Part shown: positions 1 through 64,000 of the stretch, one piece after another
How positions within the stretch are numbered: position 1 is the first letter of the stretch
Layout: each line of letters starts with the position of its first letter
NCBI GenBank assembly: GCA_965207075.1
Contig: CBDBLO010000002.1
Location: 1,472,001 to 1,536,000 of the forward strand
Direction of reading: 5' to 3'
Length of the DNA stretch: 64,000 bases
Source of the DNA: Nitrosopumilus sp.
GTDB taxonomy: Archaea; Thermoproteota; Nitrososphaeria; Nitrososphaerales; Nitrosopumilaceae
Made by a program: the position numbers and the translations under genes
Notes under the pieces: generated by a model
Databases searched by the model: none
What the model saw: the letters and a program-made list of their open reading frames with translations, nothing else
Told to the model about the DNA's origin: nothing

Positions 1-296
1 TCCTTTTCCACGATATCGCGGTGTATGGTAACTCCCTGAGCCCTCAGCTCCTCGACGGCGGACTTTACGTCCCCCACGATAAAGCCTATCGTGATGCCGT
101 TCTCTATGGAACTGCCGATGTGCGCGGCCGTAAGCGACGCCGGATGGAGGCTCAGGAGGGCCCCGGAAGCGCCCAGATCGACCCACGCCCTCCTCTGGTT
201 CTTTATGGGCAGTCCGATAGTCTCGTGGTAGAACTCTAGCGACTTGTCAAGATCCTTCACTGCGAGTATGACGTTGCCCACGTGCTTTATGTTCAC
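1..296 (-). CDS. VOC/glyoxalase-bleomycin resistance family protein (runs off window edge)
   Basis: Manual translation from GTG at 296: MNIKHVGNVILAVKDLDKSLEFYHETIGL...ITIGFIVGDVKSAVEELRAQGV, typical VOC pattern; absent from ORF track because it is partial. Confidence 0.85.
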   Translation of the reverse strand, partial: MNIKHVGNVILAVKDLDKSLEFYHETIGLPIKNQRRAWVDLGASGALLSLHPASLTAAHIGSSIENGITIGFIVGDVKSAVEELRAQGVTIHRDIVEK

Positions 297-338
297 GGAT
301 AGGGTGCGGAGCGGCGCCTTAAATCCATTTTCATTGCA

Positions 339-905
339 GGAACTGCTTCCAGTCCGTGATATTAGCTGGGCATGCCGTAATCGGCAGCCCGGCCAAACAC
401 CACGCCTGTACTCTGACGTTCTTTCTCCATTCCGCTGCGGGAAAGGGAACGCGCCGGCACTTGGCTCTCGTGCCCCCTCGTGCGGTGCCTGAGGCCGCCG
501 CCGAACCTCGCTGCCAGTTTGTGCGCGGTGCATGCGTCTTGGATGCCCGCACGCTGTATCCACACGGGAGCGGCGCGCATCCACTCCTGTTCCCGGCGCA
601 CGGCCGTCAGCTCCTTGTACAGCCCGTACTCGCTCACGGCATCGCCCGACATGATCCTCCCGACGGACCAGTTGTACGCGTGGCGCCGGGCAACGCGGTA
701 CGAGTCGATGAGGCGCACCTGGTCGGCCGCCAGCGATATGGCGACCCGGTACTTGCGGTATGCATGCAACGCGTAACACGCAAGGTGATCATGTCATTAT
801 GCCTTGTTTCTAACGTGACAGGCGCGCCGCCGTGTGGCTGCCGGCTGCATCCCGTCCGTTGGCCGGAGCATCAGTCCGGACATATCACTGATTGGAAGCG
901 GAACC
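339..905. mobile_element. Non-autonomous TIR element (567 bp) carrying a tnpB-like fragment
   Basis: Imperfect 24-bp TIRs GGAACTGCTTCCAGTCCGTGATAT (339-362) and reverse complement of 882-905 GGTTCCGCTTCCAATCAGTGATAT (19/24); exact 8-bp flanking duplication TCATTGCA at 331-338 and 906-913. Confidence 0.85.
362..769 (-). pseudogene. Truncated TnpB (IS200/IS605 OrfB)-like protein, N-terminal region only
   Basis: YR...Q..LI....R.AYNW...S.Y.L.KELT..R.E.EW......Q....D...A pattern matches the TnpB N-terminus; no RuvC or zinc finger; stop codon at the inner edge of the TIR. Confidence 0.65.
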
Positions 906-1124
906 TCATTGCACCTCGACCATCGTCTCGGTGCGCTCCACCCCGCCAATCGTCTGTATCTGGTATGCCACGTCCTTGAGGTGCGCCAGCTCGTCCACCT
1001 CGATCATGGCCACGGCGTCAAACTGCCCGCTTGTGGGAAAAGAGTCAGACACGGACTTGATCTTTCTGAGCCTGGCCGCGATAAGCTTTTTGGGGGATTT
1101 GACAAGTATGATCGCCCTTACCAT
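906..1124 (-). CDS. Lrp/AsnC ligand-binding domain protein
   Basis: 72 aa; TSGQFDAVA...IGGVERTET RAM-domain pattern, no HTH. Confidence 0.85.
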   Translation of the reverse strand: MVRAIILVKSPKKLIAARLRKIKSVSDSFPTSGQFDAVAMIEVDELAHLKDVAYQIQTIGGVERTETMVEVQ

Positions 1125-1357
1125 CCCATGTTCACCTCCACCTCAAGCAGCGTCTCTGTCGACGAGATGTCCTTGATCTTCTTAAAGTTCACCACCATCC
1201 CGTTTATCTGGTGTATGTTGCCCTGAAGCAGGACGCTGATGTCGGCCCTGCCGGTTACGACCATCATCTGCTTTATGATCTTGCGCTTTTTTCTGAGTAT
1301 CGCCATCACGTGCTCGATCTGGCCGGCCCTGACTGTAATCAGGCACAGTGCACGCAT
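1118..1357 (-). CDS. Lrp/AsnC ligand-binding domain protein
   Basis: ATG at 1357: MRALCLITV...VTGRADI...ISSTETL; tandem paralogue of the neighbouring gene. Confidence 0.85.
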   Translation of the reverse strand: MRALCLITVRAGQIEHVMAILRKKRKIIKQMMVVTGRADISVLLQGNIHQINGMVVNFKKIKDISSTETLLEVEVNMGW

Positions 1358-1836
1358 GTGTATGATACGGGGACAGCACGGATAAACATTTGGCAAGACG
1401 CAGTGTCTGCACGATTCCCCAAGCGGCCCCTCCGAAAGGGTGCGGCCCTGCAGCAGGCACAAGCCGTCCTACTGCCCCGCAGGCCGGACCGGCGTGCCAC
1501 CGCGCCTCCAGGCCGTGGCGTCGACTGGCGTGTGATATGCCGACGGCAGGGCGCAGGCAGCGCTTCCAGGCCGGCGGACAGTACGGACAGGCATGGTGCA
1601 TTACACGCCTTGATGCCCTGCGGGCGCATTGCGCATTCTCAGGATCCGTGCTTGACGGGCATGACGGCAGCGGCGTTCTGCCCGGGAGGTCGGCGAATTG
1701 TGCAACGCGCTGGCAGGACGCGCACCACAAGCCAGGCAGCGTGAAAAGGCGCACGTGCTGCAGGCGGGCCTGCTGCCCCGCGCACATACGCGCATGTATA
1801 GATACGCGCATACAGGCAGATTCCGCTGCCGACACC

Positions 1837-2328
1837 TCAGTCAAAGGCTTCCTGGGAGCGGGCCTCTTCAAGGTAGGCCCTGCGCTCCTCGTTGATCTTT
1901 TCCTGATCGACTTCTATGGTGTCATCCATAATCACTATCCCGATATCTGCCATGTCCGTGTCAGATGCAGAGGCGGAGCGGCCTCCGGACTTTGTCTTCC
2001 CCCTTGCGGCGGCCTTGCCGGCCTTGCCGGCCTTTCTGGTGGCGGCGCCGGATTTCTTTCTGGATGCCGCAGCCCTAGAGGCGGCAGGCCTAGAGGATGA
2101 CTTGGATCCCGCCTTGGCGGCGGCCTTTGGCGCCCCTGCAGTCCTTGCCTTTCTGGATCTGGCGGCGCCCGCCTGTGCCTTTGCAGGCGTCCGTGACGGA
2201 TCGGGGCGCCTTTTTGCCGTAGCGGCCGCCCTCTTCTTGGACTTGGCAGGCGGCTTGGAATCAGATGGCGTGACGGCAGACGCGGCTGCCGACGGTTTAC
2301 TGCCTGCGGTGGCATCTTTTTTGGACAT
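1837..2328 (-). CDS. Lys/Ala/Arg-rich basic protein with acidic C-terminal tail
   Basis: ATG at 2328 (MSKKDAT) about 30 nt downstream of an AT-rich TATA-like box; basic low-complexity body ending EKINEERRAYLEEARSQEAFD. Confidence 0.65.
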   Translation of the reverse strand: MSKKDATAGSKPSAAASAVTPSDSKPPAKSKKRAAATAKRRPDPSRTPAKAQAGAARSRKARTAGAPKAAAKAGSKSSSRPAASRAAASRKKSGAATRKAGKAGKAAARGKTKSGGRSASASDTDMADIGIVIMDDTIEVDQEKINEERRAYLEEARSQEAFD

Positions 2329-2540
2329 GAAAGTCGAAAAACGGGAATTTAGCAGGGTATTAAATTTAGCGTCATCTGCCGTGCGCGCGGGCGGCGCAGC
2401 CCGGCCAAACGGCGCACCAGGATGCAGGCGGTGCCTGCCGGCGGCAAGGCAGGATCCCGCATGCCGCAGTCCAACGGCCGCCGCCGCCGCCGACATGCGC
2501 GCGTACCGCGCGCATACACAGCAGCGCAAAAGTATGGAGG

Positions 2541-2614
2541 TGCCGGGGGCGAGATTTGAACGCGCGACAGCTCGGTCTTCAGCCGAGTGCTCTCCCGGGC
2601 TGAGCTACCCCGGC
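2541..2614 (-). tRNA. tRNA-Phe (GAA), intronless, CCA not encoded
   Basis: GCCGGGGTAGCTCAGCCCGGGAGAGCACTCGGCTGAAGACCGAGCTGTCGCGCGTTCAAATCTCGCCCCCGGCA folds as a cloverleaf with anticodon GAA. Confidence 0.95.
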
Positions 2615-2642
2615 ACTCAGTTGGACGGCCCGGACTTGGAAA

Positions 2643-3257
2643 TTAAAATCTGCCGTTTGCGCTCCCCTCCCGAGGGGCCCCCGATGCGCTAGGTCCGTGG
2701 GCGTCGCCGCGCGGCGGCGGAACCCAGGGCGTCTCGGGGCGGCCCGCCCTCCGGTCCGCGACGCGTGCAAGCACAAAGAGCAGATCAGAGAGCCTGTTGA
2801 GATAGATGGCGCAGTGCAGGTTTATCTCCTCGGACTCGCTCAGTCCCACCGCGAGGGACTCGGCCCTCCTCACGACGGCGCGTGCGTGATGGAGGTGCGA
2901 GGCGGCGGCGGTCCCCCCGCCGGGCAGGACGAAGCTCGTAAGGGGGGGCAGCTCCGACTCGAACCTGTCTATTGTTTTTTCAAGCGACTCGGCCATGTCT
3001 GGGGTCACGCGGATCCCGAGGTCGCCCAGATTGGGATTTGAGAGGTCCGCGCCAAGCACGAACAGGTCGCTCTGTATGCGGCCTAGGACTGCACGGATGT
3101 CCTCGGGGCACTGCTCGCCGGACAGGACGACGCCGAGCACCGCGTTCGCCTCGTCGATGGCGCCGTACGCGGTGATCCTGACGTGGGACTTTGATATGCG
3201 CAGCCCCCCCTGCAGCCCCGTGTTGCCGTCATCGCCGGTCCTGGTGTAAATCTTCAT
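2643..3257 (-). CDS. ATP:cob(I)alamin adenosyltransferase, PduO type
   Basis: MKIYTRTGDDGNTGL, YGAIDEAN, RRAE and YLNRLSDLLF motifs. Confidence 0.95.
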   Translation of the reverse strand: MKIYTRTGDDGNTGLQGGLRISKSHVRITAYGAIDEANAVLGVVLSGEQCPEDIRAVLGRIQSDLFVLGADLSNPNLGDLGIRVTPDMAESLEKTIDRFESELPPLTSFVLPGGGTAAASHLHHARAVVRRAESLAVGLSESEEINLHCAIYLNRLSDLLFVLARVADRRAGRPETPWVPPPRGDAHGPSASGAPREGSANGRF

Positions 3258-3385
3258 GTGCTGCGTATGAACAGCCTGCTTCTTTTAACTGTAGGGCGGG
3301 CCGAGCAGGCAGTCCGCCGACGCGGAGTACAGGAACTGCCGGCCCGTGCATATCTGTAAAAGGGGCATCACCCGCACACAGCGCA

Positions 3386-3973
3386 ATGGCGCTTGGCGAA
3401 TTTATCAGGGCGGCGGCAGGCCTCAAGGAACTCAAGAGGGCCGGATGGGCAGAAAAGTTCTCCATGTCCGACGGCGAGTCGGTCGCCGACCATTCGTTTG
3501 GGGCCGCCGTCACGGCCATGATACTATCGGACGCTATGGGGCTCGACTCGGAGCGCGCAGTCAAAATGGCGCTGCTGCACGACATAGCAGAGTCGGAGAT
3601 AGGGGACATCACGCCGGACAGCATGCCGCATGACAAAAAGGAGAAGCTGGAGACGGAGGCGTTTTTGCGGATTGTGTCCACGCTGCCGGAGGGGATGAGG
3701 GCAGAATACGTCTCAATATGGGACGAATTCTGTGCAGGCAAGACGCCAGAGGCGAGGATCGTGGCGCAGGCAGACAAGATCGACATGGCTCTCCAGGCAG
3801 TCACATATGAGAGGGCCGGCCGCGCGTCGCGCGCAAGCGCATCCGTGTTCGTGGATGCCGCGTCCGCGTCGATCAAGGACGAGGCGGCTGGCACATTACT
3901 CTCCGACATCACATCACACGGGAAGAGTGGCAGCGGCGTTGATGGCAGCGGAAACAGGGCCTCATCAGTGTGA
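3386..3973 (+). CDS. HD-domain hydrolase (YfbR/5'-deoxynucleotidase-like)
   Basis: LKELKRAGW, ESVADHS, ALLHDIAESEIGDI and ADKID motifs; ATG at 3386. Confidence 0.9.
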   Translation: MALGEFIRAAAGLKELKRAGWAEKFSMSDGESVADHSFGAAVTAMILSDAMGLDSERAVKMALLHDIAESEIGDITPDSMPHDKKEKLETEAFLRIVSTLPEGMRAEYVSIWDEFCAGKTPEARIVAQADKIDMALQAVTYERAGRASRASASVFVDAASASIKDEAAGTLLSDITSHGKSGSGVDGSGNRASSV

Positions 3974-4337
3974 TGCTGCACGGCCGCAGATTACGGGGCA
4001 ACTGCGCGGTAATGAAGCAGCCCGCCAGATGTGCACAGTCGCTCATCGCGCGAGCGCCCGCGATGCCTGTATTTGGGAGGACCCGGAGGGCTTCGATCCC
4101 CCGGCCTGGCGATCCGGAATCGCCCGCACTATCCATGCTATGCTACGGGTCCGATACCCATTATGGCAAAAAATGCGCTCTAAAACCCTATGCGCCATAT
4201 GCTGAACCTGCACGGGGGCGTGCGGCGCGCGGTCATGCGACACGACAATGCTGCAGTGACGCAGGAGAAAAACTGCGGGGGGCAGAGATGCGCCAGCCAC
4301 CGCGACTGTTTTTATAGCGACGCGGGATCCATGCATC

Positions 4338-4685
4338 ATGCAGTATTTTGCCGCCCTAAAGGAGGGCCAGCGACGCGTGGCGGAGGCCCGCGAGTACCTC
4401 AACGGGCTGACCGGCGGCAGCGCCATGCCGGCCATGGCGCTTGCCAACCCGGACTCGAACAGCTGGGAGCCTGTGGGCAAGGAGAACCTCTATGCGTTTG
4501 TCAGCGAGTCCCAGGGATTCGTGCTGACAGATACGAGCGGGTACATACTTGCGCTGGTCGACGGGTCGGGAATCTCAAAGGCCATAGTCCAGGGAGTCAC
4601 GCCAGGGCAGGCAGAAACGCTTGAGAAGAGCCTCATAGCAGACGGCATACCAAAGTTTGAGGGGCATGTCATACTACCGGCATGA
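4338..4685 (+). CDS. Hypothetical protein
   Basis: 115-aa ORF with protein-like composition, TATA-like TTTTATA upstream. Confidence 0.7.
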   Translation: MQYFAALKEGQRRVAEAREYLNGLTGGSAMPAMALANPDSNSWEPVGKENLYAFVSESQGFVLTDTSGYILALVDGSGISKAIVQGVTPGQAETLEKSLIADGIPKFEGHVILPA

Positions 4686-4833
4686 TGCAAGAATTGGAGG
4701 AAGCGGAGCGGCACGATGCAGTCCACTATGATGACTGTGGCGGCGGCGGCAATTATACGTCATACGCGTTCAGCGGCAGAGGAGCGTCACAGGATGCAAG
4801 ACATTTAGTATGTAGGGAAGGAGGCAGTGTGCG

Positions 4834-6132
4834 ATGACGGCAAAGAGGGCAAAAGCAGGGACGGCAAAGAGGGCAAAGAGGGCGCCGCCCCCCGAGACGG
4901 CCCATTCCAAGGAGATCGAGGTCAAGGGGCACCTGGTCGATTCCATGATCCTGACTAGGATATTTGACACCATAATGGACATGGACGGGGAGTTTGACGT
5001 CCTGGAGTTTGAGATTGGAAAGAGGAAGACCGAAAAGTCAAGGGCCCTGCTGCGCATAACGGCCAAGAGCAAAAATGATCTCGAGGAGATGCTGGATTCC
5101 GTATACAGGGAGGGCGCGCGTCCCATGCAGCCGGCCGGCGTGTCCGTGAAAAGGGCCCCCAGGGACTGCGTCATGCCAGACGAGTTCTACAGTACTACAA
5201 ACAACCGCACACGCATCTACCACAACAAAAAATGGATAGACGTGGAGAACATGATGATGGACAAGTGCATCGTGGTGCGAGGCGGCAGGGCGCTCTGCAC
5301 CCCCATCAGGGACGTAAGGCGGGGCGACATGATCGTGGTGGGAGACGAGGGCGTGGCCGTGGTGCCGCCGGAGCGCCCGCGCGAGGCACACAATATCTTT
5401 GAGTTCATGGGAAGCTCCAGCTCAAGCGAGCGTCCCACGCAGCACATTGCAAAGAGGGTCGCCGAGGACATCCACAGGACAAAATCAGAGGGGGGAAGGA
5501 TCATCGTAGTCGGAGGCCCCGCAATAGTGCACACCGGGGCCGCGGGCGCGCTTGCCGAGATGATACGCGGCGGCTACATCGACGGCGTACTTGCAGGAAA
5601 CGCGCTCGCGGTGCACGACGTAGAGCACGCCATACTGGGCACCTCGCTTGGAATGAACGTGCACGACGCGACGCTGGCCCACAAGGGGCACCGCAACCAC
5701 ATGGACGCGGTCAATGCCGTATTCAAGGCAGGCTCCATAGCAAAGATGGTCCGGGGCGGGAGGCTCACAAGCGGCATCATGTACGAGTGCGTCAGGAACA
5801 AGGTGCCGTTCGTGCTGGCAGGCTCGATAAGGGACGACGGCCCACTGCCGGACGTCATCACAGACGTGGCCCAGGCCCAGCGCGAGTACAAAAAGGTGCT
5901 AAAGGGTGCAAAAATGGTCATTATGATATCCACCATGCTCCACTCCATCGCGACGGGGAACATGATTCCGGCCGACGTAAAGGTGGTCGTGGTGGACATA
6001 AACCAGCCTACCGTAACAAAGCTGATGGACAGGGGCACCTGGCAGGCGCTCGGGATCGTGTCCGACGTGGGCGCGTTTATCCCGATGGTTGCAGGCTATC
6101 TCAGGAAAAAGAAGAGAAGGCCGCGCGCGTAA
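4834..6132 (+). CDS. TIGR00300-family protein (archaeal ornithine cyclodeaminase / LOR-SDH domain)
   Basis: GHLVDS, FYSTTN, FEFMGSSSSSERP, AGNALAVHD, LAGSIRDDGPLP and TMLHSIATGN motifs. Confidence 0.9.
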   Translation: MTAKRAKAGTAKRAKRAPPPETAHSKEIEVKGHLVDSMILTRIFDTIMDMDGEFDVLEFEIGKRKTEKSRALLRITAKSKNDLEEMLDSVYREGARPMQPAGVSVKRAPRDCVMPDEFYSTTNNRTRIYHNKKWIDVENMMMDKCIVVRGGRALCTPIRDVRRGDMIVVGDEGVAVVPPERPREAHNIFEFMGSSSSSERPTQHIAKRVAEDIHRTKSEGGRIIVVGGPAIVHTGAAGALAEMIRGGYIDGVLAGNALAVHDVEHAILGTSLGMNVHDATLAHKGHRNHMDAVNAVFKAGSIAKMVRGGRLTSGIMYECVRNKVPFVLAGSIRDDGPLPDVITDVAQAQREYKKVLKGAKMVIMISTMLHSIATGNMIPADVKVVVVDINQPTVTKLMDRGTWQALGIVSDVGAFIPMVAGYLRKKKRRPRA

Positions 6133-6365
6133 AGGAGGATGGCTAGCCCGCGCCTAGCGCCCCGTCCGTCCGCGCGCACACACGTACATCCCCCATCTTC
6201 CCCGCCCTTAGCAAAGCGCCGGGACAGGCGCCGAGCCGGTGCGAACACCGAGCCGGTGCCGGTGAACGGTCGGAGCTGCAACCGCGATGGCATAATGGGC
6301 CCGTGGTGGCGGTGGCGGTGGCGACGACGGCACCGTGGGGAACGTGAACCGGCAGTGGAACGCAG

Positions 6366-7901
6366 TCAGTCCACCGGGAGGCACCGCTTCAGGAGCTCCA
6401 GCGTAACCTGCGGATCCGCCTTGCCGCGGGTCTTCTGCATGACCTTGCCCACCAGGTAGTTTACGGTGTTCGGGTTCGAGGAGGCCTGCTCGGCGGCCTG
6501 CGGCTCCTCCGAGATGACGGACCGCACCACGCCCAAGAGCTCCGACTCGTCGGATACTAGCCCCAGGTCCATCTCAGAGGACACCTCCGCGAGGCTCTTG
6601 CCGGTTTTTGCCATCTCGTGCAGCGCCTGCTTTGCAGAGTTGCGCGCCATCTGCCCCGACGCGACCGCGTCGGCAAGCTCCCGCAGCCCGTCCACGCTTA
6701 TCACGTCAGACGCGGGATCGTCACGCTTTTTCTGCGCGTCGCCGCCGGCAGCATCACTATCCGGGGCCGGAGCTGTTGTCGTCGCCGCCGATGCCGTCGC
6801 CATCACAAGCCCCATCAAGTCGGTGGTGATGATGTTTGCAAGCTCCCTGGCGTTCTTGCCGGTGCGGGCCGCGTCAAACAGGTCAGAGTACGTCTTGTCA
6901 GAGGAGAGCACGTCGGCCACCTGCGGCGGGATCATATACTGGGAGACGAACCGCTCCCGCTTCTCAGAGACGCTCTCGGGCATACGGGACCTCAGCGACT
7001 CGACTGTCTCGGCGTCTATCCTCACCCACGGGATGTCCGCCTCCAGCAGGTAGCGGTAGCCCTTCTCCTCCTCCTTTAGCCTCGAGGGGACGGTAATCTT
7101 TCTTGCCGCGTCCCAGTGGCGCGTCTCCTGCACCACCTCAAGGCCCCGGGAATGCTGCGCCTCCTGCCTTGCAATCTCGAAGACCACGGCCTTTTCGAGG
7201 TCATGGAACGAGCTGATGTTCTTTATCTCGACCCTGTTCCCGCCCTCAAGCGAGACGTTGGCGTCCGCCCTCATCGCGCCCTCGAGGGCGGGATTGGACA
7301 CGCCCAGGTTCTCCACCATATCTGAGAGCATCTGCAGAAACAGCCTCAGCTGCCGGGGCCCCTCAAAGTCCGGCTCCGTCACGATCTCGACTAACGGGGT
7401 TCCGGCCCTGTTGTAGTCGACCAGCGATATGCGGTTCCGGGCAGACGCCCCCTCGTATACCATGCGCCCCGGATCCTCCTCGAGCTGGACGCGGCGTATC
7501 CCCACGGTGCCGCCGTCCACCAGTACGGAGCCCCTGCCCCCTATGCTGGTGTCGCCGTACATGTCAAGCTGCGTAATCTGAAAGTTCTTTGGAAGGTCGG
7601 GATAAAAGTAGTTCTTCCTGAAAAAGGATATCCTCTCAGGTATGGCGCAGCCCAGGGCCATTGCAATCATCGTTCCCCTGCGGACGGCCTCCGCGTTGAG
7701 CCGCGGCAGCGTCCCGGGCATGCCCATGCAGACGGGGCAGACGTTCTCGTTGGGGCCCATGCCGCGGTAGTCGGCCCTGCACGGGCAGAAGAGCTTGCTC
7801 TTGAGGCTGGTCATCTGGCAGTGTATCTCCAGGCCGATTACGGGCCGCGGGGCGGCCGTACCGGCGGAGGCGGCGCCCGCGCCGCTGACGTCCCCGCTCA
7901 A
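6366..7901 (-). CDS. gatB: Asp-tRNA(Asn)/Glu-tRNA(Gln) amidotransferase subunit B
   Basis: IGLEIHCQ, RKNYFYPDLPKNFQITQ, DYNRAGTPLVEIVTEPD and QETRHW motifs. Confidence 0.97.
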   Translation of the reverse strand: MSGDVSGAGAASAGTAAPRPVIGLEIHCQMTSLKSKLFCPCRADYRGMGPNENVCPVCMGMPGTLPRLNAEAVRRGTMIAMALGCAIPERISFFRKNYFYPDLPKNFQITQLDMYGDTSIGGRGSVLVDGGTVGIRRVQLEEDPGRMVYEGASARNRISLVDYNRAGTPLVEIVTEPDFEGPRQLRLFLQMLSDMVENLGVSNPALEGAMRADANVSLEGGNRVEIKNISSFHDLEKAVVFEIARQEAQHSRGLEVVQETRHWDAARKITVPSRLKEEEKGYRYLLEADIPWVRIDAETVESLRSRMPESVSEKRERFVSQYMIPPQVADVLSSDKTYSDLFDAARTGKNARELANIITTDLMGLVMATASAATTTAPAPDSDAAGGDAQKKRDDPASDVISVDGLRELADAVASGQMARNSAKQALHEMAKTGKSLAEVSSEMDLGLVSDESELLGVVRSVISEEPQAAEQASSNPNTVNYLVGKVMQKTRGKADPQVTLELLKRCLPVD

Positions 7902-9367
7902 TCCGGCACCTCCGGAAGCGGGGGCCTCCCCTTCTCGAGTGCCCGCGCCGCCCTCAGTAGCGCCCTGTCCTGCATCGAGTCGGCCATCATCTGGATGCCT
8001 ATAGGCAGCCCTCCCGCGGAGACCGCGTACGGCACGGACACGGCGGGCCTCCGGGTCAGGTTGGCAGTCACGGTATTGAGGTCCACCATGAACAGCGAGA
8101 CGGGATCGTCGGTCTTTTCGCCTATCCTAAACGGCAGCATCGGGACCGTCGGGGCCATCAGTATGTCATAGGAGGAGGCAAACGCGTCGGCCACCTCGCG
8201 CGTCAGCTTTGCCCTGACCTTTAGCGCCTTTAGATAGTACCTGCCGGCGTGCCCGGCAGACGAGACGTACCCCCCCAGGATCATGCGCCTAGTGACCTCC
8301 GGCCCGAACCGGCCGCGGGCCTCGGCCACGTACGAGTTGAACTCGTACCCGTCAAGCGGGAGGTCGTAGCCGTACCGGAGGTTGTCGTACCTGGCCAGGT
8401 TGCTTGCGGCCTCGGCCGCCGTGATGGTATAGTACGACGGGACCGAGTACCCGACCATGTCAAGCGATACCCGCTCGCACGAGGCGCCCGCCGCCTCCAA
8501 GTCCCACGCGGCCCGCTCGGCGGCCCCCGCGACCTCCGGGTCGGCTCCCTCCGTCATCTCGTCGACTATGCCCACCCGCATGCCCTCGACGCCCCCCTCG
8601 ATGCCCTCAAGGTAGTCGGCGGCGTCGGCATCCGCAGTGGTGTCGTCATGCTCGTCCCTCCCGGCAATCACGCCCAGGACAAGGGCCGCGTCGCCCACCG
8701 TCCTTGCGATCGGGCCGATCTGCTCTATGCTGTTGGCGTACGAGACGAGCCCGTGCCGGCTCACAAGCCCGTACGTGGGCTTGTATCCCACAACGGAGCA
8801 GAAGCTTGCGGGGTTTCTCACAGAGCCCCCCGTGTCCGAGCCCAGGGACGCGACGCACTCAAACGCCGCTGCCGCGACGGCGCTTCCGCCTGATGAGCCC
8901 CCCGGCACGTATCCCGTATTCCACGGGTTGCGGCTGGGCCCGTACGCGCTGAACTCGGTGGTGAGTCCCATCGCAAACTCGTCCATGTTGGCCTTTGCCA
9001 CTATAATCCCCCCCTCCGCATTCAGCCGGGACACCGCGGTGGCGTCGTACGGGGCCACGAACCCCTCAAGCATCCTAGAGCCGCAGGTGGTGCGGCTGCC
9101 CCGCATGCAGATGTTGTCCTTTATCGACACGGGCATGCCCGCAAGCAGCCCCACCTTCTGCCCGGACTTGATGCCGCGGTCGATCTCCCTGGCGCGCGCC
9201 AGCAGCTTCTGGCGGTCCTCCACGTGCAGGTACGCGTTGTACCGGGTTTCGGCCTCCTCGATGCGGGAGAGCGTCTCGGAGAGAAACTCCTCGGCGGTAA
9301 ACTCGCCTGACGTGACGCCCCGCACGTACTCTAGCGCCGAGGCCCTTATTATCGAGGAGTGGTTCAT
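7898..9367 (-). CDS. gatA: Amidotransferase subunit A
   Basis: Amidase signature KANMDEFAMG, PGGSSGGSA, GSDTGGSVRNPA; ATG at 9367. Confidence 0.97.
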   Translation of the reverse strand: MNHSSIIRASALEYVRGVTSGEFTAEEFLSETLSRIEEAETRYNAYLHVEDRQKLLARAREIDRGIKSGQKVGLLAGMPVSIKDNICMRGSRTTCGSRMLEGFVAPYDATAVSRLNAEGGIIVAKANMDEFAMGLTTEFSAYGPSRNPWNTGYVPGGSSGGSAVAAAAFECVASLGSDTGGSVRNPASFCSVVGYKPTYGLVSRHGLVSYANSIEQIGPIARTVGDAALVLGVIAGRDEHDDTTADADAADYLEGIEGGVEGMRVGIVDEMTEGADPEVAGAAERAAWDLEAAGASCERVSLDMVGYSVPSYYTITAAEAASNLARYDNLRYGYDLPLDGYEFNSYVAEARGRFGPEVTRRMILGGYVSSAGHAGRYYLKALKVRAKLTREVADAFASSYDILMAPTVPMLPFRIGEKTDDPVSLFMVDLNTVTANLTRRPAVSVPYAVSAGGLPIGIQMMADSMQDRALLRAARALEKGRPPLPEVPD

Positions 9368-9383
9368 CGCGCGCGGCCTCCAG

Positions 9384-9644
9384 TCAATCCATCTTCGGCA
9401 CCCTGACATAGCCGTCCCGGTACTGCCTGATGTAGCCAGAAAGCCCGCCAAAGGACTCGTGCGCGTCCTCGCGCAGCCGCGACACGGGCACGTCGTCCAT
9501 CACAAGCTCGTCGTCCTCGACTCCGGCCGAGTCGAGCATCTCAAAGAAGTTTATCATGTCGCGCACCTTTTCAATATGTTCCCGGTGGTCGGCCACCCGT
9601 ATCCTTACAAGCTTCGAGACGGACTCTATCTCCTCCTCTGTCAC
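9384..9644 (-). CDS. gatC: Amidotransferase subunit C
   Basis: VTEEEIESVSKL...LRED...GYVRVPK; directly upstream of gatA; start GTG 9644 or TTG 9647. Confidence 0.85.
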   Translation of the reverse strand: MTEEEIESVSKLVRIRVADHREHIEKVRDMINFFEMLDSAGVEDDELVMDDVPVSRLREDAHESFGGLSGYIRQYRDGYVRVPKMD

Positions 9645-9705
9645 CAATCCGGACTGTGGTATGGCCAGAGTCGTTATTAATCTTGGCGGCATGCGCGCCA
9701 AGGGC

Positions 9706-9921
9706 CTACGGGGCAAGGGCCCGCAGATCAAGGCACTTTTGGTCAAACTCGTCCAGGTATGACTTGCCGCCCCCCGGGGTGGGCTCGTAGATCTGGCAGG
9801 TGGCAGGATCAATCAGCCGGGTGGTGGGCCCGTCAGACGTGTTTGCCACGTACTGCACCACTAGTATGGCAAGCAGCACGCCTATTATCATCAGGGGCAG
9901 CCGCCGCGACGCCAGTTCCAT
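9706..9921 (-). CDS. Small membrane-anchored hypothetical protein
   Basis: N-terminal hydrophobic helix followed by a two-Cys domain. Confidence 0.65.
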   Translation of the reverse strand: MELASRRLPLMIIGVLLAILVVQYVANTSDGPTTRLIDPATCQIYEPTPGGGKSYLDEFDQKCLDLRALAP

Positions 9922-10091
9922 CCCTATGACGCCCCCTGCATGCGCGCTTCAGGGGCGCCGGCCCCCCTCGGCGCCGCGTCACTCGGATCATCATGCGCCG
10001 GCGCTGCCGCTGTGATCTCGGACGTCACGACATGCTGCACGCCGGACGCCGCTGTAATCCCCATAATCATCCCTTCAAACCATCCCAGAAT

Positions 10092-11450
10092 TCACGGCAC
10101 GAGCCGGTCGACGTCCCGCGGGTAGAACGTCGCATCCCTGATGTTCGCGGTTCCCGTGAGCGCCATGAGGAGCCTCTCAAGTCCGATGCCGCATCCCGCA
10201 TGGGGGGGCACGCCATAGTCGAACGCGCCCAGATGGTACCCGAAGGAGTCGACGTTCATGCCCTTTGCCCTCATGCGCGACTCCAGGTCCTCCCGCCTCC
10301 CGATACGCGTGCTGCCAGAGGATATCTCCAGCTCACCATACATTAGATCAAACGACTCGGAGATGCGCTGCTGTTGTTTGTCACCGGCGCCGTCGGCTCC
10401 CCCTCCGGACTCTTTTACGTAAAACGGCTTTGGCCCGAGCGGCCAGTCCACAATAAAATAGAACCCGTCCAGCCCGAGCCTTTTGAGGTCGGACGGATAG
10501 AGATCGTCGCCCCACTGCGTCTTTGCCCCGGCATCCTGCAGCCTGTCGACCAAGCTGCTGTACGTGTGGCGCGGTATGGAGTCTGGAGTCTCGGGGACCG
10601 TAATGGAGACATCCCCGTCCGCGATCCTCTTGGCCCCCTCCAGGTACGAGCGTGCCGCGTCCGCAGACTCCCTTATCAGGGACGCTATCCGGTCCATCAC
10701 GTCGTTGTAGTCCACAAACGCCTCCTCCAGGTCGATGGATATCGCCTCAGAGAGGTGTCTCGGCGTCCGGGAGGCCTCGGCCCTGAATATCGGGGCGATT
10801 TCAAACACCTTCTCAAAGCTCATTGTGAGCTGCTCCTTGTACAGCTGCGGGCTTTGCGCCAAAAACGCGGGTTTGTCATAATAGAATATCGAGAAGAGTG
10901 CGGCCCCGCCCTCCGTCGCGCTTGATATTATCTTGGGGGTGTTTATCTCTATGAACCCCTCGCGCTCAAAATAGTCCCGGACGGCGCGCAGTATGCGGCT
11001 GCGCATCTTGAAGGTGTGCTGCAGCACGGACCTGCGCAGGTCTATGGGCCTGGCCTCCAGCCGGGTGTCGATGTTCTTGACGGTCTTTGCGACTGGCTCA
11101 AACGGCGGTATCTTCTGCACGCTTGAGAATATGCGGAGCTCTGCAGGGACGACCTCAAAGCCGCGGGGCGCCCTTGGCGAGGCCCTCAGGATTCCGCGGA
11201 CGGCCACGGAGGAGTGCGCCTTGAGCGACGACAGTGCCTCGCGCACCTCGTCGGGGCATTCCCCTCCCTTTTTTGCGACTATCGGAACCTCCCCGTCCCT
11301 GTCGCATATGGTCGCAAACGTGATGCCGCCGTGCCCGCGGACTGTCAAAAGCCACCCCATGACGGTCACGTCCTGCCCGTCCATTCCCTCTGAAAGATCC
11401 GAGGAGTAGTGCGTGCGCCTCAGGCCTCCGAGATCACTTGAGATTGCCAT
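10092..11450 (-). CDS. aspS: Aspartyl-tRNA synthetase (archaeal, probably non-discriminating)
   Basis: OB-fold N-terminus, LAQSPQLYK, FRAE and PPHAGCGIGLERL motifs; next to gatCAB. Confidence 0.97.
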   Translation of the reverse strand: MAISSDLGGLRRTHYSSDLSEGMDGQDVTVMGWLLTVRGHGGITFATICDRDGEVPIVAKKGGECPDEVREALSSLKAHSSVAVRGILRASPRAPRGFEVVPAELRIFSSVQKIPPFEPVAKTVKNIDTRLEARPIDLRRSVLQHTFKMRSRILRAVRDYFEREGFIEINTPKIISSATEGGAALFSIFYYDKPAFLAQSPQLYKEQLTMSFEKVFEIAPIFRAEASRTPRHLSEAISIDLEEAFVDYNDVMDRIASLIRESADAARSYLEGAKRIADGDVSITVPETPDSIPRHTYSSLVDRLQDAGAKTQWGDDLYPSDLKRLGLDGFYFIVDWPLGPKPFYVKESGGGADGAGDKQQQRISESFDLMYGELEISSGSTRIGRREDLESRMRAKGMNVDSFGYHLGAFDYGVPPHAGCGIGLERLLMALTGTANIRDATFYPRDVDRLVP

Positions 11451-11744
11451 GCCGTGCGTGCGACACGAGAGCTAATTAGTTTTTGTCACGGCGGGGGGGA
11501 TGCGCCCAGACCGTGCCTCTGGCGAGAGGAAGCAGGCCGCAGGGCTGCGCGCGTTCAAAAAAAGATGCGGGTCCACCTACCCGTCCGACACGCGGCATCG
11601 GCCCGCAGGCTAAGACATGCGGGCGGGCGGCCGCGGCAATCCGGCACGGATGGGATCGCCGGCCCGCGGCGCCGCGTTACGGCATGCTGCGCCGCGCAGC
11701 CGTGCGCGAATCCTTATAATGAGTACCCCTACAGCAACGGCATA

Positions 11745-11963
11745 TTGGACGTGCTCATCGGGTTGGTCATCGCCACCTTTATCATCGCAGGCGCATACGT
11801 GGGCTACCACTACTCGCAGGACCCAAGCAACTTTGAGAGTCACGATGCGGAGATGCCCCACGCGCCACAGGCCCTCTCAGTATCGCATCATACAGGCCAT
11901 GGCGCAGCCCACGCGCTCCACGCGCCGGCCTTGGGCGAGCGCGGCGCCTACGCGGCGCTATGA
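11745..11963 (+). CDS. Small membrane protein, hypothetical
   Basis: TTG start gives LDVLIGLVIATFIIAGAYVGYHYS (one TM helix) plus a His-rich tail; TTATAA upstream. Confidence 0.5.
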   Translation: MDVLIGLVIATFIIAGAYVGYHYSQDPSNFESHDAEMPHAPQALSVSHHTGHGAAHALHAPALGERGAYAAL

Positions 11964-12082
11964 TCGTCGGTACCAACAACAACAACAACAGCAGCAACAA
12001 CAACGGTGACGACGTCACCTCTGGACTGCATGCGAGCCGCATGCTGCGATCTGATTAAATTACGCGGCGCCAGAGCCCCCGC

Positions 12083-12289
12083 ATGCTGACTGACCGCGAA
12101 ACCACTATAGCTCTGGTCGCAAACGCAATAGCGGTATACTCCATACTCAGCGAGCGCGGCGAGCTGCCGGACGGGAGCAACATGTACGGATTCGTGCTCG
12201 ATGCGGTTCCGGCCGCGCACAGGGACGGAATGACCCCCGACATGATAGAAGAGGTATTCGAGTCCGTAACGCTAGCCCACAATTCATAA
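12083..12289 (+). CDS. Hypothetical protein
   Basis: 68-aa ORF with ATTAAAT box upstream, directly before purP. Confidence 0.7.
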   Translation: MLTDRETTIALVANAIAVYSILSERGELPDGSNMYGFVLDAVPAAHRDGMTPDMIEEVFESVTLAHNS

Positions 12290-12311
12290 GACATGCAGGC
12301 GCACCGCGCGC

Positions 12312-13352
12312 ATGGCAGAGCCCGTCTCCGTGGCAACCCTGGGCTCGCACTGCGCGCTGCAGGTGCTAAAGGGCGCAAGCGACGAGGGGCTCAGGACCGT
12401 CCTCGTGTGCGAAAAGAGGCGCGAGCGCCTCTACAAGAGGTTCCCGTTCATAGACGACATGATCACAGTAGACTCGTTTCGAGAGATACTTGCAGAGCCC
12501 TGCCAGGACCGGCTGCGGGAATCCAACGCGGTGCTGGTTCCCCACGGCACCCTGATCGCGCAGATGAGCTCGGACGAGATAGAGTCCATCAGGACGCCCG
12601 TGTTCGGAAACAAGTGGATACTGCGGTGGGAATCGGACCGCTCCATGAAGGAGGAGCTCATGCGAAGGGCCGACCTGAGGATGCCGGACCCCATAGCCAC
12701 CCCCGAGGACATCGACGGGGCAACAATAGTAAAGCGTCAGGGGGCCGCAGGCGGCAAGGGATACTTTATCGCGGCAAGCGCTGACGACTACAGTGCAAAG
12801 CGCGACACGCTTGTCAAGAGCGGCACCATATCTGCAGACGAGCCGCTCTACATACAGAGGTACGCGTCGGGGGTGCTTGCATACCTGCAGTTCTTTTACT
12901 CGCCCCTGCGCGGCGACATAGAGTTCTTCGGGGCCGACCAGAGGCACGAGTCGGACATAGAGGGGCTGGCCCGGGTCCCCGCAAAAGAGCAGCTTGCCGG
13001 AGGCGTCTCCGACGTGCCGTCATTCAACGTGATAGGAAACACGCCGATCGTGCTGCGCGAGTCCCTGCTCGAGGAGGCGTACGCAATGGGCGAGAGGTTT
13101 GTAAGCGCCTCGCGCGACGCGGTGCCGCCCGGGATGAACGGGCCGTTCTGCATCGAGGGGGTATACGACGAGGACGCGAAGTTCACGGCCTTTGAGTTCT
13201 CGGCAAGGATAGTGGCGGGCACCAACATCTACATGGACGGCTCGCCCTACTACTCACTCCTGTACGGCGAGCCCATGAGCATGGGGAGACGCATAGCCCG
13301 CGAGATAAGGCAGGCGTCGGAGGCAGGCAGGCTTGGCGACGTGACCACGTGA
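12312..13352 (+). CDS. purP: Formate-AICAR ligase (ATP-grasp)
   Basis: ATLGSHCALQ, GGKGYF, GPFCIE, FEFSARIVAGTN and MSMGRRIAREI motifs. Confidence 0.95.
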   Translation: MAEPVSVATLGSHCALQVLKGASDEGLRTVLVCEKRRERLYKRFPFIDDMITVDSFREILAEPCQDRLRESNAVLVPHGTLIAQMSSDEIESIRTPVFGNKWILRWESDRSMKEELMRRADLRMPDPIATPEDIDGATIVKRQGAAGGKGYFIAASADDYSAKRDTLVKSGTISADEPLYIQRYASGVLAYLQFFYSPLRGDIEFFGADQRHESDIEGLARVPAKEQLAGGVSDVPSFNVIGNTPIVLRESLLEEAYAMGERFVSASRDAVPPGMNGPFCIEGVYDEDAKFTAFEFSARIVAGTNIYMDGSPYYSLLYGEPMSMGRRIAREIRQASEAGRLGDVTT

Positions 13353-13398
13353 CGACGACGACGACGACTACGACTACTACTACTACTACTGTTGCTAC
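13351..13398. repeat. Trinucleotide microsatellite (GAC/TAC)n
   Basis: GACGACGACGACGACGACTACGACTACTACTACTACTAC between convergent genes. Confidence 0.9.
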
Positions 13399-13406
13399 CG
13401 CTGCAG

Positions 13407-13763
13407 TCACGAACCAGACTTTTGCTTTGGGTTTGAGGTGTTCGGGTATATGTTGAGGACGGGCTCGTGTCCGTCTATGGTTATCTCCACCTTGCCTATG
13501 CGGCTGCGGTACATCTTGATCTTCTTTCCCTCCGGCGATATGTCAAACCTGTCGACCTCGGCCAGGGCCAGGTACTCGAGCGTCGCAAACGACTTGTACA
13601 CCGTCGACGCGGACAGGTTCAGCTCGCGTGCCACCTCGGCCGCGTCCTTTGAGCGCTCCCGGACCGCAAACAGCACGGACCTTATGCAGACGTTGCTGAG
13701 CGCCTCCATCATCCTCTGCGTGACGTCCACTTCGGAGAGCTCTATGATTCCGGGCTTTGACAA
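13407..13763 (-). CDS. Winged-helix (ArsR-like) transcriptional regulator
   Basis: AAEVARELNLSASTVYK HTH and GKKIKMYRSRI wing. Confidence 0.85.
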   Translation of the reverse strand: MSKPGIIELSEVDVTQRMMEALSNVCIRSVLFAVRERSKDAAEVARELNLSASTVYKSFATLEYLALAEVDRFDISPEGKKIKMYRSRIGKVEITIDGHEPVLNIYPNTSNPKQKSGS

Positions 13764-13774
13764 TTCTCACGCAC

Positions 13775-14104
13775 CTAGTTGGGCACAAGGGTAAGCACGG
13801 GCTCGGGCTTGCCTATGGATATGTCGGCCCTCTTGATCCGGCTGCGATACATCTTCAGCCGCCTGCCCCTGTCAGAAAGGACGGTCCTTTCAACCTCGAT
13901 CAGCGTCAGGGCCTGCAGCTCGGACAGCTTTTTGTAGACGGAGCTGAGCGGTATGCGCAACCGGCCCGCAAGCTCCGGCGCTGACTTTGATTTTTTGATT
14001 ATGGAGAACAGGATGGCCCTCGACTCGGCGTCGGCGAGCGCCAGAATCACCTTCTGGTTTACGTCGTACTTTTTCAGCTGCGGCAGGGTGAATTTTGGCA
14101 ACAC
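13775..14104 (-). CDS. Winged-helix (ArsR-like) transcriptional regulator
   Basis: APELAGRLRIPLSSVYKKL HTH and GRRLKMYRSRI wing; tandem paralogue. Confidence 0.85.
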   Translation of the reverse strand: MLPKFTLPQLKKYDVNQKVILALADAESRAILFSIIKKSKSAPELAGRLRIPLSSVYKKLSELQALTLIEVERTVLSDRGRRLKMYRSRIKRADISIGKPEPVLTLVPN

Positions 14105-14173
14105 GTATGCATGGTGTGGAATCTATTTAAGCGGATTGTCCAATTCTCAATATATGGAATCAGAATCAATACT

Positions 14174-14416
14174 TCAGCGGGGTTGCACGGGCGCCCAGCG
14201 GCTGCGGAGCGGCCACAGCGCCCCCAGTATCACGCCCGCCGCGGCCCAGAAGGACGCCGCGGCCGCGATCGACGCGGCCCTGAACCCGTCAAGCAGGGCG
14301 CCGTCCAGGCCCGGCTCTGGATCCGGGTTTGAGGGCATTGCAAGCAGCAGTATGGCCGCGAGGTGGCCGCCGCGCTGCCACTCGCGGTACGGCTCGTATG
14401 CGTCCCCGAATTCCAC
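14174..14416 (-). pseudogene. Internally deleted cbtA remnant
   Basis: YEPYREWQRGG joined almost directly to MPSNPD...GFRAAS...FWAAAGVILGALW; both segments match the intact CbtA next door. Confidence 0.75.
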
Positions 14417-14689
14417 GGGGTCAGATTTTGCCGTACCGCTTTACGTGTGGTTAATTGGGCACACTTCGCCTAACCGGGCCCTACAAAATACGGTCATTGC
14501 AGGCCACGGCGTCGGGATGTATTGCAAGATTATACCTCCTGCCTGCAAGCGGCCGCAAGCCCAAGGACGTAAAACCCGGCCCTAAAGCGGAATAGATCTG
14601 ACGAACCGCCAACCTGCAGGGGTTGCGCGGTTACTTTGGCCCCGGCACAGAACTGTGCACAAGCTTGCCGCGCCGCAGGCCAGAGCGAG

Positions 14690-15427
14690 TCATCCACTCT
14701 GGCTTTTTGAGAATATCTCAGAATCGGGCCTTAGTCTGTGCCACAACACACCCAAAATTACCGCCGCAGATGCCCAAAAGATGGTTACTGTCACCACGGA
14801 CGCCGCCCTGAACCCGTTTACCAGATCCATCGGGGCAGTCACTTCGTCGGGGTTGTCGGGCATCAAGACAAATACCGTCCCGATGAACGCTGCATATCCT
14901 ACAAATGCCAGTGCCCGGGCGTTCTGTCGCAGGCGCCTGTACACCTGATAGAATCCCACTGCGCCAAATCCCGAGATTGCAATAAAAGACAGGTACAGGA
15001 CTGCCCTCAGGACCACGGTCTCTCCGTCTCCGACAGTCGGGGGATTTGCAGGATACTTTAGGAAGGGAATCAGGTATAGCGTGCACCACATTATTCCGGC
15101 AAGCAGGATTGCCTTCTTTACATCCGTATTTCCAGGCAGTGCCCGTCTTGAGAATGCATAGACTATTCCAAACAGGGCGCCTATGGACGTGCCCAATATT
15201 GCGCCGGCCAAAACCTGCCCGCCCTTTTGCCAGTCGCGATATGCGTTGTACGATGTCCAAAATTCGGGCGTGTCTTCCTCCTCGCCTGACGTAAAGAGAT
15301 TCTGGTTTTCAATTCCTATGGCCTCGTCAAGGTACGGCTCCACTATTGCAAGGTTTGCCATCCCGTGAATTGCTCCGGCCAGGGCTCCGGAAACCAGTAC
15401 AATAAAGACAAAAAGAAGCGCTTTCGT
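14690..15427 (-). CDS. cbtA: Predicted cobalt transporter subunit CbtA
   Basis: VEPYLDEAIGIE, PFLKYPANPPTVG and FRAAS motifs, several TM helices; frame stays open 22 codons upstream of the ATG to an ACG at 15427 preceded by AGGTGA. Confidence 0.9.
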   Translation of the reverse strand, partial: TKALLFVFIVLVSGALAGAIHGMANLAIVEPYLDEAIGIENQNLFTSGEEEDTPEFWTSYNAYRDWQKGGQVLAGAILGTSIGALFGIVYAFSRRALPGNTDVKKAILLAGIMWCTLYLIPFLKYPANPPTVGDGETVVLRAVLYLSFIAISGFGAVGFYQVYRRLRQNARALAFVGYAAFIGTVFVLMPDNPDEVTAPMDLVNGFRAASVVTVTIFWASAAVILGVLWHRLRPDSEIFSKSQSG

Positions 15428-15437
15428 GGTCTTTCAC

Positions 15438-15650
15438 CTAGTGGCAGGGGAATCCGGCCGCATGTCGCATATCGTGGGTCAGCTCGTGAAGGTAGAGCTC
15501 ATCAAAAGCCTCTGCCCCTTGGACTATGCTAAAGAGATGTCCCTGGTCATATCCTACAACGAATAGTCCAAATGCAAAGACGGCCGCAAGTAGTGCGATC
15601 GCAAGCATCGGAGGCTTGCTGGCCGTAGTCGTGATCTGCTCTTGTATCAT
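15438..15650 (-). CDS. cbtB: Predicted cobalt transporter subunit CbtB
   Basis: One TM helix plus HELTHDMRHAAGFPCH C-terminus; GGGGTGA SD upstream. Confidence 0.93.
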   Translation of the reverse strand: MIQEQITTTASKPPMLAIALLAAVFAFGLFVVGYDQGHLFSIVQGAEAFDELYLHELTHDMRHAAGFPCH

Positions 15651-15802
15651 AGCGACCGTTCACCCCCTATGCCTACACCGCAAAACGGATGGTCAAATCC
15701 GTGCCCGAATCTGAGACGGGCCGAACGGCTGCCTGCTAGTGCAACCGGTACAGGCCTTGGCACCGTACCCATGAATATCGTTGCTGCTTTGATCCCAGAC
15801 AT
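15647..15802 (-). CDS. Putative 51-aa upstream ORF coupled to cbtB
   Basis: Manual translation MSGIKAATIFMGTVPRPVPVALAGSRSARLRFGHGFDHPFCGVGIGGERSL; stop overlaps the cbtB start (ATGA); TTTAAATA about 27 nt upstream. Confidence 0.4.
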   Translation of the reverse strand: MSGIKAATIFMGTVPRPVPVALAGSRSARLRFGHGFDHPFCGVGIGGERSL

Positions 15803-15826
15803 ATGCACGACCCCGTACGGAACTTA

Positions 15827-15860
15827 TTTAAAGCCTTGGATACAACATCCAATTTATAAA
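15827..15860. promoter_or_regulatory. Divergent promoter region with palindrome TTGGAT-N5-ATCCAA
   Basis: Perfect 6-bp inverted repeat at 15836-15852 between TATA-like TTTAAA (15827-15832) and TTTATAAA (15853-15860). Confidence 0.55.
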
Positions 15861-15866
15861 TCAAAG

Positions 15867-16493
15867 ATGACCCACAACCCAGAGCATGTCAAACAGTTGG
15901 AGGATATCGCATCTGCAAAGGGCCAGACCAGGCCGCTCACATTTGGCGTGCCGCACGTCTTCAAGGCGCTGCAGCTGCTGCAGCAGGACCGGTTTGTAAG
16001 CCGTAATTCCTTTTGTGGTGCCCTTCATCTTGGCGAGGGTGCGGTAAAGACGGTGATACGACGGCTCAAGGCGCACGGATTGGCAGACTCGATCCGCTCT
16101 GGCACATACCTTACTCCTGACGGCACAGTACTGGCAAGATCCCTTGCCGCCGTCATCTCGTGCGAGGTACCCGTAAAGTCCGCGATCCTAGGAGACCTGC
16201 ACGGGCACGCCGTCCTGGTGCGCGGGTGCGCCTCACTGGTCCGGACCGGCATTGAGCAGAGGGACTTTGCAATCATGTACGGCGCCTCTGTCGTACTGAC
16301 GCTTGTCTTTTGTAATGGCAATTTTTCATTTCCCGGAGAGCAGACTGGCGCGCTTGAGCTCCATGCAGGGCTGCATCATGCCCTTGACTCCCTTGGCCCT
16401 CAAGAAGGTGATGTCGTAATAATTGCGTCCGGGCCCGATCCGTTTGCCGCAGAGCTCGCGGCCAAAAACTCCGCGCTGCGCACCCTGGCCTGA
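15867..16493 (+). CDS. Winged-helix regulator with C-terminal DUF4443-like domain
   Basis: SRNSFCGALHLGEGAVKTVIRRLK HTH and GIEQRDFAIMYGA motif; divergent from cbtBA. Confidence 0.8.
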   Translation: MTHNPEHVKQLEDIASAKGQTRPLTFGVPHVFKALQLLQQDRFVSRNSFCGALHLGEGAVKTVIRRLKAHGLADSIRSGTYLTPDGTVLARSLAAVISCEVPVKSAILGDLHGHAVLVRGCASLVRTGIEQRDFAIMYGASVVLTLVFCNGNFSFPGEQTGALELHAGLHHALDSLGPQEGDVVIIASGPDPFAAELAAKNSALRTLA

Positions 16494-17044
16494 TTCTGCA
16501 CGCATGACCTGGATACGCATGCGTGCTGACGGACCCGAGAATGCCCCAATTCCCGCCTTTTCCAGACTTTGCCGTTATTGACCCGGAGCGGCTCGGATAG
16601 CCTCGTTTCTTAATCCCCCGTGCACGCCGGCCGAATCCCTACCGGACTGCAAATGGCGCACCTACGAGCACAGTCAGGAAACAGAGTTGTTCGGATGGCT
16701 CTTGTGCACCGATATCCAAATGCAGAATCAGTACTCGCCCACAAAGACGCGATCAGGCAGAGGGTGCAGGACGCGCTCAGTTTATGATTCCGTCGCTGTC
16801 AAGTTCAAACGACGCGGCATGCCTGTTTAATGGCCACACGCAGTGTGCATGATTGCAATCCGTAGAAACGATCGTCGACGCATCGGACGCGCCCCGGCCA
16901 AGGCTTGTGCACTTTTCCACATGGACTCGCCAACCGGCGCGAACCGCACACGCGCCCGATAAGGGAGGCAAGCGAAGGGAGCGGCCGAGCCGTACAGGGA
17001 TGCGGCCAAGAACAGTTAATTCACGCCCCGTGTCGCGCCCACCA

Positions 17045-17722
17045 ATGAGGACAGGACTGATGTTCCTTGCAATACCCGTAACACTAGGGATTGCGTTAGG
17101 CGCGTTTGCGTCACAAGCGTACGAGTCACCGGCCGACGGCGCCCAAGATACGGACGCCGGTCACGTCCTTACCGCGTCCGCCCTGACTGCCGGCGGCTCG
17201 CCGGCGCTCGGGGACGCGGCGGCCGAGGTCACCATGGTGGAATGGGGCGACTACCAGTGCACGTACTGCTACCTGTTCCACAAAGGCACGCTCCAGCACA
17301 TCAAGGACTCGTACGTGGAGACTGGCAAGGTGCGCCTCGTGTTCAAGGACTTTGCGCTCAACGGCCCCGACTCGGCGCTCGCCGCGGAGGCCTCTAGGTG
17401 CGCTGCAGAGCAGTCCAGATACTGGGAATACCACGACACGCTATACCGCAACTGGGGCGGCGAGAGGACGGGCTGGATAACGGCGGGGGCCCTTGGCACG
17501 CTTGCGGAGTCGGCGGGGCTTGACATCCCAGAGTATGAGAGGTGCATGGAGTCAGAGAGGCACAGGGACGCGGTCGCAGAGTCGTACAGGGCGGGCCAGG
17601 ACATCGGGATCGACGCAACCCCGTCGTTTATGATATTCGACGACAAGAACGTGGTAAAGATAAGGGGAAACCAGCCGCAGGAAGTCTTTGTGGCCGCCAT
17701 AGAGGGGCTGCTGCAGAACTGA
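17045..17722 (+). CDS. DsbA/thioredoxin-fold protein
   Basis: N-terminal signal/TM, EWGDYQCTYC CxxC motif, GIDATPSF cis-Pro loop. Confidence 0.92.
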   Translation: MRTGLMFLAIPVTLGIALGAFASQAYESPADGAQDTDAGHVLTASALTAGGSPALGDAAAEVTMVEWGDYQCTYCYLFHKGTLQHIKDSYVETGKVRLVFKDFALNGPDSALAAEASRCAAEQSRYWEYHDTLYRNWGGERTGWITAGALGTLAESAGLDIPEYERCMESERHRDAVAESYRAGQDIGIDATPSFMIFDDKNVVKIRGNQPQEVFVAAIEGLLQN

Positions 17723-17845
17723 CCCCGAGACGGCATGTCGGGCCGCAGGCGCGTGGCGGCGGCGGTTGCAGCAATGATCGTGGTTGCAGACGTAGCCTTG
17801 CGCGGATTCATGAAATTTAATAACCGACGGACAGAGGCGCGTGTG

Positions 17846-19123
17846 ATGAAAAAGATCGACGTCGAAAAGCAGGACTCTGTAAAGATGTACAGGATACGCC
17901 GCGCCCTGGAGGAGCTGTCGCAAAAGACGGGGCGCGGCACGGAGCTCGTGTCGGTGTACATCCCAAAGAACAAGCAGATGCACGACGTGATAGGCACGCT
18001 GCAGCAGGAGCAGGGGACGGCCGAGAACATAAAGTCCGACACGACCAGGACGCACGTGGTCGACGCCCTCAAGAAGGTGGTGCAGCGACTAAAGCTGTAC
18101 AAAAAGACCCCCGAGCGCGGCCTGGCCGTGTTCTGCGGCGCCCTTCCGCCGGAGGGCGGGGGGCCCCTTGGGAGCGAGGTGGTGAGGATGTGGGAGATAG
18201 ACCCCCCAAAGGATCTCAACCAGTACCTGTACAGGTGCGACAACCACTTCCACGTCGACCTGCTCAAGGACATGCTCAAGGACGACAACATGATAGGGTT
18301 CCTTGCGATAGACGCCAAGGATGCGGGGTGGGGACTGCTGCACGGAAGCAAGATCGAGGTGCTGTCGCGCACCAGCTCGGGCGTGGCAGGCAAGCACAGG
18401 CAGGGGGGGCAGTCCGCAAAAAGGTTTCAAAAGCTCAGGGAGATGCAGCTCACGTACTATTACAACCGCGTGGCCGAGACCACGCGCGAGCTGTTCATCG
18501 ACACGTACAAGATAAAGGGGCTGATAGTGTCGGGCCCCGGCCCTACAAAGGAGGAGTTTGTAAACGGCAGCTACCTGGAGTACAGGCTCCAGAACATGAT
18601 AATAAGCACGATAGACGCGTCGTACTCGGGCGATGAGGGCATCAGGGAGGCCTTTGTGAAAGCGGGGGACATACTGAGTGGCTTCCGCATGGTGGAGGAG
18701 AAGAAGATTGTCGACGACCTCATCAGGGAGATAAACGCGCGCAGCGGCCTCGGGGTTTACGGCCTCTCAGAGATAGTGTCGCACCTCAAGAACAGGGCGG
18801 TCAAAACCGTCATAATCACCGACGACACAAAGCTGCGCCGCGTGGAGTCAGAGTGCAACAGGTGCCACATGACGCGGGAAGAGATTGTCAGCACAGAGGA
18901 GGTGATTCCGACGGAGACTGCGCTTGCAAGCAACCCCTGCCCGTCGTGCAACGCGCTCGACACGGTGACAAGGAACCAGGACATAGTAGACTACCTGCAG
19001 CTGCTCGCCGCGGAGTCCGGATCCGGGATAGAGGTGGTATCAGGAACCGCCGAGCACGGCGCCACGCTCTCAAGCATAGGCAAGATAGGCGCCATCCTCA
19101 GGTACAATCCGGGGCACGGGTAG
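17846..19123 (+). CDS. prf1: Peptide chain release factor aRF1
   Basis: NIKS, YRCD and GGQS motifs; C-terminal GAILRY. Confidence 0.97.
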   Translation: MKKIDVEKQDSVKMYRIRRALEELSQKTGRGTELVSVYIPKNKQMHDVIGTLQQEQGTAENIKSDTTRTHVVDALKKVVQRLKLYKKTPERGLAVFCGALPPEGGGPLGSEVVRMWEIDPPKDLNQYLYRCDNHFHVDLLKDMLKDDNMIGFLAIDAKDAGWGLLHGSKIEVLSRTSSGVAGKHRQGGQSAKRFQKLREMQLTYYYNRVAETTRELFIDTYKIKGLIVSGPGPTKEEFVNGSYLEYRLQNMIISTIDASYSGDEGIREAFVKAGDILSGFRMVEEKKIVDDLIREINARSGLGVYGLSEIVSHLKNRAVKTVIITDDTKLRRVESECNRCHMTREEIVSTEEVIPTETALASNPCPSCNALDTVTRNQDIVDYLQLLAAESGSGIEVVSGTAEHGATLSSIGKIGAILRYNPGHG

Positions 19124-19195
19124 GGGGCTCCGCGCGCCGCATGCCGCGGGATCCCTCGGCGTAACCGGCGCGCCGGAACGGATACCGGCATCATC

Positions 19196-19600
19196 TCAGA
19201 AATGCCCTCGGATCCTCGATGCCAGGCCCGCAAGCTCTCCAGGCTCGGGCATGCCCCGGCTGGTCCACACGGTCTCGCGGCCGCTGTACCGGGGGATGAT
19301 GTGCACGTGCACGTGGGGCACGATCTGACGGGCGGCCCTGCCGTTGTTCTGCCCCAGGCTGAACGCGTCCGCTCCCGTGCCAAGAAGCACCGCCCTCGCT
19401 ATGCGCGGGACGATGGAGAAGAGCCGGCCCGCATCGTCAGTGGGCATGTCAGTTATCATCTCGTGGTGCCTTTTTGGCACCACCAAGCTGTGTCCCTCGG
19501 TTATCGGATAGAGGTCAAGAAACGCAAGGTGCTCCTCGTCCTCGTATATTATGTAGCCCTTTCCTGCGCCCCTGACAATCTCGCAGAACACGCATCCCAT
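19196..19600 (-). CDS. HIT family hydrolase
   Basis: CVFC, GHSLVVPKRH and HVHVHIIPR motifs. Confidence 0.95.
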   Translation of the reverse strand: MGCVFCEIVRGAGKGYIIYEDEEHLAFLDLYPITEGHSLVVPKRHHEMITDMPTDDAGRLFSIVPRIARAVLLGTGADAFSLGQNNGRAARQIVPHVHVHIIPRYSGRETVWTSRGMPEPGELAGLASRIRGHF

Positions 19601-20026
19601 GCAGTTCCAAGCGCGGTTTTGTTAATAAGTCGATGCAGGCCGGCGCCGCAGACGCGGCGCGCCGGCCGTCGCCCCACGTGCGCGTCCCGCAGACGGGAGG
19701 CGGGCAACCTGCAGCCGGCATATCCAAGTGCGCCTGGACCGGGTCCCCCCTCCTCCTCCCCCACCCCAACCCTCTTCCTTCCCCTTCCCCTTCCCCGGGG
19801 CCCGCGGAATACTGCCATGACGGGGGCCGCCAAGGGCATCAGGGGACGGACGCGGCAGGGACTGCGCGCGCCGACTATTGCCGCGCACGTTACAAAAAGA
19901 TGGCCCGTGGGACAAATTATTTTGAACGTGGTCGCGACTGGTTATTCGGGAGGGGGGGGATGCGCCCGCAGCGCGGGTTTCCCCTTACGAATCCTTAATT
20001 AGGGTCGGCCATCAGGCCAGACATTC

Positions 20027-20620
20027 ATGGGCAGAAAGGAGAGGAGGGAGCGCGAGCAAAAGCGCCAGAGTTATGCGTCAAAGCACTCTGCCGAAAAGAG
20101 AAAGCACCTGCTGATTGCAATGGGGGTGCTGGCAGTAATCGGCTCAATTGTGGGATACGCGGTCATCGAGTTCATCAACCTGCCGGGCACGGCGCCGGGG
20201 GGCCCCGAGAACGCAGGGGCGATAGGAAGCGCGCACGACCACACGGCAATCCTGGTCGAGATCTTCAACGGCAGGTTCGACTTTTCGGTCCCGTCATACC
20301 AGCTAAAGTCGAGCTGGATTCACTTTGAGGGGAGGGACGGATCCACGATTCACAAGCATGCAACCGGGGTTACCATGGGGTACCTGTTTGAGACCCTCGG
20401 GATAAGCATAGACGAAAGCTGCTTTGTGTTCCCGGACGGCAGGCAGTTCTGCACAGACGACACGTACAAGCTGGTGTACATGATAAACGGCGAGGAGGCA
20501 GAGGACATACGCGAATACGAGCCCATGGAGGATGACCGCATACTGATATCATACGGGGCGACGCCGGAGCAGCTGGAGATGCAACAACTGCGCCTGAACA
20601 ACCAGATCATAGTAAGGTGA
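20027..20620 (+). CDS. Membrane-anchored hypothetical protein
   Basis: Basic N-terminus, one TM helix, then soluble domain with HDH and IHKH motifs. Confidence 0.8.
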   Translation: MGRKERREREQKRQSYASKHSAEKRKHLLIAMGVLAVIGSIVGYAVIEFINLPGTAPGGPENAGAIGSAHDHTAILVEIFNGRFDFSVPSYQLKSSWIHFEGRDGSTIHKHATGVTMGYLFETLGISIDESCFVFPDGRQFCTDDTYKLVYMINGEEAEDIREYEPMEDDRILISYGATPEQLEMQQLRLNNQIIVR

Positions 20621-20689
20621 CGGCCGAGCGGCCATTATCACATCAGAATAATAAAATGCAGAGGACCGGATGCTCCCGGCCCCCGCGGA

Positions 20690-21601
20690 TCACTCATCCA
20701 TCAGCGCTCGCAGTCCGGCGCACCTATTACGCACCGTAACCTCCGTCACGCCGGATGCCGCAGAGATGTCCTTTTGCGTCTTGGCCTCGCCGCAGCTTGT
20801 GCACGCAAGGTACAAGGCGGCGGCTGCAAGCCCCATGGGGTCCTTGCCGGCCGCCATACCCTTCTTCTTTGCCGCCGTCAGTATCCGAGCAGCAATCCTC
20901 TGCGTCCTCTCGCTGAGCCCCACTAGGCTGGCAATCCTGGATATGCCCTTTACGGGGTCTACTACGGGCATCTTGAGGTCGAGCTCCCTGAATATCAGGC
21001 GGTAGCATCTTGCCACGTCCTTGCGCCGAAGGTTCATCTCGTCGGAGATGTCATCAAGCGTCCTCGGCGTCTCGGCGTTGCGGCATGCCGCATACATGCA
21101 TGCGGCCACCAGCCCGCCGATAGTGCGCCCCTTGACGAGCTTCTTCTCCATGGCCTTTCTGTAGATGTACGCGGCGTTAGTCACGACCGCGTCGTTGAGC
21201 GCAAGCTTGTACTTTAGCTTGCCCATCTCGTTGAGTGCCTGGCGCAGATTCTTGTCGGCCGACGTCGGGGCCTGCGTGCGGCTGTCCCACGTCCGCAGGC
21301 GCTCAATGGAGCTCTTTATGCCCGCGGCGAGCGGCCTGCCTGTCGAGTCCTTGTTTGAGGGGCCGATCACGGTGGAGAGCCCCATGTCGTGCATTGTCAG
21401 CGAGGTGCTGGCGCCCGTACGGGCCCTGTTTGACTCGTCGTTTGAGAACGAGCGCCACTCTGCCCCCATGTCGGCAATCCTGTCGTTGACTACCAACCCG
21501 CACATGCCGCAAAAGATCTCACCGGTGCTGTCGTCAGTTACCATCTGTCTGCAAGTGCATATCGGGCATCTTGCGGCTTGTTCATTCGTGTTTTCTTGCA
21601 T
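20690..21601 (-). CDS. tfb: Transcription initiation factor IIB
   Basis: N-terminal zinc ribbon, EWRSF, two cyclin repeats, GKDPMGLAAAALY, VTEVTVRNR. Confidence 0.97.
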   Translation of the reverse strand: MQENTNEQAARCPICTCRQMVTDDSTGEIFCGMCGLVVNDRIADMGAEWRSFSNDESNRARTGASTSLTMHDMGLSTVIGPSNKDSTGRPLAAGIKSSIERLRTWDSRTQAPTSADKNLRQALNEMGKLKYKLALNDAVVTNAAYIYRKAMEKKLVKGRTIGGLVAACMYAACRNAETPRTLDDISDEMNLRRKDVARCYRLIFRELDLKMPVVDPVKGISRIASLVGLSERTQRIAARILTAAKKKGMAAGKDPMGLAAAALYLACTSCGEAKTQKDISAASGVTEVTVRNRCAGLRALMDE

Positions 21602-21901
21602 GCCATAGTTACCACATTGTTCCTTTTATCCATTTTTCATAATCTCTAGGTATGTAATACAGGCATGAACGTATTCGGAAGGGGTGGGCCGGGGGGGGAG
21701 GCCGAACCCGGGAAGCCCCGCCTTGCTCCTTGCCATCCGGCCCGAGTCTGCTGCTGCGCACGTAACCGGACACGCGCCGGACGCGTCGGCGCTCCGCGCA
21801 CGATCATGCACCTTCGTCCTGCGCGGCCGCCGCGCCACGGTGGCCGCTGCCGGCGCAATAGTTGCACGCGCCGGAGGCGCCATAGTCACTCGCGGGCCGA
21901 G

Positions 21902-22336
21902 TCACTCGCGGGCCGAGTCTCGCGCCAGCCTGTCAAGGACGGACTCGATCTCGCGTATGGACCACCGGATGTCCGCCGCCTGGTCGGCCGTCAGCGCCCC
22001 GTCCCACGAGCGCAGTACCGCGTCTGCCATCTCCGATGAGTGGTACAAGAGGCCCCAGTACGGGTGGTGCTCCGCGGTGGACTGCGCCAGCTCCGCCACG
22101 TCCTCAAGGCCGCTTGCCGCCCTTGCCCGGGGGGTGGCTTCGGGGCCCGTCAGCCGAATGATCCGGTTCTCTGCATCGTGCTTTACCCTGAGCGCGATGC
22201 CGCTTTCGGCGTGGCGGCGGACAAGCCCGATCAGCTCGTGGTAAAACGCATGGTATGCGTCGAGAGGGCCCTCGCGTGCGTCGTCGTCGTCGCTGCCGTT
22301 GCCGCCGTTTTCAGACGCGCGTATGTCGCAATCCAC
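21902..22336 (-). CDS. Hypothetical protein
   Basis: 144-aa ORF with LAQSTAEHHPYW segment; ATATTTAT box upstream. Confidence 0.7.
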   Translation of the reverse strand: MDCDIRASENGGNGSDDDDAREGPLDAYHAFYHELIGLVRRHAESGIALRVKHDAENRIIRLTGPEATPRARAASGLEDVAELAQSTAEHHPYWGLLYHSSEMADAVLRSWDGALTADQAADIRWSIREIESVLDRLARDSARE

Positions 22337-22395
22337 ACAGTGCGGTGCGGTCGCATAAATATATTCAGTACGCAGGGCTCGCGCCTCGCGTCACG

Positions 22396-22800
22396 CTACG
22401 AGCCCATCATGCCGACCATCTTCGGGAGCTCGCGGTACGTCTTCATCTCGTACACGCCGTTGTCGGCGCTCACGGTTACGGCCTGCATCGGGTTGTCCTC
22501 GGGGGGCGTCAGGAGTATCTTCTGCCCCGGCTTCAGTACCGGAAGGTCCTGCGCGTCGCCGGAGCCAAAGTTGACCCGGACGTTTGTCAGGGGCTCGGAG
22601 CCCGTGTTCTGAACCGTGACGCGCCCCACAATGAAGAGGCTTTGCTGATCTATTATCGGATCCACAAACACAGAGTATTTCTCAGTCGATATGCTCATCT
22701 TTACCACGTCCATGCCAAACACCAAGGCCATCATGACGATCGCCCCGGCGACTATTCCGATTATCGCGGTGTACGCCATCATGACTCGCGTTACACGCAC
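22396..22800 (-). CDS. Membrane-anchored beta-sandwich-like hypothetical protein
   Basis: TM helix then VTVQNTGSEPLTNV (Ig/CARDB-like pattern); start uncertain. Confidence 0.75.
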   Translation of the reverse strand: MRVTRVMMAYTAIIGIVAGAIVMMALVFGMDVVKMSISTEKYSVFVDPIIDQQSLFIVGRVTVQNTGSEPLTNVRVNFGSGDAQDLPVLKPGQKILLTPPEDNPMQAVTVSADNGVYEMKTYRELPKMVGMMGS

Positions 22801-23536
22801 TTGTAATTAACTAATTTTACGGGCGCGGCGGGATTGCATAGTCAGCTTTCTATGAATTAGAGAGTCGATAGGTCACGGCCGGATCCCCAAGCCTGTCCTC
22901 GAACCCAGGCCTGCCGAATAAAACAGTCCATGTCGTGTCGGGGTGCCGCTGGTTTTTTTTTTTGCTGTACCCTGACGCCGGTCATATTAACAGCGCGAGC
23001 TCGCTTATGGCTATCGCAGCTACGTCAGCAGACATACTGGCTGTATATATGATCAGTATGGCCAGCGCCAAGATTACTGCGGATCTGACGTATCCGAATC
23101 CGTTCAGTATACGGATCGCTTTTACATGCAGCAGGAGCGTCCACCCTATGAGGAGCAGTCCGACGGCATGTTGTATAGTGCCACCACCGAACGCAAACCA
23201 CGTAGTCCTAGTCAGCCCGTCATGGAAGAAGGGCTCCGGAACCGCAAGATCGTACAGGCCCCATGCTGCACGGGCCGCCACAATCCACAGCACGACGGGC
23301 ACCATACAGTACGCCAGCGTCGGGAAGGCTCTTCGAAGGCTGCGGTTTCCGCCCCACCTCCTTCCAATCCAGAATATTCCAAGGAGTGGCAGCAGTACAT
23401 CTATGGGGCTCGTAACCAAGGCATGTAGAGCGCCATCCCACGCGATCCCGCTCATCCAGGCTCCAAAGACATTCGGGGGGAACAGCGCGCCCAAGACAGC
23501 CACGGACACAAGTACCGCAACGGACGGCGCAAGGTA

Positions 23537-24630
23537 TAGTGTGACGCAAAAGTCTTCGCGGCTGTCAGAACTGTGTGCGCAACCTTTTTTGATCACCGAA
23601 TACGTCGCCCGGCATGGATGAGAAAGACAGGGACCTGCTCATTCGGGCCTACAAGGCAGAAAAAGACCACCTCATAGGAAATAGGATCCACGCAGTCTGC
23701 ATGGTCAAGATCAACGGATTGAAGGCATCCGAGGTCGCCTCGCTGTGCTACTGCGACGCGCGCACCGTCTCCAGCTGGGTTCGGCGCTTTGACAAGGACG
23801 GCCTTGCAGGCCTGAAGGACAGGCCCCGTTCGGGCAGGCCTCCAAAGGTGGCGATGAAGAGGATCAGGAAGATCGTTGCGGGAGGAGGCGGCATCACGAC
23901 GCCAAGGGTGCTCAAGAATGCCATACGCGAAAGGCACGGGGTGGAGTACCACATAACAAACGTCAGGAAGATAATGCACAGGCTCGGCATGTCGGCCAAG
24001 ACGTCCCAGGCGGTGCACGTCAACCGGGCGGAGATGGAGGAGATCAGGGAGTGGCAGCGGGACACAAAAAGGCGGATCGCGTACCTGAAATCGCGGGGAT
24101 TTGTCACCGCGGTCGTTGACGAGTCCATATTCATCAACGACCCGGGAAGCGGCGTGAAATACTGGTCGCCGAGGGGCGTCCCCGTCATAACCGCATACAA
24201 TGGAAGCCACGACAGGGTAGTGGCGTACGGCGCGCTCACGACGGACGGCAGGCAGTTTGTCAGGACGTACAAGGGATTCGACAAGGAGACGTTCCTGAAG
24301 TACCTGAAGGCGCTGGTCGGCCACTTTGGCAGGACCGCGGTAATCATGGACAATGCGCCGCAGCACAAGGCCAGAATCGTACGGGAATACCTGGAGGGGG
24401 AGCCAAACGCGAGGATCATATGGCTTCCCAAGGCGACGCCGGAACTCAGCGTGGTCGAGGAGTACTGGCACCAGTCAAAGCGTGATCTGCTGGTCAGCGA
24501 ATATTACTCGACGGTGGTGCATATGCGCCGTGCCTTGTCAGAGTATTTTAGGACGGCGCGCCCCAAACTCGATGCAATGAAATTCATCAATAGAACATCC
24601 CTACCCCGCAAAAACTTTTGATCGTCACTA
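23537..24630 (+). mobile_element. IS630-family insertion sequence (1094 bp)
   Basis: Imperfect TIRs TAGTGTGACGCAAAAGT / TAGTGACGATCAAAAGT; TA duplication at 23535-23536 and 24631-24632. Confidence 0.9.
23614..24621 (+). CDS. IS630-family transposase
   Basis: HTH with RSGRPPK; DDE triad VDES / MDNAPQH / PELSVVEEYW. Confidence 0.95.
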   Translation: MDEKDRDLLIRAYKAEKDHLIGNRIHAVCMVKINGLKASEVASLCYCDARTVSSWVRRFDKDGLAGLKDRPRSGRPPKVAMKRIRKIVAGGGGITTPRVLKNAIRERHGVEYHITNVRKIMHRLGMSAKTSQAVHVNRAEMEEIREWQRDTKRRIAYLKSRGFVTAVVDESIFINDPGSGVKYWSPRGVPVITAYNGSHDRVVAYGALTTDGRQFVRTYKGFDKETFLKYLKALVGHFGRTAVIMDNAPQHKARIVREYLEGEPNARIIWLPKATPELSVVEEYWHQSKRDLLVSEYYSTVVHMRRALSEYFRTARPKLDAMKFINRTSLPRKNF

Positions 24631-25024
24631 TATGTTGCAGGATTGCAGGATATGTGGCGGAGTGTCGCGGTTGGCCGCACCATTATGCCATAAAGCGCCA
24701 CAGCTGCGCCTTGCATGCCCTTCCCGTTCACGTCAGCCGTCATCCACGCGCCACATCCGCTATTCTTGCAGGCCTGACGCACCCCTGATCCAGTCGGAGG
24801 TTGTCAGCATCGTAGACGCAAACCGGATGGGTTCCTCCCGCGTCCGCTCCTGAAAAAAAGGAGCGGCGCCACAGCGTAATTGTAGATCCGGCCCTCATGC
24901 GCGGGTTGACGGATCGGGCTATTTAACCAGCACGGAAGGCGCAAGGAGTGGCGCACCGCTGATCACGAACGTTACAGCAAAAAAAAAGGCAATGTTATAA
25001 TTGACTCGGGGCTGCGTGCATCCC

Positions 25025-26776
25025 ATGAGCATATCGAGCAGGAACGTAGTAGAGGGCACGGCAAGGGCCCCCCACAGGGCCATGTACAAGGCCATGTCCC
25101 TGACAGACGAGGACCTTGCAAGGCCGTTTGTCGGAGTGTGCCACACAGGCAACGAGGCCACGCCGTGCAACATACACCTGCCGCGACTTGCGCTCAAGGC
25201 AAAGCAGGGCGCCGCTGACGCGGGCGCCACGCCGCGCGAGTTTGCCACCATTGCGGTAAGCGACGGGATAGCCATGGGGCACGAGGGGATGAAGTCCTCG
25301 CTCGTATCCCGCGAGGTGATAGCCGACTCCATAGAGCTGATGGTAAGGGCGCACCAGTACGACGCGCTGGTGGGAATAGCAGGGTGCGACAAGAGCCTGC
25401 CCGGCACCATGATGGCGATGGCGAGGCTCGACATACCCTCCGTCTTCGTGTACGGCGGGACGATAATGCCCGGAATGCTCGACGGCAGGGAGCTTACCAT
25501 AGTTGACGTGTACGAGGCAGTCGGATCGTACGACGCGGGCAGCATATCGCTTGAGCAGTTGAAAGACATAGAGAATGCCGCGTGCCCCAACGCCGGCTCG
25601 TGCGGCGGGATGTTTACTGCAAACACGATGGCGTCCATATCGGAGGCCATAGGGCTCGCGCTGCCCGGAAGCGCAAGCCCCCCCGCCGAGGACGAGAGGC
25701 GCGAGGCGATGGCGTACGACACGGGGGCGGCGTGCGCAAGGCTGCTGCTGGAGACGGGCATACGGCCCCGCGACATACTGACGCTCGAGTCATTTGAGAA
25801 CGCGATTGCGATGCTCAACGCGGTGGGCGGGTCAACGAACGGCATACTGCACCTCCTGGCGCTCTCAAGGGAGGTCGGGGTGGACCTCACGTACGAGGAC
25901 TTTGAGAGGATCAGGAAGAAGACGCCGCACATTACCGACATGAAGCCGGGCGGGAGCTACGTGATGAACTCGCTTGACCGCATAGGCGGCATACCGCTCG
26001 TGATGAAAAAGCTGCTTGACGCGGGACTGCTCAACGGGGACTGCATGACCGTAACCGGAAAAACAATATCTCAGAACCTGGCGTCCGTGGCGCCGTACGT
26101 TCCGGCGGGACCGGATGGCTCCAAGCTGCAGGAGGACAGATACGGTGGTGGCAGCGGCGCCGGCGCGGCCGAGGCCCCCGGCATACTGCGCGACACGGAC
26201 AGCCCCATACACAGGACGGGCACCGCCGTGATACTGCGCGGCACGCTTGCCCCCGACGGGGCCGTAATCAAGACTGCGGGTGTCGAGATGACCACGTTCG
26301 AGGGAAGGGCGCGCGTCTTTGACCGGGAGGAGGCGGCCTTTGAGGAGGTCTCAAGAGGCGGGATCGTGCCGGGGGACGTGGTGGTGATCAGGTACGAGGG
26401 CCCAAAGGGCGGGCCTGGAATGCGCGAGATGCTCGCCACCACGGCGGCCTTGGTGGGCCAGGGGCTCGGCAGGCAGGTGGCAATGGTAACAGACGGCAGG
26501 TTCTCCGGGGGGACCAGGGGGTTCATGGTGGGCCACGTGGCGCCCGAGGCGTACGTCGGGGGCCCCATAGCGCTGGTGCGCGACGGCGACACGATCGTCA
26601 TAGACACGGAGTCAAACCTCATAGACGTACGCGTATCAGAGGGTGAGATGGAGTCAAGAAGGGCCGGGTGGCAGAGGCCCCCGCCCAACTATACGCACGG
26701 CGCCCTTGCAAAGTTCGCGTCACTCGTGGGCTCTGCAGCAGAAGGGGCGGTTACAAGGCCCGTCGTGCGGCAGTGA
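25025..26776 (+). CDS. ilvD: Dihydroxy-acid dehydratase
   Basis: [42 protein letters not shown] and TDGRFSGG motifs. Confidence 0.97.
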
Positions 26777-26850
26777 CGCGGCGGCAGCGTCGGAGGCCAC
26801 AAGGCGGCGCGCGGCTCGCTCCTGCCCCAGGCAGCTCCCGCCAAGGCGCA

Positions 26851-28533
26851 TCACGCGCTCCCCGCCTGCATGCCCAGCATGTCGCGATACGACAGCGGCA
26901 CCGAGTTCCGGGACTGGGCCAGCAGCCTGTCGGCCGCCGCGTCGAGTATGTAGGTCCTGGCCCAGTCCTGCTCGCTGCGGACGGAGCGCCCGAGTCCCTG
27001 TAGCAGCTTTGTCAGCGTGCGGGACGCATACCAGCGCGGAAACTTCCTCATCTTGGCCCTCGTACGCTCCTCCGAGTAGTTCGGGTACGGCACCTTTGCG
27101 ATTATCTGGAACCGCGACATGTCGTCCTTGAGGTCGACGCCCTCCCACAGGGACGAGGAGAGCAGGACGCTGCGCGGCTCGTCCCTGTGCTCGGCTATTA
27201 TCTCGCCCTGCGTTCTGCCGTCGGGGTTGGCGCTGTGGCATATCTTGACGCGGCGCCGGTTGCGCTCTGAGAGCCCCTTGAGGATGTAGTAGCACTTTGA
27301 TACGGACGACGTCAGGACAAGCCCGCGCGCGTCGGCGTGCTTGTCCATCAGCTCGTCTATCTTCGATATTACCGCCGCCTCGTCGGCCGGCGTGCTGCGG
27401 TAGTTGAGGTGCCTCACGCGCAGCATCTCCACGGCGCGGTGCTCCAGGGGAAACGGTGACTCGGGGGTGTCCACGATCGCGACCGAGTCCGGGTCGAGCC
27501 CCATGTTCTCGCAAAAGCTCGGCTTGTCGATGGTGGCAGACATGAACAGGTTGTGCTTGGAGGTGAAGAACTCCCCGGCAAAGCCCGAGACGTCTATCGG
27601 CTTTATTGATATGGTCCTTATGTTGCCGTCCGCGTCGGTCTCGGGCCTGTTGACCACAAAGTTCCCCATGTCCGAGGAGATCTCCTGCCTTGCATGGGCC
27701 GCCTCCTCGTAGATGGACCGGAGCCGGCTGAGTATGCGAAAGTCCGGGAGGGACTCAGGCGATACCGACTCCTCCACGTCCCGGATTCGGCCCGAGTAAT
27801 ACTTGGCAATCTCGGTAATGATCCCAAGCGTGTCTTCCACGCTCCCAAGGTCGTACCGGTCGGCGTGGATCTCCGCCTCCTCCAGGTGCCGCTGCCGTAT
27901 GTCGTATCCGATGAACTGGACTATCTGATCCTCTAGTGTGTGGGCCTCGTCGAATATAGAGACGGGCCTCTCCAGGTACTGTCCGAACAGCGACTGGCCG
28001 AACTTTATAATCTGAAAGTACGACGAATAGTTCCAGAGGGAGTGGGGCGAGAGCAGCCCCCTGTACTTTTGCACATAGTACGGGCATGGCTCGGAGGGAC
28101 AGTCGTCTTCTTCCACCTGCTTGATCGTGGGCTTGAACCTGCATGTGTCTACGATCTGCTTGCCGCCGACCGTCTTTTTTATAACGCAGCGCCCTTTCTC
28201 GCACGTCATCCCGTTGCGCGCCGCGTACACCTCGTCGTCCATCTTCTGTTCGGACATTATCTGGTGGCAGGCAAAGTTCGACTTGCCCTTGACGGGGCTG
28301 AGAAGCGCAAAGTCCTCCACGTACTGGTTCTGGAGGTTTTTTGAGGCCGTGACCACAAACGAGCTGCCGAAGTGGCGGGCCACCGTCACGCCCACAAGCG
28401 ACTTGCCCACGCCGGTGGGGGCGCACAGTACGATGTTTGGGTATCCGGATCCGATGCACGACTCTATCTCAGAGAAGATGCGCTTCTGGATCGGGCGCGG
28501 CACGAACGGGGCCGGAACCTTGTCCTCCAACAT
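26851..28533 (-). CDS. DinG/XPD-family SF2 helicase
   Basis: APTGVGKS, DEAH, SAT, WEGVD and QGLGRSVRSEQD motifs, Cys cluster; ATG at 28533. Confidence 0.93.
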   Translation of the reverse strand: MLEDKVPAPFVPRPIQKRIFSEIESCIGSGYPNIVLCAPTGVGKSLVGVTVARHFGSSFVVTASKNLQNQYVEDFALLSPVKGKSNFACHQIMSEQKMDDEVYAARNGMTCEKGRCVIKKTVGGKQIVDTCRFKPTIKQVEEDDCPSEPCPYYVQKYRGLLSPHSLWNYSSYFQIIKFGQSLFGQYLERPVSIFDEAHTLEDQIVQFIGYDIRQRHLEEAEIHADRYDLGSVEDTLGIITEIAKYYSGRIRDVEESVSPESLPDFRILSRLRSIYEEAAHARQEISSDMGNFVVNRPETDADGNIRTISIKPIDVSGFAGEFFTSKHNLFMSATIDKPSFCENMGLDPDSVAIVDTPESPFPLEHRAVEMLRVRHLNYRSTPADEAAVISKIDELMDKHADARGLVLTSSVSKCYYILKGLSERNRRRVKICHSANPDGRTQGEIIAEHRDEPRSVLLSSSLWEGVDLKDDMSRFQIIAKVPYPNYSEERTRAKMRKFPRWYASRTLTKLLQGLGRSVRSEQDWARTYILDAAADRLLAQSRNSVPLSYRDMLGMQAGSA

Positions 28534-28803
28534 GGTATTGGTTGGTGCCGGTGCGTCAGTATTAATACCATGATGCGGCGGATCGGGTCCCGCCAAGGCA
28601 GGCGGCAAGCAGTAACTGCCGCTGTCACCGGCAACAGCGCAGCAGCAGCGGTTGCAGCAATAACGAAAGCGCCAGTGCGGTAACAGAGCTATCCCTTCCC
28701 CTTCTCCCCCTCCCCCCTCCCCGCGCACGGCACGGCGGCCGTGCCAAGCACGCCGAAACCTGACCTCAGTCAAGGTTAAAACGCATAACAGACATACAGT
28801 GAT

Positions 28804-29025
28804 ATGCACCAGTGCTATTATTGCAGCCAGATATTTGACACAAAGGAAAAATTATATGATCATTTAGAGATCCATACGGACGCCGAGCGGAACAGCGAGA
28901 TCATAGCAAGAAACAAAGAGAGGGCCGAAAGAGCAGAAGCAAGAGAAGAAGACAGCGACGAGGCAGAGGCAGGCGACGAGGCAGAGGCAGGCGACGGCAG
29001 GAGCCGCACGGCGGAAATGGAATAG
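28804..29025 (+). CDS. Small C2H2 zinc-finger protein
   Basis: CYYC-x12-HLEIH followed by an acidic tail with an 18-bp tandem duplication. Confidence 0.8.
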   Translation: MHQCYYCSQIFDTKEKLYDHLEIHTDAERNSEIIARNKERAERAEAREEDSDEAEAGDEAEAGDGRSRTAEME

Positions 29026-29123
29026 AAGCGGCAATGCAGGAATAGCCGCACGCGGCCATGCACGCAACACAGATGGAAAAAAGTGTCAGTTACGATAAAC
29101 GGCGGCGGCGCAAGGTGTCTTGA

Positions 29124-29687
29124 TCATCTCCTCAGGGCCTCACGCAGCATGTCATCAAACCTGCGCTGGGCCTCACTGTCGGCCCCGTGCCGCGTGTCCC
29201 TGTCGTACCGGGCCTGCCGCGCTGCAAGCACGGCCTCGAGTTTGCGCACCGCGGACTCTACCACAAGCGCGGAGTCCTCCTTTGCATTCTGCATTCTCTG
29301 ATCCTCGTTCCTGCCGCGCGTGGGAAAGCGCCTTCCGCACACGGAGCTCCGCACGCGTCCGATCTCCTCGCGCATTACGAGCTCCCCAAGATCAAAGTGC
29401 CCTTGCTGGTGGCACAGCGCTGCATCGTCGCAGTCAGGGCGGGCCCAGGAAAGAACAGGCCAGAACTCGGTGGCTATGCGGAGATCCAAAACCTCAAAGA
29501 GAATCGAGCCATCGGCGGACTGCTCCGACCCGACCGTCCACCTTGGCCTGTAACGTATTGCGCTGTAGGCGTCCTCGAGCTCGGCAGGATTCTGCTCGGC
29601 CTGAAAGTCAGCCCACGACAGCGTCAAGCCGGGGGACCACGGAATGGGATCGGGGCGGCTCACGGCATATGGTACCTGTGGCGTCAT
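29124..29687 (-). CDS. DUF922-like protein
   Basis: PWSPGLTLSWADFQ, LCHQQGHFDL and QARYDRDTRHG pattern. Confidence 0.75.
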   Translation of the reverse strand: MTPQVPYAVSRPDPIPWSPGLTLSWADFQAEQNPAELEDAYSAIRYRPRWTVGSEQSADGSILFEVLDLRIATEFWPVLSWARPDCDDAALCHQQGHFDLGELVMREEIGRVRSSVCGRRFPTRGRNEDQRMQNAKEDSALVVESAVRKLEAVLAARQARYDRDTRHGADSEAQRRFDDMLREALRR

Positions 29688-30206
29688 AATGGTATTGCGG
29701 CGGTGGCGGCGGTAGCCGGCCGGCTTGCCTGCCGGATGGACGGGCCAAACCGCCGCGCGTGCGACGGCCCCGGTCAGGACGGTATTTTTTGGCCTGATTG
29801 ATCAAAAAATCACACATCGCTCAGGATATAACGCGCCGGCAACGACACATCAAAGCAGACAGCGGAGGCAGGTTGTTTTATTGCCAGGCGCGAGCCACAC
29901 GCAGTCCCCCAAAGGGCAAGACTGGCAGAGGCCTGACCGGCATGCCTCCAAGTTCGGACGGCACGGAAGGCGCGCCTCCCCACAGGCAGGGCCCTCTGGT
30001 CAGGCCCGCGGATCTCCCCTCCGAGGGGCCTGCACCCGCCGCCCGGACACGACATCAACACACGGCGGCAGCGGCCTCTGGCCGCAAACGGCCGCACCAT
30101 ACAACTGCCCGACGTGGCAGCGGCGGGACGTCTGCCGACACCAGATGCCATGCGGGACGCGCGGTGCAATCCCAAACATTAAGTATTCACGAAAAATTGA
30201 TCATTC

Positions 30207-30740
30207 ATGTCACATGACAGGGGCGCGCACGGCCGGGAGCGCCGTTTTTCGAGGCCCAGGAGGCGCGAGCCCTCCCCGCCCGTAGAAAAAAGGGTCGAGA
30301 TGTTCATACTGAGAAACTCCCGGAACGGTTACTTTACAAAATTCTCCACGATTATGACAAAGTTCAACATTACAGAGTCAGAGACGTGGAACCTGGTGGG
30401 AATGCTGCTCTCCGCAGGCAACCTCGAGTCAATACACGATCCGACGTCGGGGGAGATGAAGATATTCGAGGTCGGCAAGAAGTACGAGATACTGAACACC
30501 GGCAGGAGGCGCAGGATCGAGGAGAAGGAAGAGGGCAGAAGCGGCCACCAGGGCGCGGGCGACAGGCGCGGCGGCCATCCCAGGGGCGGCAAAAGAGCGC
30601 AGGGCGGCGGCAGGGAAGAGGGCGCCAAGAGGGACGGGAGGCGGCCGAGCGCCAAGAGGGAGAGCCGAGGAAAGGCGGAAGTCCAACGGCGCGGCACGCG
30701 CGGAAGCGCCAATGGCGCGCGGCGGCCACAAAGCAATTAA
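30207..30740 (+). CDS. Hypothetical protein (wHTH-like core, Arg/Gly-rich tail)
   Basis: Globular-looking core VEMFILRNSRNGYFTK...; ATTAAGTA box upstream. Confidence 0.6.
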   Translation: MSHDRGAHGRERRFSRPRRREPSPPVEKRVEMFILRNSRNGYFTKFSTIMTKFNITESETWNLVGMLLSAGNLESIHDPTSGEMKIFEVGKKYEILNTGRRRRIEEKEEGRSGHQGAGDRRGGHPRGGKRAQGGGREEGAKRDGRRPSAKRESRGKAEVQRRGTRGSANGARRPQSN

Positions 30741-30763
30741 TTTGAGATCGCCTCAAGTCAGGC

Positions 30764-31267
30764 GTGTCGTTTTCCATAGACTGGCAGGCCGAGTTCTACG
30801 GCATATCATGGGCGTACGAGAAGGACAGGCTGGTGATATCGCTCGTGTTCGAGGACACCGGGATTGCGGCCGCCGTCGCAAGGGCGGTGGAGAGATGGAG
30901 CGACAGGTTCACGCGCCTCACCATAATAGAGAAGGACGGCGACGAGTTTGCGATATGCTGCTACCAGGACCCGCAGGTCTCAAAGGACGAGTCCAACACG
31001 GGGCTGTTCCGCACCGGCATGAAGCAGAGGAGCGGGTACGAGCAGGCAAAGCACATGATCCTCGAGAAGCCCCCGCTCATACAGATTGCGTATGCGGCCG
31101 ACGTGAGGGACATGGGGACGTACGAACAGGTATCGCGCCTGGTTCCAATGAGAAAGTGCCGCATAATATCAGAAAAGGATCTGAGGCGGCAGGAATACCA
31201 CTACGAGAAGACCGCAAACGAGACGTCGACGGACAGAAGAATTTCCACGCCCACGGCAGGATCCTGA
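30764..31267 (+). CDS. Hypothetical protein
   Basis: 167-aa ORF with normal composition; TTAATTT upstream. Confidence 0.7.
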   Translation: MSFSIDWQAEFYGISWAYEKDRLVISLVFEDTGIAAAVARAVERWSDRFTRLTIIEKDGDEFAICCYQDPQVSKDESNTGLFRTGMKQRSGYEQAKHMILEKPPLIQIAYAADVRDMGTYEQVSRLVPMRKCRIISEKDLRRQEYHYEKTANETSTDRRISTPTAGS

Positions 31268-31806
31268 CGCTGTAACGTGCGGCAAGGGTGCGAATGCGGC
31301 CGCGCCTGCAGCAAGGCAGGGGGGGGATGCACGGCAGCGCCAGGCGTGGCCGGCCGCGGCAAAGCGGCGCAGGCGCACAGGCCCGCAGGCCACAGTCCGT
31401 CCTGCCCGCCGCTTCAAAAAAATGAATAAATCGTTCTTGGTCGTTATATAACGGTCGTGCAAAAGACCATCATGAAAGAAAAAGAGCAAGCAGAAGCATG
31501 GGAAGATGTAATCGGGTTATCGTGGCTAATCTCCGACGGCGAATAGCGTACGGGCAGCCCGCTTGCAAGCCGTTTTTTTTTTTTGACTTGTGGCTGATGC
31601 CGGGCTCGGTCCATTCTCCTTCCCCTTCCCCTCTCCCCCCTCCTCCCCCCCCCCCACACACGCACACAACCCCGAGCTGCCGCACTACGGGCACGCTCTG
31701 ACAGAAACAGGGGGCAGGCCGAACCGCGCAGGAGAGCGGCCAAGGCATGCACCATGCAGTCCTGCCTCTTTTATTACTGGACGTCCATAACATAACCGTG
31801 CGCGAC

Positions 31807-32622
31807 ATGATATGCGGCGTTGACGAATCCGGCGTGGGGTCCATAATAGGGCCCATGGTGTTTGCCGGAGTCGCAATGCAGGCAGAGTCGTCCCGTACGC
31901 TGAGACGGTGGGGGGTTGCAGACTCAAAGACGCTCCCCTGCAGCGCGGTGTCAGCAATATACAAGAGGATTGCAAGCGCACCGCAGCGCATGCTCATGTA
32001 CAGGACATCGGAGATAACGCCGCGCGAACTCGACATGGCCACGGCGGACAAAGTCGGCGGAGGCGGTAGGAGAGGCAGGGGCGCCCGGCTCAGGGAGGCA
32101 AAGATAAGCCGCGTTGCCGACATTATAGTCCGGCTTGCCGCCGCATGCAGTGCAGCCAACCGGCGCATAGAGGCCGCATGCGTAGACTCGTTTGACGCCG
32201 ACGCGCCAAGGCTGTCGGCGGACATTGCGTCGGCAGTCTCGTCCAGAATTAAATTTGCAGCGCCGGGGCCTCGCGCGTGCGAGACACCGCGGATCGTATG
32301 CCGGACGGGGGCAGACGGCGCCATACTGCCGGTCGCGGCCGCGTCAATAGTGGCAGTCGCCACATACAGGCAAAAGATGCGCGAGATACACAGGGCAATG
32401 GCGTCTCGCGGGTATGCGGTGGGGGACGCGGAATCCTTTGACTCGGAGAAGGGCGGAATGTACCGCTACATATATGACTACTACCAAAGCCACAGTACGC
32501 TTCCGGGGTTTGTTCGCGCAAACTGCAGGCCCATGAGGCGCCTCGTCAGCATGTGCTCAGAGACGGGCAGAACCCAGGCGGCCGGCGCGGGGGATCGCGC
32601 CGCCAAATCAATCCTTAAGTAA
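31807..32622 (+). CDS. Divergent ribonuclease HII-like protein
   Basis: ICGVDESGVGSIIGPMV, GVADSK and ADG...VAAASIVA motifs; canonical GRG and GYP elements altered. Confidence 0.8.
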   Translation: MICGVDESGVGSIIGPMVFAGVAMQAESSRTLRRWGVADSKTLPCSAVSAIYKRIASAPQRMLMYRTSEITPRELDMATADKVGGGGRRGRGARLREAKISRVADIIVRLAAACSAANRRIEAACVDSFDADAPRLSADIASAVSSRIKFAAPGPRACETPRIVCRTGADGAILPVAAASIVAVATYRQKMREIHRAMASRGYAVGDAESFDSEKGGMYRYIYDYYQSHSTLPGFVRANCRPMRRLVSMCSETGRTQAAGAGDRAAKSILK

Positions 32623-32642
32623 TACAGGATCACACGTCATCT

Positions 32643-33041
32643 ATGAATTTTGAAAACCTGCTGCGGAGGATCATGGATTCCGACGTCAACATCAGGCACA
32701 GCATAGTCACCGACATTGATGGGAACATACTTGCCGTAAACCACCGCGAGGGGGTGGCCAACTACCTATCAGAGGAGGAGACCGAGGCGTCGCTAAAAAG
32801 GGCCGCGAGTGCATGGAAGGGCCGCAAGGCACTGAGCCCCAAGATCGGCCCGGGCACGTACGCAATGGCGGCATTCCAAAAGATCACGAGGATAACGTTC
32901 CCGCTCGGCGACGACAACCTGATCTTTGTAAGCATGGGATCAGACAACGTGCGCTACGACATGCACGAGGGCGGCCAAAAGCAGATAGTCTCAAAGGTGC
33001 TCGGCATACTCAGCAAGGATCCCACAAGGGCGCTCGGCTGA
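32643..33041 (+). CDS. Roadblock/profilin-like hypothetical protein
   Basis: DVNIRHSIVTDIDGNIL...IGPGTYAMAAFQKITRITFPL; resembles 61017-61388. Confidence 0.75.
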   Translation: MNFENLLRRIMDSDVNIRHSIVTDIDGNILAVNHREGVANYLSEEETEASLKRAASAWKGRKALSPKIGPGTYAMAAFQKITRITFPLGDDNLIFVSMGSDNVRYDMHEGGQKQIVSKVLGILSKDPTRALG

Positions 33042-33180
33042 CGGCACAGGAATCAGCTCATGCGGCCGGCAGGTCGTGGCAACTGATGCAAGATAGGCGG
33101 CAGGGGCACTACGCGTGCAGGCATGCAAGTCAGAAAAAAAGAAGGCGTGTCGGCGGCGCACGTTGTCCGCGCCTGACGCG

Positions 33181-33357
33181 TCACTGTTTTGGATAGTGCA
33201 GGTCGCACAGCATGATGTCGCCGCCGTCGGTGCGCAGGGCCCTGATTCCGCGGCCGTCATCGACGCCCCTGCCGCAGGCGTTGCACGCAACGGGACGGGC
33301 CGTGGTGCAGACCAGTCGCGGCCTGGGCATGTAGAGATCCTGTAGTATAGTGCTCAT
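33181..33357 (-). CDS. Small putative zinc-binding protein
   Basis: CNAC...CDLH; TTTTATA box upstream. Confidence 0.55.
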   Translation of the reverse strand: MSTILQDLYMPRPRLVCTTARPVACNACGRGVDDGRGIRALRTDGGDIMLCDLHYPKQ

Positions 33358-33731
33358 GACATGGGTGGGGGGCACGCGAATATAAAAGTACCGTACTTTA
33401 TAGTTCTTTTACGGTTGTATACTTATGGCCGGGTACTGGGACCGCATCGTGGTGGAGGCGGGGGCGCCGTGTTCTTGGCCCTGCCGCGGTTACGCACGCA
33501 GCCGCGTGCAAAAACGGCCCGGTCCTGCACCTGCAGCGGGAACGACCGCGCCATATGGGGCGGAGGGCGGGCCCACCCATGCCCAATTCCTGATGGTTTC
33601 GGCAAGTCTGCAGGCTCGCTGATCATGCAGCGTAAACAGTGCCAAACACGACTGTCACGGCAGGGGCACGAGTCTGCACACCGGGAAGCCTAATCGGTTT
33701 AAATAAAACCCCCCGGCCGTCACATACATGG

Positions 33732-35300
33732 GTGGACGCATTTGGAAGGACGCGGATCGTGCCGCTAGACATTCCTAACAGAAACCAGTTCCAGATCTAC
33801 AGCAGCATATCACGCAGGTACGAGCATTCCTTTCTATTCGAGTCGCTTGCGGGCCCAGACGCGCTTGCCGAGACGTCCATCATGGGCTTCGGCCCGACGC
33901 TGATCCTGAGGGCGTACAGAGACCGCGTCGAGGTCGTGCCCGGCGAAGCGGTCCAAGATGCAGCGTCCGCGGAGCGCGTGCGGGCCATATGCAGGGCCGC
34001 GGCGCGCAGGGGCGGCGATAACGGCGACATCGCCGCCGGAGGCACCGGAAAGGGCGACGATGTGGCCGTGCAGGCGCGCGGCGCGCCGGAAAACATGGAG
34101 ATAAGGACGGACGACCCGTTTGACGCGATCAGGAGCGTGCTTGCGGCGGCGGCCGGGACGGACCCGGATGCAAAGGGCGCGGGCGCAACAGAGCCCGACT
34201 ACAGGTACGCCGGGGGGGCTGTCGGCATGGTAAACTATGACGCGGTTCGCGCAATCGAGGATGTGCCCGACTCCAACGGCTCCGACCCGCTGATCATGGA
34301 ATTCGGGGTCTACGACGACGGCATACTGTACGACAACAAGCTCGACAGGCCGTTCTACTTTTATCGCGGCCAGAGCAGGTATGACAGCATGATAAAGGCC
34401 GCGGCGGACGGCGATTGCGGCGGCGGCAATGACGGAAGGGGCAGTGGGCGCGCACGCGGCGGATTTCGCGCGGCAAACATCAGGCCCAACATCGACGCGA
34501 CAGGGTTTGCAGGGATGGTCAACAGGGCCAAAAAGTACATCCACGACGGGGACATATTCCAGGCCGTGCTCTCCAGGCGCTTTGAGTTTGATATAGACGG
34601 CGACACGCTGGCCCTGTACGGGACGCTGCGGGGGCTCAACCCGTCCCCGTACATGTACTACGTGAGGCACGGCGAACGCGTCACCATAGGCGCATCGCCG
34701 GAGATGCTAGTGAGGGTCACGGGCCCAGAGGTCGAGACCTTTCCCATAGCGGGCACCAGGGGCATCACGGGGGACGACGCAGAGGACGACAGGCTCGCCG
34801 CCGAGATGCTCGCGGACCAAAAGGAGCTGGCGGAGCACACGATGCTCGTGGATCTTGGGCGCAACGACATAGGCAGGGTCTGCAGGTTCGGCACGGTCCA
34901 CCCCGTGTCGCTCATGATGATAAAGCGGTTCAGCCACGTGCAGCACATGGTGACCCACCTGGCCGGCACGATATCTGACGAGGCCGACATGTTTGACGCG
35001 TTCAGGGCCGTCTTTCCGGCGGGCACCGTCTCCGGGGCCCCCAAGATAAGGGCCATGGAGATAATAGACGAGCTGGAGCCGGCGCCGCGGGGGCCGTATG
35101 CCGGGGCCGTCGGATACTTTTCATACAACGGGTGCTGCGACTTTGCGATCGCCATACGCAGCATATTCATAAACGGGCAGAAGGGGTTCGTCCAGGCGGG
35201 GGCCGGCATAGTGTACGACTCCACGCCGGACAACGAGTTCAAAGAGACAGAGTACAAGGCGGGTGCGATGATCCAGGCGCTCAGGGAGGCATCGTCATGA
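33732..35300 (+). CDS. trpE: Anthranilate synthase component I
   Basis: FLFESL, GDIFQAVLS, NPSPYM, KELAEHTMLVDLGRND and PAGTVSGAPK; GTG start inferred. Confidence 0.96.
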   Translation: MDAFGRTRIVPLDIPNRNQFQIYSSISRRYEHSFLFESLAGPDALAETSIMGFGPTLILRAYRDRVEVVPGEAVQDAASAERVRAICRAAARRGGDNGDIAAGGTGKGDDVAVQARGAPENMEIRTDDPFDAIRSVLAAAAGTDPDAKGAGATEPDYRYAGGAVGMVNYDAVRAIEDVPDSNGSDPLIMEFGVYDDGILYDNKLDRPFYFYRGQSRYDSMIKAAADGDCGGGNDGRGSGRARGGFRAANIRPNIDATGFAGMVNRAKKYIHDGDIFQAVLSRRFEFDIDGDTLALYGTLRGLNPSPYMYYVRHGERVTIGASPEMLVRVTGPEVETFPIAGTRGITGDDAEDDRLAAEMLADQKELAEHTMLVDLGRNDIGRVCRFGTVHPVSLMMIKRFSHVQHMVTHLAGTISDEADMFDAFRAVFPAGTVSGAPKIRAMEIIDELEPAPRGPYAGAVGYFSYNGCCDFAIAIRSIFINGQKGFVQAGAGIVYDSTPDNEFKETEYKAGAMIQALREASS

Positions 35301-35908
35301 CAAGGCTGCTTGTGATAGACAACTATGACTCGTTCGTGTACAACATTGCCCAGTACATGGGGGAGCTGGGCGCCGAGTGCACGGTGGTACGGAACGACAA
35401 GACCTCGGTATCGGACATTGCCAGGGGCGCATACGACGCAATCGTCATATCGCCAGGCCCCGGCACCCCGGAGGACGCCAGGTACTTTGGGATCTGCACC
35501 GACGTGATAAGGGAGCTGGGCCCCACGACGCCGATACTTGGCGTGTGCCTGGGGCACCAGGGGATAATACACGCGTTTGGAGGCGCCGTGGTCAACGCAG
35601 GGTGCGCGCGGCACGGAAAGACAAGCCCCGTGGGCCACTCTGGGTCGGGGGTCTTTGCAGGGGTGCCGACCCCGTTCAGGGCCACCAGGTACCACAGCCT
35701 CGTGGGGGACCGCACCGTGGTTCCGGACGCGCTCGAGGTGACCGCCCGCGCGGAGGACGACGGCGAGATCATGGGCGTGAGGCACAAGAGGTACCCCATA
35801 GTGGGCGTCCAGTTCCACCCCGAGTCGATAATGACAGAGCACGGCAAGGCCATACTTGCAAACTTTCTGGGCATGGCCAGGGGGGCCGGGGGGGAGGAAA
35901 AGGCATGA
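35297..35908 (+). CDS. trpG: Anthranilate synthase component II
   Basis: IDNYDSF, SPGPG, GVCLGHQ, RYHSL and QFHPES motifs. Confidence 0.97.
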   Translation: MTRLLVIDNYDSFVYNIAQYMGELGAECTVVRNDKTSVSDIARGAYDAIVISPGPGTPEDARYFGICTDVIRELGPTTPILGVCLGHQGIIHAFGGAVVNAGCARHGKTSPVGHSGSGVFAGVPTPFRATRYHSLVGDRTVVPDALEVTARAEDDGEIMGVRHKRYPIVGVQFHPESIMTEHGKAILANFLGMARGAGGEEKA

Positions 35909-37005
35909 GCATAGAGGAGATAGTCGACGCGGTGTGCGCCGGAAGGGACCTCGACTGCGCGCAGGCCGAGCGCGTGGCCGGGGCCATGCTGGACGGCGAG
36001 ACGAGCCACGAGCAGAACGCGAGGTTCCTGGGGTGCATGTCGGCAAAGGGCGAGACTGACGCGGAGCTTGCGTCGATGCTCGGGGTGATGATGCAGAGGG
36101 CGGTCCGGCTGCACCCAAACGTCAGGGGCCCGATAATCGACGTGTGCGGCACCGGCGGCGACATGCAGCGGACGTTCAACGTGTCGACCGCGGCCTCGTT
36201 TGTGGCCGCGGCCGCGTCGTCGTGCGGCCCGGCGCGCGACAGGTTCGCGGTCGCAAAGCACGGCAACCGGTCCTCGTCGGGGGCCTCCGGCAGCGCCGAC
36301 GTGTTCGAGGCGCTCGGGTACGACAACTCGGCGGAGCCGTCCAGGGTGCAGGAGATACTGGAGAGGTGCGGGATATGCTTTGTGTTTGCGCAGAGGTTCC
36401 ATCCCGCGATGAGGCACGTGGCGTCCGCCCGGCGCGCTCTCGGAAGGAGGACCGTATTCAACTTGCTGGGGCCGCTTGCAAACCCGGCGGGGACATCCAG
36501 GCAGCTCGTGGGCGTCTCCACCGAGGACCTGCTGGACAGGATACCAATAATACTGGCGGGGCGCGGGGCCGAGGTGACGATGACCGTAATGTCAGCAGAG
36601 GGCATGGACGAGCTGTCGACCAGCTCGTCAAACGCCGTGCGGGTGTCGCGCGGTACTGGCGGCAGCGGCGGCGGCAACAGTAGCAGGAGATTCACAGTCA
36701 GGCCCGAGGAGGTGGGGCTGCACAGATCCGACATCTCCGAGATCAGGGTTGCGGACGCTCCGGAGTCGGCAAGGGCAGTGGTGGGCGCCGTAGACGGGAC
36801 GGCCGGCAGGGCGGTAATAGAGACCGCGGCGTTCAACGCGGCGGGGGCCCTCGTGGTCGCGGGGGCGGCCGACAGCCTAAAGGACGCGGTACCGGTGTGC
36901 ATGGACGCGGTCATGAGCGGCAGGGCGTCGGCAGGACTCGACTCGTTTGTGAGGCACGCCGGAAGCATGGAGATGTTGGAGGGGATAAGGAACAGTGGCG
37001 CATGA
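35905..37005 (+). CDS. trpD: Anthranilate phosphoribosyltransferase
   Basis: DVCGTGGD, FNVST, KHGNRS and RTVFNLLGPLANP motifs. Confidence 0.97.
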   Translation: MSIEEIVDAVCAGRDLDCAQAERVAGAMLDGETSHEQNARFLGCMSAKGETDAELASMLGVMMQRAVRLHPNVRGPIIDVCGTGGDMQRTFNVSTAASFVAAAASSCGPARDRFAVAKHGNRSSSGASGSADVFEALGYDNSAEPSRVQEILERCGICFVFAQRFHPAMRHVASARRALGRRTVFNLLGPLANPAGTSRQLVGVSTEDLLDRIPIILAGRGAEVTMTVMSAEGMDELSTSSSNAVRVSRGTGGSGGGNSSRRFTVRPEEVGLHRSDISEIRVADAPESARAVVGAVDGTAGRAVIETAAFNAAGALVVAGAADSLKDAVPVCMDAVMSGRASAGLDSFVRHAGSMEMLEGIRNSGA

Positions 37006-37822
37006 CATACTGCGCAGGCTCGTCGCAAACTCCATGGCCGCGCTCGACGACGGCGTATACGACGCGGACGCGCACAGTGGCGCGGCAGACAGCCTTTCCA
37101 GGTCCGGCTACAGCCTGGCAGAGTGCATCAGGACGGCCCCCCACGCGGCCGTGATATCGGAGATCAAGTTCTCCTCCCCGTCCGAGGGCAGGCTCAGGAC
37201 CGTATCGGATCCCGCCACGATTGCGGCCGCCATGGTCAGGGGCGGAGCCGTCGGGCTGTCCGTGCTGACCCAGCCCCACCTCTTTGGCGGCTCCCCGGAA
37301 TACTTTGCAAAGGTCAGGCAGGCAGTGGACGTGCCGATGCTGATGAAGGATATCATAGTGGACAGGAGGCAGATCGACGCCGCAGTGCGGATAGGCGCCG
37401 ACTACATACTGCTGATACAGTCCGTGTTTGGCTCCGGCGCGTGCACGGGGCAGACGGCAGGCGGGCTCGCAGAGTACGCCCACAGGCAGGGACTCGGGGT
37501 CCTGCTGGAGGTGCACACCGTACAGGAGTACGAGGAGGCCGCGGCCTCCAAGGCGGAGATCATCGGGATCAACAACCGCAACCTGGACACGCTTGCAATC
37601 AGCACCGACGTGACCCGCGACATACTGCAGTCTGCGCGCCGGGGGGCCGGGGACGGTGACGACGGTGACGGGCGCGTCACGATATCAGAGAGCGGGATTG
37701 CATCGGCCGACGACATCAGGAGGGTGCGCGAATATGGGGCCGACGGGTTCCTGGTAGGATCAAGCATAATGAAGAGTCACAATATAGAGGAGGCCGTAAG
37801 GGGGATGGTGGGCGCGTATTGA
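36995..37822 (+). CDS. trpC: Indole-3-glycerol phosphate synthase
   Basis: [25 protein letters not shown] and SESGI motifs. Confidence 0.96.
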
Positions 37823-39033
37823 GCAGCAGCAACAGCAGGAGGAGGAAGTATCCAAAAAACGGCAGGTTCGGGGAGTTCGGCGGCAGGTACATACCAGAGA
37901 CGCTGGTGCCCCCCGTCGAGGAGCTCGAGGAGAGATACCTCAGGTTCAGGGACGACCCCTCGTTCAAGGCGGAGCTTGGCGCATACCTGAAAAACTACGC
38001 CGGGCGCCCGACCCCGCTGTACCACGCAAAGAACCTCTCAGACGAGCTTGGGGGGGCCCGGATATACCTCAAGCGGGAGGACCTGCTGCACGGCGGGGCC
38101 CACAAGATAAACAACACGCTCGGGCAGGCGCTCCTTGCAAAGCGCATGGGAAAGCGGCGCGTCATAGCCGAGACTGGGGCCGGACAGCACGGGGTGGCCA
38201 CCGCGATGGCGTGCGCCGCGCTCGGCATGAGGTCGGAGGTATACATGGGGTCAGTAGACATGGCAAGGCAGAGGCCCAACGTCCTGCGCATGGAGATGCT
38301 GGGCGCCGCCATGCGGCCCGTCGACTCGGGCTCGCGCACCCTGAAGGACGCGATCAACGAGGCCATACGCGACTGGATTGCAAACGTGGGCGACACGTAC
38401 TACCTGCTCGGCTCGGCCGTCGGCCCCCACCCCTACCCCGTGATGGTCAGGGACTTTCAGAGGGTCATAGGCGACGAGATAAGGAGGCAGGTCGCAAGAC
38501 AGGCCGGGGGCGGCGGCTCCGCAGACGTGGTGATTGCCTGCGTGGGCGGCGGCTCCAACGCGATAGGGACGTTCTACCCCCTTGCAGGCACGGGCACGAA
38601 GCTGGTAGGAATCGAGGCCGCCGGCCGCGGGCTCGGCACCGGGATGCACGCGGCCACGCTCTCGGCAGGCAGGCGCGGGGTGCTGCACGGCATGATGACC
38701 TACCTGCTGCAGGATGCGGAAGGGCAGATAACTGAGACGCACAGCGTCTCGGCGGGGCTTGACTATCCCGGGGTGGGCCCCGAGCACGCGCACTACAAGG
38801 AGACGGGCGCCGTGTCGTACCGCTCGGCGACCGACGCGGAGGCAGTCGACGCGTTCATGAGGCTGACCAAGACGGAGGGGATAATACCGGCCCTCGAATC
38901 GTCGCACGCGATAGCAGAGGCAGTCAAGATCGCACCGCAGATGAAGAGATCAGAGCGCATCGTGGTCACACTCTCCGGCAGGGGAGACAAGGACGTGGAG
39001 GAGGTTCAGAGGTACCTTGCAGGCGGCAGGTAA
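37819..39033 (+). CDS. trpB: Tryptophan synthase beta chain
   Basis: [33 protein letters not shown] and [11 protein letters not shown] motifs. Confidence 0.98.
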
Positions 39034-39946
39034 AGAGAGAGAGGGGGGCCGGAGGGCCGGGGACGGCGGCAGCGGCAGCAGCAGCAGCAGCAGAATAGCG
39101 TCCAGGTTTGCAGAACTGCGCGCCAGAAACGAGAGGGGCCTCGTCACGTACGCAATGGCCGGGTTCCCGTCGGAGAGGGCCTCAGTGGCCGCGGTCTCCG
39201 GCATGATAAAAGGAGGGGCCGACGTCATAGAGCTGGGATTTCCGTTCTCCGACCCGCTTGCAGACGGGCCCGCGATACAGGAGGCAAGCTCGGGGGCGCT
39301 CGGCAGGGGCGCCACCTTTGAGGGTTTCCTCATGACCGCATCGAGGATAAGGCGCGCCAACCGGGACGTGCCGCTCGTGCTCATGACGTACACCAACATA
39401 CTGTACAACCTCGGATACGGCAGGGCGGCATCCATGATATCAGACGCGGGCATAGACGGGATCATACTGCCGGACATGTCGGCCGACGAGTCGGCGCCGT
39501 ACGTGGCGGCCGCCCGCAGGTACGGGCTGGACACGATATTCCTGGCGTCCCCGAACACCCAGGCAGGCAGGCTGCGGCGAATCGCGAGCCTCTCGACGGG
39601 CTTTCTGTACATGGTGGCAGTATACGGGACCACGGGCGTCAGAGACAGGCGCATCGGGGGGCGGACGGGCAAGGCGGGCGGCGGCCCGGTGGCAGGATAC
39701 GCACTTGACGCCATCCGCAGGGCCAAGCGCACGGCGGGGCGCCCCGGGACGCGGCTGCCAATAGGGGTCGGATTCGGAATCTCCTCGCCTGCAGACGTCA
39801 GGCAGTACGTCGGGGCGGGGGCAGACGCGGTCATAGTGGGGAGCGCATACACGAAGATAATCAAGGAGTCGGCGCCAAGGGACGTCGAGAAGAACGTGTC
39901 CGCGCTTACAAGGAGGCTCAAGGCCGCAACGCGCGGCGCGTCCTGA
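39017..39946 (+). CDS. trpA: Tryptophan synthase alpha chain
   Basis: [23 protein letters not shown] and ADAVIVGSA motifs; start codon uncertain. Confidence 0.96.
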
Positions 39947-40714
39947 GTACACGGCCAAGATCGCTTACCGCCATGTAGCAGACGGCGGCGCCCACTCCTG
40001 CAGAAAGACATGCAAGCAGACTAGTACGAGCACAACAGGCGCTGCGAGGCCAAGGAAAACTAACATAACGAGCGAGAGCCCCGCACAGCAGGTAGGGCCC
40101 GCAAGCTGCCGGGCCTAAAGGACTTTGATACGGCATCTGGATCGGGCCCATAATGACGGCAGAAGGCGATTGGAATGCTTACAATATCTCTCCCGTTTTT
40201 CATTATTTATGATATGAACAAATGCATTATACGGATCTGTCAAGAGTGTGTGTGATGAGAACGACTGTCAAATCTGTGCGCCAGGATGCGAGCTGGAGAG
40301 TTGACGGATCTGATCTTCTGGAAAAATTCGGAAGCCAACTGAGTTTTGTTAAAAAAGCCAGCGGGAGCGGCCAGATATCCTTTGGTTTGAAGGCCGCGTG
40401 CCACACGAACACGCGCCTTACACACAGGCCAATCCTTACCTCAAGGTCCTTGACTCCCGTCTCAAGATCGACGTGTTCGCTTTTGATACCCCTTGCATTA
40501 CGTAGCATGCCAAGTACTTCGTCATACGTAACGGACTTGCGTGTTCTGCCATGCCGCCTCGATTGCGCGTAATAAAAACTGGCAAGCCGTAGCTTACGGC
40601 GGTAACATCCCACTGGTGCTTTCTAGAGAAGATCAGATCCGGCCAACCTCCCAGCTCGTATCCCGGCACACGGATTTGACAATCTTCCTTTAACACTAAA
40701 TTTAAATATAATGG

Positions 40715-41950
40715 ATGTCTGCATTGTCATTAATGAAGAATAATGTTAATAAGAAAAAAAGCATCAACAAAGACGACAATCCAGTATTCAGGTTTCATGT
40801 CAGCCCCAAGGTGGATATCGCGCTCCGCAACAAGGACATGCCGCCATTCATTCCAGACGCTCTGCCGCCTGACATAACCTTCGACAGCAACCTATCCACA
40901 CTGCTTGAGAGTGCATCAAGATTAGTTGGAGAATTGAACGGCATCGGTAGTTCGATGGAAAATCCACGCATCCTGATCGGACGATACGTGAGGCACGAGG
41001 CAGTCGTAAGTTCCAGAATCGAGGGGACACTAGCATCCATAGAAGATTTGAACACGTATGAGATACTTGGAGGTTTCCAGAAGACAGATGCAGATCGCCT
41101 AAGGATAAAGGAGGTGTTCAACTACGAAAAGGCGCTCAAATGGGCCTTGAAACAGATCAGAGGCGGCGGCCAGTCCGTTGATCTGAGTATTATTCTGAAT
41201 GCCCACAAAATTCTAATGGACGGAGTGCGAGGACAGGAGTCCAGTCCCGGAAAAATCCGCGACCAGCAGAATGTCATTATAGAAAGAAGATCATTCAGCG
41301 CCACGGTCACATACGTCCCGCCCCCACCAAAAAAACTGCGAAAACTACTCCGAAACCTAGAAGCATTCTGCAAGAACGGGCACGATAACATTCCAGTCCT
41401 GATACAATGCGCAATGATCCACTACCAGTTCGAGGCCATACACCCCTTTGAGGATGGGAATGGCAGGATAGGAAGGTTGTTGATATTGATGATGTTGTGT
41501 CAGAGAGGATTTCTGAAAGAGCCGCTGCTTTACATGAGCGCCTTCTTCGAACGGCACAAGACAGAGTATTACCGATATCTCATGGAGGTAAGCAGCAAGG
41601 ACAAGTGGAACCAGTGGATATGGTTCTTTTTACAGGCCTTTGTAGAGCAGGCGGGGGAGGCCATAGAGAGCACCAGAAGGCTGTCGGCACTACAGCGACA
41701 ATATCGCCATACCCTGCAGAACATGAATGCGGGGGGCAATGTCATCGCTTTGATGGAGTCTTTGTTTGAAAATCCCTTCGCCACCATACCGTCAGCCCAA
41801 AAGCGGCTTGGCGTGTCATACCCGACTGCTAAGAGAACCGTTTCCACACTAGTAGACGCCGGCATGCTGACTCAGATCAATGCCAGATACAAAAGCAGGA
41901 TCTTCGCGGCCCTTGAGATTCATGATGCGTTACGTGACAGCACATTTTAG
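40715..41950 (+). CDS. Fic family protein with N-terminal inhibitory helix and C-terminal wHTH
   Basis: Canonical HPFEDGNGRIGR motif; SSRIEG matches (S/T)xxxE(G/N); visibly lower GC than core genes. Confidence 0.93.
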   Translation: MSALSLMKNNVNKKKSINKDDNPVFRFHVSPKVDIALRNKDMPPFIPDALPPDITFDSNLSTLLESASRLVGELNGIGSSMENPRILIGRYVRHEAVVSSRIEGTLASIEDLNTYEILGGFQKTDADRLRIKEVFNYEKALKWALKQIRGGGQSVDLSIILNAHKILMDGVRGQESSPGKIRDQQNVIIERRSFSATVTYVPPPPKKLRKLLRNLEAFCKNGHDNIPVLIQCAMIHYQFEAIHPFEDGNGRIGRLLILMMLCQRGFLKEPLLYMSAFFERHKTEYYRYLMEVSSKDKWNQWIWFFLQAFVEQAGEAIESTRRLSALQRQYRHTLQNMNAGGNVIALMESLFENPFATIPSAQKRLGVSYPTAKRTVSTLVDAGMLTQINARYKSRIFAALEIHDALRDSTF

Positions 41951-41953
41951 ACA

Positions 41954-42038
41954 GGCACTGCTTCCAATTCGTGATATAGGCACGACTGACGGGGTGGGAT
42001 CGATAGGATTCGCTGTATCACGAATTGGAAGCAGTGCT
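41954..42038. repeat. MITE copy 1 (85 bp)
   Basis: Perfect 22-bp inverted repeat GCACTGCTTCCAATTCGTGATA (41955-41976 / 42016-42037) around a 39-bp core shared with copies 2 and 3. Confidence 0.9.
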
Positions 42039-42045
42039 TAAGATA

Positions 42046-43531
42046 AATTCTGTTTCCTAATTCCGCCGTGGGCATCCGCCCCTGCGGCTTTGAGGCAGGC
42101 ATGCGTTAATTTGTTCAATAAAATTTGACAAAACGGCCAAAGGGCGCTCATGCAGGCGTTGAAATGCTTATGGCGAAAGTCAGACACGATGTATCCCACA
42201 TCTGCGTGCCCAGACAGACGCCAACGCCTGTTCGCGGCGTCGGCATTTAACCATGACTCGATCCCCCCTCCGGGCGCCTGCCGGGGCGGCGCGGCGCGGC
42301 CAGCCCGGGGGAATTCGGCGTACTGGAGGGGGCGGAGCCGCCCATGAGCCGGACGCGGGGCGCCGCAGCGGCGGGAACGGACAACGAAAAGTACGTCAGG
42401 CGCGGCGCGGACCTGTTCATAGAGTATGATCCAGGGTGGGAGGATGACGTGGGGCGCGCAAACGAGGGCAAGGTCGGCGCCCCGTACCGGTACGCGGAGA
42501 CGCTCATCATGCTGGCCGCCGCCTTCAGGGGCGCGCTGGGGATCCGGTACAGACAGCTCGAGGGGATGGTCGGGAAGATGGTAGGCGGATCCAACACGCC
42601 CGCATACAGCCAGCTGTACAAGCGGATCAACAGGCTTGACGCGGACATCCGCCGGAACCCGGACGGGATGGTGACGGTGTCGGACAGGAAGGGGTCGCGG
42701 ATGCTGGCGCTCGACGCAAGCGGGCTCAAGCAGCACAACAGGGGCGAGTGGATGAGGGCCAAGTGGAGGGTTAGGCGGGGCTTTGTAAAGATGCACGTGC
42801 TGGTCGACACGGAGACCATGAAGATACTCGCGCTGGAGGTCACGGACGATGCCGTGGGGGACTCGACCATGTTCGAGTCGCTGCTCGGACAGGTAGTGGA
42901 CGCGGGCGGCGCGCGGCACACGGAGCCGCCCGCCGCGCCACGTTCCGGCGGCGGCCCGAGATACGAAAACCTTCTCGCGTCCGGCATCCCCCCGCTCGCG
43001 TCATTCTTCCCGGGCGCCCCCCGGAACCGGGCCGCGCCCGACCTCCTGCTTGGCGACGCCGCGTACGGATCAAGGAAGAACGTGGCCGCGTGCGCGCGGG
43101 CAGGGGTGACCCCTGGCATTGCACACACCATCAACGTGACGGCGCGTGGCAGGGGATCCGGCGACGCGTGGGGCATATCCGTAAGGGACCAGATGGGCGG
43201 AAGCCCCGACGCGACGCGCCTGGACCTGATGGGCAGGGAGGAGAAGAGGGAGAACCAGGCGTACTGGAAGGCCCGCATAGGCTACGGCCACCGCTGGATC
43301 GCGGAGGCCGTGTTTTCGGTATTCAAGCGCCTGTTCGGCGAGCACCTGATGGCCCTCAAGTGGGAGAACATCGTGCAGGAGATAAGGCTCAAGGTGATCC
43401 AGTACAACAAGTGGAGGGATGAGTCGATAGCGCGCGAGGCGGGAGGCGGGACTTTCTGATGGTGTGACGACCATGTCGTCGTCCGATAGGAATCCAACAG
43501 GCACCCAGACGGCGAATTAGGAAACAGAATT
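42046..43531 (+). mobile_element. IS5-family (IS903-like) insertion sequence (1486 bp)
   Basis: Perfect 18-bp TIR AATTCTGTTTCCTAATTC; 8-bp duplication TTAAGATA at 42038-42045 and 43532-43539. Confidence 0.92.
42344..43459 (+). CDS. IS5-family transposase
   Basis: YRQLEG, LDASGLK...GEW...KMHVLVD, GDAAYGS and Y-GH-R-WIA-E-AVFSVF-K (YREK) motifs. Confidence 0.93.
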   Translation: MSRTRGAAAAGTDNEKYVRRGADLFIEYDPGWEDDVGRANEGKVGAPYRYAETLIMLAAAFRGALGIRYRQLEGMVGKMVGGSNTPAYSQLYKRINRLDADIRRNPDGMVTVSDRKGSRMLALDASGLKQHNRGEWMRAKWRVRRGFVKMHVLVDTETMKILALEVTDDAVGDSTMFESLLGQVVDAGGARHTEPPAAPRSGGGPRYENLLASGIPPLASFFPGAPRNRAAPDLLLGDAAYGSRKNVAACARAGVTPGIAHTINVTARGRGSGDAWGISVRDQMGGSPDATRLDLMGREEKRENQAYWKARIGYGHRWIAEAVFSVFKRLFGEHLMALKWENIVQEIRLKVIQYNKWRDESIAREAGGGTF

Positions 43532-43540
43532 TTAAGATAA

Positions 43541-43631
43541 TGAGATTTTTATACTATGGGGACGTACTCCATATGCGGTTCCGCATTGCAATGCATGCTA
43601 CGGGAAGCTTCGGTGAACCCAGGAATCGCAT
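43541..43631 (-). ncRNA. Candidate structured RNA directly downstream of the native DUF3800 stop
   Basis: AUGCGAUUCC/GGAACCGCAU outer stem (9/10 pairs) enclosing GGG..CCC and GCAU..AUGC hairpins, then a UAUGG/CCAUA hairpin; folded by eye only. Confidence 0.45.
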
Positions 43632-43710
43632 TATAGTTCCACTTTGCCGGTGGAGTGGACCCCCTGTTTTGGTACCATTTCTTGCTCCAAAATCCGAATG
43701 ATTCCTGCCC

Positions 43711-44544
43711 TCATTTATTCGTCATCTCCCACAGTTCGACAAACTCTGCCGGTGTCATGTACCCGATAGAGGAGTGTATCCGCTCTTTGTTGTAGTCGGC
43801 AATGGCTTCTGCAATGATCTTCTCTGCCTCCTGGTAATTGGCAAACTCATGCGGCCAGATGTACTCCTTTTTGAGGGTCTTGTGGAACGACTCGACGTGC
43901 CCGTTCTGCTCCGGTGTGTTCTTCCAGATGAACTCGTGCTTGCCGATGCCCAGGGCCCGGACCGCGCGCCTGAAGTCTCGGCTCGCGTACTGGTTGCCGT
44001 TGTCAGTGCGCAGCCGCAGCCTGGAGCAGTCGGGCCTTTCCGCGGCGACCGCGTTTGTGATCGAGTCGATTGCCACGTCCCTCGTGGCATGGACGTCAAA
44101 CGCGTACGCGATCCACTTGCGCGTAAAGCAGTCTATCACGTTGAAACAGTAGCACCAGCCGTCAATGCCGCACCAGACGTACGTGATGTCAGTCTCCCAC
44201 AGCCGGTTCGGGGCCTCTGGCTTGAAGAGCCTGCGGCCTGCCCGGATGATGTCGTTTTTCGTCTTTTGCGGCTGGATGTAGCCTATCCTGCGGTATATCC
44301 GCTGCACTTTCTTGCGGTTTGTGGACACGCCGGTCTCGCGGGCCACCTGGGCCGCCATTCTTCTGGTTCCATACGTGGGACGCCTGGCCGCAATGCGCCT
44401 GACCACCCGGACGGCGTCCGCGTCCACCGGGACGTTCCTTGGACGCGCAGTGTAATACCATGCCTGCTTGGACATGCCGCAGTATCCCAGCGCCCTGTTG
44501 AGGCTCATATATTTCGCTGCCTTGGTGACTGCCTCCATCCTCAT
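43711..44544 (-). CDS. IS3 OrfB (integrase-like DDE domain)
   Basis: YGTRR, WETDITY, TDNGNQY, NGHVESFHKTLKKE and YNKERIHSSIGY motifs. Confidence 0.95.
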   Translation of the reverse strand: MRMEAVTKAAKYMSLNRALGYCGMSKQAWYYTARPRNVPVDADAVRVVRRIAARRPTYGTRRMAAQVARETGVSTNRKKVQRIYRRIGYIQPQKTKNDIIRAGRRLFKPEAPNRLWETDITYVWCGIDGWCYCFNVIDCFTRKWIAYAFDVHATRDVAIDSITNAVAAERPDCSRLRLRTDNGNQYASRDFRRAVRALGIGKHEFIWKNTPEQNGHVESFHKTLKKEYIWPHEFANYQEAEKIIAEAIADYNKERIHSSIGYMTPAEFVELWEMTNK

Positions 44545-44822
44545 CTTTTTGCCCCCTCCAAAGTTTTTTTTAAAACGTCGTTGGCTATGGTGATCTCTGC
44601 GATTATGCGCTTGAGGTGTTCAATCTCCCGGACGTGGCTCTTGTCAACGTCCCCGTGGCTGGCAAGCGCCTGCTTGCCACCCTGCAGGAACTTGTCCTTC
44701 CAGTCCTGGAAGGTCGCAGGGGAGACATTGTGCTTGCGGCACAGCTCGGCGGCAGATATGCGGGTGGTAAAAAACTCCACCACCGCGTCGGCCTTGTCTT
44801 GCGGGCTGCGTCTCTTGCTCAT
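44541..44822 (-). CDS. IS3 OrfA (HTH)
   Basis: AELCRKHNVSPATFQDWK HTH plus coiled coil; ends after an A8 run and overlaps OrfB in the -1 frame. Confidence 0.9.
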   Translation of the reverse strand: MSKRRSPQDKADAVVEFFTTRISAAELCRKHNVSPATFQDWKDKFLQGGKQALASHGDVDKSHVREIEHLKRIIAEITIANDVLKKTLEGAKR

Positions 44823-45625
44823 GCCCCTGCTGCCGCCTCCTGCACCCTTAAGCATTCGGTTTTGATCGGTCTCACTTTAGCGGGGTCCAGCCCACCGGTA
44901 CGAAACTTCTCTCCATGCAGATTGAAGTATTTGTGCATTATCAACTTATAATATGAAGAGTATTGGCCGCTCATCCTGTAGGTATATGGAAGGTACGCAA
45001 AAAAGTCTGCAAGGTTTAGGATCGGTTGCTGCGTGGGGTCTCCGTTTTGCACGCGTGGATTGATTCTGGTTAAGTCCGTTGGCTTTGGAAAGTTACTGTG
45101 CTTTTGCAATCGCCGGATTGCTTGCTTGATTCTTCTTTCCATCTTTGCGTTGAGCCTTTCGTATATCACGGTGCCGTATGAATCGCGCTCCTCAAGAAAA
45201 TACTGGAACCGTTCCTGCAACAGGTGCAGCGCATACGCCCTTGGGCTTACGGGTTCCGGATACTTGGAATGGGCTGCTAGGCCTATGGATGCCGAAATCA
45301 GCGTGCAATCCAGCCGGTTTATGATGTCAAAGACGTCCTTCTCGAGGCCCTCCCTGTCGTCGATAGGTATCTGGTCGTATGGAGGCTTGTTGTTCCGCAA
45401 CGGATAGTAGTGCAGTTTGAATTTTTCAGGCAGCGGATTCCCGTGAAAGCGGTAATAGAGCATGTAATCGTATTCATCTTCAAAACGTTGTACGGTAGAC
45501 TCGTCTACGATTATCCCTCCTAGCACAAAATACGGAGAGCTTCCAACTATAGGCTTTTTGTCGGCATCTAGGTAGTCGCCCTCATCGCCGCTTTCATCAA
45601 CATAGAGGTTATACGTCATACGCAT
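44819..45625 (-). CDS. DUF3800-like protein (RNase H-like fold); last codons replaced by IS3 sequence
   Basis: LYVDESGD, YFVLGGII and ILNLADFFAY motifs; removing IS3 restores ...FRTGKVEL* with TAA at 43631-43633. Confidence 0.82.
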   Translation of the reverse strand: MRMTYNLYVDESGDEGDYLDADKKPIVGSSPYFVLGGIIVDESTVQRFEDEYDYMLYYRFHGNPLPEKFKLHYYPLRNNKPPYDQIPIDDREGLEKDVFDIINRLDCTLISASIGLAAHSKYPEPVSPRAYALHLLQERFQYFLEERDSYGTVIYERLNAKMERRIKQAIRRLQKHSNFPKPTDLTRINPRVQNGDPTQQPILNLADFFAYLPYTYRMSGQYSSYYKLIMHKYFNLHGEKFRTGGLDPAKVRPIKTECLRVQEAAAGA

Positions 45626-45679
45626 CAGTCCTTTTCCGATCTAGGCGGGCCTCCCGTGCTTAAAGCACTTTACAACCGG

Positions 45680-45763
45680 GGTATTGTTTCCAATCATGAC
45701 ATAAGCACGACTGATGTGGCGGGATCGATGGGATTCGCGGTATCACGAATTGGAAGCAGGGCC
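45680..45763. repeat. MITE copy 2 (84 bp)
   Basis: GGTATTGTTTCCAATCATGACATAAGCACGACTGATGTGGCGGGATCGATGGGATTCGCGGTATCACGAATTGGAAGCAGGGCC. Confidence 0.9.
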
Positions 45764-45771
45764 TTTAGACA

Positions 45772-45856
45772 GGTACCGTTTCCAATTCATGACATAGGCA
45801 CGACTGATGTGGCGGGATCGATGGGATTCGTTACATCACGAATTGGAAGCAGTGCC
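45772..45856. repeat. MITE copy 3 (85 bp)
   Basis: GGTACCGTTTCCAATTCATGACATAGGCACGACTGATGTGGCGGGATCGATGGGATTCGTTACATCACGAATTGGAAGCAGTGCC; 8 bp from copy 2. Confidence 0.9.
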
Positions 45857-45898
45857 GACGCGCCAAACATACAAAAACAGCGTCAGGGTTCTATCAAC

Positions 45899-47614
45899 AT
45901 GCAGTCGGCTGCCAAGTTCATCTTTGTGACGGGCGGCGTGATGTCGGGTCTTGGCAAGGGGGTCACCACCTCGTCGATTGCAAAGCTCCTGCAGCTTGCG
46001 GATCAGAGGGTCTCGTGCGTAAAGATAGACCCCTACCTGAACTATGACGCGGGCACCATGAACCCCGTGGCGCACGGCGAGGTGTTCGTAACGGAGGACG
46101 GCGGCGAGTGCGACATGGACATTGGAAACTACGAGAGGTTTCTCAACCAGAACATACCAAAGAGCCACAACATAACGACGGCCCAGGTGTACTCGTCGGT
46201 CATTGACGCAGAGCGTCGGGGCGAGTACCTTGGCGCCTGCGTGCAGATAATACCGCACATAACAGACGAGATAAAGAGGCGCATACGGGCGATTGCCTAC
46301 GGCGAGGACGGCGCAGGCGGCTTCGGCGACAGTGACGGGGGCAACGGCAGCGGCAGCGGCAACGACTCCAAGCCAAGGTTCCTCATAGTGGAGTGCGGCG
46401 GCACCGTAGGCGACATCGAGTCGCTCCCGTTCCTGGAGGCCCTCAGGCAGATGCGCATAGAGGAGGGCCCGCACAACGTGCTGTTCGTGCACGTGACGCT
46501 CGCGCCAGAGCTTGACGTCGTAGGCGAGCAGAAGACAAAGCCCACGCAGCACAGCGTCCAGGAGCTCCGCCGCATAGGAATCCAGCCGGACTTTATAGCC
46601 GCAAGGTGCACCAGCCCGCTTGGCGAGAAGATAAAGCAGAAGATTGCAATGTTTACAAACGTAACGCCCCAAGACGTGCTGTCGTGCCACGACGCCGAGT
46701 CCATACTCCAGGTGCCGCAGATGCTGCACGAGCAGGGCATAATGGATTCCATATATACAAAATTCGGCATATTCGGAATGCTCAACACCTACTCGAACTG
46801 GGACAGGTGGAACGCCATAGTCAAGAGCATGGCGCATCCGGGAAAGGATCCCATAAGCATTGCAATGGTGGGCAAGTACGTCACGCTGGCGGACAGCTAC
46901 GTCAGCGTCAACCACGCGCTAAAGCACGCCGGCGCGTCCATATCAAGGCCGGTGAACATAGACTGGATCGACTCGGAGTCGATCACCGACTGCGGCATGC
47001 TCTCAAAGTACGACGGCATACTGGTGCCCGGCGGCTTCGGTACGCGCGGCTCGGAGGGAATAATGGACACGGCCACGTACGCGCGGCAAAACGACATACC
47101 GTACCTGGGGATATGCTTCGGGTTCCAGCTCGCGGCAATCGCGTTTGGCAGAAGCGTCCTGGGACTGGAGGGGGCCAACTCCACTGAGATCGACCCGGAC
47201 ACGCCGCATCCGGTGGTGGACCTGCTGCCGGAGCAGAAGGGCGTCTCGGAGATGGGCGGCTCGCTGAGGCTCGGGTCCAACGCGATATCAATATCGGAGG
47301 GCACCATGGCCCGGAAGGTGTACGGCGGCGCGGCGCAGATATCAAAGCGGCACCGCCACAGGTACGAGATAAACGCCGAGTTCATACCGGCCCTGAGGGA
47401 CAAGGGCGCCATATTCTCAGCCGAGAGCGACGCGGGCAGGAGGATGGAGATTATGGAGATTCCGTCCCACAGGTTCTACATGGGGGTGCAGTTCCATCCC
47501 GAGTTCAACAGCAGGCCCGGCTTTCCGGAGGAGTCGTTTGCGGCCTTTGTCAGGGCGGCGGCGGAGCGCGCAAACGAGCGCGCCGGCTCCGCGGCAGGCG
47601 ACGGGGCCGCCTGA
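45899..47614 (+). CDS. pyrG: CTP synthase
   Basis: FVTGGVMSGLGKG, KIDPYLN, KTKPTQHSV, GICFGFQ, RHRHRYE and QFHPEF motifs; ATG at 45899. Confidence 0.98.
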   Translation: MQSAAKFIFVTGGVMSGLGKGVTTSSIAKLLQLADQRVSCVKIDPYLNYDAGTMNPVAHGEVFVTEDGGECDMDIGNYERFLNQNIPKSHNITTAQVYSSVIDAERRGEYLGACVQIIPHITDEIKRRIRAIAYGEDGAGGFGDSDGGNGSGSGNDSKPRFLIVECGGTVGDIESLPFLEALRQMRIEEGPHNVLFVHVTLAPELDVVGEQKTKPTQHSVQELRRIGIQPDFIAARCTSPLGEKIKQKIAMFTNVTPQDVLSCHDAESILQVPQMLHEQGIMDSIYTKFGIFGMLNTYSNWDRWNAIVKSMAHPGKDPISIAMVGKYVTLADSYVSVNHALKHAGASISRPVNIDWIDSESITDCGMLSKYDGILVPGGFGTRGSEGIMDTATYARQNDIPYLGICFGFQLAAIAFGRSVLGLEGANSTEIDPDTPHPVVDLLPEQKGVSEMGGSLRLGSNAISISEGTMARKVYGGAAQISKRHRHRYEINAEFIPALRDKGAIFSAESDAGRRMEIMEIPSHRFYMGVQFHPEFNSRPGFPEESFAAFVRAAAERANERAGSAAGDGAA

Positions 47615-47632
47615 CGGCGCCAAGCCCCGCGC

Positions 47633-48637
47633 TCACTTGATCCCGTGCGACATCTCGTATATCTTCTGGCGGGCGTCCCGGGCCGAGATCTTTTTCTTGA
47701 CGTATCCCTTCTCCACCAGGTTGCGGAGGGCCAGCCGTACGGTCCGGCCGGGAAGAAGCGTCTTTCTCTCAAGCTCCCTGTGCGTGAGCTCGCCCTCGTA
47801 CTCGAGGGTCTTGAGTATGAGCTTGGAGCTCGGTGGCATGCGGAGGAGGTCCTCGGCCAGGTGCACCTTCTTTGCAAGGGCCGCGATGGCGGTGGGCGAC
47901 TTCCTGAGCCGCACTATCCTCGCCGGCGGGTGGAACTGCGTGCACTCCATCGACTTGTCCACCCTGAGGCGGTCGAGCCCGTCGAGCACCACCTCGCAGT
48001 GGAGCTTGGAGGAGATGTCCTCCACCTCTATCACGCTGTCGTTTGACGCTATGACCGGCCTCCGCGTCACGTCAAGCGAGTTGACCGACATTATCTCAAA
48101 GACGTCCGCGTCCTGGAACAGCACGGGCCCGCCCGCCGACATGGAGTACGCCGAGGAGCCTATCGGGGTCGACACGATGACGCCGTCGCTGCTGTCGTGC
48201 CAGACCTCGTCGCCGTTGACCCGCAGCGTGTGCTCCATGAGCATGGCGCTCTTTGAGGGGAATACAGCCGCGTCGTTGAGCACCGGGTAGGCGTTCCTGC
48301 CGTCGATCCGGACCCCGAGCCGCGGAAACTCCTCTATCGTGTAGTTCTGCCGCTTTAGCACGTCCACGTGCGACGGCAGCTCCCTGAGGTCTATCTGCGC
48401 AAGAAACCCACTGCTCTCGCCCTCGCTGATCCCCAGGACCGGGACCGACGCGTCCTGCGCGCGGTGAAAGTACGTGCGCACGCCCTTGTCGCCCCCGAGC
48501 ACGATGATGCAGTCCGCGTCCCCGGCGGACTTGGGAGACGCGGTGGACACTGAGGATATCCCGGCGCGCTCCAGTATCCTCTGTATCGAGCGCGCAGCCG
48601 AGGCCGACACGGCGGGCCTGCAGATGCAGATGTGCAT
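47633..48637 (-). CDS. NAD kinase with C-terminal winged-helix domain
   Basis: LGGDKG, LND and DGVIVSTPIGSSAYSMSAGGP motifs; C-terminal HTH RTVRLALRNL. Confidence 0.92.
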   Translation of the reverse strand: MHICICRPAVSASAARSIQRILERAGISSVSTASPKSAGDADCIIVLGGDKGVRTYFHRAQDASVPVLGISEGESSGFLAQIDLRELPSHVDVLKRQNYTIEEFPRLGVRIDGRNAYPVLNDAAVFPSKSAMLMEHTLRVNGDEVWHDSSDGVIVSTPIGSSAYSMSAGGPVLFQDADVFEIMSVNSLDVTRRPVIASNDSVIEVEDISSKLHCEVVLDGLDRLRVDKSMECTQFHPPARIVRLRKSPTAIAALAKKVHLAEDLLRMPPSSKLILKTLEYEGELTHRELERKTLLPGRTVRLALRNLVEKGYVKKKISARDARQKIYEMSHGIK

Positions 48638-48700
48638 GACGTGCCAAGGCGCGCGTGCAATAAAAAGAGTGGCAGGATGCGCGCCGTGCGGCGGCCGCGC

Positions 48701-49588
48701 TCAGAGTGTCCTGAAGTTCACCATGTTGTAAAAGTAGGAGGCGTTCGTCTGCACGGCGCCCTTGCGCGGCACCTTTTGCAGCCCGACCTTTTTGGAGTCG
48801 AGCGCCGCCTGCGCGGCGCCGCCCGCAAAGCACAGGGCCCACAGAAAGTCCCGCTCCCTTACCATGGTGCAACAGAACGCCGCGCAGAACATGTCCCCCA
48901 CCCCGGTCGTGTCATGGATGCTCTTGTTTGGCAGCCTGATAGAGTATACCTTGTCCCCGTTGAGAAGCGAGATGTCCGCCTTGTCGGTGTACAGCACGTT
49001 CTCCACGCCCTTTTTCTGGAGAGCGACCATGGCGTCCTGCCCGGACCCGCCGGTCAGGTGGCGCGCCTCGTCGGCGTTCACCTTTATGGCCCCCACACCC
49101 GCCAGGTCCAGGTCGGCGTCCCGGAGCGCCACGTCGCCGCCGGGGCCTTCCCGCACCCTCAGAAACCCCTGCGGGTCCACAAGCAGGAACCTCGAGTCCC
49201 TCCTTATCTCCGAGAAGACGTCGGCAGAGATCTCCCCGCACAGGGGGCTTGCGATGGTGCAGTCCGCGCCGTCCGCGCGCTCGTACGGTATGTCGTCGCA
49301 CGCGTGCGCCAGGCGCAGTGTCCGCTCGGCTCCCTCCACGGCGATCGAGAACCGGGTGGTGCCGGAGTCCGACACGGAGGCGCCGCTGTACGATATCCCG
49401 TTGTCGTCGAGGTACTGTCTTGGAAAGTCAGGGCCGAACCGGGTAACCATGCGGGCCGCGAACCCGAACTGGCGCGCCACGAGCGCGCAGTAGCATGCCG
49501 AGCCTCCGATCTGCTCGTGCGTCTGGCCCCCTACAGTAATGCTGTCGATGGTGCAGTGCCCGTACACGGCAAGGCTCCTCTTTGCCAC
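48701..49588 (-). CDS. PfkB-family carbohydrate kinase
   Basis: GGSACY, DPQGFLR, IKVNADE and DTTGVGD motifs. Confidence 0.9.
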   Translation of the reverse strand: MAKRSLAVYGHCTIDSITVGGQTHEQIGGSACYCALVARQFGFAARMVTRFGPDFPRQYLDDNGISYSGASVSDSGTTRFSIAVEGAERTLRLAHACDDIPYERADGADCTIASPLCGEISADVFSEIRRDSRFLLVDPQGFLRVREGPGGDVALRDADLDLAGVGAIKVNADEARHLTGGSGQDAMVALQKKGVENVLYTDKADISLLNGDKVYSIRLPNKSIHDTTGVGDMFCAAFCCTMVRERDFLWALCFAGGAAQAALDSKKVGLQKVPRKGAVQTNASYFYNMVNFRTL

Positions 49589-49932
49589 AGGTTTCCGGCT
49601 TCCTGTGCCGATTTAGTTTTTTGCATCGGCCTTTGCCAGGCAGTCCGCACACAGTATGCGCCCGCGCGACACTATCAGCCTCACGTTTGAGCGCAGGCAG
49701 AAGTGGCACAGTCCGACCGTGTGCTCCATGCATCATTATGCACACACTCAGATTAAAAGATGATCATAGTAGAGAACGGGCAGACCCTTGGGACCCCCAC
49801 AGGCCGGAAAGCGGCGGGGCTCGCGTATGTTTGACTGCCTCATGCGTTCTTTGGCCACGTGCCGGGCATTCCATTTGGAGGAGGGGATTCCTTCCAACGA
49901 CAGGCAATGCACGAGAGTCAATAGGTCGCATC

Positions 49933-49983
49933 CGCCACAGCTCCATCCCCGCCACAGCTCCATCCCCGCCACAGCTCCATCCC
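49933..49983. repeat. 17-bp tandem repeat, 3 copies
   Basis: CGCCACAGCTCCATCCC x3 with no spacers. Confidence 0.9.
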
Positions 49984-50135
49984 CGACGTCTCCTGAAACG
50001 TGCACGGCGCGTGGCCGGTGAAACGTCACATACGCGTGGAACCAAGAGCGCGGCAAGCCGCGGGCGCTGTGATTTGGCCGACTCGGATCAGATTGCCATG
50101 CGCAGGATTATAAGGAGGCACGGCGTCCGCACTGC

Positions 50136-50423
50136 ATGCCATTGAAGCGCGCGAGCCGCGGGCGCACGAAAGGCGGCAAGGGCTACTCCGGAGTGGTCCA
50201 GTGCACCAACTGCGGACAGACGGTCCCAAAGGACAAGGCAAAAAAGGTCACGTCCCGGCTCAACCTGGTAGAGCACACACTGGCAAAGGAGCTGCGGGCG
50301 CAGGGCGCGTACATCGCGTCCCCAACCGTCCTAAAGTGGTACTGCATATCGTGCGCGATACACTTCAAGATACTAAAGATAAGGTCGGCAGACAACAGGC
50401 GCAAGCGCGGCAAGCTGCGCTAG
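50136..50423 (+). CDS. rps26e: 30S ribosomal protein S26e
   Basis: KRASRGRTK, CTNCGQTVPKDKA and YCISCAIH motifs. Confidence 0.96.
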   Translation: MPLKRASRGRTKGGKGYSGVVQCTNCGQTVPKDKAKKVTSRLNLVEHTLAKELRAQGAYIASPTVLKWYCISCAIHFKILKIRSADNRRKRGKLR

Positions 50424-50551
50424 CTGGCGCGGGTGCCCCGCCGGCATGCGCGGGTGCAGAGCCGTTGCGGACACCGGGGGCTCATCAGATAGTGCGCGCG
50501 CCCAGGCCCGCGCGCAGAGCCAATATCGGAGGTCGGCGCCAGATAATGTCA

Positions 50552-51175
50552 TCAGGGCGGCAGCTGTCTGGACGTCGACGCCATGCGCTGAACCAGCGTG
50601 ATCGCCGATATTACGGCCACCACAACCAGGGCGAGTTCCATGTACCCCGCCATCCCGACTATGGCGATGACGAGCAGGCGCTCGGCCCTCTCCCCGATCC
50701 CGACGCCCTGCATGCGTATCCCGAGCGCGTCGGACTTTGCCCTGGCATAGCTTACGAGCAGTGAGAGCGTGGCGGCAAGCACGACGAGCCACGGCTCCGC
50801 ATATCCCCCCACTGCGATCCCGACAAATATCGCGGACTCGGCAATCTTGTCAGATACGGAGTCTAGGTACGAGCCCCTCTGCGAGGCCTTTCCGGTGACG
50901 CGCGCGACCTGCCCGTCCACCATGTCAAAGAACCCCGATCCGAGCAGCAGGATCCCGCCTGCAAGCAGCCCGTACCCCGACATCTGTTGTAGCACCCCGA
51001 GGTGCGTCTCCTCGTGCAGCCCCAGATGCGGCCCGAGCCCGTACGACACGGCGGCGGCCATGGCGAGCGCAAGGCCCAGCCCGGTCCAAAAGTTGGGCGA
51101 CAGTCCGGTCGCGGCAAACCCGCGGCCCATCTTCTCAAGGGCGGGCCCGAGCGACTCGCGGAGGTTGTTTAGCAT
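50552..51175 (-). CDS. CDP-alcohol phosphatidyltransferase (archaetidylinositol phosphate synthase-like)
   Basis: SPNFWT, DMVDGQVAR...GSYLDSVSD, SYARAK and ERAER motifs. Confidence 0.92.
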   Translation of the reverse strand: MLNNLRESLGPALEKMGRGFAATGLSPNFWTGLGLALAMAAAVSYGLGPHLGLHEETHLGVLQQMSGYGLLAGGILLLGSGFFDMVDGQVARVTGKASQRGSYLDSVSDKIAESAIFVGIAVGGYAEPWLVVLAATLSLLVSYARAKSDALGIRMQGVGIGERAERLLVIAIVGMAGYMELALVVVAVISAITLVQRMASTSRQLPP

Positions 51176-51242
51176 CAACTGCATGTGGGCGGGATCACTA
51201 TAAAGTCCTGTTTTACGCGCCCCGTCCGGCTCAGGCAGCAGC

Positions 51243-52175
51243 CTACGCGCGCCCGGACGACTGCGAGGCGGCGACAAGTGTGGACAGGATCTTGGCTGCC
51301 AGCGCGGCAGTTGCGCCCGTGTCATACGACGGGTTCAGCTCCACGATGTCGCCTCCCGCCACGCGTATGCCGTCGGATGCAAGCGTCCTTGCCATTCCGA
51401 ACAGCTCCCGCGGCGTTATGCCCTCGGCCTCCGGGTTCCCCACCCCGGGCGCAAACGCCGGATCAAGCACGTCGAGATCAAAGCTCGCGTACACGGAGTC
51501 AAACGAGGACGCAAAGTCGCGGAGCATCCGCGGCGCGCCGCCGTCCCGCACGTCCGAGTCGGCTATGGTCCTGATGCCGCCGTCCTTCAGGTATGCGAGC
51601 TCCTCGGCCGCAAAGGCCCTCGCGCCGACGTGAAGTATGCAGTCCGTCCCGCGCTCCTCGGCGATGCGGCGCAGGTACGTGGCGTGGTTGAGCCTCACGT
51701 CCCCGTACTCGTCGCGTAGGTCGTAGTGCGCGTCAAACACCACGTATCCGACGCCTCTTGGAAACGCCGTGTACGTCCCGTACGTGGCAAGGTGCTCGCC
51801 GCCCAGCATGAAGACGGGTCCCTGCCCCCGGTTCAGGAGGTCCCCCGTTACGCGGCGCGCCGCGTCGATCATACGCTCGGGGGAGGCCGTGTGCGGCATG
51901 TCCCCCAGATCCCGGATCGGCACGGCCTCCAAGTCGACCCCCATCTCCGGATGAAACACCTCTATGTTGTGGAACGCCGAGCGTATGGCGCCGGGGCCGA
52001 ACCTGCAGCCGGGCCTGTACGAATGGGTCGCGTCAAAGGGCACCCCAAATACGGAGCACGCGGGAGCCGCGCCGCCGTTGCTGTCGCCGTCGCTGCCGCG
52101 TGGCCCTGCGGACGGCGCGGATCCCGATATCAGCGGTCCGCTTCCCCCCAGGTACAGGTCTGCGTAGCTCATCAT
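51243..52175 (-). CDS. speB: Agmatinase
   Basis: GGEH, DAHYD, DLDVLDPAFAPGVG and DIVELNP motifs. Confidence 0.94.
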   Translation of the reverse strand: MMSYADLYLGGSGPLISGSAPSAGPRGSDGDSNGGAAPACSVFGVPFDATHSYRPGCRFGPGAIRSAFHNIEVFHPEMGVDLEAVPIRDLGDMPHTASPERMIDAARRVTGDLLNRGQGPVFMLGGEHLATYGTYTAFPRGVGYVVFDAHYDLRDEYGDVRLNHATYLRRIAEERGTDCILHVGARAFAAEELAYLKDGGIRTIADSDVRDGGAPRMLRDFASSFDSVYASFDLDVLDPAFAPGVGNPEAEGITPRELFGMARTLASDGIRVAGGDIVELNPSYDTGATAALAAKILSTLVAASQSSGRA

Positions 52176-54181
52176 ACCATCAGCTGCGGTCTTTTAGAGA
52201 GGTGCGCGGGCATGTTGAGGCCGGCAGCCGGCATGCCCTCGGTCTTTGACCTTATCTCCCGTAACAGGTCATCTGGCGTCATCTCCTTGACGCGTCCGGA
52301 TTCCCGGATCCTGACGCTCAGCCTGCCGGACTCGGACTCCTGCTCGCCCACCACTAGGACGTATGGGGCCCACTCTTTTTCTGCCTCCCTGATCCGCTTC
52401 CCTATGCTCTGGTTGCGGTCGTCTATGTCGGCCCTTATGCCGCGCGTCGTGAGCCCCGACGCAAACGACTCGGCAAGGCCCACAAACTCCTCCTTGACGG
52501 GTATGATCCGCACCTGTGTGGGCGAGAGCCACAGCGGAAGCATGGGGCGCCTGCCCTCCTTGGAGTCGGCGGCCGCCTTTTCAAGCAGCGTGTATATTAT
52601 GCGCTCCACTGCGCCACTGGGCGAGTTGTGCAGTATTATCGGATGGATCCTATTGTTGTCCTCGTCGACAAACGTGATGCCGTACCTGCTCCCGTTCTCC
52701 ACGTCGATCTGGTCTGTGGAGAGAGCCGACGCCTTGCCCATGTTGTCGATGTAGTTGAACTCCCACTTTAGCACAAAGTAGAAGAACCGTTCCTTCCACA
52801 TCTCCACCAGCATGGGCTTACCGTGCGCAGCGGCCAGCCGGTTTATGACGCCGCGGTGATCGTTGTAAAAGTCCTCTGTAAACCTTATTGCCATCTCATA
52901 GTCGTCGCCCGGGATACCCATCTCGGACAGCACGCGCTGCGACAGTTTGAAGCGCACCTCGATCTCATCGATTGCCTGGTCCATGTCCTTGCAGAACGCG
53001 TGGCAGTCGGGCATTGTGAACGCCCGCAGCCGACGCAACCCCACCAGCTCGCCCGTCTGCTCCCGGCGGAAGCTGTAGCGCGTCATCTCGTACAGCCGGT
53101 ACGGAAGGTTGTGGTGCGACATCTGGAACTGGTGGGCCATCAGGAATTGCCCAAAGCACGCGGCGAACCTCAGAAAGAGCCGCTTGCCCTCAGAGTCTAT
53201 CGTATACTGCCTTGCGGGAAACCTGTTAAAGTAGCTCACCATGCTGGGATGCTCCGAGTCGTACATTATCGGCGTCTCCACTTCGTAGCCGCCGTACTCC
53301 TTTACGCGGTTTGTAACATGGGACTCGATGAGGGACTTTATGAGCCGGCCGTTGGGAAAGAACCGCATGTTTCCATGATCCGATGCGTGTTCATAGTCGG
53401 CAATGGCAAGCCGCTTCATCAGGGCCACGTGCGGCGGCGGCTCGTCGACGTGCCGCTGCTTTTCTGACTCGTACTTTGCAAGGGTCTCGAGCTTTTTGTG
53501 CCCCGTAAAGTCAAATTCGTCTATCTCCACCAGGTTTCCGTCCGGGGTGAGTATGCGCCAGTGGGACTTTAGCCTTGATTCGCGCTCGAGCGCGTGCGAC
53601 TTGTCCTCGTCGTCGTCGTCGTCGTCGTCGTCGCCAGTATCATTATCATCGCCGCTGCCGCCTTCTTCTTCTCCTTTCCTTCCAGACCGGGCGCGCGGCG
53701 CGGCGGCGGCCGAACCTGTATGCGGCTCACCCGCGGAAGTAGCATGCGGCGGTTTCAGCGAATCGGATCTGATCACCTTTGAGGACTCTGCAAGCGGGTG
53801 CCCCTTTACCTTGACGTGGTACGACTTTGTCCACCCAAATGGAGCCCGGGACACCTCAAGCGCCCCGTCTGCCGCCTTGGCGTGATCCTCCATCTCCTCA
53901 AGCAGTCCTAGTGCAGTCGACGGCTTGGCAAGATCCGAACTGAGGTGGGCGTACGGATACAGGAGCAGCCGGGTGCACCCGACGTTTATCATCGAGGCGC
54001 GTATCTGCCGGACGGCCTCAGTCGCCACAGAAGAGTTATCGCCGGTCTCCACCGCGACGAATGCCACCACCACTTCCTCGAGGCGCAGGGTCGACATGTC
54101 GTCTAGATCTTCGGCCATCTTGTTCTCCTTTTTTGTGGGAGTGTACTCTATGCTGTCGCAATGGAGTTGCAGTATGCGCAT
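52172..54181 (-). CDS. thrS: Threonyl-tRNA synthetase (archaeal type)
   Basis: Archaeal editing domain YPYAHLSS / KGHPLAE; FRREQTGEL, FTMPDCH and GAVER motifs. Confidence 0.97.
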   Translation of the reverse strand: MRILQLHCDSIEYTPTKKENKMAEDLDDMSTLRLEEVVVAFVAVETGDNSSVATEAVRQIRASMINVGCTRLLLYPYAHLSSDLAKPSTALGLLEEMEDHAKAADGALEVSRAPFGWTKSYHVKVKGHPLAESSKVIRSDSLKPPHATSAGEPHTGSAAAAPRARSGRKGEEEGGSGDDNDTGDDDDDDDDEDKSHALERESRLKSHWRILTPDGNLVEIDEFDFTGHKKLETLAKYESEKQRHVDEPPPHVALMKRLAIADYEHASDHGNMRFFPNGRLIKSLIESHVTNRVKEYGGYEVETPIMYDSEHPSMVSYFNRFPARQYTIDSEGKRLFLRFAACFGQFLMAHQFQMSHHNLPYRLYEMTRYSFRREQTGELVGLRRLRAFTMPDCHAFCKDMDQAIDEIEVRFKLSQRVLSEMGIPGDDYEMAIRFTEDFYNDHRGVINRLAAAHGKPMLVEMWKERFFYFVLKWEFNYIDNMGKASALSTDQIDVENGSRYGITFVDEDNNRIHPIILHNSPSGAVERIIYTLLEKAAADSKEGRRPMLPLWLSPTQVRIIPVKEEFVGLAESFASGLTTRGIRADIDDRNQSIGKRIREAEKEWAPYVLVVGEQESESGRLSVRIRESGRVKEMTPDDLLREIRSKTEGMPAAGLNMPAHLSKRPQLMV

Positions 54182-54654
54182 AAGGCGAACTCAAGCCAGA
54201 GTCGAATTAAGTGTTTCATTGGTATGTACGAGATTGCCAGACGATGCAGGGCGGTGGGTGGGGAGGGGAGGGAGGGGAGGGTGGAGGGGGGCAACTGGGC
54301 ATCCGGACAGGCGGGGGAACGGGGTCACGCGTGCGGCTACGAGTACGCGACTGCGAGCATGCGGACGGCAGGTGCCATTCGCCGCCCTGCCACAACACTG
54401 CCGGCCGGGTACCGGCAGTACGCGCACGCGTGTTTTGATCCATGCAGTCCAGCTGCCGGACGTCCAACGTGCAGGTTGAGAGGGACAGAGTCGGTGCACG
54501 CAGGCGCCGAGAGTCGTGCAGTAGCGGCATCATCATAATTACAATTGTAGTTGCCGCCGTCATTGTCACAATAGTTGCCGCCGCAATAAAGGAAAGATAC
54601 GCGTGAGCTGCATTGCAGCAGGCGCCGCCCTGTGCCCCGCAGAGCGGCACAGTG

Positions 54655-55032
54655 TCATTTTCCCCCCGCACCGTCAGCAGGCACATCTCGCCCCGCAATG
54701 CGCGCCCTAAGGGAGATCACAGAGCGCAACACCAGGGCAGACAGTCCAAGGTGCTCAGACAGCAGACGCCCGGCAGGCTCAAGCGGCCTCTCACCGAGGA
54801 ACCCCTCGTCGTATGTAATCTCAACCGAACCCTTGTCCGTCTCCACGTACGACGTGACAAGCGAGTAAGGCCCACGCGAGTCGCCGGAGACGCCCCTGTC
54901 AACATAGAGGCGCAGCTCGACTTTCCTGATGACAAACTCGTCGTGGGGCATCCGGCCCGAGTCCAGCACGACAACGGCGCCGTCGGGCGCCCGTTCTACC
55001 TTGCGCGGGTCGCGCACCTCTGTGACTCTCAT
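54655..55032 (-). CDS. Hypothetical protein
   Basis: ATG at 55032; YSLVTSYVETDKGSVEITYDEG...LGLSALVLRSVISL looks globular. Confidence 0.7.
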   Translation of the reverse strand: MRVTEVRDPRKVERAPDGAVVVLDSGRMPHDEFVIRKVELRLYVDRGVSGDSRGPYSLVTSYVETDKGSVEITYDEGFLGERPLEPAGRLLSEHLGLSALVLRSVISLRARIAGRDVPADGAGGK

Positions 55033-55175
55033 ACTGCAGCATGGTCGCCGTACTATATGGACTTGGCCGCGCGAGGGGGCGGGGCGCCGCACCCTGCGGC
55101 CCCCGGCATGAAACCTCAACCGGCCCTGGCGCGCCGATCAGTAAGGGATAATTACGCACCAGGCACGCGCATGGC

Positions 55176-56252
55176 ATGCATGGCGATCCCCACGAGTTTT
55201 GCGGCAGGGATGTGCAGCACGCGTCGATAAGGCCAGACATGACCATATCGGACCTGGTGGACCTGTTCGCGGGATCCGGATACAATGCAAGAAGGCTCGG
55301 CGAGGCCGCAAACCTGTACAGGACGATGGTGCGGGAGGATGCCGTCATATGCCTGACCGTATCAGGCGCGCTGGCGCCGGTCGGGCTCGGCGGCATCATA
55401 GGCACCCTCATCGAGCGCGGATTCGTGGACTGGATAATATCCACGGGGGCCAACGTATACCACGAGGATCACTTCGCGTGGGGGCTGCCGGTAAAGCAGG
55501 GCAGCTCCGAGGTCGACGACGCAAGGCTCTACGAGAACGAGATCGTGAGGATACGCGACGTTTACATAAAATTCTACGAGACGCTGGAGGCGCAGGACCA
55601 GATAGTCCAAAAGATGTTCGGGGGGGACAGCTTCTCCGGCGCGTCGTTCACGACTGCCGAGTTCTGCAACGCGATGGGAAAGGCAAGCCTGGAGCATGCC
55701 AAGTATCCGGAGAGGAGCTTTGTTACGTCGGCATACAAGCAGGGGGTGCCCCTGTACATATCGACCCTGAAGGACTCGTCGCTTGCCCTCAACCTGGCCG
55801 CGCACAGGCTGGGCGGAAAGGAGTACAGGCTGGACTTTGCAAGGGAGATACTGGAGCAGGCCGCAATAGTGTACGACTCGGCAAAGTCTGGGATAGTAGA
55901 GTTGGGGGGAGGGGTTCCAAAGAACACGGCGCAGCAGACGGGGCCCCTGCTTGACCAGATACTGAGAAGGAACGACGGGGGGCAGGACTACATCATACAG
56001 ATCACCGATGCGCGTCCGGATACGGGCGGGCTGTCGGGGGCCACCCTGCAGGAGGGCAAGAGCTGGGGCAAGATACAGGACGCCCACAGTGGGATGGCAA
56101 CCGTGTACGCGGACGCCACGATCGCGTTCCCCATACTCGCGCTGTACGTGATGTCAAACGAGGAGCCGAGGAGGCCGAGGAGGCTGTACGACAGGCTGGG
56201 CGACATGTACGAGAGGCTAAAGTCAGACTATCTGGGTTCGGGTCGCGGCTAG
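55176..56252 (+). CDS. dys: Deoxyhypusine synthase (DHS family)
   Basis: STGAN, GGGVPKN, GGLSGAT..EGKSWGK and DATIAFP motifs. Confidence 0.92.
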   Translation: MHGDPHEFCGRDVQHASIRPDMTISDLVDLFAGSGYNARRLGEAANLYRTMVREDAVICLTVSGALAPVGLGGIIGTLIERGFVDWIISTGANVYHEDHFAWGLPVKQGSSEVDDARLYENEIVRIRDVYIKFYETLEAQDQIVQKMFGGDSFSGASFTTAEFCNAMGKASLEHAKYPERSFVTSAYKQGVPLYISTLKDSSLALNLAAHRLGGKEYRLDFAREILEQAAIVYDSAKSGIVELGGGVPKNTAQQTGPLLDQILRRNDGGQDYIIQITDARPDTGGLSGATLQEGKSWGKIQDAHSGMATVYADATIAFPILALYVMSNEEPRRPRRLYDRLGDMYERLKSDYLGSGRG

Positions 56253-56350
56253 CATTTAGCAGGCAGTTGCTGACGCGCGCGGCAGGCGTGCGGTGCACCG
56301 CGCAGCTCACCGCAGACTACCATCGCGACAGGCACGCGCATGCAGCAGGG

Positions 56351-56563
56351 TCAGAACCGGTCGAACCTAGCGCGTTCCAGATCGCGGTCATCCTTTGACT
56401 CTTTTTTCCACTCCTTGTAGTGTTCCTTGCAGAGGACGGACTTTTTTCCAACACCGCTTACGCGAAGTCCCGCCCCCTCCACTTTCACGGTGTTGAGGGA
56501 ACGGGCCCCGCCGTTGTCGCAGCCGTCCACGTTGCATTTGGCACCCTTCGACACAACGCCCAT
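56351..56563 (-). CDS. Small putative zinc-binding protein
   Basis: CNVDGC...LCKEHYKEWKK; ATG at 56563, TTAAATA upstream. Confidence 0.75.
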   Translation of the reverse strand: MGVVSKGAKCNVDGCDNGGARSLNTVKVEGAGLRVSGVGKKSVLCKEHYKEWKKESKDDRDLERARFDRF

Positions 56564-56702
56564 GCACGGCCGTGTGCACGCGCCGTATTTAATGATGTGT
56601 GCGGGGCGGGTACCCTGCGCGCACGCAGCCGTGCGTGCAGGCCCCGGCATCTGGCCGCGCCGTTTTGTTGGTTTATAAGGAGAGCGCCGCCGGCTCTGCA
56701 CC

Positions 56703-57044
56703 ATGGGAGGAGCAAAAAAGCCCACCGCGGCCAACAAGGACAGGTCGTCAGGATCCAAAGACTCCAAAAAGGGAAAGAAGGACAAGGGGGCAGGAGAATC
56801 GGGCCCAAAGAGGGCGGAGATAATAGTCAGGGTCAACGGTGAACAGGCCCTGAAGATAGTAAGGGGCGCCAAGGTGATAACGGCCCAGGAGCTTGCAAGG
56901 CAGCTGGGTGTAAAGATATCTGCCGCAAACAGATTCCTCAAGGAGACGGTCTCAAGCGGTGACGTCAACGTGATCGGGGGCCACTCCGGCCACTACCTGT
57001 ACCAGGGCGCGGCAGCCTCAGGCAAAGACGGCAGTGCGGCATAG
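56703..57044 (+). CDS. rps25e: 30S ribosomal protein S25e
   Basis: Lys-rich N-terminus plus KVITAQELARQLGVKISAANRFL wHTH. Confidence 0.85.
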   Translation: MGGAKKPTAANKDRSSGSKDSKKGKKDKGAGESGPKRAEIIVRVNGEQALKIVRGAKVITAQELARQLGVKISAANRFLKETVSSGDVNVIGGHSGHYLYQGAAASGKDGSAA

Positions 57045-57294
57045 CACACTGTGATGCCGGCGGCGGCCTGACAGGCCCGAATGCGAGGATATGGGGAGGG
57101 GCCTGCATGCAGGCAGTCACCTATCCATGCGCCGCCAAGCTGCCGCACTTGCACACGCGTTCGCGCCGGTGGCCGGCATCGAGTGTTTTACGGCAGCAGT
57201 GGCAGGACCGGCCCTTTGCGCAAAAGCCGTGCCACAGACAGGAAAGAGGACGGGCCCGTACAGGCAGCCGGACCAGAAATACGCCGGCCCTCTG

Positions 57295-57696
57295 CTAGGA
57301 GGCGCCGCTTGCGGCAGCGTCGCGTATCGAGAGCGGCGTGCTCGGCCCCGCATCCTCAAGCAGCCGGACGTCACCGACGAGCCGGCCTATCGGAGTCATC
57401 TTGTTTGCAGACGCCACATCGTTTAGAAAAAAGCACACGCTGCCTGTTGATGGCAGGAACGCCACGTCTCCCTTCTTGAACTCCGAGCGTTCCCTCTCAA
57501 GCCCCGAGTCTATCGCGGTCTCGATGTATATTATGCTCTTGCCCATCCTGTGCGCATTTCCACTGAGCGGCAGGGAACGAGTTATCAACCCGACCGTCCG
57601 CGGAGAAAGGTGCCGGCGCAGGTCGCATCCAAGCCTGCGGCCTGTTCCAACCTCAAGTACCAGTTCCCTGCGCGATACGGACGGCGTCCCGCTCAA
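57295..57696 (-). CDS. Cyclophilin-like fold protein
   Basis: SPRTV...SLP, GDVAFLP...VCFF and MTPIGR pattern. Confidence 0.8.
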   Translation of the reverse strand: MSGTPSVSRRELVLEVGTGRRLGCDLRRHLSPRTVGLITRSLPLSGNAHRMGKSIIYIETAIDSGLERERSEFKKGDVAFLPSTGSVCFFLNDVASANKMTPIGRLVGDVRLLEDAGPSTPLSIRDAAASGAS

Positions 57697-57749
57697 CCTG
57701 ATGACGCCATTGAATAGATTATATAACGTTTTAAGAGGCGATCGTCTGC

Positions 57750-58406
57750 TTGTCCGAAGTCAATGAGAGCAAGATGATCGGCTCTCCGAATGCCAATTCT
57801 GCAGACGCAGATGGCCGCTACAAGAAGGGGGAAGAAGAAGCATTCCCGGCGACGGAGGCGACTACGGACGCGCCCTCGGCGACAGGGGCAAAGGAAGAAG
57901 ATGCTGCCGCGATTCCGGCGGCCGGGGCAGATGACGACGATGCGTCCGCACCAATAGCCCCACCGGCAGAACCGGAGCCCGACGAGAACATAGGCCTCAA
58001 CAGAGCCTTGGAATCGTACCGCAAGCTTATCGAGAAAAAGGACGGCGACACGCCCCTGACCGAGGAGGAGAGAGAGTCGCTTGAGAGAAAGCTTGACGAG
58101 ATGAGGGACAGGGACGTGGTAGAAAAGGTCGCAGATCACGAGCCCGTGGAGATACCGTGCGAGAACCAGAAGGTTACGGTGGGCCCGCCCACGCTGACCA
58201 GGTTTGAAAAGGCGCGCATCATGGGGGCAAGGGCGCTGCAGCTGTCACAGGGAGCCCCGCCGTTCATACCAATTCCAAAGACTGCAAGGACGTCCCTTGA
58301 CATATCAATGGAGGAGCTCGAGCAGAGGGTGATTCCCATCACAATCAGGCGCGTCCTCCCAAACGGGGATCACCAGAATATACCGATAAGCTACTTTGAG
58401 AAATAG
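57750..58406 (+). CDS. rpoK: DNA-directed RNA polymerase subunit K (Rpo6) with acidic N-terminal extension
   Basis: LTRFEKARIMGARALQLSQGAP and IPITIRR motifs. Confidence 0.93.
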   Translation: MSEVNESKMIGSPNANSADADGRYKKGEEEAFPATEATTDAPSATGAKEEDAAAIPAAGADDDDASAPIAPPAEPEPDENIGLNRALESYRKLIEKKDGDTPLTEEERESLERKLDEMRDRDVVEKVADHEPVEIPCENQKVTVGPPTLTRFEKARIMGARALQLSQGAPPFIPIPKTARTSLDISMEELEQRVIPITIRRVLPNGDHQNIPISYFEK

Positions 58407-58549
58407 TCCATCGCGGGCCGCACGTACGCCACCAGACCGTCCATGCCAAAGATCCACGGTTCGCACGCATACACGTACGCACGCATTCCATGAACCATTG
58501 GTCGATAAAACTTAATAGAATTACAAGTCGAATCCGGAATGTTACCGTG

Positions 58550-58906
58550 ATGGAAGGAGACAGTGAGCGCACAAGCCCAAGCATGGCCGGCAGGACCGGA
58601 GACTATGGGGGCGGTTACCACGACGGGGACAACAACGAGGATGGCATAATCTACATAGGCAGCAACCCCATAGACAACTACGCAATGGAGGCAGTCCAAG
58701 CCCTGTCAAAAAAGGGCAACGTAACGCTCCGCTCAAAAGGAAGATCGATACCGACTGCCGTGACGGTGGCAAACATAGTGACGCGCGAGGTACTAAAGAG
58801 CAGGTCCCGCGTAAGGCAGATACTGCTTGACACCGACGCAGCCCCCGGCATAGGCAGCATGACATCCACAATAGAGATACATATTGACAGGCTACAGCTG
58901 AACTGA
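58550..58906 (+). CDS. Alba-family nucleic-acid-binding protein
   Basis: IYIGSNPIDNY, SKGRSIPTAVTVA and STIEI motifs. Confidence 0.88.
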   Translation: MEGDSERTSPSMAGRTGDYGGGYHDGDNNEDGIIYIGSNPIDNYAMEAVQALSKKGNVTLRSKGRSIPTAVTVANIVTREVLKSRSRVRQILLDTDAAPGIGSMTSTIEIHIDRLQLN

Positions 58907-59112
58907 CGCCGTCGTATCAGTGGCCGATGCCAAGAGAGGCTGCAACCGGGCCTCAGGCTAGACACCGGCAGGGGTTGTGGCGGCAATGGAATATCATAGT
59001 CATCAACAATGACACCGCCATTGCCGCCGCCGTCGCCAGCAACGGCGCCAGCAGTAATGACAGCGGCAACTGCTAGCAGCAGAGGCGGCAGTCTTCAAGG
59101 CGGCAGGACAGC

Positions 59113-59526
59113 CTAAAACCCGCCAGGACCCTTTAGGAGCATGCTCTCGCACTCCTTGCAGACTTCCTCGTCGATGTCAGACTCCAGGTTGTGGTGAATC
59201 TCGCAGATCAGGAGGCTCGACTTGATGTAGTTGCACAGGCCGATGAACTTTGAGAGGCTCAGCGGCGTGTACGCCATGTCCGAGGCCAGGTTGTCACACA
59301 GATCGTCAATCATTGCGGCCACCTTGTCCTGCGAGAGCAGCTTGCCTATCAGGACGGGGTCGCCGCGCGTGCCCCGGATGTAGTTGCTGATTGCGGCCTG
59401 CGTGACGCCGAGCATTTTTGATATCTCGTCCTCGCGTATGTCATGATCCTCGGCCAGCTTTTTTGCAATGATTGCGCGCAGCGCAGGTATCAACGTCTTG
59501 GATTCTATCTCGGCCGGAAGCAGCAT
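59113..59526 (-). CDS. HTH transcriptional regulator
   Basis: LPAEIESKTLIPALRA, ISKMLGVTQAAISNY and CEIH...CKEC motifs. Confidence 0.88.
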   Translation of the reverse strand: MLLPAEIESKTLIPALRAIIAKKLAEDHDIREDEISKMLGVTQAAISNYIRGTRGDPVLIGKLLSQDKVAAMIDDLCDNLASDMAYTPLSLSKFIGLCNYIKSSLLICEIHHNLESDIDEEVCKECESMLLKGPGGF

Positions 59527-59646
59527 GAAAAAGTTTCTTGTCCCTAGACATTTATAGTTTGCAAGAAATCGCGCCCCCCGCGGAACCGGCGCCCGCGGCC
59601 TCCGGCCTAAAGCGCGGCGGTCCGCGCAAGTTATCTACTTAACCAG

Positions 59647-60735
59647 ATGAAAACAACACCGGACATGCTGCAGGCAGACGGCGAGGTAGGGGACGCAGTG
59701 GCCAGGGTCAGGGCCGCCCTCAAGTCCGCATGCGGCAGGCACGAGATCAGCCTGGTGGCGCTATCAGGAGGCCTCGATTCGAGCATAATAGCGTGGCACG
59801 CAAGGCAGGCCGGAAGCCCCAGGGGGGTTGCGATAATCGCAAGGGACTTTGTCTCGACGGATCTGGCATACTGCCAGATGGCCTCAAGGGAGCTTGACGT
59901 GCCGCTTGAGATGGTCAGCGCGGGGACAGACGAGATACTAGACGGCATAACCAGCACCGTCAAGATTCTCAGGAACTTCAACGACATAGAGATCAGAAAC
60001 AGCGTGGTTATGTATCTGGCCGCAAGGTGGGCGGCCGAGAACGGGTATCGCTCCATTGCCACCGGGGACGGCGCAGACGAGCTGTTTGCAGGCTACAGGT
60101 TCCTGACAGAGACGCCAGAGGACAGGCTTGCAGGCGAGCTTGAGAGGATCCGCGACACGATGCACTTTCCCTCCCACGACATATGCAGGTCGCTTGGCAT
60201 AACCGCCGTATCCCCGTTTTTAGACGGCGAGGTGGTGCAGCTTGCGCAGGACATGGAGGCCTCACTCAAGGTCAGGCGCGACCACCCGAGGGGCGCGGCT
60301 CAGGCGCCCGAGGGCGGAGAGGGGCGCGGCGCCGTGCGCCACGGCAAGTGGATACTCAGAAGGGCGTTTGAGGGCGTCCTGCCGGCCGGGATAGCGTGGA
60401 GGCCAAAGTCCGCAATGCAGGACGGCGCGGGTACGGTGGGGCTTACGGGACTGTTCGAGTCCATGATGCGCATCGACGAGGAATCGTACGTCAGAAAGGT
60501 GCTTGCCGCAAAAATGGAGGATGGCGTTACAATCAGGAGCCAAGAGTCAATGTACTATTACGAGATATTCAGGAGGGAGTTCGGGGTGCCGGCGGAGTTC
60601 CAGGCGGCCGAGGCAGGGGCAGGGTCGAAAGACGACGGCGGTGCGAACCGGCCCGGGAAGACATGCCCCTACTGCAGGTGCGCGATCGCACGCGGCGCCA
60701 GGTTCTGCAGGATGTGCGCCGCGTTTCCGGTCTAG
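59647..60735 (+). CDS. Asparagine synthase C-terminal-domain protein with zinc ribbon
   Basis: LSGGLDSS, TGDGADELFAGY, SPFLD and KWILR motifs; no glutaminase domain; CPYC...CRMC tail. Confidence 0.88.
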   Translation: MKTTPDMLQADGEVGDAVARVRAALKSACGRHEISLVALSGGLDSSIIAWHARQAGSPRGVAIIARDFVSTDLAYCQMASRELDVPLEMVSAGTDEILDGITSTVKILRNFNDIEIRNSVVMYLAARWAAENGYRSIATGDGADELFAGYRFLTETPEDRLAGELERIRDTMHFPSHDICRSLGITAVSPFLDGEVVQLAQDMEASLKVRRDHPRGAAQAPEGGEGRGAVRHGKWILRRAFEGVLPAGIAWRPKSAMQDGAGTVGLTGLFESMMRIDEESYVRKVLAAKMEDGVTIRSQESMYYYEIFRREFGVPAEFQAAEAGAGSKDDGGANRPGKTCPYCRCAIARGARFCRMCAAFPV

Positions 60736-60878
60736 GCGTTCTTCCTATACTTGCGGGGCTTTTTTGCAAATATCATGCGGCACCCGTTGCAGCAAAAGTA
60801 AAACGTCGAGCCCTTGTATTCGTGCGGGAGTGCAAGATCCTCGTCAAGTTCTATCCCGCACACAGGGTCTACAGGCAC
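60732..60878 (-). CDS. YHS-domain protein (48 aa)
   Basis: Manual translation from GTG: MPVDPVCGIELDEDLALPHEYKGSTFYFCCNGCRMIFAKKPRKYRKNA; below the ORF-track length cutoff. Confidence 0.88.
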   Translation of the reverse strand: MPVDPVCGIELDEDLALPHEYKGSTFYFCCNGCRMIFAKKPRKYRKNA

Positions 60879-61016
60879 ATGCCGCGTGGGGCATCTTTCT
60901 ATTTATAGTATGATTGCAGCGCGGACCTGCACGCCCTCCAATAGCAGGGGCGGGGGTTGTGGCGGCAGCATGCAGCCCCCCAAACGGCAAACGCGGCGGG
61001 CGCCAATGCGGGCCGG

Positions 61017-61388
61017 CTACGCATCCGCGATGTCCAGAATCTTTTTTGGAAGCTCGCCGTAGTCGGCGTCGGGCTCGGCCACGACATACAAGATATCCTT
61101 GCCAAGGTGCGTGCTGATGGCAAGCGCCTTCTCACGCAGCGCGAGTGCAAACCGCACCTCCCCGAGCTGGGCATCGAACTCGCGGCGCATCTTTACGCGC
61201 AGCGCAAGCTCCATGAACATCATCTCCTCGTCCTTCTCACTCTCAAGGGGCTTTACGTTCTCGCGCATGCCGCCGGCAACCAGCCGGCCGCGATCGTTGA
61301 TCACCCCGACAAACCGTATCTTCGGGTCAATCCCCATGACGGAGGCGCATATTCCCTGATAGTCGTAAATCTTGCCAGAGTCCATCAT
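61017..61388 (-). CDS. Roadblock/profilin-like hypothetical protein
   Basis: DPKIRFVGVINDRGRLVAGG...MRREFDAQLGEV pattern. Confidence 0.8.
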   Translation of the reverse strand: MMDSGKIYDYQGICASVMGIDPKIRFVGVINDRGRLVAGGMRENVKPLESEKDEEMMFMELALRVKMRREFDAQLGEVRFALALREKALAISTHLGKDILYVVAEPDADYGELPKKILDIADA

Positions 61389-61482
61389 GCCGAAACCCCA
61401 AGCTCCCTCTATTATCTTTTTACAGCAGGCGCGCCGGTTTTCGCGACACGTGGCACAGGTTCCGCGAGACGGCCGGCTGCGT

Positions 61483-62595
61483 CTAGGACGTCAGCCTTGA
61501 GACGAGCTCGGAGAACTCCGGCTGCGCGAGGGGCTCGATCTTCATGATGCGGGTGTTGTCCTGCACGTGCTCGGGGGTCTTTTGCCCCACCAGGGGGGCC
61601 AGCACTCCGGGAGCGGACCGTATGAACTGCAGGGCGCGCAAAGAGGGGTCCAGATCAAGAAAGTCCGGCATCGTGCCGGACTGCAGCAGCCGCCCCTGCA
61701 TGAACGGCACGCTGGTAAACACGCCTATGCCCAGCTCGGACGCGGCGTCGAGGGCGGAGAGACAGCGCTCTTCCCCTCCTCGCCCTACAGCCTGGTTCTT
61801 TTTTAGCAGCGCCTGGTCATAATACAGGTTGAACGGCATCTGGACGAACCTAAAGCCGTGGTCCTTCCCCCCGACCTCCTCGGCCATGCCGCATATGTCC
61901 GCGAGCGACAGATACAACGGGCTCGAGTCGTCGACCCTAAAGCACTCCCACGTGGCCATACCGTAGTACCTGATCTTGCCCTCCGCGCGCCGCTCCTCGT
62001 ACATTGCCATCGCGTCCGACAGGGAGCCGAGGAATTTCTCCCGGGTAACGTTGCTCATCTGCCCCTCGGCCGCGTTGTGCAGGTATACCAGATCGATGCA
62101 CTCCAGTCCCATGTTGCGCAGGCTGCGGTCGATCTGGTCGGACAGGTACGAGGGCGTCATGCAGTGGTACGAGGGCGTTATGTCCCCGGAGCTCACGATT
62201 CCCGGATCCGTGTACTCCTGCTTTACGTACTCCCAGAACCCGAGCCCCGTGTCCGCGTCGTTCGTGACGTAGCCCCCCTTCGTGCATATGAATAGCTGGT
62301 CCCTGGACGCGATGCCCCGTTCTGCGAGCTCCGCGACAGCCTTGCCCACGGAACGCTCCGCCTTTTGCCCCCTGTAGTTTATCGCCGTGTCAATCACGTT
62401 GATGCCCGCGCGCACGGACCGTATCACGGCGTCAGACACGAGGGCGTCTGTGCGGTCGTCCGCGTCCCCCAGGTACGTGCCGAGCCCTACGTTTGAGAGC
62501 GTCAGTCCTGCAAACCTTCTGTAGTTGCCGGCACGGGCTCCGGATTTTTCGGCAAACGCCGCGGTCCCCTCGGGCGTGGCAGATCCCGGTATCAT
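61483..62595 (-). CDS. Aldo/keto reductase
   Basis: GLGTY, IDTAINY...ERSVG, TKGG, IDLVYLHN and GKIRYYG motifs. Confidence 0.93.
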   Translation of the reverse strand: MIPGSATPEGTAAFAEKSGARAGNYRRFAGLTLSNVGLGTYLGDADDRTDALVSDAVIRSVRAGINVIDTAINYRGQKAERSVGKAVAELAERGIASRDQLFICTKGGYVTNDADTGLGFWEYVKQEYTDPGIVSSGDITPSYHCMTPSYLSDQIDRSLRNMGLECIDLVYLHNAAEGQMSNVTREKFLGSLSDAMAMYEERRAEGKIRYYGMATWECFRVDDSSPLYLSLADICGMAEEVGGKDHGFRFVQMPFNLYYDQALLKKNQAVGRGGEERCLSALDAASELGIGVFTSVPFMQGRLLQSGTMPDFLDLDPSLRALQFIRSAPGVLAPLVGQKTPEHVQDNTRIMKIEPLAQPEFSELVSRLTS

Positions 62596-62670
62596 GCAGC
62601 ACGTGCCCGCCGTGCCAATTTATTGCTATGGCGGGGGCGGGAGGGCAGGGCGCCGGCCGCGCGGCCCGGC

Positions 62671-63591
62671 CTAGCACCATTCCGGACAGAGCAACGAGAC
62701 TGCTATCCCGGCCACGAGCAGGGCCCCCGTTATGCGGCCAAACACGAGCGCCCGAGACAGGTGCGGCAGCAGCTGGTCCGTCGCGGACATGCAGTGCCGG
62801 GCAAGTCCCGCGCCGGCGGACGCGACGATGGGAACGGCTGCAAGCGTGATCAGCGCCGTGTACGGAAGCACGCCTGCCCCCGCCCCCGCGACGATTGCGC
62901 CATAAGTTACGGCGGGAAAGAGCCAGAAGAGGGCCGACGCCCTCCTCTTTCCGGCCGCTATTACGAGCGTCCTGCGCCCCCCGGCCTTGTCGGCCTCAAA
63001 GTCCGGAAACGATGCCACGAACAGCACAAGCGAGGACAGGGAGCCCACTGCCACCCCTGCAAGGACGGCGTCCGGCTCCAGGGAGCCGTGCTGTATGTAG
63101 AACGAGCCGAGCACGATCATGCACCCTTTCACGGCCACAAAAAACTCGCCGAGGCCAACGTTCACTATCTTGGTGGAGTAAAAGTAGATGGCCACAACTG
63201 CAAACCCCAGCATCAGTGCGATGGGGATTCCGTGCGTGACTACAAAGTACGCGCCGGTGGTGGCGCCGAGGGCCAGAAAGAGGAGTCCGGCGCGATATAC
63301 GGACTGCGGGCTCAGCAGCCCCTCGGGCAGTACGCCCGTCCCGCCGCTGATCCGCGTGCGCCCCGCCGCGGTGTCGATCCCCCTCTTGTAGTCCCAGTAG
63401 TCGTTTAGCAGGTCGACGCTGGCATGCAGCGCGAGCACCCCGCCCAGGGTCAGCGCTGCGTGAAACGGGTCGAGCGTTCCGTCATGCCGGACAGACAGAG
63501 CGAACGCAACGGATACCGATATGACCGATGCAAGGAGGAACCTTACGCGTATGACGCGCAGCCACGCGGACATCGTTGCCATTACGGTCAC
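62671..63591 (-). CDS. UbiA/MenA-family prenyltransferase
   Basis: NDYWDYKRGID, GLGE and DFEADKAGGRRTL motifs; several TM helices. Confidence 0.9.
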   Translation of the reverse strand: MTVMATMSAWLRVIRVRFLLASVISVSVAFALSVRHDGTLDPFHAALTLGGVLALHASVDLLNDYWDYKRGIDTAAGRTRISGGTGVLPEGLLSPQSVYRAGLLFLALGATTGAYFVVTHGIPIALMLGFAVVAIYFYSTKIVNVGLGEFFVAVKGCMIVLGSFYIQHGSLEPDAVLAGVAVGSLSSLVLFVASFPDFEADKAGGRRTLVIAAGKRRASALFWLFPAVTYGAIVAGAGAGVLPYTALITLAAVPIVASAGAGLARHCMSATDQLLPHLSRALVFGRITGALLVAGIAVSLLCPEWC

Positions 63592-63648
63592 GCAGCTGCA
63601 ATTGTTATTAATTTAACACGGCCCTGACGTGACTGGGGTGCGGCAGGC

Positions 63649-63891
63649 ATGATACTGGGCAGGATAGAAGAGGGGCAGAGGAGAACAAGGCTGGAATGCG
63701 AGATGCGCTGCACCTCCTGCTCAAAGAGGGTGCCCGGCGGCATCGTGGTCGCAGAGGGGTTTGACAAGACCGAGGAGTTTTGCCGCATGCTTGAGAGTCT
63801 CAAGAGTACGTACCTTTGCGGCATCTGCAGGGATGCCAGAAGGGTCAGAAGGAAGGCAGGAGGCGCAGACGGGGCAACAGGCGGCGCGTGA
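63649..63891 (+). CDS. Small putative zinc-binding protein
   Basis: CTSC...YLCGICRD; TTAATTTA upstream. Confidence 0.7.
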   Translation: MILGRIEEGQRRTRLECEMRCTSCSKRVPGGIVVAEGFDKTEEFCRMLESLKSTYLCGICRDARRVRRKAGGADGATGGA

Positions 63892-63905
63892 CTGCCGTAT
63901 GCTCC

Positions 63906-63989
<84 letters not shown>

Positions 63990-64000
63990 ATAGACACTAT

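What the first reader, a model, noticed from the sequence alone, without database searches (positions are those of the whole stretch)
331..913. TIR-bounded, TSD-generating element that captured only the N-terminal lobe of a TnpB-like protein
Seen: 24-bp imperfect TIRs, an exact 8-bp duplication TCATTGCA, and one 135-aa ORF that stops at the TIR edge. Known: tnpB normally travels in IS200/IS605/IS607 elements, which lack TIRs and target duplications. Inference: a DDE-type non-autonomous element picked up a tnpB piece. It may be a deletion derivative of an undescribed TIR+TnpB transposon or a nuclease-less mini-TnpB.
Basis: partly seen in the sequence, partly recalled or inferred. Interest (0 to 1): 0.72.

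Follow-up and report, generated by a model that had tools for sequence, protein, structure and literature searches.

The report
Broken copy of TIR-bounded TnpB transposon
The 567-bp insert is a dead, internally deleted copy of a 1.5-kb mobile element that carries an RNA-guided nuclease gene (tnpB) but moves like a classic cut/copy DDE transposon, most likely borrowing an IS6-like transposase encoded elsewhere in the genome.

Summary
Window 339-905 is bounded by 24-nt imperfect inverted repeats and an exact 8-bp duplication (TCATTGCA), and a sister genome has the same locus empty with one TCATTGCA.

It did not capture a tnpB piece. It is an in-frame internal deletion (957 bp, between CGAGG microhomologies) of a 1,524-bp element. 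That element is present full-length in the same genome and encodes a 455-aa TnpB with an intact catalytic triad and zinc finger, plus a covarying omega-RNA-like structure. The window copy has lost the whole nuclease core and the 5' half of that RNA, so it is a fossil.

The family matters more than the fossil. At least five TnpB-only subfamilies in three sponge-type Nitrosopumilaceae genomes have their own GG-starting inverted repeats. Exact 8-bp duplications occur at 6 of 12 distinct sites, and 3 of 3 sites tested in a sister genome were empty. No copy encodes a transposase and no Y1 TnpA was found.

The ends match those of an IS6-like DDE transposon in the same genomes, so mobilisation in trans is the best model (about 0.6). 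An IS5-family IS that also makes 8-bp duplications is the main rival.

DDE-linked TnpBs with inverted ends were described in 2023. I found no report of an IS6-type link.

The parts
331..338 (.). Target-site duplication, left copy (TCATTGCA)
   Evidence: 8/8 with 906-913. A single copy stands at the empty site in G041.
339..362 (.). Terminal inverted repeat at the tnpB-distal (3', RE) end of the element; starts GG with G at position 7
   Evidence: 100% identical over 40 nt to the same end of the full-length copy.
339..480 (-). Retained 3' 142 nt of the parent element: the 3' half of the omega-RNA-like scaffold plus the TIR. The 5' strands of helices 2 and 3 and all of helices 1, 4 and 5 are missing.
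   Evidence: blastn to the full-length element positions 1-142, 97%. Structure and covariation come from alignment A2.
476..480 (.). Deletion junction: 5-nt microhomology (CGAGG in tnpB orientation) where 957 bp (319 codons) of the parent were lost
   Evidence: The two blast segments overlap at window 476-480. The junction and both parental breakpoints are printed.
362..769 (-). 135-aa remnant ORF: TnpB residues about 2-109 fused in frame to residues 418-455. It has no RuvC motifs and no zinc finger.
   Evidence: ORF. (0 Pfam families at E<=1). (tblastn 88% and 89% identity to the two ends of the 455-aa TnpB).
770..881 (-). 5' untranslated/promoter-side region of the element between the left TIR and the tnpB start
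   Evidence: Aligned to the full-length copies. Function was not tested.
882..905 (.). Terminal inverted repeat at the tnpB-proximal (5', LE) end
906..913 (.). Target-site duplication, right copy (TCATTGCA). It contains the stop codon of the AsnC-type gene 906-1124(-).

Best explanation
Window 339-905 is a defective, non-autonomous copy of a 1.52-kb TnpB-only transposable element.

The parent element has three parts:
- 24-26-nt terminal inverted repeats that begin GG and have G at position 7.
- One gene for a 455-aa RNA-guided-nuclease-type TnpB.
- A structured omega-RNA-like region that overlaps the 3' end of tnpB and runs to the right repeat.

The element carries no transposase. It inserts the way a DDE transposon does, by staggered cuts 8 bp apart in the target, which leaves an 8-bp duplication (shown). 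The enzyme is supplied in trans. The most likely source is the IS6-like DDE transposase that sits in these genomes inside elements with the same type of ends and the same 8-bp duplication (inferred).

In the window copy, slippage or microhomology-mediated repair between two CGAGG repeats removed 957 bp. That took out both RuvC halves, the zinc finger and the 5' half of the RNA scaffold. What is left are the two ends and a 135-aa in-frame remnant ORF with no predicted activity. It could in principle still be moved as a MITE-like element, but it does nothing by itself.

My confidence by step:
- Deletion derivative of a TIR/TSD TnpB element: 0.95.
- DDE-type transposition in trans: 0.85.
- IS6-like enzyme as the mobiliser: about 0.6.
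- Remnant ORF non-functional: 0.85.
For: Parent copy:
- G000:C2:639558-641081 is 95-97% identical to both ends of the window element and has 957 more bases between them.
- Its ORF (L013:1082-2449, minus strand) hits NCBIfam guided_TnpB at 130.3 bits against a cut-off of 100, and Pfam Cas12f1-like_TNB at 4.3e-19.
- In a 21-sequence clade alignment, D182, E277, D364 and C335/C338/C354/C357 are invariant.

RNA:
- 37 predicted pairs in 10 sequences. 17 pairs have compensatory changes and 96.7% of cells are paired.
- 0 of 500 shuffles reach that value, and slid controls give 38-50%.

Mobility by a TSD-making mechanism:
- Exact 8/8 duplications at 6 of 12 distinct insertion sites of the clade: A_del, B, D, L031, L123, L124.
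- 6-7/8 at 2 sites (E, L122) and none at 4.
- Empty sites in G041 for 3 of 3 tested: A_del, B, D.

No own transposase:
- All bounded units are 1.39-1.55 kb with tnpB as the only long gene.
- No Y1 TnpA was found (PF01797, 0 matches; genome 95% complete).

IS6-like partner:
- G000 has one DDE_Tnp_IS240 match, 45.6 bits against a cut-off of 27.
- IS6 is its best NCBIfam model at 2.9e-31.
- It lies in a 4,679-bp element with 26-nt perfect TIRs and an exact 8-bp TSD.
- TIRs of TnpB elements match that TIR at 15-16 of 19 (B, L124, L126) and 11-12 of 19 (A). Other IS ends match at 2-8, and 200,000 random 19-mers reach at most 13.
- In G042 the IS6-like gene's downstream TIR core is identical over 14 nt to the TIRs of that genome's TnpB element.

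Literature (passages read):
- IS6 elements make 8-bp repeats (PMC7986276).
- Their TIRs carry GG at positions 1-2 and G at 7, and archaeal TIRs are longer (PMC6807381).
Against: - The IS6-like protein scores below NCBIfam's IS6 cut-off (108.8 against 125). Harmer and Hall argue that archaeal 'IS6' elements may be a separate family.
- The A-subfamily TIR, the one in the window, is the least like the IS6-like transposon's TIR among the GG..G7 types (11-12 of 19). No transposase gene flanked by A-type TIRs was found in G000, in 40 relatives or in genome contigs.
- An IS5-family IS in the same genome also makes exact 8-bp duplications and has a similar TIR core.
- The D and E subfamilies have different TIRs with no G at position 7, matching at 7-10 of 19. 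They may use another enzyme.
- 4 of 12 sites show no duplication, including the full-length A copy.
- dN/dS on 88 codons is uninformative: 3-10 differences per pair, with ratios of 1 or more even between full-length copies.
- Nothing was tested at the bench.
Confidence: 0.6

Rival explanations
1. Same element and same deletion, but the mobilising enzyme is the multi-copy IS5-family transposase (window 42344-43459 and four more copies), not the IS6-like one.
For: - The IS5-family IS (NF033579, 175.9 bits against a cut-off of 140) has 5 copies.
- It makes exact 8-bp duplications at both copies checked (TTAAGATA and TGATGCGC).
- By eye, its TIR core printed resembles the core of the MITE/A-type TIR if one base is skipped.
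- The review PMC13565253 (passage read) says TnpBs have been found with IS5-group transposases (ISL2, IS1031).
Against: - Its four terminal bases are AATT, against GGnA in every A-, B- and C-type end. Terminal bases are where DDE enzymes cut (established knowledge).
- Ungapped identity of its ends to the IS6-like TIR is 8 and 2 of 19, whereas TnpB B, L124 and L126 ends reach 14-16.
- In G042 the 14-nt identical core is with the IS6-like gene's TIR.
Confidence: 0.15
2. The mobiliser is a transposase not present in these assemblies (lost, on an unassembled replicon, or from a co-resident organism or virus), or it is of a family not recognised here. The TIR likeness to the IS6-like element reflects only common descent of ends.
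For: - No autonomous element with A-type TIRs was found in G000, in 40 relatives or in genome contigs.
- G000 is 95.4% complete.
- The D/E-type TIRs resemble none of the transposon ends examined.
Against: - IS6-like genes co-occur with the TnpB clade in all 3 genomes tested: G000, G041, G042.
- Insertions are polymorphic between G000 and G041, so an active enzyme was available to these lineages.
Confidence: 0.15
3. One reading: a pre-existing TIR element (MITE) captured a fragment of tnpB; or the 135-aa product is a selected, nuclease-less mini-TnpB, for example an RNA- or DNA-binding regulator.
For: - The deletion is in frame (957 = 3 x 319) and the ORF is open from the original start to the original stop.
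- TIR-only MITEs of the same class exist in the window.
Against: - The full-length element has the same TIRs and the same flanking architecture, so no capture is needed.
- An in-frame deletion happens by chance 1 time in 3.
- Only one copy of the short form was found in G000 and none in G041.
- There is no Pfam hit.
- The RNA scaffold that a TnpB-like protein would bind is cut in half.
- There are 5-8 amino-acid changes in 88 codons against full-length copies, with dN/dS of 1.9-3.0 on very few sites.
Confidence: 0.04

Closest known systems
DDE-transposase-associated TnpB branches (DDE-1 to DDE-6) and solo TnpBs with the same ends (Altae-Tran et al. 2023, PMC10691335; passages read)
   Same: TnpB sits within symmetrical inverted terminal repeats rather than IS605-type asymmetric ends. 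The tnpB 3' end lies within 250 bp of the transposon end. Solo TnpB units are inferred to be moved in trans.
   Different: The paper's text names IS630 for DDE-6. A later review (PMC13565253) lists ISL2, IS630 and IS1031. Here the ends and the 8-bp duplication point to an IS6-like enzyme, and no copy of the clade has a transposase in cis. Whether this thaumarchaeal clade lies in one of the six branches could not be checked because the supplements are closed.
IS1341-group elements of the IS200/IS605 family (tnpB-only)
   Same: A single tnpB gene of about 1.4-1.5 kb, non-autonomous, with an omega-RNA-like structure at the 3' end.
   Different: IS200/IS605 elements have no TIRs and make no target duplication (PMC13565253). 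These elements have both. No Y1 TnpA was found in the genome.
IS6/IS26 family and its archaeal look-alikes (Varani et al. 2021, PMC7986276; Harmer and Hall 2019, PMC6807381; passages read)
   Same: 8-bp target duplication. TIRs start GG with G at position 7, and archaeal TIRs are 18 nt or longer. A DDE_Tnp_IS240-type transposase with the same ends is present in the same genomes.
   Different: Classic IS6 elements are 0.7-0.9 kb with the transposase inside. ISfinder held 2 MITEs and one passenger-carrying member. Here the transposase is replaced by tnpB plus an RNA gene, and the transposase scores below NCBI's IS6 cut-off.
Fanzor-carrying eukaryotic DNA transposons (Bao and Jurka 2013, PMC3627910, search listing only; review PMC13565253, passages read)
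   Same: A TnpB homologue rides as cargo in TIR/TSD transposons moved by DDE enzymes, often in non-autonomous copies.
   Different: Those are eukaryotic or viral, with other superfamilies (Mariner, hAT, MuDR and others) and different catalytic rearrangements. This one is archaeal.
MITEs / internally deleted non-autonomous IS derivatives
   Same: The window copy keeps both TIRs and the TSD, has lost the internal functions by deletion between short repeats, and depends on an enzyme in trans.
   Different: It still carries a 135-aa in-frame remnant and half of a structured RNA. It is single-copy, not amplified.

Membership tests
TnpB (RNA-guided endonuclease, OMEGA effector) | Profile match above the curated cut-off | tested here: met
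   Full-length parent: NCBIfam NF040570 guided_TnpB 130.3 bits against 100; Pfam PF07282 68.8 bits against 26.3. The window ORF itself has 0 Pfam families. It is tied to TnpB only through 88-95% identity to the parent's two ends.
TnpB (RNA-guided endonuclease, OMEGA effector) | RuvC D-E-D triad and C4 zinc finger present | tested here: not met
   For the window copy, the region holding D182, E277, D364 and C335/338/354/357 is deleted. For the parent and 20 clade members, all seven residues are invariant. Their assignment to the RuvC motifs is by motif context (GIDRG, EDLK, QADVNAA), not by structure.
TnpB (RNA-guided endonuclease, OMEGA effector) | Structured guide RNA (omega RNA) overlapping the 3' end of the gene and reaching the element end | tested here: met
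   Parent family: 37 pairs, 17 with compensatory change, 0 of 500 shuffles. There is no Rfam match at E<=0.1. The window copy keeps only the 3' part. The guide and its processing were not tested.
TnpB (RNA-guided endonuclease, OMEGA effector) | RNA-guided, TAM-dependent DNA cleavage | not testable with these tools
   Needs biochemistry. By eye, the bases 5' of the duplications at the 8/8 sites show no common motif.
IS200/IS605 family (IS1341 group) | No terminal inverted repeats and no target-site duplication; insertion 3' of a fixed 4-5-nt target | tested here: not met
   TIRs of 19-28 nt are present in every subfamily. Exact 8-bp duplications of unrelated sequence occur at 6 of 12 sites. The family definition is from PMC13565253.
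IS200/IS605 family (IS1341 group) | Y1 (HUH) TnpA available in the genome | tested here: not met
   PF01797 gave 0 matches in G000 (95.4% complete). The control rang in 6 of 14 known genomes.
IS6/IS26-type element (non-autonomous) | 8-bp direct target repeats | tested here: met
   The family feature is from PMC7986276.
IS6/IS26-type element (non-autonomous) | TIRs starting GG with G at position 7 | tested here: met
   Both ends of A_del, A_full, B, C2, L124 and L126 meet it. D and E have GG but not G7. The feature is from PMC6807381.
IS6/IS26-type element (non-autonomous) | Cognate IS6-family DDE transposase with matching ends | tested here: inconclusive
   Present in G000, G041 and G042, and above the Pfam cut-off in each. 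The G000 protein is below NCBIfam's IS6 cut-off (108.8 against 125); the other two were not scanned against NCBIfam. End identity is 15-16 of 19 for B, L124 and L126 but 11-12 of 19 for the A type. A 14-nt core is identical in G042. Binding and transposition were not tested.
IS6/IS26-type element (non-autonomous) | Copy-in (cointegrate) transposition | not testable with these tools
   One structure is compatible with it: two direct MITE copies flanking 3.8 kb, with one 8-bp duplication outside them (window 41946-45771). This is suggestive only.
DDE-associated TnpB branches of Altae-Tran 2023 | Phylogenetic placement in DDE-1..6 and a DDE gene in cis in some members | not testable with these tools
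No member of this clade seen here has a transposase inside its TIRs.

The most novel reading that the evidence does not exclude
A whole clade of catalytically intact TnpB/omega-RNA modules in sponge-type ammonia-oxidising archaea has swapped its IS605-type ends for IS6-type ends. It now rides, without any transposase of its own, on a copy-in DDE transposase that never excises its element. If so, the accepted rationale for TnpB, re-cutting the empty donor site after excision ('restorative homing'), cannot apply. The insertion sites also share no obvious TAM. The nuclease would then have to earn its keep in another way, for example by driving the element into empty alleles, by resolving or provoking cointegrates, or by acting as an addiction module.
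Probability: 0.3. Interest if true: 0.7.

Novelty: new variant of a known kind. Interest (0 to 1): 0.48.

Why it matters
The window element alone is an ordinary dead transposon copy. The family behind it is a clean natural case of a TnpB and its guide RNA carried between DDE-type inverted repeats. It has polymorphic insertions, empty sites and a candidate trans-acting transposase all in hand.

That makes two open questions testable:
- How modular is the junction between the omega-RNA's 3' end and the transposon end?
- What is a guide-RNA nuclease good for in a transposon that duplicates 8 bp of arbitrary target, and that, if it is truly IS6-like, does not excise?

It also adds a second kind of passenger-carrying, non-autonomous element to the IS6-like group. 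ISfinder recorded almost none of these (PMC7986276).

Tried and rejected
- IS1595-family partner: this was my first guess, from recalled end consensus and the 8-bp repeat. PF12762 gave 0 matches in G000, so I rejected it.
- rve-type IS carrying an internal exact 16-nt match to the A-type TIR at 3 places. It has its own unrelated TIRs and 14-nt duplications. I read the match as one chance event copied three times.
- Exact TIR pattern in 40 relatives and in genome contigs: nothing was found outside G000.
- Metagenome-contig scan with the clade alignment: the 80 loci kept were all 46% identity or less over short segments. No clade member turned up, so nothing was learnt about autonomous versions.
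- Rfam scan of five family loci at E<=0.1: 0 matches.
- dN/dS on the remnant ORF: too few substitutions to say anything.
- MAFFT alignment of the short and long copies misplaced the deletion. I redid it by segments.
The IS5-versus-IS6 question therefore rests on ungapped counts, on reading by eye, and.
- RNA evidence: contigs of one metatranscriptome library (X20) lie on L013 1028-1372, 1448-1918 and 2138-2388 at 95-99% identity. They cover the RNA region and cross the element end into the flank. The tool warns that DNA may be present in such libraries and that contigs show neither strand nor ends, so I do not count this as evidence of expression.
- Parts of that stretch without cover in X20, and the small word shares in the other runs listed, carry no weight.
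- No structure prediction or complex prediction was run, because the sequence profiles already settled the family.

Full report
**1. The observation**

The sequence shows TCATTGCA at 331-338 and again at 906-913. Directly inside these lie inverted repeats at 339-362 and 882-905. The repeat finder reports 25-nt arms at 80% complementarity. The only long ORF inside is 362-769 on the minus strand, 135 aa. It has no Pfam hit at E<=1.

The flanking genes are a glyoxalase-family gene, whose start lies left of the insert, and a 72-aa AsnC-type ligand-binding-domain gene at 906-1124(-). The stop codon of the latter lies in the duplicated 8-mer.

**2. What it is derived from**

A search of the window's own genome (G000: 2.23 Mb, 2 contigs, 95.4% complete) found both halves of the element at one other place, G000:C2:639558-641081. 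There they are separated by about 950 extra bases.

That 1,524-bp copy has the same TIRs and one ORF of 455 aa. The ORF is a TnpB:
- NCBIfam guided_TnpB, 130.3 bits against a cut-off of 100.
- Pfam Cas12f1-like TNB domain, 4.3e-19.
- OrfB_IS605 only weakly, at 3e-4, below its cut-off.

Segment-wise alignment places the deletion between two CGAGG repeats. It removes 957 bp, or 319 codons, so the remnant stays in frame. The window ORF is therefore TnpB residues about 2-109 joined to residues 418-455. Everything catalytic is gone.

The short copy is about as far from each of three full-length copies as those copies are from each other: 20-22 differences in 432 nt, against 15-24 between full-length copies. 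It is therefore not a fresh derivative of any surviving copy. dN/dS on 88 codons rests on 3-10 differences per pair and says nothing.

**3. It is a real insertion**

A closely related genome reached through a related locus (G041; public title 'MAG: Nitrosopumilus sp.') has the window's two flanks adjacent, sharing one TCATTGCA. 45 nt on each side are identical.

**4. The family**

G000 holds six further full-length paralogues at 53-62% amino-acid identity, in four subfamilies that I call B, C, D and E.
- In the 5.8-billion-protein collection the clade is sharply bounded: 30 proteins at 48% identity or more, then a drop to 30% or less. The named members are all Nitrososphaerota/Nitrosopumilaceae.
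- Among 40 relatives in the genome library, no genome other than G000 has a clade member. Two have only TnpBs at 28-33% identity.
- More members were found in G041 and in a third MAG, G042.

Every subfamily has its own terminal inverted repeats of 19-28 nt that start with GG. The 8 bases outside the repeats compare as follows:
- Identical at 6 of 12 distinct sites: window copy, B, D, L031, L123, L124.
- 6-7 of 8 identical at two sites: E and L122.
- Unrelated at four sites: C1, C2, L129, and the site shared by the full-length A copy, L030 and L126.

G041 has empty sites, with the flanks overlapping by 8 nt, for B and D as well. That makes 3 empty sites of 3 tested. No unit contains a second gene, and G000 has no Y1 TnpA.

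In a 21-sequence alignment the presumed RuvC residues D182, E277 and D364 and the four zinc-finger cysteines are invariant. The full-length genes therefore look like active nucleases kept by selection.

**5. The RNA**

The 3' ends of the paralogues are more alike in DNA than the proteins are. RNAalifold on 10 sequences from the five subfamilies gives seven helices with 37 pairs, 17 of them with compensatory double changes.

On the counting tool, 96.7% of cells pair. 0 of 500 shuffles reach the observed values for pairing, double changes or covariation score. Sliding the partner by 1-3 columns drops pairing to 38-50%.

The structure ends about 70 nt before the element end. The remaining stretch is subfamily-specific and runs into the TIR. 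Rfam has no match.

I read this as the omega-RNA scaffold. Its guide would be the flank beyond the right TIR, beginning with the 8-bp duplication (inference from the known TnpB arrangement; PMC13565253). The window copy starts inside this structure, so helices 1, 4 and 5 and the 5' strands of helices 2 and 3 are missing.

**6. Who moves it**

TIRs plus a fixed-length duplication of arbitrary sequence are the signature of a DDE transposase (established knowledge; PMC6807381). The same class of ends also bounds things that have nothing to do with tnpB in G000:
- 84-bp MITEs, three of them in this window.
- Elements of 0.5-0.9 kb.
- A 2.2-kb cargo element with an exact 8-bp duplication.

One transposase gene sits between such ends. 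It is a 310-aa protein at G000:C2:1024436-1025368:
- Pfam DDE_Tnp_IS240 above its cut-off.
- IS6 as the best NCBIfam model at 2.9e-31, although below that model's cut-off.
- An N-terminal zinc-binding domain.

It lies in a 4,679-bp element with 26-nt perfect TIRs and the exact duplication GCTGATCA. That element also carries a 511-aa ORF that looks like a DNA methyltransferase fused to an HNH-type motif. This is my reading of the sequence and was not profiled.

Over the first 19 nt, ends match this TIR as follows:
- TnpB-element ends B, L124 and L126: 14-16 positions.
- A-type ends: 11-12.
- C-type ends: 10-11 (one indel).
- D/E-type ends: 7-10.
- Ends of three unrelated IS: 2-8.
- 200,000 random genomic 19-mers: never more than 13.

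G041 and G042 each have one IS6-like gene too. In G042 the TIR downstream of that 243-aa gene has a 14-nt core identical to the TIRs of that genome's TnpB element.

The literature passages I read say that IS6 elements make 8-bp repeats and have short conserved IRs (PMC7986276). They also say that these begin GG with G at position 7, and that the archaeal ones have longer TIRs and may deserve their own family (PMC6807381). The A, B and C types meet GG..G7. D and E do not.

**7. The rival enzyme**

An IS5-family IS has five copies in G000, one at window 42046-43531. Its transposase scores 175.9 bits on NF033579 against a cut-off of 140. It also makes exact 8-bp duplications at both copies checked. 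Its TIR core resembles the MITE/A-type core if one base is skipped (my reading). Its four terminal bases differ completely.

A scored gapped comparison was not completed. I therefore keep this as a live rival at about 0.15 and put the IS6-like enzyme at about 0.6.

**8. Comparison with what is known**

IS200/IS605 and IS607 elements lack TIRs and duplications (PMC13565253). The family is therefore not a member of either, although its cargo is a bona fide TnpB.

Altae-Tran et al. 2023 (PMC10691335, passages read) already reported several relevant things:
- Six DDE-associated TnpB branches, all with inverted terminal repeats.
- tnpB ends within 250 bp of the transposon end.
- Solo TnpBs between ends nearly identical to those of transposase-bearing relatives, implying mobilisation in trans.

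The text names IS630. The 2026 review adds ISL2 and IS1031. The concept is therefore known.

I did not find an IS6-type link, nor any mention of these archaea:
- 'TnpB' + 'IS6 family' gave 7 papers, all incidental by title and abstract.
- 'TnpB' + 'Nitrosopumilus' gave 0 papers.
- In the four-term search with Thaumarchaeota, Nitrososphaerota and Cenarchaeum, none of the 12 papers listed (of 295 holding two or more terms) contains TnpB.

The supplements of the 2023 paper, which I could not open, may already contain this clade.

**9. Verdict**

It is a deletion derivative, not a capture event and not a mini-TnpB, and the window copy itself is a fossil.

The interest lies in the parent family: intact TnpB/omega-RNA modules between IS6-like ends, moved in trans, with 8-bp duplications of arbitrary sequence. 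By eye I see no shared motif 5' of the duplications at the 8/8 sites. If the mobiliser truly works like IS26 (copy-in, no excision; PMC6807381), the usual explanation for why transposons keep TnpB does not apply. That is the boldest reading the data allow, and I give it about 0.3.

Noticed in passing
window 41946-45856: Three 84-85-bp MITEs with the same TIR class lie at 41954-42038, 45680-45763 and 45772-45856. The first two are direct copies that enclose 3.8 kb and are flanked by an exact 8-bp duplication, TTTAGACA (41946-41953 and 45764-45771). The third MITE starts right after the second TTTAGACA. It looks like a compound or cointegrate-type structure.
   Followed up: partly
window 42046-43531: IS5-family IS, 1,486 bp, with a 371-aa transposase at 42344-43459 (NF033579 above its cut-off). 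It makes an exact 8-bp duplication, TTAAGATA. An identical copy lies at G000:C2:2134526-2136011 with TGATGCGC, and three copies at 88% identity lie elsewhere. Its TIR core resembles that of the MITEs next to it.
   Followed up: partly
window 43642-44895 and 44819-45625: An IS3-type IS (OrfA 104 aa plus a 277-aa rve integrase-core protein) has two near-identical copies elsewhere in G000. Next to it is a DUF3800 gene, and upstream at 40715-41950 is a Fic/DOC-family gene.
   Followed up: no
G000:C2:1024050-1028728 (partly in L038): A 4.7-kb IS6-like transposon with 26-nt perfect TIRs and the duplication GCTGATCA. It carries the transposase, a 511-aa methyltransferase-like ORF, and an internal extra TIR-like sequence of the A/MITE type at 1027669-1027692.
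   Followed up: partly
G000:C2:2130836-2133062: A 2.2-kb element with MITE-type TIRs and the exact duplication TCCCGCCG. It carries several ORFs of 130-177 aa of unknown function, one with a CxxC...CxxC ribbon, and a second inward-facing TIR copy at 2131080.
   Followed up: no
L126 (G042) against L013 / L030: The site of the full-length A copy has the same flanking sequence in three genomes. In G042 it is occupied by a TnpB element only 57% identical in protein and with different TIRs. None of the three shows a duplication. A metagenome contig (run X12) has 154 other bases at this site instead. This could be site re-use or replacement, possibly by end-targeted recombination.
   Followed up: partly
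G000:C2:19533-21082 and 58989-60430: The two C-type copies share CTAAAT(A/G) just outside the left TIR but have unrelated right flanks. The TnpB element L124 in another genome has CTAAATAG as its duplication. C1 also has about 108 extra bases between its left TIR and the rest. This is unexplained.
   Followed up: no
G000:C2:956985-957044: A solo 60-nt piece, 88% identical to the 3' half of the omega-RNA-like scaffold. It begins at almost the same position as the window copy's deletion junction and is followed by a degenerate element end. There is no tnpB nearby. A similar piece lies in G041 at 1751750-1751809. It is probably another fossil right end.
   Followed up: partly
G000:C2:24942-32933 and 2168234-2179734: The two E-type TnpB copies lie inside a multi-kb segmental duplication at 97.5% identity, so they count as one insertion event. 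Much of contig C1 (45.9 kb) is also repeated in C2.
   Followed up: no
G000:C2:462555-463686, 519677-520810, 2042492-2043624: An rve-type IS of 1.13 kb that makes 14-nt target duplications. It holds an internal exact 16-nt match to the A-type TIR, which I judged to be chance.
   Followed up: yes
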